NCBI GenBank assembly: GCA_021325595.1
Contig: JAJPGX010000005.1
Span: 49,797-81,796, forward strand
Source of the DNA: Nitrososphaerota archaeon
GTDB lineage: Archaea > Thermoproteota > Nitrososphaeria > Nitrososphaerales > Nitrosopumilaceae
DNA length: 32,000 nt
Direction of reading: 5' to 3'
Below the pieces are notes generated by a model. It saw only the letters and a program-made list of their open reading frames with translations, made no database searches and was not told the DNA's origin. Position 1 is the stretch's first letter. Each line of letters opens with the position of its first letter. A program made the translations under genes and the position numbers. Of the stretch, positions 1-32,000 are shown piece by piece.

Positions 1-1262
1 TCTCTTCCACTAACTGTTTTTATCTTAAATTTTCTGTAGCCTGATTTGTGGGGCTTGCCTTTTACAAGGCATGACATGGAACCTACCGCGTAATCCTCTC
101 CATGATTTGAAATGTCAAAACATTCTATTGTAACAGGTGGACTTTGCAGATTTAGTATTTGTTGAAGCTCAAGTATCTCAGGCTCCATTCCTTTTGTTAT
201 TGCAAGTGTAATGTTTTTTAAAATCAATTCTATCATTTCTTTTCTTTTCCCACTCTGTGGTACTGTAATGTTTACCTTAAAGCCAGCCATACGTGAAAGT
301 ACTTCTTCTAAAATGTCTTTTTGATTAGGTATCTCACTTACTATGATGTATTTTGGAATTGGGTTCGTTGAATAATACTGTGACAAAAAGCTTGAAAACG
401 AGTTATCCCCTACCAAGTCAAATGAAAACTTGTTTCTGTCTTTTATTACACCGTGTGTTTGACGAAAACCCATAACATGTGCAGTCTGTTCTTTAATCTT
501 TATTCCAAAATATTCTTCGTCTGTCCCTCTGGGAATCTCCATCTTTTGTTTTACTTGCAAGTTTTGTAGACGATGTAATGTGTCATGGATTTCTTTTGCT
601 TTTTCGTATTCCAAATTGGCCGATGCTTCCCTCATCTGAGATTCAAGTTTTCTTACAAAATCTTCCAGCTTCTGTTTTCCTTTTAGGATTGATTCTAGAT
701 CAGATATGTGCCGTCCGTATCTTGTCTGAGCTTCAACAAACTGGCATGGCGCTTCGCAGTTACCCATGTGGTATTCAAGACAGGCCTCTTTTGGAAGCCT
801 CTTACAGATTCTAATCTTGAATGTCTTGCGCAATAGGCCTATTGAGAGCATTTTTGAGCTTCCATGAGTAAATGGACCATAGATTTTACCGCTACCAAAG
901 AACTGGCCTGTTCTTGTTCTTCTTGCAACCATGAGCCTTGGAAACTTTTCATCAGTGATTCTAAGGTAGGTATACCTTTGCTGATCTTTTAGTTCTATAT
1001 TGTACGGAGGTCTGTAACGCTTTATCATGTTTGATTCAAGTAAATATGCCTCTTCCTCGTTATCTGTTAACACAAATTCGATATCAGCGATTTTTTCAAC
1101 AAGTTTTTGAGTCTTGTAGTTTTGATTTTTCATAAAATATGATCTTATTCTGTTCTTTAGATTCTTGGCCTTTCCAATGTATAGTATTTTCTCAGATGAA
1201 TCTTTCATAATGTATATACCGGGGTGTGACGGAATTGTTACTTTGGATATCTCAAGAGTCAT
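1..1262 (-). CDS. uvrC: Excinuclease ABC subunit C (UvrC), N-terminal ~420 codons; the 3' end runs off the window
   Basis: Absent from the ORF track because it is open at the window edge. My translation of the minus strand from ATG 1262..1260 gives [43 protein letters not shown] (GIY-YIG motif). It continues with CKRLPKEACLEYHMGNCEAPC (UvrC Cys cluster) and a UVR-type helix (LEYEKAKEIHDTLHRLQNL). The start overlaps the uvrA stop by 11 nt. Confidence 0.9.
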   Translation of the reverse strand, partial: MTLEISKVTIPSHPGIYIMKDSSEKILYIGKAKNLKNRIRSYFMKNQNYKTQKLVEKIADIEFVLTDNEEEAYLLESNMIKRYRPPYNIELKDQQRYTYLRITDEKFPRLMVARRTRTGQFFGSGKIYGPFTHGSSKMLSIGLLRKTFKIRICKRLPKEACLEYHMGNCEAPCQFVEAQTRYGRHISDLESILKGKQKLEDFVRKLESQMREASANLEYEKAKEIHDTLHRLQNLQVKQKMEIPRGTDEEYFGIKIKEQTAHVMGFRQTHGVIKDRNKFSFDLVGDNSFSSFLSQYYSTNPIPKYIIVSEIPNQKDILEEVLSRMAGFKVNITVPQSGKRKEMIELILKNITLAITKGMEPEILELQQILNLQSPPVTIECFDISNHGEDYAVGSMSCLVKGKPHKSGYRKFKIKTVSGR

Positions 1263-4071
1263 TTTTCAAAATGCGTTTTAGGTATTGACCTGTGTAGCTT
1301 CTTGGATTTTGAGCAACCTGTTCTGGAGTTCCTGATGCAACAACTGTTCCACCTCCATCTCCCCCCTCTGGGCCCAAATCAATTATCCAGTCTGAATTTT
1401 TGATAACATCCATATTGTGTTCTATTATGATTATTGTATTTCCAAGCTTTACAAGTCTATTTAGAACCTCGAGTAATTTTTTAACATCAGCAAAATGTAA
1501 CCCAGTTGTTGGCTCATCTAATATGTAGACTGTTCTCCCAGTATCTCGCTTTGATAGCTCGGATGCAAGTTTTACACGCTGAGCTTCGCCACCGGATAAT
1601 GTTGTAGCTGGTTGACCTAACTTGATGTATCCTAGACCTACGTCAACTACTGTCTGCAACTTTCTTTGAATTGAAGGAATATTTTTGAAAAATTCTGATG
1701 CTTCTTCTACTGTCATTGAGAGAATATCTGAAATATTTTTGCCCTTGTAATGAACTGCAAGTGTTTCAGAATTGTATCTTTTTCCTTTGCACTCGTCACA
1801 TACTACATAAACATCTGATAAGAACTGCATCTCTATTTTCTTTACTCCGTCGCCTTCACATGCAAAGCATCTGCCATCTGCTACATTAAACGAAAATTGT
1901 CCGGGACTATACCCTCTCTCTTTGGATAGTTCTGTTCCGGCATATAGTTCTCTGATTGGGGTAAAAGCACCAATGTATGTGGCAGGATTTGAACGCGGAG
2001 TTCGACCTATTGGGGACTGATCAATTCCTATTACCTTGTCAATCTCGTCTAATCCTGCTATTGCTTTATGTCTTCCAGGTCTATCTATTGCGCCATAGAT
2101 CTCCTTGGCAAGAGCCTTGTAGAGTATATCATTTACAAGTGTTGATTTGCCAGATCCTGAAACACCTGTTACAGTTATCATCATTCCAAGTGGGAATGTG
2201 ACATCAATATTTTTTAGATTGTTTTCTGCAGCTCCTTTTACAATGATCTCACCTTTTTTCTCATGTTTTCTTTTTTCAAATTTTATTGCGTCATGATTCT
2301 GCAGGTATTGCCCAGTAACTGACCTTTCACTTTTTAAGATGTCATTTATTGTTCCTTCGAATACTATGTCTCCTCCATGTATTCCAGCACCTGGACCCAA
2401 ATCGATTATCCAGTCTGAGCTTCTCATAACTTCCTCATCATGCTCTACTACAAGGATGGTGTTTCCTAGGTCTCTAAGCTTTGTCAAAGTCTTTATCAAT
2501 TTTGCATTGTCTCTTTGGTGCAATCCAATTGTAGGTTCGTCTAAAACGTAAAGTACACCTGTAAGATTTGAGCCAATCTGTGTTGCAAGTCTGATTCTCT
2601 GGGCTTCCCCTCCAGATAGCGTTGAGCTAATGCGATTAAGTGTAAGATAGTTCAGGCCTACATTTCGTAAGAACTCTAGTCTTGAGAGAACTTCTTTTAG
2701 AATTGATTTTGCAATGTATTTTTCAGTTTCGCTAAGCTGGAGATTTTTGAAAAACTCGTAACAAAAATCAACTGATAAATCACATACATCCATAATCGAC
2801 ATTGAATTTATCAAGACAGCAAGTGACTCGTCTTTTAGTCTTCTTCCCTTACATGTATTGCATGGTGTTTCCCGCATGAATTTGCTTAGCTCTTCTAGTT
2901 TTGATTCTGAATCAGTTTCTGCAAAATTTTTTTGAAGGCTTGGTATGACTCCTTGAAAAGTATTGGTATACTCCCACCTTGAATCATTTGACTGGGATTC
3001 GTAAGAAAACTTGACAGCTTCCTGGCTTCCATACAAGATGATTTGAAGTTGTTTAGGAGTCATCTTGTTAATCGGAGTCATTAGATCAAAACCATACTTT
3101 TTTCCAACGTCTCTTAGAGTCTGTCTTCTAAAGGAAGAAAATCTACCTGACCACGGTATAATGGCACCATCTAGTATGGACTTTGTCTTGTCAGGAATTA
3201 GCAAATCAGGCTCAAACTCCATATTTATACCTAATCCATGGCATGTCTTACATGCACCAAAAGGTGAATTGAACGAAAAACCTCTTGGTTCTAACTCGCC
3301 TATTGAGATTCCACAAAAAGGACATGCGTTATTTTGAGAATAAATTTTTTCTTCAGTATCCACAACCATGACATCTCCTTTTCCGGCTTTTAGTGCAGTC
3401 TGAATTGATTCAAAGAGCCTGCTTTTCTCCTCCCAGGACGCTTTTAGTCTATCAACTACAATCTCAATATTGTGCCATTTTTGCTTGTCAAGTGTTGGAA
3501 ATTCGTTTGTAATTTCTATTATTTCCCCATCTACTCTAATCCTGGAGTATCCTTGTTTTTTTATATCTTCAAATAATTTCTCGTAAGTTCCTTTCTTCCT
3601 TCTAACAAGTGATGCTAAAATCAATATTTTTTTTCCTTCTGATTCTTTGAGAATTGATTCACAGATTGATTCTACTGATTGATTGGATATTTTACGTGAA
3701 CATCTGGGGCAATGCGGTGTCCCAATTCTTGCATATAACAATCTGAGATAATCATAAATCTCTGTTATTGTTCCAACTGTGGACCTTGGGTTTTTGCTTG
3801 TAGTTTTTTGTTGGATTGATATTGCCGGTGAAAGTCCTTCGATTGAATCCACATCAGGTTTATTCATCATTTCAAGAAATTGTCTTGCATAAGCAGATAA
3901 TGATTCAACATATCTTCTCTGACCTTCCGCATAAATTGTATCAAAGGCAAGTGTGGATTTTCCAGATCCAGATAGTCCAGTAATTACCACTAGTTTATTT
4001 TTTGGAATATCAACATTGATGTTTTTTAGATTGTGCTCCCTTGCACCACGGATGATTAGTTTATCATTCAT
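1252..4071 (-). CDS. uvrA: Excinuclease ABC subunit A (UvrA)
   Basis: 939 aa. Two ABC modules are present (Walker [10 protein letters not shown] and GVSGSGKST; signature LSGGEAQR twice). Interspersed zinc-finger Cys pairs include CPRC, CPFC..CKTC, CNTC and CDEC. The architecture and length are typical of UvrA. Confidence 0.97.
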
Positions 4072-6004
4072 TTCTTAATTGTCTCTGTATTTTTGCCAAT
4101 TTGTCACGATATTCAATTGCACGCTCAAAATCTAGATCTTCGGCATAGCGTTTCATGCTTGTTTCTATTTCAATTGCCAATGTTTGCAAGTCATGCTTTG
4201 ACATATGCTTTGTCTCATCGAGTACAATTGTCTGTTGAGGTATTGCCTTGATGATAGTAGCTGGCGTGATTCCCATTTTTTTGTTATATTCTATTTGTTT
4301 TGCCCTTCTTCTTTCTGTCTCTGATATGGCAAGTTTCATTGACTGTGTGACTTTATCAGCATACATTATGACAGAGCCGTTTACATTTCTAGCAGCTCTT
4401 CCAAAAGTCTGGATTAAACTGGTGATATTTCTCAAAAAGCCTTCCTTATCTGCATCGAGTATGGCAACGAGAGCAACTTCTGGGATGTCAAGGCCCTCTC
4501 TTAGTAGGTTTATGCCTACTAAGACATCGAACTCGCCCAGTCTTAGTTGCCTGATTATCTCTGTTCTCTGAAGATTTTCAATTTCAGAATGCAGGTATCT
4601 GACCCTTACCTTGTTCTTTGACAGGTACTCTGCCAAATCTTCAGCCATTCTTTTTGTTAATGTGGTAACCAGAACTCGTTGGTTTTTATCTATGTGTTTT
4701 TTGATTTCTATAATCAAGTCATCCATCTGTTTTTCTGTTTTTCGTGTTTCTACAGTTGGGTCCACAAGACCTGTCGGTCTAACTAACTGCTCAACAATTT
4801 GAAAACTTTTCTTTCTTTCATAGTCACCAGGTGTTGCAGATACAAAGATTGTATTTTGTACATATTTTTCAAATTCGTCAAACTTGAGAGGTCTATTATC
4901 AAAGGCACTAGGTAATCTAAACCCGTAATCAATTAGAGATTTTTTTCTTGTATGATCACCATTATACATACCATGTAATTGTGGCAAGGTAACATGTGAC
5001 TCATCAATTACTAACAAAAAGTCATTGCCAAAAAAATCTAAAAGACAAAACGGTGGCTGGCCTGGTTTTCTTCCATCAAAATGTCTTGAATAATTTTCAA
5101 TTCCTGAACAGTATCCTAGCTCCTCTATCATTTCCAAATCATACTTTGTTCTCATCTCAAGTCTTTGTCTTTCAAGCTCTGGCAGCTCTGCAAGTCTTTG
5201 TTTGAGCTCATTTCTAATTGACTGGACTGCGGTCTTTCTTACATCTGATGCAACAAGATAATGCTTTGCAGGAAATATTTTAATTGTTGACACTTGTTTT
5301 TTTTCTTTTAGTGATACGGGGTCACAAATCGAAATTTTTTCTATCTCATCTCCAAAAAGAGAAATTCGAACAATTGAATCAGAATATGCAGGAATGATAT
5401 CTATGGTATCTCCTTTTATTCGAAACCTTCCTGCAACAAGTTCTGTATCATTTCTCTCATATCTTGCATTGACTAACTTTTTTATCAAATTGCCTCTGTC
5501 CATCTCTTTTCCTTTTTCTACTGTGATTGACATTGCTTCCCATTCACTTGGAGACCCAAGGGAATAAATGCATGAGACAGTAGCAACAATTATTGTGGGT
5601 TCTCCTGATAACAACATGGCAGTTGCCTCTAATCTCATCTTTTCAATTTTTTCATTGATGGCAGTGTCTTTTTCTATGTAGGTATCGGTTTGTGGGATAT
5701 AACTTTCTGGTTGGTAATAATCATAATATGAAACAAAATATCCTATGTTGTTGTTTGGAAAGAATTGTTTTAGTTCTGAATAAAGCTGTGCAGCTAGTGT
5801 CTTGTTATGCGATATGATGAGTGTTCTTTTTCCAGTTCTTGCAATAACATTTGCAACAGTAAATGTCTTACCGCTGCCTGTTACTCCAAGCAATGTCTGG
5901 ATTTTTCTCTTTTTTACGCCAGCTACTAGTTGTTCAATTGCTTGTGGCTGATCGCCTGAAGGTTCAAATTCTGACACTATCTGAAAGCTCGGATTTTCTA
6001 GCAA
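4064..6004 (-). CDS. uvrB: Excinuclease ABC subunit B (UvrB)
   Basis: 646 aa. Motifs: N-terminal [11 protein letters not shown], helicase motif [13 protein letters not shown] box (VIDESHVT), and a C-terminal UVR domain ([16 protein letters not shown]). The start is TTG at 6004, with an in-frame stop two codons upstream. The stop overlaps the uvrA ATG in ATGAATGA. Confidence 0.97.
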
Positions 6005-6027
6005 GTGCTATGAGTTGGGCCTGATCG

Positions 6028-6036
6028 AAATTTAAA
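6028..6036 (-). promoter_or_regulatory. TATA-like box upstream of uvrB
   Basis: The minus strand reads GCTTTAAATTTC, centred about 28 nt upstream of the uvrB start. This spacing fits an archaeal TATA box with a leaderless or very short-leader mRNA. Sequence pattern only. Confidence 0.3.
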
Positions 6037-6057
6037 GCAATGCTGATAATGTTATTA

Positions 6058-6705
6058 TTACCAGTTTGGTTCTTCAGAAATTTTTAAGCCATTTTCTGTT
6101 TGTATTATTCCCATTATCTTTAATGTGTTTTTAGATGTGGCAGAATTTCTTTCCAAGATTTTTTTTGCTAAATTCAGTCTGGTTCTTTGGTCTAGATGCT
6201 GGCCTATCTTGTATTTGCCTTTCATTGTAGTTGGTTTTACTCTAATTATTGCTACTTCATCTACTACACCCATTTCTGGTGATATTGGTTCATAGCCACC
6301 TTCGGGCTGGTATTTTTGCATGAGCGCATTTAGTGCCATTGTCTTTTCATTTCGATCTGAAACTATGCTTGCATTTCCTTTGATTACAACACTGATGTAT
6401 AGCGTATCTGCCTGAGATGCGTCAGTTGGTGATGTAAAGTATGAGGGAAGAAACTCAAGACTTTGATCTACTTCAAACCCAACTTTGGGATTTTTTTTAA
6501 TGTTCTCTAGTTTTTCCCCTCTTGGATGAGAGTGCATGTAAATGGCATCATTTGTGTATACAAAATTCATGGGGATTATCTGTGGGTAGCCATCCTTGTC
6601 TACGCTACATACTCTACCGGTTTCCTGTTGGTTTAGAAATTCAATTATCCTGTCTTTTGATTTGATCTCTAGTCGTCCAAGAAGCTGCATAGACTTGGTT
6701 ATCAA
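6058..6705 (-). CDS. Pyridoxamine 5'-phosphate oxidase-family (FMN-binding split-barrel) protein
   Basis: 215 aa. The N-terminal region (IIEFLNQQETGRVCSVDKDGYPQIIPMNFVY..AIYMHSHPRGEKLENIKKNPKVGFEVD) resembles the PNPOx-like / Nim-type flavin-binding fold as I remember it. Confidence 0.7.
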   Translation of the reverse strand: MITKSMQLLGRLEIKSKDRIIEFLNQQETGRVCSVDKDGYPQIIPMNFVYTNDAIYMHSHPRGEKLENIKKNPKVGFEVDQSLEFLPSYFTSPTDASQADTLYISVVIKGNASIVSDRNEKTMALNALMQKYQPEGGYEPISPEMGVVDEVAIIRVKPTTMKGKYKIGQHLDQRTRLNLAKKILERNSATSKNTLKIMGIIQTENGLKISEEPNW

Positions 6706-6766
6706 ATTTAGTATTTCTACATATAGTTTTTAAAATAGATAAATGTGAGCAATATGTACCTTAATC

Positions 6767-7174
6767 ATGAATTATGGTAAAAATAACCCATTATGGTCAT
6801 TTTGGATAATAGGCGTATCAGTAGCATCATTTTCAAGTTATGTTTATCATTTGTTTGGAGACACTATTCCATCTTTCTTCTCTGTATATTTTAAAGACAT
6901 AGGATCTGCCATTATTATGCTTGTAGTCTTTGTTTTTGCTATAGCCTGGATGCTAAAAGCAAAACCTCACCAAAAACCAAGATCATACATGCTCAAAGTG
7001 TTTGATGCATGTGGTGAGGAATTCAAACTAGATGGTATCAGAACAGACTTTCATGTCTATGATGTGGCAGTCAGCTTCATGAAACAATACAAGAAATCAT
7101 ATCCTGTCTATAACTTTGCACTTGTATCAGAAATGCCAAATTCAGAAAGATTGACCATATTCAGATATCTTTAG
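6767..7174 (+). CDS. Hypothetical membrane protein (two predicted TM helices)
   Basis: 135 aa with an ATG start. There are hydrophobic stretches WSFWIIGVSVASFSSYVY and AIIMLVVFVFAIAWML, and a TATA-like TTTTTAAAATAG lies about 30 nt upstream. No family was recognised. Confidence 0.5.
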   Translation: MNYGKNNPLWSFWIIGVSVASFSSYVYHLFGDTIPSFFSVYFKDIGSAIIMLVVFVFAIAWMLKAKPHQKPRSYMLKVFDACGEEFKLDGIRTDFHVYDVAVSFMKQYKKSYPVYNFALVSEMPNSERLTIFRYL

Positions 7175-7178
7175 AAAA

Positions 7179-8264
7179 TTACTTTCTTGGATTGTTTTGG
7201 TCCTTAAAGTATGGCAATATTGTGGAGCCAAACTTATCAATTGAACCAAAATATCCACCTCCCCAGAATCTCACAATAAAGTGGTTTACTCCTGCCTTCA
7301 TGAATCTCTCAAAGACTGGTATGATATCATCTGGTGTTCCCATGCCAATTGAAGAACGTGCAACTTCGTCTGGGATTGTCTGAGCTGCCTCTCTCATCTT
7401 TACAATCCATTCTTGGTTTGACATGGAATATTCGGTAAAGTATTTCTTGAAATCAAATCCTGCTATGTCTTTAATATTGTGAACTTTGAGAACTTCGGGC
7501 TTGAATAAACTTACCTTTACTGCAGTTTTCATTTTTGCCCAAGCGGCTTCTGCATCATCTGAGAAATACACATCAATGTCTACTGCAAACTGGAAATCTT
7601 TTTCATCTCTTCCATTTTCTTTCATTGATGTCTTGATTGCTTTTGCATGCTCTTTGTATAGCTCAGGCGTATATCCGATTGGAATCCACCCATCACCATA
7701 TTTTCCACATAGTGCAAGCGTTCTTGGTGCACCTGCTGCCATGTAAATTGGTGGATGTGGTTTTCTGATGCTTTTTGCTTGAAGGCATGCCTCTTCAAGC
7801 TGGTAAAATTCCCCGTTAAAGTTTACTCTGTGGTCAGGTGATGATTCAAAAAGCAATTTGATTACTTGAAGCTGTTCTTCAAACCTTCCAACAGGTTTGT
7901 CCCATTGGATTTTGAATTCTTTTATGTTTTGGGCCTCTCCTGCACCAATACCCAATGTGCCTCTACCATGAGATATTCTATCCAGTGTAATTGTAGCAAG
8001 TGCAATGTTTGATGGATGTCTTCTCACTGCATCTGTTACACATGTTCCAAGTTCAACCTTGTTTGTAACAGCAGCTATTGCAGATAACATGACCCAAGGA
8101 TCATTTACTATGGCATGATTCCATTGTGGGACATTACTGTGGTCCATGTACCAGATAGAATCATAACCCATTCTATCAGCTAAAACACATGCAGTAAGAA
8201 TCTGATCTTCTGTTAAACCTAATCTTGCGACGTTTAGTCCTTGTTGGATTCCAAACTTTATCAT
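7179..8264 (-). CDS. Luciferase-like monooxygenase (LLM) family, probably F420-dependent oxidoreductase
   Basis: 361 aa. The TIM-barrel LLM pattern is present (FGIQ..; DSIWYMDH; TLDRISHGRGTLGIGAGE; PPIYMAAGAPRTLAL). It resembles the methylene-H4MPT reductase-like F420 enzymes common in archaea. Confidence 0.8.
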   Translation of the reverse strand: MIKFGIQQGLNVARLGLTEDQILTACVLADRMGYDSIWYMDHSNVPQWNHAIVNDPWVMLSAIAAVTNKVELGTCVTDAVRRHPSNIALATITLDRISHGRGTLGIGAGEAQNIKEFKIQWDKPVGRFEEQLQVIKLLFESSPDHRVNFNGEFYQLEEACLQAKSIRKPHPPIYMAAGAPRTLALCGKYGDGWIPIGYTPELYKEHAKAIKTSMKENGRDEKDFQFAVDIDVYFSDDAEAAWAKMKTAVKVSLFKPEVLKVHNIKDIAGFDFKKYFTEYSMSNQEWIVKMREAAQTIPDEVARSSIGMGTPDDIIPVFERFMKAGVNHFIVRFWGGGYFGSIDKFGSTILPYFKDQNNPRK

Positions 8265-8347
8265 CTTCTCATTAGACCCCGTTGAATGTTGCTCACTTGA
8301 AAGCGGTATTTAAGTCTAAAAAATTAGAAAGAAATCGTAGATTGGTT

Positions 8348-9292
8348 TTAGAGTTTACCGTCTACGATGTCTTTGAGTAACTGTATGACATCATCCTTAG
8401 TTACTGGTATTGGGTTTGGATCCAAATGACCCTTGTCTGTCATTACAACATCAGCCGCTTGGTCAAATGGTGCTTTTAATGTCAACTTGTCAAACTTTAG
8501 CTTCTCTACCACTTCTTTGAACTTGTCATAGAAAATGGACTTGTTGAATCTATGCGCTACTGTGGTACACGATGATAACGAATATCCGTGTGGCACTCCT
8601 TCATTTGAAAAGACATACGATAAGGCATGCCCTAGTGTGGTTGACGCGTTTCCAAATCCAATTCCTGATAACATGGAACCAAATGGATAATTTTCTGGCT
8701 TGTTGTTAATTATTGCATCATATAGCACATCAAAAGCAGACTTGCACATCATTCTTGTAAAATCATTTCCTCGTTTGCTATCATATCCTTCAGTTGCTTG
8801 AGCGCATGCGTCACAAACAGAGTTTTTGACAATTGCCTCTGGTGTTCCATCCATGAAATATGCATCAATTACTGCCATGTCTGCTAAAAATCTCTCATCT
8901 TGGAGTAGTTTCTTTTTTCCATCAAACTTGAGAACGCAGTATGTTGTCATCTCTGCTCCTGTTCCAAACGTGGTTGGAATCAATATTTTTGGAATCTTCA
9001 TCTCCATTCCTGCATATTTTGCTACATCTAGTGAACTTCCACCACCCAATCCAATTATTGCTGACGGATTTTTTGGTTTGAACTCTGACATTACTTTATT
9101 GACAGTCTCAATTGATGGCTCTGGTTCTACTTTGTCATATAACATGTAATCTGTAATTTTCATTCTTGAAAGCCATTTTGTTGAAACGTCTGGAGGTGCG
9201 GTAGTTACAACTAGTGCATTTTTTGGGTATTGCGTTTCAGACAAGGCATCTTTGCCGAAATTGATAACTTTTGGTATTCTTACTGTTTCCAT
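8348..9292 (-). CDS. Iron-containing (group III) alcohol dehydrogenase family protein
   Basis: 314 aa. It has a GLGGGSSLDVAKY nucleotide-binding motif, a PKILIPTTFGTGAEMT motif and His-rich metal ligands (LGHALSY..PHG). The substrate cannot be read from the sequence. Confidence 0.8.
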   Translation of the reverse strand: METVRIPKVINFGKDALSETQYPKNALVVTTAPPDVSTKWLSRMKITDYMLYDKVEPEPSIETVNKVMSEFKPKNPSAIIGLGGGSSLDVAKYAGMEMKIPKILIPTTFGTGAEMTTYCVLKFDGKKKLLQDERFLADMAVIDAYFMDGTPEAIVKNSVCDACAQATEGYDSKRGNDFTRMMCKSAFDVLYDAIINNKPENYPFGSMLSGIGFGNASTTLGHALSYVFSNEGVPHGYSLSSCTTVAHRFNKSIFYDKFKEVVEKLKFDKLTLKAPFDQAADVVMTDKGHLDPNPIPVTKDDVIQLLKDIVDGKL

Positions 9293-9343
9293 AAAAAATT
9301 AAGAATCCCAATTATTATTATACTATTGCATAAGTTTTATTTT

Positions 9344-10072
9344 TTAGACGTGTATTATTCCGTTGGTGATTAGCCATTGGATTCCATTAACAAAGGTGGA
9401 ATCATCGATTTGTCCTTTTGACCAGAACCCTGCATTGTTTTTCACCCATGCTGGGATCTTGACATTTTGTGAAACCTGATCACTGCTCTGAGTTGGTGGT
9501 ATCTTGATTATTCCTTGTTGAATTAGATACTGAATTCCTGATGCGAATGTAGAGTCATCAATGGATCCATCATACCAGAATTTTGCATTGTTTTTCACCC
9601 ATGCTGGTATCTTTATTGCTTCAGTTGTACTTACTACAGAATTTCCTCCAGTTGACTGACCTCCGACTGTAATAGAAAATTTGGCAGTCTCAGGGGGAAT
9701 AGGTTGGAAAACTATTCCGTCTACCTCAACTATGACCTGATAAGTTCCAGCTGACTGGAATTGAAATGGTATGCTTACTGCACCTTCGGCTGTATGTGAT
9801 ATTGGGATTCCAAATACTTGATTGGTCCCCTCCATTACTATTACTTTGTAGTCAATATGTACCTGTATTGCGTTTGTCTGTTTGTTGATAAAACTGATTT
9901 TTAGCTGTGTCTGATCCCCAGGGTTTGGAGAAGCAGGATTTGTTTCAAATCCTACCTTTATTGTACCACCACTTGTTGTTTGGATAGTAGGATCAGCATA
10001 CGCTGGAATTGTGATTATTGACAAGACTAGAAAAACTGCAAAATATTTCCAAGTCGACTTGAGGAAGATCAT
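9344..10072 (-). CDS. Secreted protein: signal peptide, beta-rich Ig-like domain, and two C-terminal WxKNNAxFW..GIQYLI modules
   Basis: 242 aa. The N-terminal signal-like segment is MIFLKSTWKYFAVFLVLSIITIPAYA. A beta-strand-rich middle region contains AGTYQVIVEVDG. Two tandem ~38-aa modules follow at residues 154-191 and 205-242. Confidence 0.75.
   Translation of the reverse strand: MIFLKSTWKYFAVFLVLSIITIPAYADPTIQTTSGGTIKVGFETNPASPNPGDQTQLKISFINKQTNAIQVHIDYKVIVMEGTNQVFGIPISHTAEGAVSIPFQFQSAGTYQVIVEVDGIVFQPIPPETAKFSITVGGQSTGGNSVVSTTEAIKIPAWVKNNAKFWYDGSIDDSTFASGIQYLIQQGIIKIPPTQSSDQVSQNVKIPAWVKNNAGFWSKGQIDDSTFVNGIQWLITNGIIHV
9347..9613 (-). repeat. Tandem protein-level repeat (2 x ~38 aa) of the WxKNNAxFW..D..F..GIQ[YW]LI..GII module
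   Basis: KIPAWVKNNAKFWYDGSIDDSTFASGIQYLIQQGIIKIP versus KIPAWVKNNAGFWSKGQIDDSTFVNGIQWLITNGIIHV. The same module occurs twice in the 18585..19469 protein. Confidence 0.8.
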
Positions 10073-10183
10073 GCATTAAAATCAATGTCTTCCCTATATA
10101 AAAAAAGTGCAAAAAATCACAGCATACTTTAAATCAACAACTTGTATCGACAAGACAAAATAGACTGACGTGGTATCATTTTT

Positions 10184-11455
10184 GTGTTAATTCGAAACAT
10201 TCAGAAATTACGGACAAGCAAACAGAAAAAAATCGTACTTTCTATTTTGGAATCAGGTCTTAAAGCAGGAATGCCTGACACGGTGTTGAAGAAAATTGTG
10301 TACAAAAACAAGATTGTTGTTGAGAATAAAACTTACAACCTTGATAATTATGAACGCGTATTTGTTGTAGCAGTCGGAAAAGCAGCTTTTTCCATGACTT
10401 GTTCTGTTTGTAAATATGCTAGAATACGTGGAGGAATAATTGTAATTCCAGATAATGTAAAACATCACAAAATTTCAGGATTTAAAATAATCAAAAGCAG
10501 TCATCCAATACCTGATAAAAAAAGTATCAATGCAGCAAACTCGATTATTTCTTTTCTTAGTAAAGTGGATCCACAGGATCTTGTCATTTTTCTTTTCTCA
10601 GGGGGAACATCATCTCTTACAGCCCTTCCCGACTGCATATCTATTAAAGAAAAACAGGTAACAACTAGACTTTTACTAAGATGTGGGGCTACAATAAATG
10701 AGATTAATTGTATTCGAAAACATCTCTCCAAGATCAAAGGTGGAAAACTTGCCAGATATGTAAGGTGTAAAGCGTTATCGCTTATAATGTCAGATGTAAT
10801 AGGAAACGATCTCTCTTCTATTGTTTCAGGTATCACATATGGTGATAACACCACATTTTCTGATGCAAAAAAGATCTTGGAAAAATACCATATTGAAAAT
10901 CTTGTACCAAGTAAAGTCATGCAACATATCGAAGCAGGAATTACAAAAAAACAAAAGAGTACTCATACTAGAAAAATAGAAAATTACATAATTTGTGATA
11001 ATAACGTCTGTCTTGAAGCCATGAATAAGCAAGCAAAAAAACTTGGCCTTTCTACTATCTTGTTAAAGGGTATAACAGGAAACATATCTGATGTTTCCAA
11101 AAGACTAGTACGGATCACAAAAAGAAAACACTGTCTAATTTTTGGTGGCGAGACAACAGTTACAGTAACAGGATCTGGAAAAGGTGGCAGAAATCAAGAG
11201 TTGGCATTACGACTTGTTGAATTACTTGCAAAAAACAAGATCAAGGCTGTAGTTGCATGTATGGGCACTGATGGTGTTGATGGAAACACAGATGCTGCAG
11301 GAGCAATAAGTGAATCTGGTACACCATCAGATAAGATCAGATCATTTTTAGAAAATAATGACTCTTATCACTATTTTAAAAAATATGGAGGTCATATCAT
11401 CACAGGTCCAACACAGACAAATCTTGCTGATATAGGCGTAATTCTAAGAATTTAG
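10184..11455 (+). CDS. Glycerate 2-kinase / hydroxypyruvate reductase family (DUF4147 + MOFRL domains)
   Basis: 423 aa with a GTG start. The N-terminal region has VVAVGKAAFSM. The C-terminal region has FGGETTVTVTGSGKGGRNQELAL and GTDGVDGNTDAAGA, which are characteristic of the TtuD/GckA-type family. Confidence 0.85.
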   Translation: MLIRNIQKLRTSKQKKIVLSILESGLKAGMPDTVLKKIVYKNKIVVENKTYNLDNYERVFVVAVGKAAFSMTCSVCKYARIRGGIIVIPDNVKHHKISGFKIIKSSHPIPDKKSINAANSIISFLSKVDPQDLVIFLFSGGTSSLTALPDCISIKEKQVTTRLLLRCGATINEINCIRKHLSKIKGGKLARYVRCKALSLIMSDVIGNDLSSIVSGITYGDNTTFSDAKKILEKYHIENLVPSKVMQHIEAGITKKQKSTHTRKIENYIICDNNVCLEAMNKQAKKLGLSTILLKGITGNISDVSKRLVRITKRKHCLIFGGETTVTVTGSGKGGRNQELALRLVELLAKNKIKAVVACMGTDGVDGNTDAAGAISESGTPSDKIRSFLENNDSYHYFKKYGGHIITGPTQTNLADIGVILRI

Positions 11456-11839
11456 CATGACATGAGCTTTATTCTCTAAAGGTTTAATCATCTGATATCT
11501 GACATCCAAAGTTCTTTGGTTTATCAACTGTAAAATGAAATTTGTTCTATGTTCTATGAACTTGTCTTGCGTTTTTTTGTTTGTAGCCAAGTGTTCAAAC
11601 ATGGATTTGAGATCAAGCATGACTTTTACAGTGTCGCCGTTTTTTATTATGAATCTGCCAATTCCCCAAAAGATCCCGACATGTAATGCTATGTATTTTG
11701 ATTGCTCGATTGAAACTTTATCATAATAATATTCTGCATGAACTCGTTTTTGATCTTCTGACATTCCATTGGTTTCAATTCTCCATGAGATCATTTTCTC
11801 ATTTCCATCAAAATAAAACACATGCTCCATGTCAATCAA
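11444..11839 (-). CDS. Hypothetical protein with weak, degenerate RNase H-like (RVT_3-type) resemblance
   Basis: 131 aa. The start is TTG at 11839, or ATG at 11830. The series FYFDGN .. SKYIALHVGIFWGI .. VKVMLDLKSM .. ENKAH loosely follows the DG / AEYxAL / DS / NxxAD pattern of RNase HI-like proteins, but with substituted catalytic residues. This is a weak call. Confidence 0.45.
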   Translation of the reverse strand: MIDMEHVFYFDGNEKMISWRIETNGMSEDQKRVHAEYYYDKVSIEQSKYIALHVGIFWGIGRFIIKNGDTVKVMLDLKSMFEHLATNKKTQDKFIEHRTNFILQLINQRTLDVRYQMIKPLENKAHVMLNS

Positions 11840-11904
11840 AAGGGTGTTGATTGTCTATATATTTTGAATATACTGCTGAATAACAAAAATAAAAATCTGC
11901 TATC

Positions 11905-12111
11905 ATGCTAGAGGCAAATTCGTTTTTCACCAACATGGTGGATGAATTAGTCGAGTTCTCAGAATATGATCCAGAACTTGCAGAAGGTTTGCGATGGATT
12001 GACACTGAGGCACAAAAGCTAGGAATTACATTTTATGAAATGGTCTTTCATGTATTGCATAGATATGACATTGATACAAAAGCAAAAAGCTGGCTCTCGC
12101 ATAGAAACTAG
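11905..12111 (+). CDS. Small conserved hypothetical protein (paralogue of 14842..15069)
   Basis: 68 aa with an ATG start. It shares LVD..V....DP...E....D.E.Q.LGI[TS]FY[ED]M with the 75-aa ORF at 14842..15069. This paralogy supports both as real genes. Confidence 0.6.
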   Translation: MLEANSFFTNMVDELVEFSEYDPELAEGLRWIDTEAQKLGITFYEMVFHVLHRYDIDTKAKSWLSHRN

Positions 12112-12146
12112 TATCAAAATTGTATGTCTGATCTAATTTTTGCTAG

Positions 12147-13319
12147 CTAAACGTCAACAAGCCTTTTTTCAATTGGAACATATTCGCATCCTGAAGGGCC
12201 ACAATATTTTCCAACATAGACTGCCTTTGGTCTGTAAAGCATTGGTTTTGGAGCCGCTTCTGCAAATTTTTCCTCAATAATATGCGCAGTCCACCCTGAT
12301 ACTCGTGATATTGCAAAAATTGGTGTATTAAGATCCATTGGAATTCCAAGCATGTAATATGTTGATGCACTATACAGGTCCACATTTGGAAAAATGTCTG
12401 AGCCTTTTATTTTTTTCATTTCTTCTTCTGTAACATCTTCTATTCTTTGTGTTATGTTATACCACGGTTGACCAGTTTTCTCTGACAGTCTTTTTGATAG
12501 CTCACGCAAAACTTCAGCCCTTGGATCAAACGTTTTGTATACCGCATGTCCCATTCCCATTATCTTATTACCTTTGGCAAGTTTGTCTTTGATCCACTGT
12601 TCCACCTTATCTTCTGAACCTATTTCAAGTAGCATCTTCATGACTTGGTAATTGGCACCGCCATGTAATTCACCACTTAATGCACCTACTGCAGCGCTTA
12701 CAGCAGCAAACATGTGAGCACGTGTTGAGGCAACTTCTCTTGCAGCAAAAGTTGATGCGTTAAAACTATGCTCTGCATGCAATATTAAACAAATGTCAAA
12801 TATTCTAGTAATTTCAGTATCTGGCTCTTTTCCTGTTAACATGTATAAAAAGTTGCCAGCATGATTTAATTTCTTGGATGGATGCACTATTTCTTTACCG
12901 CTTCTGATACGATCCCATGCTGCTACAATAATCGGTGTCATTGAAATGAGATTGATGGCTCTGTTGTAGTTGGCCTCCCGGTCATCGCCTTTTTCCTTGT
13001 CATATACTGACATCATTGCTATCATGGCTTGTAATATGTCCATGGGATTGGCAGTTTTTGGCAGGTCCCTTAGACCTTTTTCAAGACTCTCTGGTATTTG
13101 TCTTGCATCGACAAGTTTTTTTGAGAATTCATCAAGTGTTTTTTTTGTTGGCAAATCCTCATTTAGGAGAAGACAAGATGTCTCCTCAAAAGTAGATTTT
13201 TTTACTAGATCTAAAATATCATATCCTCTATAGATGAGTTTTCCATTAATTCCATCAATTGCAGAAATTTTTGTATCAGCTACCTCGATGTTACGAAGAC
13301 CAATATTTTTTGTTTGCAC
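12147..13319 (-). CDS. Citrate synthase (small, archaeal/Gram-positive type)
   Basis: 390 aa with a GTG start; there is no in-frame ATG upstream before a stop. Catalytic-region motifs include LILHAEHSFNASTFAAR, GALSGELHGGAN and MGMGHAVYKTFDPRA. 2-methylcitrate synthase cannot be excluded from the sequence alone. Confidence 0.93.
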   Translation of the reverse strand: MQTKNIGLRNIEVADTKISAIDGINGKLIYRGYDILDLVKKSTFEETSCLLLNEDLPTKKTLDEFSKKLVDARQIPESLEKGLRDLPKTANPMDILQAMIAMMSVYDKEKGDDREANYNRAINLISMTPIIVAAWDRIRSGKEIVHPSKKLNHAGNFLYMLTGKEPDTEITRIFDICLILHAEHSFNASTFAAREVASTRAHMFAAVSAAVGALSGELHGGANYQVMKMLLEIGSEDKVEQWIKDKLAKGNKIMGMGHAVYKTFDPRAEVLRELSKRLSEKTGQPWYNITQRIEDVTEEEMKKIKGSDIFPNVDLYSASTYYMLGIPMDLNTPIFAISRVSGWTAHIIEEKFAEAAPKPMLYRPKAVYVGKYCGPSGCEYVPIEKRLVDV

Positions 13320-13528
13320 TATTATTAATGCAAAAAATGTGTATTAATTTATTACTAGACATGAAAAACTCGTTTATTGCATCAAAAGATTATACAAAAG
13401 TTGAGGGTAAATGCCTCTATTGATTATTTTCATTTCAATAAACTAGTAATAGGGATTAACTAGATATTCACCTACGAATCTACGCGATTTAATTTTAAAA
13501 ATTACTGTTGTTACTTGATTTAGGTACA

Positions 13529-13565
13529 AATTCCGACAAAAAGTGTCGGAATACATGTCGGAATT
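13529..13565. promoter_or_regulatory. Inverted/direct repeat cluster built on TCCGACA / TGTCGGA
   Basis: AATTCCGACA (13529-13538) is complementary to TGTCGGAAT (13544-13552) and to TGTCGGAATT (13556-13565). A fourth copy in the first orientation, TCCGACAAAA, lies at 13636-13645 and is identical over 10 nt to 13532-13541. Confidence 0.5.
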
Positions 13566-13594
13566 GATAAATTTCCACTTCAGCAATCAGCTTT

Positions 13595-13931
13595 TAGTGA
13601 AAGTCATATGTGTTTAATGTTGCATTTGTAAGCTATCCGACAAAACCCACGCCTAAAATTGTGATCCTTTGTAAGCTGACTGTTACTAGTGAATGAAATT
13701 GTAAATCTGTGAACTTCATCAATTCGTTAATGAAAATACTCCTTGTGAAGGTGTGAATACGCATGGAAAAAAGAGAGCTAACTTGTAAACTTCAGAATAG
13801 TTGTGAAGGGTTCATTGTTTTAGTGAAGATTTTTCATTTTTAATGTAAGTAGTGAATGGGACTGATCATTAAAGCCATTTCTGAAATAGACAAACATTTT
13901 ATCATTAATTAACAAAATACAATTCTGTGAA
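13595..13931 (+). repeat. Iteron-like array of same-strand GTGAA / GTAAR motifs
   Basis: GTGAA starts at 13597, 13689, 13709, 13745, 13753, 13803, 13823, 13852 and 13927. GTAAR starts at 13628, 13671, 13701, 13785 and 13845. Longer recurring words are TAGTGAA x4 (13595, 13687, 13821, 13850), TTGTGAAGG x2 (13743, 13801) and TTTGTAAGCT x2 (13625, 13668). All copies are on one strand. Confidence 0.7.
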
Positions 13932-14253
13932 AGATGATACGTATATTGGCATTGAAGAAGCGACTAATCTCTTGGGTCGCATACGACAAGAAAGAGGGTT
14001 AATTTCTCATGGCAATTCATGGCGCTATTGGATGAAACATAGAGACATAACCAAAAATACTATAGAAATTACTGGGATTAAAGTACCATTTTTTGTAATT
14101 AGACGAAAGATATGTGTCAATAAACAAGAATTTCTCAATAAAGCGATAATTCACTCAGACAATGAAAAAGAATCAATAATTAGAAGAGAAAATGGTCCGA
14201 TTGAAGGTAAGGGCATAGTCAACGGGGCATTTGTAGAAATCATACATGGATAG
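13927..14253 (+). CDS. Hypothetical DNA-binding protein, excisionase/MerR-like HTH (HTH_17-type) resemblance
   Basis: 108 aa; a GTG start is required because no in-frame ATG lies near the 5' end. IGIEEATNLLG ... VPFFVIRRKICVNKQEFL resembles the LTxxEAAxxLG ... RRWRIxxxDLxxFL pattern of excisionase-family HTH proteins, with an insertion. Moderate confidence. Confidence 0.5.
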   Translation: MKDDTYIGIEEATNLLGRIRQERGLISHGNSWRYWMKHRDITKNTIEITGIKVPFFVIRRKICVNKQEFLNKAIIHSDNEKESIIRRENGPIEGKGIVNGAFVEIIHG

Positions 14254-14257
14254 TGGG

Positions 14258-14422
14258 ATGACTGATTCTTACTATGTATGTCGAAAATGTGAACGCCAAG
14301 CTGAGACTAAACATGAAAAAGAAGAATGTCACGTGTGTAGAGATTGGATTAATGGCTGTGGACGCAATTGCACTTTATCTCATTTGATTTGTGAGAATTG
14401 TCGCATTGTTCAGGAATTTTAA
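14258..14422 (+). CDS. Small zinc-ribbon protein (four Cys pairs), absent from the ORF track
   Basis: My translation is MTDSYYVCRKCERQAETKHEKEECHVCRDWINGCGRNCTLSHLICENCRIVQEF (54 aa). The Cys pairs are C8/C11, C24/C27, C34/C38 and C45/C48. The ATG lies 4 nt after the stop of the HTH ORF, which suggests co-transcription. Confidence 0.5.
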   Translation: MTDSYYVCRKCERQAETKHEKEECHVCRDWINGCGRNCTLSHLICENCRIVQEF

Positions 14423-14619
14423 AAAATTATAAAATCTACACGTCTAATCCTATAATTTCTCATTTCCTCTAAATCTGTTCCAGTATATCGGATTGCTCCA
14501 GAATATGCCTTTGATCCAATCACGGATGGTACTTCAGATTCTGTGTATGTTGTACTAGGGTAACCCAAGTTTCTTGCGTGCCTCCATCTCATCTTGTACA
14601 TCCTTCCATCCGCTCGCAT
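14419..14619 (-). CDS. Questionable ORF (66 aa, basic), function unknown
   Basis: ATG start with an in-frame stop 2 codons upstream. G+C is higher than in neighbouring genes. It converges on and overlaps the zinc-ribbon ORF by 4 nt. No motif was recognised, and the segment may instead be part of a non-coding GC-rich region. Confidence 0.25.
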   Translation of the reverse strand: MRADGRMYKMRWRHARNLGYPSTTYTESEVPSVIGSKAYSGAIRYTGTDLEEMRNYRIRRVDFIIF

Positions 14620-14640
14620 CTTTTCCTAGAAAAAGGCAAT

Positions 14641-14758
14641 CCTGTACTTGGCGCTCAAATGTACAACTACTTGCCGTTTTTGGCAGCAGGTGCCATGGCG
14701 AAGCTCAGCCAATGTAGTTGGAAACTCGCTATTGCTTGGAAGATACAGGCCTAGTCAG
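14641..14758. ncRNA. Candidate structured RNA (class unknown) in a GC-enriched non-coding stretch
   Basis: By hand count, 59 of 120 nt (14641..14760) are G+C, in a window of roughly one-third G+C. Possible helices are CCTGTA (14641-46)/TACAGG (14753-58), CAACTAC (14664-70)/GTAGTTG (14714-20), and an inner TGCC/GGCA hairpin. No long ORF is present. Strand and class are unresolved. Confidence 0.2.
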
Positions 14759-14841
14759 ATTTTAGCAAAAAATTAAGCAACTAGTCTAATCTTGCAACTT
14801 GCGTCCATAAAGGAAAATTTTTCAAACAAAATCTGGTACGA

Positions 14842-15069
14842 TTGACACAGTGGGAGCAAGAGTTTATCAAATTGGTAGACAACTTTGTGGCAGAAACTAA
14901 GGACCCAAGGATACTTGAAGAGATTGCCCAACTTGATAGGGAATCTCAGCTTTTGGGGATTTCATTTTATGACATGTACAGCGTTGTCATGCAGGACGTC
15001 AAGGGGCACCAGAACCTAGTTGCAGAGTTTAAGACATACATGAGTCTAAAAAAAGCCAAGCCTGTTTAG
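14842..15069 (+). CDS. Small conserved hypothetical protein (paralogue of 11905..12111)
   Basis: 75 aa with a TTG start. It shares the LVD...DP...Q.LGISFYDM core with the 68-aa ORF at 11905..12111. Confidence 0.55.
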   Translation: MTQWEQEFIKLVDNFVAETKDPRILEEIAQLDRESQLLGISFYDMYSVVMQDVKGHQNLVAEFKTYMSLKKAKPV

Positions 15070-15193
15070 TCTGATTGAATACCATATCAACGTAAGAGTT
15101 TAACGTTGTAGTGATTTTGTTTACCTTTGAGAGTCAAGAATTAACAATTAATAGGACATAGAGACCTATGATCACCATTACATACCCAAAACC

Positions 15194-15451
15194 CTAACGC
15201 ATCAAATCTACACTACGAATCAAATCGCGATTATTGATTTCGTTAATTTCTTCACCATGAAGTCTTCTCATCTCTACTTGCAACGCTCTAATTGAAGAGC
15301 CTGCAAATGGAAGAATAATAGCCCACACACCTATCGATAAAATTTTTTCCATAATTGATCCATTTGTATGTGTAGCAAATGTTATTGTGAGGAGAACCAA
15401 AACTCCAGCTATTACAGTTGCATTAATTTGAAGAATTTCTTGGATTTTCAA
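15194..15451 (-). CDS. Hypothetical small membrane protein (two TM helices)
   Basis: 85 aa with a TTG start. The hydrophobic segments are VIAGVLVLLTITFA and ILSIGVWAIILPFAG. No family was recognised. Confidence 0.45.
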   Translation of the reverse strand: MKIQEILQINATVIAGVLVLLTITFATHTNGSIMEKILSIGVWAIILPFAGSSIRALQVEMRRLHGEEINEINNRDLIRSVDLMR

Positions 15452-15624
15452 CTACTGATTATGATCTTAACTTAACTTCTTAATCTAAAGCTTTACTACA
15501 AACAGCATGTTTTCCGCTTCAAATTGGGGGTTAATCATTTTTACTCTCTGTCAATGAATTTGTTTAAATTTGTGGTTTCAGATCTCTGGGGGATTTCAGT
15601 CTTGTAAAACACAATTAATTTGAT

Positions 15625-15635
15625 TTATTTAAATT
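15625..15635 (+). promoter_or_regulatory. TATA-like box for the DHH phosphoesterase gene
   Basis: TTATTTAAATT is centred about 29 nt upstream of ATG 15660, consistent with a leaderless archaeal transcript. A near-duplicate box, TTTAAATTTGTGG, lies at 15563-15575. Confidence 0.3.
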
Positions 15636-15659
15636 GGGGTCATCTAGCCTGAGAAACTG

Positions 15660-16640
15660 ATGGCTAGAACCAAAATCATTTGTGTATCACACAAAGAAGA
15701 CGCTGACGGAATAGGGGCGGCATCGCTAATCAGACAGGCCTTTGGGGGAGAGACAAGACTAGTCGATTATCCTGGATTGATGAATGAACTAGAACAGCTA
15801 AAAAACAACGATAGTCTCAAAACACTATACATATGTGATTTGGGCTTGAGCAAGACAAACCAAGACCAGTTTGTTGAACTGCTAAAAGACCTGAGAAAAA
15901 AGAAAGTAGCCATTACATACATTGACCATCATGATATTGAAGAGTCAATCAAGAAAAAGATCAAGGCACTCAAAGTAAAACTAGTACACCAAATAGACGA
16001 GTGTACCACAGTTCAGGTCTATGACACTTTCAAAACAAAATTAGATGATCACGCCTCATTTCTTGCAGCATGTGCTGCAGTTACAGATTACATGGACGGA
16101 AAACCAATGGGTTCTAAACTGTTGCAAAGATTTGACAGACAATTTGTGTTGCTTGAAGCCACCGTTCTTACATTTACTATTACAAGTCACCAAAAAGACA
16201 ATGAATACTTGCTTTATCTAGTAGACGAGCTAAGCGAGAAAAAATACCCACACGAGTTACCAAATACATTTGAGTTTGCAAGACTGCAGGCAGAAAAAAT
16301 CTCAAGTGTAATACAAAAAGTCAAAGACAATATGAAAAAAATGAAAAACCTAGCATACATGGAAGTAACAGACTCTGGTGCCAGCATGGTGGTAAATTTT
16401 GTTTTAGGGTTGTCCGGAAAAGAAGTTGGCGTATCATACAAGCTACGTGAAGAGCAAGGAATCTATGCTGTATCAATTCGAGGCGCAAGAAGCTGCAAGA
16501 TACACTTGGGCAGACTGGTAAATCAACTAGCAACTGATCTAGGTGGTTCAGGAGGTGGTCATGACAAGGCATGCGGTGCAGTAATTCCAAAAGAAAAGAT
16601 TGGAATGTTTTTGAAAAAATTCAATTCAAAGCTCAAGTAA
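15660..16640 (+). CDS. DHH-family phosphoesterase (DHH + DHHA1; NrnA/RecJ-like)
   Basis: 326 aa. Motifs: HKEDADGIGAAS, CDLG, YIDHHD (the DHH motif) and C-terminal GGSGGGHDKACGA (the GGGH motif of DHHA1). Confidence 0.85.
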   Translation: MARTKIICVSHKEDADGIGAASLIRQAFGGETRLVDYPGLMNELEQLKNNDSLKTLYICDLGLSKTNQDQFVELLKDLRKKKVAITYIDHHDIEESIKKKIKALKVKLVHQIDECTTVQVYDTFKTKLDDHASFLAACAAVTDYMDGKPMGSKLLQRFDRQFVLLEATVLTFTITSHQKDNEYLLYLVDELSEKKYPHELPNTFEFARLQAEKISSVIQKVKDNMKKMKNLAYMEVTDSGASMVVNFVLGLSGKEVGVSYKLREEQGIYAVSIRGARSCKIHLGRLVNQLATDLGGSGGGHDKACGAVIPKEKIGMFLKKFNSKLK

Positions 16641-17088
16641 ACTCGGCAATGACATCAATCTCAACTGACGAGTCAAGCGGCAAACTTGCAACTCCTACTG
16701 CAATTCTTGAATGTTTTCCATTTTCTCCAAATATTTCATAGAGCAGATCTGATGCAGCGTTAATCACTTTTGGCTGTTCAGTAAAATCAGGAGAAGAATT
16801 CACAAATCCTGAAACACGAACTATTCTTGATATTCTATCAAGGCTTCCAATCTCTGATTTTATCTGTGATAACGCATTTAGTATGCAAAGCTTTGCTGCA
16901 CTTTGAGCCTCTTCAACTGTTGTATTTGTTGGAATCTTTCCTGTTACCTGTACTTTGCCATCTCTCATAGGTATCTGTCCTGAGACAAAGACCAAGTTTC
17001 CTGTCTTTACAACTGGAATGTACGAGCCTGCAGGCTTGGGGGGTGAAGGCAAGGCGATGTTCATCTTGGCAAGTTTTTCATCAATCAC
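16633..17088 (-). CDS. RidA/YjgF/UK114-family protein (reactive intermediate deaminase-like)
   Basis: 151 aa. PAGSYIPVVKTGNLVFVSGQIP and a C-terminal RIAVGVASLPLDSSVEIDVIAE are typical of the family. It converges on the DHH gene with an 8-nt overlap. Confidence 0.85.
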   Translation of the reverse strand: MIDEKLAKMNIALPSPPKPAGSYIPVVKTGNLVFVSGQIPMRDGKVQVTGKIPTNTTVEEAQSAAKLCILNALSQIKSEIGSLDRISRIVRVSGFVNSSPDFTEQPKVINAASDLLYEIFGENGKHSRIAVGVASLPLDSSVEIDVIAEFT

Positions 17089-17156
17089 GAGTATCGGTAG
17101 AAAATAAAGCTGTTTTAACTTTATGTTGATATAATACGATTAAGAAAATTATCCCT

Positions 17157-17381
17157 GTGGAAAAAAAGACACATGGGGACGAAATCCAAAAAGAGCTTGA
17201 AATAATATCGTCTCGTCTAAATGCACTTGAAGCCTCTACTCAAGACAAGCAGCAAAAAACATTACTTGGTATAATCAAACTGCTTGTAGAAAACCAAAAA
17301 CATTTCATAAAAGAATCAGATCACTTGAGAAAAGCAATGGATCTTCTTACTTTGCAAATATTTGAGCTTGAAAAGAAATAG
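17157..17381 (+). CDS. Hypothetical small coiled-coil protein
   Basis: 74 aa with a GTG start. It has a heptad-like charged, helical composition. No family was recognised. Confidence 0.4.
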   Translation: MEKKTHGDEIQKELEIISSRLNALEASTQDKQQKTLLGIIKLLVENQKHFIKESDHLRKAMDLLTLQIFELEKK

Positions 17382-17442
17382 TATAGCCAATATTATACTT
17401 CTAATAAAAGATTAAATTCAGCCCATAATTGTCAGACAACAA

Positions 17443-18423
17443 ATGTCCAACCCTGACGATTCAGCAGACAAACCAGTAGTAAAAGAAAAAGATCCTCACA
17501 ATTACAGGAAGGTTGGTTTTTCAATGATAGTAATTTCAGTATCCCTTGTAGCAATTGGACTATTAGTGTGGGCAATAGGTGACAACTACCACTTTTCGTC
17601 AGATATTATGGCTGCCCAAGAGATTGATGCCATGACTCCAAAAAGTGGATATGCAGTTGTAGTGTTTGACTATACGCAGCCAATTGGCGCCAAGCTAAAA
17701 CTTGTAGAGAATACAAACGATCTAAGTGAGGCACAAAAAACACAAGCAGATGAGGCACAAAAATACATCGGTCAACAACCACAAGCCCTAATATTTGATA
17801 GCTCAAAACAGAACAATACCAACTCTGTTGCTCTTTCCGAAGTCTATGCCCTAACTCCAAATGACGGATACAGGATAGTGTCATTTAACACTGCATTACC
17901 AGTTGGTGCAAGATTATCTAGTCTCAAGATGGATGATCGATATACAAATGCAACAAGTGATGTGCAATTTTATTCAAGCCAAATAACTGACCCTGCTATT
18001 CATATAATTATATTTGGCACAACTTTTGAGGATAATGTAAAACAAGTTCTTGGTGATAAGTACACACCTGATATTATTGAAAATAATCTCAATAAATTTC
18101 CACAAAAACCGCATATTGCAAAACCAGTAGTTACACCTCCTCCAGTGGTTACAACTAATGCTACTCAAACAACTAATCAAACCACGGCACATGTCATCAC
18201 ATCGCCTCCAGTAACAAACCACACAGTAACTGTACCAACGGTGACTAACGCAACACAGGCAACAAACCAAACCGTAGTGGCAACAATTGCTCCAACTAAT
18301 TCAACTAATACAACAAACCAAACTGCAACCTCATCTAATTCAACTCAAATAAACCCAACAACAAATTCTACAAAGACAGTAAACCTATCCGAGAATATAT
18401 CCATAAACTCGACAGGTCACTAG
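17443..18423 (+). CDS. Membrane-anchored surface protein with an internally duplicated domain and a sequon-rich Thr/Asn/Pro/Val tail
   Basis: 326 aa with an N-terminal TM anchor (FSMIVISVSLVAIGLLVWAI). There are two related segments (AMTPKSGYAVVVFDYTQPIGAKL and ALTPNDGYRIVSFNTALPVGARL). The C-terminal ~100 aa (nt 18121..18420) carry 13 N-x-S/T sequons. Confidence 0.7.
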   Translation: MSNPDDSADKPVVKEKDPHNYRKVGFSMIVISVSLVAIGLLVWAIGDNYHFSSDIMAAQEIDAMTPKSGYAVVVFDYTQPIGAKLKLVENTNDLSEAQKTQADEAQKYIGQQPQALIFDSSKQNNTNSVALSEVYALTPNDGYRIVSFNTALPVGARLSSLKMDDRYTNATSDVQFYSSQITDPAIHIIIFGTTFEDNVKQVLGDKYTPDIIENNLNKFPQKPHIAKPVVTPPPVVTTNATQTTNQTTAHVITSPPVTNHTVTVPTVTNATQATNQTVVATIAPTNSTNTTNQTATSSNSTQINPTTNSTKTVNLSENISINSTGH

Positions 18424-18572
18424 ACAAGTTCTTCATCAATTTCATCAATAGGTTCCACAAATTCAAGACACAAACAAGTCGGAATGCTACACTTGCCTAG
18501 TTTTGAAAGGGCTCGACTTTCAAGTGACGGTTCATGTGCTTCACGCACATGATGGCATTTTTTACAATTCAT
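18420..18572 (-). CDS. Possible small Cys/His-rich protein with an acidic tail, absent from the ORF track
   Basis: My translation is MNCKKCHHVREAHEPSLESRALSKLGKCSIPTCLCLEFVEPIDEIDEELV (50 aa). It fills the gap between two convergent/tandem genes and overlaps the stop of 17443..18423 by 4 nt. No other support. Confidence 0.3.
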   Translation of the reverse strand: MNCKKCHHVREAHEPSLESRALSKLGKCSIPTCLCLEFVEPIDEIDEELV

Positions 18573-18584
18573 AAAACATCCGAA

Positions 18585-19469
18585 CTAGACACGAACAATT
18601 CCAACATCCATTAGATACTGTATGCCTTTGACAAAGTCATCATCTGTTATCGTTCCTTCTGACCAAAACTTGGCATTGTTTTTTATCCAATGAGGTATGG
18701 GCTGGCTAGAACTTGAGGCTTGATATGAACCATGTGGCACTTTCATTATTCCCTGCTGGATTAGATACTGTATGCCTTTGACAAAGTCATCATCTGTTAT
18801 CGTTCCTTCTGACCAAAACTTGGCATTGTTTTTTATCCAGCTAGGTATTGATGTCTTGGTTTTTTGTTGAGTACCCAATTCTGAAGAATCTCCATTAATC
18901 ATATTTGTTTTGATCAGACTACTAGTGTATCGTATTAATTCTGGCTTGCCCTCAATTGTTGTTATCCCAAGTGAATTTGCATTTAGCAGTATTCCGGTTT
19001 CTTTATCATATTCCAAAGTTGAGGTCATGTTTGAATCTCCCTGTATGGCAGAGAGTCCAGTTCTCTTGAAACCATTAAATGTCAAAAGCTCACTTGTTAC
19101 TGTAAAGCTTGTCTTATTGTATTGGATTGGTGTTGGAAGTACAGTAAGAAACGGAACCTCTTGACTGCCATTTTGATCCAGGTGACCAAGTCCGGTGTTG
19201 ATATTTAATATGATGGTCCCATTTTGAGTCTGACCAGGACCTAAACTAAACTGTTCTATTACCTTTATGTTATTTGGATCCACCATATCTAAAAAGTAGA
19301 ATGTCTCTGAACTGTTGGCACTTCCAAAGTGGATGTCGTACGATAGTACATCGCCTGGGTGTACACAAACGGTATTGGGTGCGCATTGTGATTGTTCAGC
19401 ATATGATGTGCCATACAATGATATCATAGATAAAATCGCAAATATTGAGAAATAAAATATCTTTTTCAT
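18585..19469 (-). CDS. Secreted protein: signal peptide, beta-rich domain, and two C-terminal WxKNNAKFW..GIQYL modules
   Basis: 294 aa. The signal-like N-terminus is MKKIFYFSIFAILSMISLYGTSYA. The C-terminus carries SIPSWIKNNAKFWSEGTITDDDFVKGIQYLIQQGIMKVP and PIPHWIKNNAKFWSEGTITDDDFVKGIQYLMDVGIVRV. Confidence 0.75.
   Translation of the reverse strand: MKKIFYFSIFAILSMISLYGTSYAEQSQCAPNTVCVHPGDVLSYDIHFGSANSSETFYFLDMVDPNNIKVIEQFSLGPGQTQNGTIILNINTGLGHLDQNGSQEVPFLTVLPTPIQYNKTSFTVTSELLTFNGFKRTGLSAIQGDSNMTSTLEYDKETGILLNANSLGITTIEGKPELIRYTSSLIKTNMINGDSSELGTQQKTKTSIPSWIKNNAKFWSEGTITDDDFVKGIQYLIQQGIMKVPHGSYQASSSSQPIPHWIKNNAKFWSEGTITDDDFVKGIQYLMDVGIVRV
18611..18839. repeat. Perfect 79-bp intragenic direct repeat (18611..18689 = 18761..18839, period 150 nt)
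   Basis: Both copies read TTAGATACTGTATGCCTTTGACAAAGTCATCATCTGTTATCGTTCCTTCTGACCAAAACTTGGCATTGTTTTTTATCCA. They encode the two module copies of the 18585..19469 protein. Confidence 0.95.
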
Positions 19470-19560
19470 TGTTCAATTGCCAATTATATGTCGTATACAT
19501 TACTGTTTCTATTCTTTGTATCGGAGAACAATACAAATACCGTTATGACCAATCTTCTAT

Positions 19561-21591
19561 ATGGTACAAAACAAGCTAGCTCTGGAAACAAGCCCGTATC
19601 TTTTACAGCATGCTAATAATCCGGTACAATGGTATCCGTGGGGAGAAGAAGCACTTGAAAGAGCAAAAAAAGAGAACAAACCTATCTTTTTGAGCATAGG
19701 ATACAGCGCATGTCACTGGTGTCATGTTATGGCCCATGAGTCATTTGAGGATAAAGACATCGCTAATGTGATGAATGAGTATTTTGTTAATATCAAAGTT
19801 GACAGGGAAGAAAGACCTGATATTGATGATATTTACCAAAAAGTATGCCAGATTGTAACTGGAAGCGGAGGATGGCCGCTGAGCGTATTTTTAACGCCAG
19901 ACCAGCGGCCGTTTTATGTAGGGACGTATTTTCCACGTATTGATAGTTACGGAAGGCCAGGATTTGGAAGCGTACTGCGACAGCTAGCACAAGCATGGAA
20001 AGAAAAACCAAGAGATGTTGAAGCTGCAGCTGAAAATTTTGTCAAAACATTGCATAAAACAGAATCAGTCAAGACTGAATCAAAACTTGAAAAATCAATT
20101 CTGGATGAAGCGGCAATGAATCTTCTTACTTTATGTGATAATACTAATGGAGGGTTTGGTCAAGCACCAAAGTTTCCAAATGCCGCAAATCTTTCTTTCA
20201 TGCTACGATATTCTAAAATGTCTGGAATCTCAAAATTTCAGGAATTTGTATTCAAGACATTGACCAAGATGGCAAATGGAGGGATCTATGATCAAATAGG
20301 TGGTGGTTTTCACAGATACTCTACTGACTCGAGATGGCTTGTGCCACATTTTGAAAAGATGCTCTATGATAACGCACTTCTTCCACCAGTGTATGTCGAA
20401 GCGTACCAGCTAACACATGATCCAAAATATCTTGAAGTAATAGACCAGACATTACACTATGTATTACGTGAAATGACCTCTACTGAAGGAGGATTTTATT
20501 CTGCTCAAGATGCAGATTCTGAGGGTGAGGAAGGAAAATTCTATGTATGGACAAAAAATGAAATTGAGCAAATACTTGGTCCAGATTCTGAGGTTTTTTG
20601 TCTATACTATGATGTAGTGTATGGTGGAAACTTTGAGGGCCATACCATATTGTACAATACACTCAACTCATCTACAGTTGCATTCCAATGCGGTAAGACT
20701 GAAAATGAAGTAAAAGAAATAATTGCACGCTCAAAGAAAAAACTGTATGAGGCACGCTCAAAGCGAGTGCCTCCAGGCCGTGATGACAAGGTACTAACAA
20801 GCTGGAATGCATTGATGATTTCTGCATTTGTTAAAGGATACAAAGTAACTCAAACTCAAGAATTTTTGCAGGCTGCCGAAAAGTGTATTCAATTCATTGA
20901 AACCAAACTGACAAGAGACGGAGAACTGTTACATACATTCAAGGACGGACAGGCAAAACTTCGCGCCTACCTTGATGACTATTCATATCTCATGAATGCA
21001 CTGCTTGATTATTTTGAAGTCAAACCATCCAAAAAAACACTTGACAAAATAATATCATACGCAAATTATTTACTAGCACACTTTTGGGACGAATATGAGA
21101 AAGTTTTTTTCTTTACAGCAGATAATCATGAAAAACTTATCATCCGAACAAAAAATATCTACGACTTGTCATTACCATCTGGCAACTCTGTTGCATCAAA
21201 TGCATTACTACGACTGTACCATATAACCCAGAATGACAAATACCTAGTTGCGTCAGTAAAAGTGATGGAGTCACTTGCAATTATGGCTGCAGAAAACCCA
21301 TTTGGATTTGGCCAGCTACTAAATAACATTTACTTGTACCTACAAAAACCAACTGAAATCACTGTGATAAACCAGAAAAATAAGGAAATCAAAGATTACC
21401 TGTCCAAAAAATATATTCCAGAATCAATCATTGTCGAAATACATGATAAGCAAAGTCTTGATGATCTAAAACAATTTGCGTTTTTTGCAGGAAAAGAGTT
21501 TGATGTTGATAATACCATTGTCTACATCTGCAAAAACTTTTCATGTTCACTTCCACTAAAAACTATTTCAGAAATTGAAAAGCTGGTCTAA
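19561..21591 (+). CDS. Thioredoxin-domain protein of the DUF255 / YyaL / SSP411-like family
   Basis: 676 aa. The N-terminal thioredoxin-like domain contains [20 protein letters not shown]. The long C-terminal region resembles an (alpha/alpha)6 barrel of N-acylglucosamine-epimerase type ([21 protein letters not shown]). Confidence 0.9.
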
Positions 21592-21603
21592 GTAGATGTC
21601 TTT

Positions 21604-21846
21604 TCACTTTTGAGTCACACTGGAATTAGTTGGATTGGTGACAACAGAAGGAATAACATGAGCAGATTTAGCGGTAGGCGGTTCAACGATTTCTCTTGGG
21701 GATGATAAAAATGAAGCGCATGGAAGGTTTTCTACTGGAACACAGAGAAATTTTGCAAAATATGATGTTTCTACTAATACTAATGCAATGGTTATGCCCA
21801 TTGAAACATACCACCATCTAAATTTCAACATGTAATTTGGTTTCAA
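21604..21846 (-). CDS. Hypothetical small membrane protein
   Basis: 80 aa from TTG at 21846; an alternative ATG at 21831 gives MLKFRWWYVSMGITIALVLV. It has one TM helix. No family was recognised. Confidence 0.35.
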   Translation of the reverse strand: MKPNYMLKFRWWYVSMGITIALVLVETSYFAKFLCVPVENLPCASFLSSPREIVEPPTAKSAHVIPSVVTNPTNSSVTQK

Positions 21847-21975
21847 ATTAAAATTTAAAATTACAGACGATTTTCAACTCGTGATTTGAAGTCAATCGAT
21901 TGTATTTTTTGATAATAAATCCCAAAAAAACTATTTACATATTTTTAGCAGTTTTTCATTTTTACTGTGAATGTT

Positions 21976-22296
21976 TTAGGCCTTTTTGATGTTGATTTCA
22001 AGCCTCTGACCAACTGCAGGACTTCCCATCCTCTCGTATCTTCGTCTTGGCATTACAATTGTAATTGATGTCTGCGCGTAACTTTTGATTGCAATGGTTG
22101 GTTGAGCCTGCAATATTGCCTCCATAAAAGGCGCAATCTGGTCTCGGAGCTCGGGATCTAGTTTTTTGTTTATTGCATCAAGCATGAGCTGTTTTTGTGA
22201 TACGGGCTCTGTTTGTACATCTTCTGAGAGTGTAAGCTGTACCGTCTGACCATTGTCAATTATTTGCTGTACCTGGTACTGTGTTACTTCTGACAT
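21976..22296 (-). CDS. Hypothetical protein; the C-terminal segment weakly resembles an AbrB/SpoVT-type swapped hairpin
   Basis: 106 aa with an ATG start. The C-terminus ITIVMPRRRYERMGSPAVGQRLEINI loosely follows the V.IPK.IR..LG...GD.VEI pattern. This is weak, from memory of the family. Confidence 0.5.
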   Translation of the reverse strand: MSEVTQYQVQQIIDNGQTVQLTLSEDVQTEPVSQKQLMLDAINKKLDPELRDQIAPFMEAILQAQPTIAIKSYAQTSITIVMPRRRYERMGSPAVGQRLEINIKKA

Positions 22297-22328
22297 GCAA
22301 ATCTATTCAAAATGATTCTACATAAAAT

Positions 22329-22655
22329 CTATGGCTTTGCCTCGTTTATGCTCTTTATCACTTTAGCCGAACGTGATTTTATGATTTTGGCAAACTCTTG
22401 CGTGTCTTCTGCTGTTGGTTTTTTCTTTTCGTTTGTATATGCTTGTAAAAACCCAGAATAAATACACCCTACAATGATTCCAAATGCAGTAGATGTTACA
22501 TCACTCGTTTCATCAGTATATGATTGGGCCATCTGTTTGTAGGATGCAGCTTCACTGATGTAATAATCAATCAGACTGTCTATGAATTTCTTAGTAGTTG
22601 GTGAAATCACAAATAGATTTTCTTTGTATGGTTTATAACGTTTGATTTTTGACAA
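22329..22655 (-). CDS. Hypothetical protein
   Basis: 108 aa with a TTG start. It has one central hydrophobic segment (AFGIIVGCIYSGFLQA). No family was recognised. Confidence 0.5.
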   Translation of the reverse strand: MSKIKRYKPYKENLFVISPTTKKFIDSLIDYYISEAASYKQMAQSYTDETSDVTSTAFGIIVGCIYSGFLQAYTNEKKKPTAEDTQEFAKIIKSRSAKVIKSINEAKP

Positions 22656-22873
22656 TGAAAATTGCCATCTTAACTTGCAAAGATATTTTGACCTTCTGTC
22701 TTTTCAACAATACTTGTAAAATCACCAGTATGCCAATTGAGATAAATCGAGTAAATAGAGAATGTCCACATTGTAAAAACTCTACGATATTTAACACAGG
22801 AAAATCATATTTCTGCGGAAAATGTATGACTGATCTCCAATTAAATCAAATAGCAGCAAAGATTGCTGTCTAG
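22649..22873 (+). CDS. Small zinc-ribbon protein (start uncertain: 22649 TTG, 22655 ATG or 22730 ATG)
   Basis: CPHCKNSTIFNTGKSYFCGKCMTDL gives a CxxC..CxxC ribbon. The longest form overlaps the divergent 22329..22655 start, so a later ATG is more plausible. The stop lies 5 nt before the next + strand gene. Confidence 0.45.
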   Translation: MTMKIAILTCKDILTFCLFNNTCKITSMPIEINRVNRECPHCKNSTIFNTGKSYFCGKCMTDLQLNQIAAKIAV

Positions 22874-22878
22874 TGTAA

Positions 22879-23334
22879 ATGTGGAAACTGGAACGAGAAG
22901 ACGTTCATTTTAAAATATATGATGAACGCAAGTTACTTGTAGGATATTTTGGGCCCGAATATGGTCAAATCGAGCCTGAGGACAGGGCAGCTCAGGTAAT
23001 AGAGGAGATGCATAAAAGGCAAGAAAAAATTGCTGGCGGTTATTTGTTGCTACCTTTAGTCAAGTTTGGCATATTTGAAGAAGGCTCTGAGATGGACATG
23101 GATTATGTGGTTCAAAAACTCGAAGCGGTAGCATACACCTTGTCTGTGTGGCGACAACTAATGCAGGAAAAATCTCTTGGCAGACACAAAATCATTGTAT
23201 CACATACCGACCACGATATGCTGAGCATTACTTTGTATCTTGGATTTGCAACACCGATACCTCTTGAAAAAAACGCACTGGGGCAAGAAATTGGAAAACT
23301 GCTTGATGTGATACATCAAAAAGGCTTACTGTGA
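22879..23334 (+). CDS. Hypothetical protein
   Basis: 151 aa with an ATG start, tightly following the zinc-ribbon ORF. No family was recognised. Confidence 0.55.
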   Translation: MWKLEREDVHFKIYDERKLLVGYFGPEYGQIEPEDRAAQVIEEMHKRQEKIAGGYLLLPLVKFGIFEEGSEMDMDYVVQKLEAVAYTLSVWRQLMQEKSLGRHKIIVSHTDHDMLSITLYLGFATPIPLEKNALGQEIGKLLDVIHQKGLL

Positions 23335-23901
23335 CCACTTGGTTTTTGCATTTCCATAAGATTGTAATCCGCTCATCTCATACTGGAACGACTGTTGTAG
23401 TAACTGATCTGATTTTGTCTGGCTTGAATTGTCTCCAGTCTGTATCCATTCACGTAAATATTTGTCAGATTCGATTTCAGTCTGTGTTGATAGTCTGAAC
23501 AACTGCACTGATGGCACGAATGTCTCCGGTGGTTTTAATTCATCATATCTTGGAAGTATGTTCTGTATGTTTGCAATATGGGCATCTGCGATTTTGAGCA
23601 TCTCGTCTTTACTTAACTGACCATTTTTGTACATGGTAAGTTGCTTGTCAAAACTATCTGTCTCATTTTTAAGATCTGATTGAATAAGTGCCAAATCATC
23701 TCCAAATTTTTGTCCTGATATTTTTGTTTGATCAAGATAATAGCTTACAAGAATAACTATTACTATTATTGCAATGCCTCCTCCTATCGCTATTGGCTTT
23801 GTAGGCAATGGTTTTGTTTGCTTTTTTCGGCGCACGAGAAAAATGGAACCATATCTGAAATAAATCAATCGTCTTGTTATTTGACAATTAACACAGGGCA
23901 C
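23326..23901 (-). CDS. Hypothetical membrane-anchored protein (N-terminal TM helix, helical ectodomain)
   Basis: 191 aa from GTG at 23901. An internal GTG at 23835 would give MRRKKQTKPLPTKPIAIGGGIAIIVIVILV, a more typical positive-inside N-terminus, and would remove the overlap with the upstream UspA gene. Confidence 0.55.
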   Translation of the reverse strand: MPCVNCQITRRLIYFRYGSIFLVRRKKQTKPLPTKPIAIGGGIAIIVIVILVSYYLDQTKISGQKFGDDLALIQSDLKNETDSFDKQLTMYKNGQLSKDEMLKIADAHIANIQNILPRYDELKPPETFVPSVQLFRLSTQTEIESDKYLREWIQTGDNSSQTKSDQLLQQSFQYEMSGLQSYGNAKTKWSQ

Positions 23902-24305
23902 TTGGAATGCTGTGAGACTCCACTTGCAACACTTCCAAGAAGCATCTTCTTGAATCCCCCGAGACCGCGTGAACCCATTACTATAAGGTCTATTCCGTGT
24001 TTTTCGGAATATGATAAAATTACATCAGTAATAGACACAGATTCAAGTACATCTGTCTTGTAGGCGACCCCTGTTTGTTTTAGTTTTGGTTCAAGCTCAG
24101 ACAGCGTATCCCTAATTGCGTCTTTTTGCATTTTCATTGTTTCAACATAGGCAGCAGACATGACCGGGTCAACATGTTGGTATATTAACAAACACGAAAC
24201 GATGCTAATGCTCGCATGGTATAGATTTGCAAGATCAAGTGCAAACTCAAGGGCTCTCTTTGAAGATTCTGAACCATCGTATGGTACGAGGATGTTTTTT
24301 ACCAT
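23877..24305 (-). CDS. Universal stress protein (UspA family)
   Basis: 142 aa. It has N-terminal ILVPYDGSESSKRALEFA and the C-terminal ATP-binding motif LIVMGSRGLGGFKKMLLGSVASGVSQHSKCPVLIV. Confidence 0.85.
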   Translation of the reverse strand: MVKNILVPYDGSESSKRALEFALDLANLYHASISIVSCLLIYQHVDPVMSAAYVETMKMQKDAIRDTLSELEPKLKQTGVAYKTDVLESVSITDVILSYSEKHGIDLIVMGSRGLGGFKKMLLGSVASGVSQHSKCPVLIVK

Positions 24306-24540
24306 ATGTTGTTTAACTGGACAGTATAATTAAAAGCATGGAAAGATTTCATGTGTGATAACAAACAAAGTGTTCCATCTGTATCTATAATAATTAAAAT
24401 AACTATGTTATAAAATAATCGAAACCATATCTCGAAATTTTTCTTAATTTTCAGATCTCATATATTTCATAAATGAAAAAAGTAAAAACGAAAAAGAGGA
24501 TTTTTAAAACCATAAATACTACGAAACAGAATCGCAAACA

Positions 24541-25419
24541 GTGAATAAATTCAAAGGACTAGTTTTACTTGCAATATTGGTTAGTGCAGCAGGTTCAAGT
24601 CCAATTTTTGCTTCCCCTGCAACTTCTCCTAGTTATACTGGTGTCAATTCAACAACCGGAATGCCGCTTGCACCATCTATTACTGGTGCAATTGCAGTAA
24701 CCACTGATAAACCATCATATAATGATGGAGACAAGATTACCATATCTGGTACTTCAAGAGATTACATTTCAGATACTACAGTTACAGTAATGATCAGAAA
24801 TCCAATAGGGAATATAATCAAGATTGATCAGGTAGAACTTGGAACGGACAAGACATATTCCACCACGGTTACCGCCAGTGGAAGCCTATGGCAGGCAGCT
24901 GGAACTTATCAAGTAATGGTACAGCTTGGCAGTAAAGATAGATCAGCCGAGACATCCTTCCAATTCACAGGGTCAGTTGCAGGAACAGGAGTGGGAAATA
25001 CCATAAAGGTGGATGGTACTGACTTTTCTGTAACTTATAGTATTACTAATGGTAAGGTACTTGGAATAAAAGCAGATACTCTATCAAAGTCATTGATAGT
25101 ATCAATACAGACTACTGGCGATGGAGTGTTAACAATAACGCTTCCACGAGGACTCATTGACGCTAAGGTAAGCGGTACCGATGCCAAATACATAGTATTG
25201 AATGATAATGAAGAATCAGACTTTCAAGAAATTAATACGACTAGAATGGATAGAACTCTCTCTATCCCATTCACCGATGGTACAACTCAAATTGAAATTG
25301 TGGGCACATTTGTAATTCCAGAATTTGGTCCGATCGCGGCTCTAGTATTGGTAGTTGCAATTGCATCTATAATCGCAATATCATCAAGAACCGGACTCAA
25401 ATTTGTTCCAAAATACTAA
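24541..25419 (+). CDS. Secreted surface protein with a PEFG-type C-terminal sorting signal
   Basis: 292 aa with a GTG start. The signal peptide is MNKFKGLVLLAILVSAAGSSPIFA. Beta-rich Ig-like domains contain AGTYQVMVQLG. The C-terminus PEFG-PIAALVLVVAIASIIAISS-RTGLKFVPKY (nt 25318..25416) has the motif, TM helix and basic tail typical of archaeosortase-type signals. Confidence 0.8.
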   Translation: MNKFKGLVLLAILVSAAGSSPIFASPATSPSYTGVNSTTGMPLAPSITGAIAVTTDKPSYNDGDKITISGTSRDYISDTTVTVMIRNPIGNIIKIDQVELGTDKTYSTTVTASGSLWQAAGTYQVMVQLGSKDRSAETSFQFTGSVAGTGVGNTIKVDGTDFSVTYSITNGKVLGIKADTLSKSLIVSIQTTGDGVLTITLPRGLIDAKVSGTDAKYIVLNDNEESDFQEINTTRMDRTLSIPFTDGTTQIEIVGTFVIPEFGPIAALVLVVAIASIIAISSRTGLKFVPKY

Positions 25420-25442
25420 ACTTCAATATTGCTAAAAAATGA

Positions 25443-25475
25443 ACCAAGGTTCAGAAAATCATGTCTTGGTTTTTT
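25443..25475 (+). terminator. Possible terminator after the PEFG-protein gene
   Basis: ACCAAG (25443-48) pairs with CTTGGT (25465-70) and runs into a T6 tract (25470-75), about 25 nt after the stop codon. Oligo-T tracts are the usual archaeal termination signal. Confidence 0.3.
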
Positions 25476-25531
25476 ATATTTTAAGATACAAGGATTATTT
25501 GTCACGTGCGAACGCGAGTACTTGACCCCAC

Positions 25532-25569
25532 CTTCCCGCCTAGCAGTGGTCATTGTTTTAGGCGGGAAG
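25532..25569. other. GC-rich perfect 9-bp hairpin between convergent genes
   Basis: CTTCCCGCC (25532-40) and GGCGGGAAG (25561-69) are separated by a 20-nt loop. The surrounding 25501-25570 segment is visibly more GC-rich than its flanks. Function unknown. Confidence 0.3.
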
Positions 25570-25640
25570 TATTTTTCATTTACCGATTTTGTAAGCTGAT
25601 TCTGAAAATGTGTTGTTCTTTGCACTTAATTTTCTGGCTT

Positions 25641-26030
25641 CTATGATCGGTAATAATCCAATAACTGGTGCATGCTTTGGTCAAGTGATTTTATTGTTGA
25701 TGTATAGGTATGCACAAACATTCTATGCATGTTTACAAATGAATCAATCTGTGAGAGTGTCATGCTGGTTGTTTTCCAAACCATATCGTCAAATACATGC
25801 AGTATGCTTTTTTCATCATGTAGCTGATTTTCATAAAATCTATGCTCCAGTAGATAACATATTGAAAAATAATCATCAAGCACATGTAGGTACTCCTTGT
25901 ACAAATCAGAATATGCCTGAAAATAATATTGCATATCTGATTCTATCTTTTTTATTGTTCTTGTAGTACTTCTTTTGAATAGTTGTGACGGAATCTTGGC
26001 TGGTTCTTTGGTGTGTTTATTTTTGTTCAA
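25641..26030 (-). CDS. Hypothetical helical protein, third gene of the MscS operon
   Basis: 129 aa with an ATG start 3 nt after the MscS stop. The sequence is rich in Y/F/H/D (QYYFQAYSDLYKEYLHVLDDYF). No family was recognised. Confidence 0.55.
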   Translation of the reverse strand: MNKNKHTKEPAKIPSQLFKRSTTRTIKKIESDMQYYFQAYSDLYKEYLHVLDDYFSICYLLEHRFYENQLHDEKSILHVFDDMVWKTTSMTLSQIDSFVNMHRMFVHTYTSTIKSLDQSMHQLLDYYRS

Positions 26031-26033
26031 TTT

Positions 26034-26885
26034 TTATCCTGCCTGCGGTTTTACCTCTTCAGGCATTCTTCGATACCATATCGTCCTCTGTGGGAAGGGG
26101 ATCTCAATTCCTACTTTGTCTAGGCACTCTTTTATTATTTTTGGAAGAATTGGTACCACTTCGCCAAATGCATCTCCTGGATACCATACGAATACTCTGA
26201 GATTTACACTCGAGTCTCCAAGCTGTTCTGTCCATACCATTGGCTCTGGCTCCACAAGAACGTATGGCAAAGCAGATATTGCTTTTTTGATTTCGGATAT
26301 GACCCTGTCAATATTTTCCTTATATGCAACTCCTACTGCAAAATCAGCTCTTCTCACAGGCGTCTTGGAAAGATTTCTTATATTGGTAGTAAAGATCTTG
26401 TCATTTGGTATTCTCATTATGGTACCATCAAATAGTCTTACTCTAGTGGAAAATATTGCAATGTCAAGTAAGACTCCGACTATGTTACTTGTTGGAATCT
26501 CTATTACATCGCCCGCCTTTGCTGGCTTGTCAAACATTAGAAAAACTCCAGAAACCAGATTAGATACGACTGATTGAGTGGCAAAACCAATCACAATCCC
26601 AAATATTCCTCCTGCAACCATTAAACCACTGAGGTCTATTCCCTGGCTAGTGGTTACAGCAAGAAGTGTCACTATTATGATACCATAATAGATGCTCTTG
26701 CCAATATTCTTAGAAGTGCTCTCCTCAAAATGCGGGCCAAAATATTTCTTAAAGAGTATGCTTGCAACTTTGGCAATTGTGACACCAATTGCCATTATGA
26801 TTACGGCAATTATTAAAGAATCAATTGAGATCTGATGTCCAAGTATGTTTATCTCAGAGCCTGAAATAAAACTAGTCAAATCCAC
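26034..26885 (-). CDS. Small-conductance mechanosensitive channel (MscS family)
   Basis: 283 aa with a GTG start. It has three TM helices and the pore-helix signature GGIFGIVIGFATQSVVSNLVSGVFLMFDKPAKAGDVIEI, followed by a beta-domain. Confidence 0.9.
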   Translation of the reverse strand: MDLTSFISGSEINILGHQISIDSLIIAVIIMAIGVTIAKVASILFKKYFGPHFEESTSKNIGKSIYYGIIIVTLLAVTTSQGIDLSGLMVAGGIFGIVIGFATQSVVSNLVSGVFLMFDKPAKAGDVIEIPTSNIVGVLLDIAIFSTRVRLFDGTIMRIPNDKIFTTNIRNLSKTPVRRADFAVGVAYKENIDRVISEIKKAISALPYVLVEPEPMVWTEQLGDSSVNLRVFVWYPGDAFGEVVPILPKIIKECLDKVGIEIPFPQRTIWYRRMPEEVKPQAG

Positions 26886-27657
26886 TCTCCATTGAAAATT
26901 TGATATCTGTCTTTTCCATTGTTATGGGAGATCTTGTCCACTTCTTAGGGCCTGTATTGTCTTGTTGTACTATCTCAATTACTTGTACCCCTAGTCTTTC
27001 CTTTATTATAATTTCCAAATTGTCATAAACGGATTCAAATTTGTCATAGTATACATCATGATCTCTTATTGGAAAGACAACTTTTCCAATTGATACTCCT
27101 GTATCAAGCTCATTGTTTACAATTATCTTCAACTTTCCATGTACAAATTCTACACTTTTTGGTGCTTTAGCTTCTGGTGTGACATTTGAAAACTTACATA
27201 ATATGCCCTGATCTGGCTGCCCATATAGTGCGTATTTGGAATGATCGACATTGCACGAAAAGACATCAAAATATTCCCTGATCTTACTTCCTGTGAAAAA
27301 CAGTCCTATCTCTATTGGTATTGAGGCAAAGATCTCTGTTTTAGAATTTCTGCTAACAAAAACAGGTTTTGAGAATCTCAAAAACATATAATCCGTCTTG
27401 TATGCTGGAGTGTAGATGGGATGAGTAGGCACAAATTCCATCTCAAGGTCTGAAGTCCGAATTGAAATTAATTTCTCTAGTGTGCCAAAAGGACCTGTTC
27501 TTTTATAATAAAACTTATCGCTACTTGCTCGTTCCAACGATATAAAATTATTTGGTAATTGAAAATTTAATTTGTCTTTGATAACATGTATACCATAATT
27601 TAGTTTTGATAAATTATTTTCAGCTACATGATCAGGAGCTGTTAGGGGAGTACTCAT
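26872..27657 (-). CDS. Hypothetical soluble protein, first gene of the MscS operon
   Basis: 261 aa with an ATG start. Its last 14 nt overlap the MscS start. I could not assign a motif with confidence. Confidence 0.6.
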   Translation of the reverse strand: MSTPLTAPDHVAENNLSKLNYGIHVIKDKLNFQLPNNFISLERASSDKFYYKRTGPFGTLEKLISIRTSDLEMEFVPTHPIYTPAYKTDYMFLRFSKPVFVSRNSKTEIFASIPIEIGLFFTGSKIREYFDVFSCNVDHSKYALYGQPDQGILCKFSNVTPEAKAPKSVEFVHGKLKIIVNNELDTGVSIGKVVFPIRDHDVYYDKFESVYDNLEIIIKERLGVQVIEIVQQDNTGPKKWTRSPITMEKTDIKFSMESGFD

Positions 27658-27909
27658 CGTTTTATTTTGTGATTCGATTATTTATTTTATTTCAAATTGT
27701 TCTATTCACTTTTATTTTTTTAGAAATACTTAACAATGATGAACAAAAATTCTTTACAAAATTTTTGAGTAAGATTTAAAACTAATGACGACCATTTTAT
27801 AAAAAATGAATAACCTGAGGTTACAAAAAAATTCACTTCTTATGTATACTATGATCACAAAAAATGATTCAAAGTTATTTCCAATTCCTTTTACTGATTG
27901 ATATTTTAG

Positions 27910-28632
27910 GTGATATCATTGATAGAGTTAAGAAAAAAGTTTACAATAAGTGTAATAATTCCAGCTCATAATGAAGAAGAACACATCGAAGACGTCATAA
28001 AAACAGTACAGAAAAGAAAAGAAATTGATGAGATAATAGTTGTAAATGACGGTTCAACTGACAAGACAGCTGACGTTGCCAAAAGGTGCAACGTTAAAGT
28101 AATCTCAACTAGTGAAAATTATGGAAAAGGACATGCTATGAAGCTTGGTGCCTCAAAAGCCATCGGTGACATTTTACTTTTCCTTGACGCTGATATAAAA
28201 AATATGGATTCAAAGAAAATCGAGGATCTAATAGACCCATTCAAGGACATGTATGATTTTGTCAAGACTAGATTTGACAGAAACGCAGGACGTGTTACCT
28301 TGCTTACGGCCAAGCCACTTTTGGAACACTTGTTTCCTGAAATTGCACAAAGATTTGAGCAGCCACTTAGTGGTCAAATTGGCATAAAAAAAGAACTTCT
28401 TGATAAGATGAATCTTGAGGATGACTATGGGGTGGATATCGGAATTCTTATTGATGCAGTAGAAATGGGTGCAAAGACAAAGGAGGTTTATTTTGGATAT
28501 CTTGAACATGATGAACGAGCACTTGAAGACCTAGACGTTACAGCGCGACAGGTAACACGAGTGATTTTGGATAAGGCTTCAAAATACAATAGACAAAGCG
28601 ATACCGGTCTGATTCAATCCGAGATTGCATAG
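27910..28632 (+). CDS. Glycosyltransferase of the glucosyl-/mannosyl-3-phosphoglycerate synthase type (GT81-like)
   Basis: 240 aa with a GTG start. The motif series is ISVIIPAHNEEEHIEDVI / IIVVNDGSTDKT / GKGHAMKLG / GDILLFLDADI / GRVTLLTAKPLL / QPLSGQIGIKKELL / DYGVDIGILID / HDERALEDLDVTARQV. It parallels, block by block, the mycobacterial GpgS sequence as I remember it. Confidence 0.75.
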   Translation: MISLIELRKKFTISVIIPAHNEEEHIEDVIKTVQKRKEIDEIIVVNDGSTDKTADVAKRCNVKVISTSENYGKGHAMKLGASKAIGDILLFLDADIKNMDSKKIEDLIDPFKDMYDFVKTRFDRNAGRVTLLTAKPLLEHLFPEIAQRFEQPLSGQIGIKKELLDKMNLEDDYGVDIGILIDAVEMGAKTKEVYFGYLEHDERALEDLDVTARQVTRVILDKASKYNRQSDTGLIQSEIA

Positions 28633-28635
28633 ATT

Positions 28636-30273
28636 ATGTGTTCAATTGCAGGGTTACTTGATAAGAATGGCAATAACGTGGCGTCAACACTTGTGAAGAT
28701 GCTTGAGCAAACCTCACATCGAGGACCTGACGGGTGTGGAATCTGTATAGGAGGGGTTTTAGAAAAGGCAAATGATCCGTGTCACCTTCTTACCGAAAAA
28801 ATAAAAGGAAGATACGGGCTTGGTCATTCTAGACTAAAGATCACCGGAATTGATGGCGTGCAACCTCTAACTGATTGTTTTGACAGATTAATCCTTGGGT
28901 TTAATGGAGAAATCTGGAACTACAAAGAATTGCGAGAACAACTTATTTCTTCTGGACATGTTTTTGAAACAGATTCTGATTCTGAGGTTGTAGTTCATTT
29001 GGTTGAAGAAAACTGTAAGAAAACCGGAGATTTGTGTGAAAGCGTTTTGATAACAAACAAGATGCTTGATGGCGAATTTGCATTTGCAATTTTTGATAAT
29101 ATCTCAAAGAAAATACTACTTACACGAGATCCTGTTGGGATAAAGCAGCTTTATTATGGAAAAAACAAAAACCATATAGCTTTTTGTTCAGAAAAAAAAC
29201 CACTATGGATGATTGGAATACATCCAACACGGGTTTTGCCTGGCGAAATAATTGAAATCAATGTTGATGAAGATTTTACAAATTCTATATCAAAGAAAAA
29301 AATTTCTAACGAACTTGTAAAACCTACTGTAAAGATATTCAATGAAAAAGAGGCGCTGGACAAGTACAAGCAAGCCCTTTTTGATTCTGTTAAGAAAAGA
29401 GTTGCTGGACAAAAAAAGATTGGAATAATATTTTCAGGAGGAATAGACAGCTTGCTTATCACAAGAATTGCACAGATGCTCTCATGTGACATTACGTGTT
29501 ATACTGCTGGGTTTCCTGGCTCTTCTGATATATCGGCAGCAGTCCAGGCATCAAAAGAGCTAGGTTTTGAACTTAAGGTACGTGAGATATCGGAATATGA
29601 TATCATGGTAAACCTAGAGAAAATAATATCCTCTATCGAGTCCTATGATCACCTACAAGTTGACGTTGCAATCCCTATGTTTTTTGCAGTAAAGGAGGCA
29701 CAAAAAGACGCGATTAGAGTAATGTTGACAGGTCAAGGGGCTGACGAATTGTTTGCTGGCTATCCTTGGTATCTAGATATTTTCAAAAACCAAGGTGTAT
29801 CAAAACTCAATCAAAGCTTGTGGAATGATATCAAAAATATCTACAAGGACACGCTTGAAAGGGAAGACAAAATTACTATGTACCACAGCGTGGAGCTTCG
29901 TGTTCCATACTTAGATCCTCATGTCATCCATGTTTCAATGTCTATATCTGAAGATCTCAAGATAAAAAATAACCATGTAAAGTACATCCATAGAAGACTT
30001 GCTGAAGATTTAGGAATATCGCATGATCTTGCATGGCGTAAAAAAGAGGCAGCACAACATGGTTCGAATGTTCATAGCCATCTTCTTAGAGTTGTAGAAA
30101 ATATTAAAAACAATACAAAACTTGTTGCAGCATCAAAAAATCTTACAATGGAACTTCTTGGTAGCGCATATAGGTACAACCATGATGTTTACAAAGAAAA
30201 TGAATCTATCCAACATGTACTTGATAGCATGGGAGAAAAACTAGGCTTGTATCCACATGAAATGCATGATTGA
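28636..30273 (+). CDS. Asparagine synthase (glutamine-hydrolysing)-family amidotransferase
   Basis: 545 aa. It has the Ntn nucleophile Cys2 (MCSIAG), a GFNGEIWNY segment, and the PP-loop FSGGIDS of the ATP-dependent synthetase domain. The start lies 3 nt after the GT stop. Confidence 0.9.
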   Translation: MCSIAGLLDKNGNNVASTLVKMLEQTSHRGPDGCGICIGGVLEKANDPCHLLTEKIKGRYGLGHSRLKITGIDGVQPLTDCFDRLILGFNGEIWNYKELREQLISSGHVFETDSDSEVVVHLVEENCKKTGDLCESVLITNKMLDGEFAFAIFDNISKKILLTRDPVGIKQLYYGKNKNHIAFCSEKKPLWMIGIHPTRVLPGEIIEINVDEDFTNSISKKKISNELVKPTVKIFNEKEALDKYKQALFDSVKKRVAGQKKIGIIFSGGIDSLLITRIAQMLSCDITCYTAGFPGSSDISAAVQASKELGFELKVREISEYDIMVNLEKIISSIESYDHLQVDVAIPMFFAVKEAQKDAIRVMLTGQGADELFAGYPWYLDIFKNQGVSKLNQSLWNDIKNIYKDTLEREDKITMYHSVELRVPYLDPHVIHVSMSISEDLKIKNNHVKYIHRRLAEDLGISHDLAWRKKEAAQHGSNVHSHLLRVVENIKNNTKLVAASKNLTMELLGSAYRYNHDVYKENESIQHVLDSMGEKLGLYPHEMHD

Positions 30274-30285
30274 GTCTTTTAATTT

Positions 30286-30945
30286 ATGGCACGACATAAA
30301 AAATTGATTGCATTTGATATGGATGGTACTCTTTTGGAAGGAAGAATAATTCAAGCTCTTGCAGAAAAGTATGATTTTACTGACAAACTTTACAAAATCC
30401 AGTCCAACCAAAACATGGAAGGATATCAAAAGAGCCAGAAAATTGCATATCTACTAAAAGGGAGACACGCAGACGAAGTTACAAAAATAACAAGTGAGAT
30501 GAAACTAATTAAAAACTGGAGACAAGCAATTTATGAGCTTCAATCTCATGATTATGTTTTAGGAATAATAAGTGATAGTTACAAGTTTGCTTGTGATTAT
30601 CTTGCTGAGAAGATGAACCTTGATTTTGTAATTGCAAATGATCTAAAAGTAGATGAGAATGATTGTTTGACTGGCGATCTTGTCATGCCATTTGGTTGGG
30701 AAAAAATTGGATGCAGTTGTAAAATATCTGTATGTAAGAGATACCATTTGGAAAAAATGGCTAAAAAGTTTGAGATTGATATTCAAGACACAGCAGTAGT
30801 GGGAGACACTGTTTCTGACCTGTGCATGATTAAGCGAGCCGGTACGGGAATTGCAATGATGCCCAAAGATAGAATGCTTGAAGATGTTTCAGACGTGGTG
30901 ATTAAAACCCACGACCTCAACCAGATCCTGCCTTTTGTTCTTTAG
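30286..30945 (+). CDS. HAD-superfamily subfamily IB hydrolase (phosphoserine-phosphatase-like)
   Basis: 219 aa. HAD motif I is IAFDMDGTLL, motif II is GIISDS, and motifs III/IV are K...VVGDTVSD. The cap region contains C143-x-C145-x4-C150-x3-H154. Confidence 0.85.
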   Translation: MARHKKLIAFDMDGTLLEGRIIQALAEKYDFTDKLYKIQSNQNMEGYQKSQKIAYLLKGRHADEVTKITSEMKLIKNWRQAIYELQSHDYVLGIISDSYKFACDYLAEKMNLDFVIANDLKVDENDCLTGDLVMPFGWEKIGCSCKISVCKRYHLEKMAKKFEIDIQDTAVVGDTVSDLCMIKRAGTGIAMMPKDRMLEDVSDVVIKTHDLNQILPFVL

Positions 30946-31027
30946 ACTAACAGAAGTTTACCTTTAACCATAAACGATAATTGTATTGGTGTCTAATATA
31001 GAATAATGATTTCAATGGGTGTGAAGA

Positions 31028-31777
31028 TTGTCAAATAATCAACAACCCAGTAGCACCATCTACAAAGAAAATGTAGACCATGAATATGATGGTGACATTG
31101 TATTGAAAACTGAACATTTGACCAAAGTGTTTGATTCCCTAGCTGGCAAAATAACTGCATTATCTGACATCAACCTTGAAATCAAAAAAGGCGAGTTTGT
31201 ATCTATCATGGGACCATCAGGATGCGGCAAATCCACACTGCTTAACATCATTGGTGCACTTGATAAACCAACCTTTGGTAAAGTCTTCATAAATGGATTT
31301 GACATCTTTACACTGACAGATTCCGAAATCGCTACAATGCGAAACCGTCTCATCGGGTTTGTCTTCCAGTCATACAATCTGGTAAACCGCAGTACTGTGA
31401 TAAAAAATGTAAAACTCCCAGCGATTATTGCAGGCATGTCTCAATCAGAAGCTGATTTTAGGGCAATGAAAATCTTACAAGCACTAGGAATTGCTGACAA
31501 GGCTAAACAAAAAACTATCAATCTGAGTGGAGGTCAACAACAAAGAGTCGCAATTGCAAGATGCCTTGTAAACAATCCGGCAATCATATTGGCAGATGAA
31601 CCTACAGGAAACTTGGATACAAAGACAGGCGCAGACATTTTTGACATGCTCAAAATACTATCACAAAAGTTTGGTAGAACGGTTCTTATGGTGACTCATA
31701 ACCCTGAACTGGCAGAATCGACTAACCGAACCATTATGATGAGAGACGGTAAAATAGAAAAAGAAACCGTGAACTAA
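31028..31777 (+). CDS. ABC transporter ATP-binding protein (MacB/LolD/FtsE-like subfamily)
   Basis: 249 aa. A TTG start is assumed because there is no in-frame ATG near the 5' end. Motifs: Walker A GPSGCGKST, signature LSGGQQQRVAIARCL, Walker B ILADEPTGNLD and H-loop VTHN. Confidence 0.9.
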   Translation: MSNNQQPSSTIYKENVDHEYDGDIVLKTEHLTKVFDSLAGKITALSDINLEIKKGEFVSIMGPSGCGKSTLLNIIGALDKPTFGKVFINGFDIFTLTDSEIATMRNRLIGFVFQSYNLVNRSTVIKNVKLPAIIAGMSQSEADFRAMKILQALGIADKAKQKTINLSGGQQQRVAIARCLVNNPAIILADEPTGNLDTKTGADIFDMLKILSQKFGRTVLMVTHNPELAESTNRTIMMRDGKIEKETVN

Positions 31778-31788
31778 TGACTCTGGGG

Positions 31789-32000
31789 TTATTCTGTATA
31801 TTTTAGCACAAACATGCTCTTGTCGTATCTTACATCTATTTTTTTATGAAACAACTCTTTAAAGATGGTCTCCAAAATTATCTTGTTGTATAAAGACCAG
31901 TTTCTCCCAATCTCATGCTTCATGACAAAAGTGTGAACTCCATTGTGAGTCATATGACTTATCTGAACAGACGAATTTAGCATTTTCATCTCAAACCATG
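31789..32000 (-). CDS. Hypothetical ORF, possibly 5'-truncated by the window end
   Basis: The frame stays open from the stop at 31789 to the window edge. ATG at 31989 is one possible start. No family was recognised. Confidence 0.3.
   Translation of the reverse strand, partial: WFEMKMLNSSVQISHMTHNGVHTFVMKHEIGRNWSLYNKIILETIFKELFHKKIDVRYDKSMFVLKYTE

Follow-up and report, generated by a model that had tools for sequence, protein, structure and literature searches.

The locus studied here lies in a stretch of 32,000 nucleotides of a soil ammonia-oxidising archaeon, referred to hereafter as the window. As listed in Table 1, three genes of the plus strand encode a GT81-like glycosyltransferase (GT), an AsnB-family glutamine amidotransferase (the AsnB-like protein) and a HAD-IB phosphatase (HAD), with gaps of 3 nt between GT and AsnB-like and 12 nt between AsnB-like and HAD. 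They diverge from a DUF432-MscS pair across a spacer whose GC content is 21%, compared to 36.7% in the window. A sequence-only reading of this DNA had described the trio, both gaps and the AT-rich divergent spacer, and the open reading frames were recovered just where it had placed them. One block of the spacer, GAAAnACTTAACAATGAT (window 27722-27740), is kept in the equivalent spacers of two related loci, L003 and L005.

Table 1. Genes and features of the locus (window positions).
Feature	Position	Strand	Size	Remarks
GT81-like glycosyltransferase GT	27910..28632	+	240 aa	GTG start; predicted hexosyl-3-phosphoglycerate synthase
AsnB-family glutamine amidotransferase, distinct clade	28636..30273	+	545 aa	predicted hexosylglycerate amidotransferase
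HAD-IB phosphatase	30286..30945	+	219 aa	predicted hexosyl-3-phosphoglycerate phosphatase
Divergent AT-rich spacer	27658..27909		252 bp	presumed site of both promoters (no promoter data)
DUF432 protein	26872..27657	-	261 aa	gene 1 of the divergent pair; function unassigned
MscS-type small-conductance mechanosensitive channel	26034..26885	-	283 aa	likely release valve
129-aa ORF	25641..26030	-	129 aa	lies 3 nt beyond the end of MscS; doubtful as part of that operon

The first protein of the divergent pair matched DUF432 (Pfam PF04254, 103.6 bits). Its AF2 model is all-beta (pLDDT 75.6), and comparison of the model with the PDB gave no fold match. The channel matched all three of the Pfam families MS_channel_1st, 2nd and 3rd (PF21088, PF00924 and PF21082, respectively) and has hydrophobic TM segments; its score against the NCBIfam MscS subfamily model (1.4e-42, 145.9 bits) was under the cut-off of 321. 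DUF432 and MscS face the trio in L003 and in L005 as well, the order in a Nitrososphaerales locus (L092) is AsnB-like gene, DUF432, MscS, and MscS is found near a gene for a GT-HAD fusion protein in Acidobacteriota (L039/L041). The earlier reading had joined the 261-aa protein, MscS and the 129-aa ORF in one operon. The first two form a pair that is conserved in L003 and L005, with a 14-nt overlap between the DUF432 end and the MscS start. Membership of the 129-aa ORF is doubtful because it was not found in these two relatives and because the ORF called at this place in the public record runs on the other strand; the 129-aa ORF had no family match in Pfam or NCBIfam.

The GT contains the motifs AGRVTLLTAKPLL, QPLSGQ, YGVDIGILID and HDERALEDLDVTARQV, from which a GpgS/MpgS pattern, rather than that of a dolichol-phosphate glycosyltransferase, had been read. 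Family searches agreed with this. The top NCBIfam match was GpgS (PRK13915, 160.6 bits) with the next family at 82 bits, compared to 64 bits for AglJ and 39 bits for dolichyl-phosphate hexose transferase. Mycobacterial GpgS (1.3e-23, residues 10-223) and Rubrobacter MpgS (2e-17) were the top solved structures, and the GpgS/MpgS structures cover GT residues 10-223 whereas DPMS and GtrB cover only the N-terminal half. By these scores and the structure coverage, the GT does not group with Dpm1/AglJ-type enzymes. No transmembrane segment was predicted in the GT. D93-A-D95 (the DxD metal site) and K73 (the catalytic Lys) align with D134-S-D136 and K114 of the Mtb enzyme and are invariant in 27 homologues. 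G127-R128-V129-T130 is also invariant; it corresponds to the site where Mtb GpgS binds the carboxylate of 3-phosphoglycerate (3-PGA) through the main-chain N of Val186 and the side chain of Thr187. P152-L-S-G, D176 and H200, the last at the position of the His metal ligand, are kept. In the donor loop PLSGQ, the Ser is retained as in glucose-specific GpgS and Glu212 is replaced by Gln, while E232 is replaced by Asp, as in MgS. We predict that the GT is a hexosyl-3-phosphoglycerate synthase. Its activity on an NDP-hexose and 3-PGA is inferred, with indirect support from the phosphatase fusions and the replacement by mannosyl-3-phosphoglycerate synthase (MPGS) described below.

The GT did not reach the equivalog cut-off of PRK13915 (160.6 vs 262 bits), its beta6-alpha6 loop is ~14 residues shorter than that of actinobacterial GpgS, and it reads HDERAL instead of HRNRPL. 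The loop missing here was suggested in the Mtb GpgS paper to contact the 3-PGA phosphate. Given the score, the shorter loop on the acceptor side, the HDERAL sequence and a phosphatase of the phosphoserine-phosphatase rather than the MpgP type, the acceptor could be a phosphorylated compound other than 3-PGA, such as another phospho-hydroxy acid, in which case the final amide would differ. We regard this as improbable, since the RVT carboxylate-binding motif is invariant and since in one related locus (L102) the place of the GT, next to HAD and AsnB-like orthologues, is taken by a true MPGS, which uses 3-PGA.

The product of the third gene had been taken for a HAD-IB phosphatase and passes the HAD-IB subfamily model TIGR01488 (73.4 vs a cut-off of 45). 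It keeps the catalytic motifs DMDGT, ISDS, K and GDTVSD and has a conserved Cys-rich cap insert. Its match to Hydrolase_3 (the HAD-IIB cap) is limited to residues 148-210; a phosphatase of the MpgP/GpgP type (HAD-IIB) was rejected, as the cap architecture is not met. The top family and structure matches are to SerB/PSP, yet assignment as the phosphoserine phosphatase SerB was also rejected. The score is under the SerB equivalog cut-off (TIGR00338, 107.9 vs 144), and Glu20 and Arg56 of M. jannaschii PSP, which we take to be phosphoserine-binding residues, are replaced by Arg and Ile, respectively, across the HAD subfamily linked to GT or MPGS. In addition, at least 17 independent protein clusters, bacterial and archaeal, contain relatives of this protein fused to homologues of the GT. 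The fusion is one protein of 430-469 aa, present in Acidobacteriota, Chitinophagaceae, Chitinimonas, Planctomycetota and Methanosarcinales, and in 23 of the 150 best representative HAD relatives the N-terminal domain shares 42-50% identity with the GT of the window. The fusions lead us to infer that the HAD is the cognate phosphatase of the GT and not SerB. It is predicted to be a hexosyl-3-phosphoglycerate phosphatase, for which there are no biochemical data.

The AsnB-like protein has both the Cys2 nucleophile (MCSIAG) and the PP-loop (FSGGIDS) reported earlier, together with HSRL and NGEIWN, and the glutaminase R/N-G-E residues are retained. It passes the TIGR01536 'asparagine synthase' model (350 vs a cut-off of 267), and its identity to canonical asparagine synthetases is ~28%. 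Gln367 takes the place of E. coli Glu348 (human Glu364), TT(V/I)R has become LQVD and KEQFSDG has become KEAAQHG. For human ASNS, E364Q has been described as inactive and T336I as nearly so. The clade form of TT(V/I)R is xQV(D/E), and members can be recognised by this signature together with GQGADE. The 28 signature-bearing sequences formed an exclusive NJ clade (the AsnB clade), and among ~110 AsnB-family sequences the signature was confined to that single clade. A housekeeping asparagine synthetase, the outcome that would have counted against the earlier reading, is thus unlikely in view of the missing TT(V/I)R and Glu348/Glu364, with the reservation that other asparagine routes in the genome were unchecked. 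Nor is the protein a member of the AsnO family, since its score against the NAGGN amidotransferase model TIGR03104 (172.3 bits) is far under the cut-off of 570. We predict that it is a hexosylglycerate amidotransferase, although no biochemical data are available.

As had been expected of a true pathway, the gene trio is conserved. It occurs in the same order in three genomes and as GT-HAD-AsnB in L090, and a JGI contig carries GT-AsnB-HAD-IIB, where adjoining genes encode an ABC transporter of the OpuA type and an SSF symporter. The true HAD-IIB that replaces HAD-IB on this contig fits the same function being served by a different family. Those relatives that their sources name are Nitrosotalea, and the loci compared included none from Nitrosopumilales. 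The MscS-DUF432 pair facing GT-AsnB-HAD recurs in other genomes at 72% and 59% GT identity with different outer flanks, a recurrence that places the arrangement beyond chance. Automated names ('asparagine synthase' and, for the GT, 'glycosyltransferase') and the SerB/PSP matches of the HAD would allow for a housekeeping asnB and serB that happen to lie next to an unrelated glycosyltransferase. This is very unlikely: the synteny is kept while the flanks change, GT and HAD are found fused, specificity residues have been lost from both the AsnB-like protein and the HAD, and the SerB score is sub-threshold.

Genes that recur in these neighbourhoods are those for MscS, DUF432, an OpuA-type transporter, SSF and a TrkA_C-containing transporter. 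These neighbours (MscS and the three transporters) bear on whether the product is a free osmolyte or a compound with which a larger glycoconjugate is primed or built, the role that glucosylglycerate has for methylglucose lipopolysaccharide in mycobacteria. Mycobacterial GpgS serves polysaccharide synthesis, and a Mesorhizobium homologue of the GT adjoins esterase-like and epimerase-like genes. The nearest non-thaumarchaeal relatives, from Methanobacteria, are membrane-anchored and of unassigned function; neither AsnB nor HAD is their neighbour. We nevertheless give the glycoconjugate little credence, because, besides the recurrent neighbours, the conserved block holds no additional glycosyl-, acyl- or methyltransferase, and MPGS, which stands in place of the GT in related loci, belongs to a family whose name refers to osmolyte synthesis.

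Members of the AsnB clade adjoin a GT81-like gene or MPGS in 9 of the 12 distinct loci examined. On a Nitrososphaerales-like metagenome contig (L102), an MPGS gene (GT55; TIGR02460, 542 bits vs a cut-off of 351) is followed by HAD-IB and then by an AsnB-clade gene, so that a protein 46.5% identical to the window HAD lies between MPGS and the AsnB-like orthologue. MPGS is followed directly by an AsnB-clade gene on a second metagenome contig (L094). In the Archaeoglobi (A. veneficus, L091 and L093), the AsnB-clade gene is divergent from MPGS and ManC is nearby; MpgP is close to this pair in L093 only, and not in L091. From the pairing with MPGS in the AOA-like metagenome and Archaeoglobi loci, mannosylglyceramide is predicted there. 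We propose that in the lineage of the window the compact GT81-like enzyme displaced MPGS. No synthase gene was present within the DNA available for clade members L092, L095 and L174-L177, and the L092 contig ends just upstream.

A different possibility is that the GT and HAD make ordinary anionic glucosyl- or mannosylglycerate and that the AsnB-like protein, merely co-regulated, has another task, for instance the amidation of another carboxylate or asparagine synthesis at an atypical active site. Many bacteria do have the GT-HAD module by itself, as a fusion with no AsnB gene next to it. The AsnB-like protein scores above the TIGR01536 cut-off, and some members of its clade have no synthase gene nearby. 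We think this unlikely, while keeping it in view, because the AsnB clade adjoins synthases of two families that are not related to each other, GT81-like and GT55 MPGS, in several gene orders, because such pairings span Nitrosotalea-like genomes, Nitrososphaerales-like metagenome contigs and Archaeoglobi, and because the protein has neither TT(V/I)R nor the Glu whose change to Gln inactivates human ASNS.

The reading we prefer, with moderate confidence, is that the three plus-strand genes form a cytoplasmic pathway to a neutral compatible solute, a hexosyl-glyceramide, which the facing DUF432-MscS pair vents; nothing of this has been shown biochemically. In the first step, the GT81-like enzyme would use an NDP-sugar as donor and attach its hexose, the sugar being unidentified, at the 2-OH group of 3-phosphoglycerate. 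This is inferred from homology, from the conserved acceptor-carboxylate and catalytic residues and from the replacement by MPGS in related loci. The HAD-IB phosphatase would then take off the 3-phosphate, as inferred from the gene fusions and from the HAD orthologue next to MPGS. The AsnB-like protein would hydrolyse glutamine at Cys2 and adenylate the glycerate carboxylate at the PP-loop site to yield the primary amide, an inference that draws on the retained catalytic machinery, the loss of aspartate-specific residues and the clade-wide gene neighbourhood. Either of the last two steps may come first. Upon osmotic downshock, the solute would most likely be vented by the DUF432-MscS pair. An amidated glycosyl-glycerate pathway had been put forward from the sequence alone, and the GT-HAD fusions, the MPGS displacement and the AsnB clade lend it support of a comparative kind only, the chemistry being unshown.

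Some observations speak against the proposal. The GT is under the GpgS cut-off and lacks the loop of ~14 residues, and the AsnB-like protein passes TIGR01536. Three members of the clade are without a synthase gene in the DNA available, and the Methanobacteria relatives of the GT are without AsnB or HAD. Glucosylglyceramide has no report to date, and our literature search found none of mannosylglyceramide outside Rhodothermus marinus.

More broadly, and more tentatively, the AsnB clade could represent archaeal 'glycosylglycerate amidotransferases', the missing enzyme type for glycosyl-glyceramides. Nitrososphaerales, which are soil ammonia oxidisers, and Archaeoglobi would then make mannosylglyceramide, and the Nitrosotalea-related lineage, in which a compact GT81-like enzyme with a PSP-derived phosphatase would have replaced MPGS, might make glucosylglyceramide. 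We put this extension at a little under even odds.

Sugar-glycerate solutes are a classic topic of stress biology. The AsnB-like gene would be the first candidate for amidation of a glyceramide solute, a type known since 1999 for which we did not find the amidating enzyme described. A candidate family that can be spotted by xQV(D/E) and GQGADE would make the amidation step directly assayable, and the signatures would allow glyceramide solutes to be predicted from genomes. If the broader reading is true, glucosylglyceramide would be a solute never reported. Ammonia-oxidising archaea are central to soil nitrification, and the view of how they adapt to osmotic stress would also be altered. Current ancestral reconstructions place a loss of the mannosylglycerate pathway in the ancestor of Nitrosotaleales/Nitrosopumilales (PMC7554672). 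Our results suggest that in the Nitrosotalea-related lineage the synthase was replaced rather than the pathway lost. They also offer a functional lead for many archaeal 'asparagine synthase' annotations and for a HAD-IB subfamily now named SerB-like, as well as a context clue for DUF432.

Like the GpgS-GpgP and MpgS-MpgP systems, the window encodes a predicted retaining GT-A enzyme for NDP-hexose and 3-phosphoglycerate followed by a dedicated phosphatase, and the motifs that the GT has in common with GT81 GpgS are DxD, Lys, RVT, PLSG and His. In contrast to these systems, the GT belongs to a compact 240-aa subfamily that scores under the equivalog cut-off for GpgS. The phosphatase resembles phosphoserine phosphatase and is HAD-IB, neither HAD-IIB as in MpgP/GpgP nor of the mycobacterial histidine-phosphatase type, and the operon contains a third enzyme, for which amidation is predicted. 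In the MPGS/MPGP fusions (NCBIfam PRK14502), synthase and phosphatase form one polypeptide, to which the GT81-like/HAD-IB fusions of bacteria and Methanosarcinales are analogous, with GT81-like for GT55 and HAD-IB for HAD-IIB; in the window the genes are separate, with AsnB-like between them. AsnB and human ASNS share with the AsnB-like protein the domain architecture, Cys nucleophile, ammonia-transfer design and adenylation chemistry at the PP-loop, but differ from it by the ~28% identity, the replaced TT(V/I)R and Glu348/Glu364 and the exclusive clade.

In the AsnO-Ngg pathway for NAGGN (N-acetylglutaminylglutamine amide), the carboxylate of the osmolyte is turned into a neutral amide by a glutamine amidotransferase of the AsnB family. 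Amidation of an osmolyte carboxylate by an AsnB-family enzyme would be common to both systems, and the TIGR03104 match is weak; the substrate in the window would be a sugar-glycerate and not a dipeptide, and the partner enzymes differ. Mannosylglyceramide of R. marinus, known since 1999, builds up in salt stress alongside mannosylglycerate; it is a bacterial solute, and the same type of product is predicted where members of the AsnB clade are linked to MPGS. We found no other natural glycosyl-glyceramide solute in the literature, and no gene named for its amidation in R. marinus in the literature searched. In the ammonia-oxidising archaeon Nitrosopumilus maritimus, the ectABCD-mscS operon physically couples solute-synthesis genes to a channel of the MscS type. 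The window differs from this operon in its solute and in that the channel is not co-transcribed with the synthesis genes but lies in a divergent operon with DUF432.

The open reading frames all lay where the sequence-only reading had placed them, and each motif that it quoted was present in the proteins. The features are collected in the table. The genes of the trio, which encode a GT81-like glycosyltransferase (GT), an AsnB-like amidotransferase and a HAD-IB phosphatase, are separated by gaps of 3 and 12 nt. Of the divergent operon that had been proposed, the pair formed by the 261-aa protein and MscS stands but the 129-aa member is doubtful, being without a homologue in L003 and L005, two loci with the same arrangement. 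The public record has an ORF on the opposite strand at that place. The divergent spacer (252 bp) has a GC content of 21%, compared to 36.7% for the window as a whole. One block of it, GAAATACTTAACAATGATG, is also conserved between the divergent genes of L003 and L005, where the rest of the spacer aligns poorly, and is a candidate for a regulatory site shared by the three loci.

Features of the locus and its surroundings (window positions)
Feature	Position	Strand	Length	Remark
UvrA and UvrB genes	1252-6004	-		upstream of locus
DUF4147 + MOFRL protein	10184-11455	+		about 17 kb from operon
Universal stress protein	23877-24305	-		upstream of locus
Secreted or membrane-anchored protein	24541-25419	+	292 aa	upstream of locus; no family match
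ORF after MscS	25641-26030	-	129 aa	no family match
ORF of public record	25643-25966	+	107 aa	
MscS	26034-26885	-		14-nt overlap with 261-aa ORF
DUF432 protein	26872-27657	-	261 aa	
Spacer block GAAATACTTAACAATGATG	27722-27740			
GT	27910-28632	+	240 aa	
AsnB-like	28636-30273	+	545 aa	
HAD	30286-30945	+	219 aa	

The window sequence is identical to contig JBAIHT010000006.1 (assembly GCA_037025265.1), and its closest named relatives are Nitrosotalea spp. (59-67% identity, varying by protein). The UvrA/UvrB genes, the universal stress protein and the 292-aa protein are not kept beside the cluster in relatives. The best NCBIfam matches of the DUF4147 + MOFRL protein were archaeal glycerate 2-kinases, under their cut-offs; it might have a part in the recycling of glycerate.

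The GT had been read as related to glucosyl-3-phosphoglycerate synthase (GpgS) rather than to dolichol-phosphate enzymes, and the profile scores bear this out. The top NCBIfam model was GpgS PRK13915 (160.6 bits, profile positions 23-275), followed by 82 bits for the next family, 64 for AglJ and 39 for a dolichyl-phosphate hexose transferase; the GpgS score does not reach that model's equivalog cut-off (262). Mycobacterial GpgS (1.3e-23, residues 10-223) and Rubrobacter MpgS (2e-17) headed a search of solved structures, in which GtrB and DPMS covered only the N-terminal half of the protein, and no hydrophobic or transmembrane segment was found in it. On these scores, alignment coverage and absence of membrane segments, a Dpm1/AglJ-type enzyme was ruled out. 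Nearly all the functional residues named in the structure paper for M. tuberculosis GpgS (PMC2581804) are present in the alignment: K114 corresponds to K73, D134/D136 to D93/D95, His258 to H200 and the carboxylate site Val186-N/Thr187 to V129/T130. The PLSGE loop reads PLSGQ, and the loop proposed to contact the phosphate of 3-phosphoglycerate (3-PGA) is shorter by about 14 residues. Taken together, this makes the protein a compact, soluble GT81-like enzyme that is neither a strict GpgS equivalog nor of the Dpm1/AglJ type. Clues to the sugar donor conflict, since the Ser of PLSG, if one follows the reasoning in PMC2581804, favours glucose, and Asp176 resembles the mannose enzyme MgS.

One caveat on this reading is that the nearest non-thaumarchaeal homologues, from Methanobacteria, are membrane-anchored, stand-alone proteins of unknown function. 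They are 45-53% identical to the window GT (L007:7001-7984, L008:7001-8077, L010-L036), and the three examined (P0070, P0076, P0077) all had transmembrane helices at both ends. In the two annotated loci, L007 and L008, the GT adjoins PurE-like (AIRC) and UbiD genes. Across L007-L036 no AsnB or HAD homologue adjoined the GT, and a single weak, distant AsnB-like match was seen in L018. In Mesorhizobium (L009:7001-11181) a GT homologue of 47% identity heads an operon that also encodes an EamA transporter, an alpha/beta-hydrolase, an Epimerase_2-like protein and a phosphatase of the His_Phos_1 family, to which mycobacterial GpgP belongs. A profile search of genome contigs with the GT alignment gave at least 600 matches, dominated by the generic GT2 pattern, with no Thaumarchaeota among the matches listed.

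Assignment of the third gene to the HAD-IB phosphatases held, as its product exceeded the subfamily cut-off. The top structure match was the phosphoserine phosphatase (PSP) of M. jannaschii, which raises the possibility of a housekeeping SerB. The catalytic motifs are complete. The SerB score, at 107.9, is under the cut-off of 144, and Arg and Ile replace PSP Glu20 and Arg56, which we take to bind phosphoserine by its amino and its carboxylate group. The decisive evidence is architectural. Single proteins of 430-469 aa, first revealed by loci among the matches listed in the GT-alignment search, combine a GT homologue (43-48% identity) with a HAD homologue (24-40%) in Acidobacteriota, Chitinophagaceae, Chitinimonas, Planctomycetota and one Methanosarcinales MAG. 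When HAD relatives were searched exhaustively among 1.84 billion representatives, 23 of the best 150, which were inspected, carried, at the N-terminus, a domain with 42-50% identity to the GT of the window (17 full-length). Score, specificity residues and fusions together rule out SerB, and because of the fusions the HAD protein is inferred to be the partner of the GT.

In two Acidobacteriota loci (L039:9998-16058 and L041) the fusion gene is followed by genes for a DUF389 membrane protein, MscS and a CitMHS transporter with TrkA_C domains. Here the GT-HAD module is paired with a mechanosensitive channel for a second time, independently. The window HAD also has a Cys-rich cap insert, GCxCxxSVCKRYHL (GCSCKISVCKRYHL, residues about 150-165), that is absent from M. 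jannaschii PSP and is kept, at least as C..C..CK, in GT-fused and MPGS-linked relatives (MPGS, mannosyl-3-phosphoglycerate synthase). Possible roles are metal binding or specificity.

The AsnB-like protein retains the Cys2 nucleophile and the PP-loop, as had been claimed, along with the glutaminase residues, and exceeds the broad TIGR01536 cut-off. Aligned with E. coli AsnB and human asparagine synthetase (ASNS), it has Gln367 in place of Glu348 (human Glu364), LQVD for TT(V/I)R, KDTLEREDK for YDCARANK and KEAAQHG for KEQFSDG. In human ASNS the aspartyl moiety is held by Glu364 and Asp367; E364Q, E364A and D367A are inactive and T336I nearly abolishes activity (PMC6748925). Among about 110 AsnB-family sequences surveyed, including a quasi-random sample from a metagenome scan, TT(V/I)R with Glu occurred in 46 and an xQV(D/E) + GQGADE signature in 28. 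The sequence-only reading had proposed a phylogeny against asparagine synthetases, and in our neighbour-joining tree the 28 form a separate, exclusive clade, with a mean identity of 52% internally and 28% to the canonical enzymes. A search of metagenome contigs with the clade alignment was swamped by the generic ADELFGGY pattern; it added only L094, L095 and L102 to the clade, and the remainder served as the background sample of the survey.

In the subclade of the window protein a GT81-like gene is always adjacent. Synteny is kept: L001/L002, L003/L004 and L005/L006 have the trio in the same order, with DUF432-MscS opposite. The order in L090 is GT-HAD-AsnB. On a JGI 3300042731 contig (P0056) GT and AsnB are followed by a HAD-IIB gene (S6PP/Hydrolase_3) instead of HAD-IB, a swap for a non-orthologous phosphatase; flanking them are genes for an ABC transporter of the OpuA type, an SSF symporter and another AsnB-like protein (506 aa).

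The sister subclade is 40-46% identical to the window protein. Here the clade gene diverges from MPGS (PF09488; GT55) in Archaeoglobus veneficus (L091), with ManC and an isochorismatase-family gene near, and from MPGS-MpgP-ManC on a metagenome contig (L093) that has the same MPGS-AsnB arrangement and MPGS and ManC 77-80% identical to those of A. veneficus. On two further metagenome contigs, MPGS precedes the clade gene in the same direction (L094), or MPGS (TIGR02460, 542 bits; cut-off 351), a HAD-IB gene (46.5% identity to the window HAD) and the clade gene follow one another in this order (L102). A Nitrososphaerales locus (L092) reads isochorismatase, clade gene, DUF432, MscS. No synthase gene was found within the available DNA of L095 and L174-L177, two further clade members. 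Two unrelated families of glycosyl-3-phosphoglycerate synthase are thus found in one and the same position, next to orthologous genes for the phosphatase and the amidotransferase. This is the strongest argument that the GT makes a hexosyl-3-phosphoglycerate, that the HAD is its phosphatase and that the AsnB-like protein acts on the product, although the activities themselves are inferred.

An isochorismatase-family amidohydrolase lies near the clade gene in three distant loci (L091:5957-6613, L092:1-646, L095:14166-14801). The three proteins share 50-55% identity, with RutB-like and BiuH-like top NCBIfam matches. They might be amidases that turn the glyceramide back into the glycerate.

The interpretation first offered for the locus is supported, by inference from sequence and context only. 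The GT would join NDP-hexose (sugar undetermined) and 3-PGA to give hexosyl-3-phosphoglycerate, the HAD would dephosphorylate it, and the AsnB-like protein would amidate the glycerate carboxylate in a glutamine-dependent, ATP-driven reaction to yield a neutral hexosyl-glyceramide. Because the carboxylate-binding RVT motif of the GT is invariant, glycosylation is implied to precede amidation; dephosphorylation may come before or after amidation. On downshock, MscS together with DUF432 would release the solute, a role inferred from recurrence near clade or module loci. No fold match was found for DUF432.

Rhodothermus marinus accumulates mannosylglyceramide under salt stress (PMC1224877). The literature searched named no gene for its amidation and did not mention glucosylglyceramide; two asnB genes appear in a 2024 reconstruction of R. 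marinus metabolism, which does not link them to this step (PMC11730185). Searches on GpgS in Nitrosotalea, on mannosylglycerate with A. veneficus and on DUF432 found nothing relevant. Genome papers on ammonia-oxidising archaea note MPGS in group I.1b only and infer that the ancestor shared by Nitrosotaleales and Nitrosopumilales had lost the mannosylglycerate pathway (PMC4084955, PMC7554672). Our comparisons suggest instead that, in the window lineage, MPGS was displaced by a GT81-like enzyme. Relative to the known two-step sugar-glycerate pathway, the locus as predicted here has a synthase and a phosphatase that are non-orthologous to the known ones, and adds amidation by an AsnB-family enzyme.
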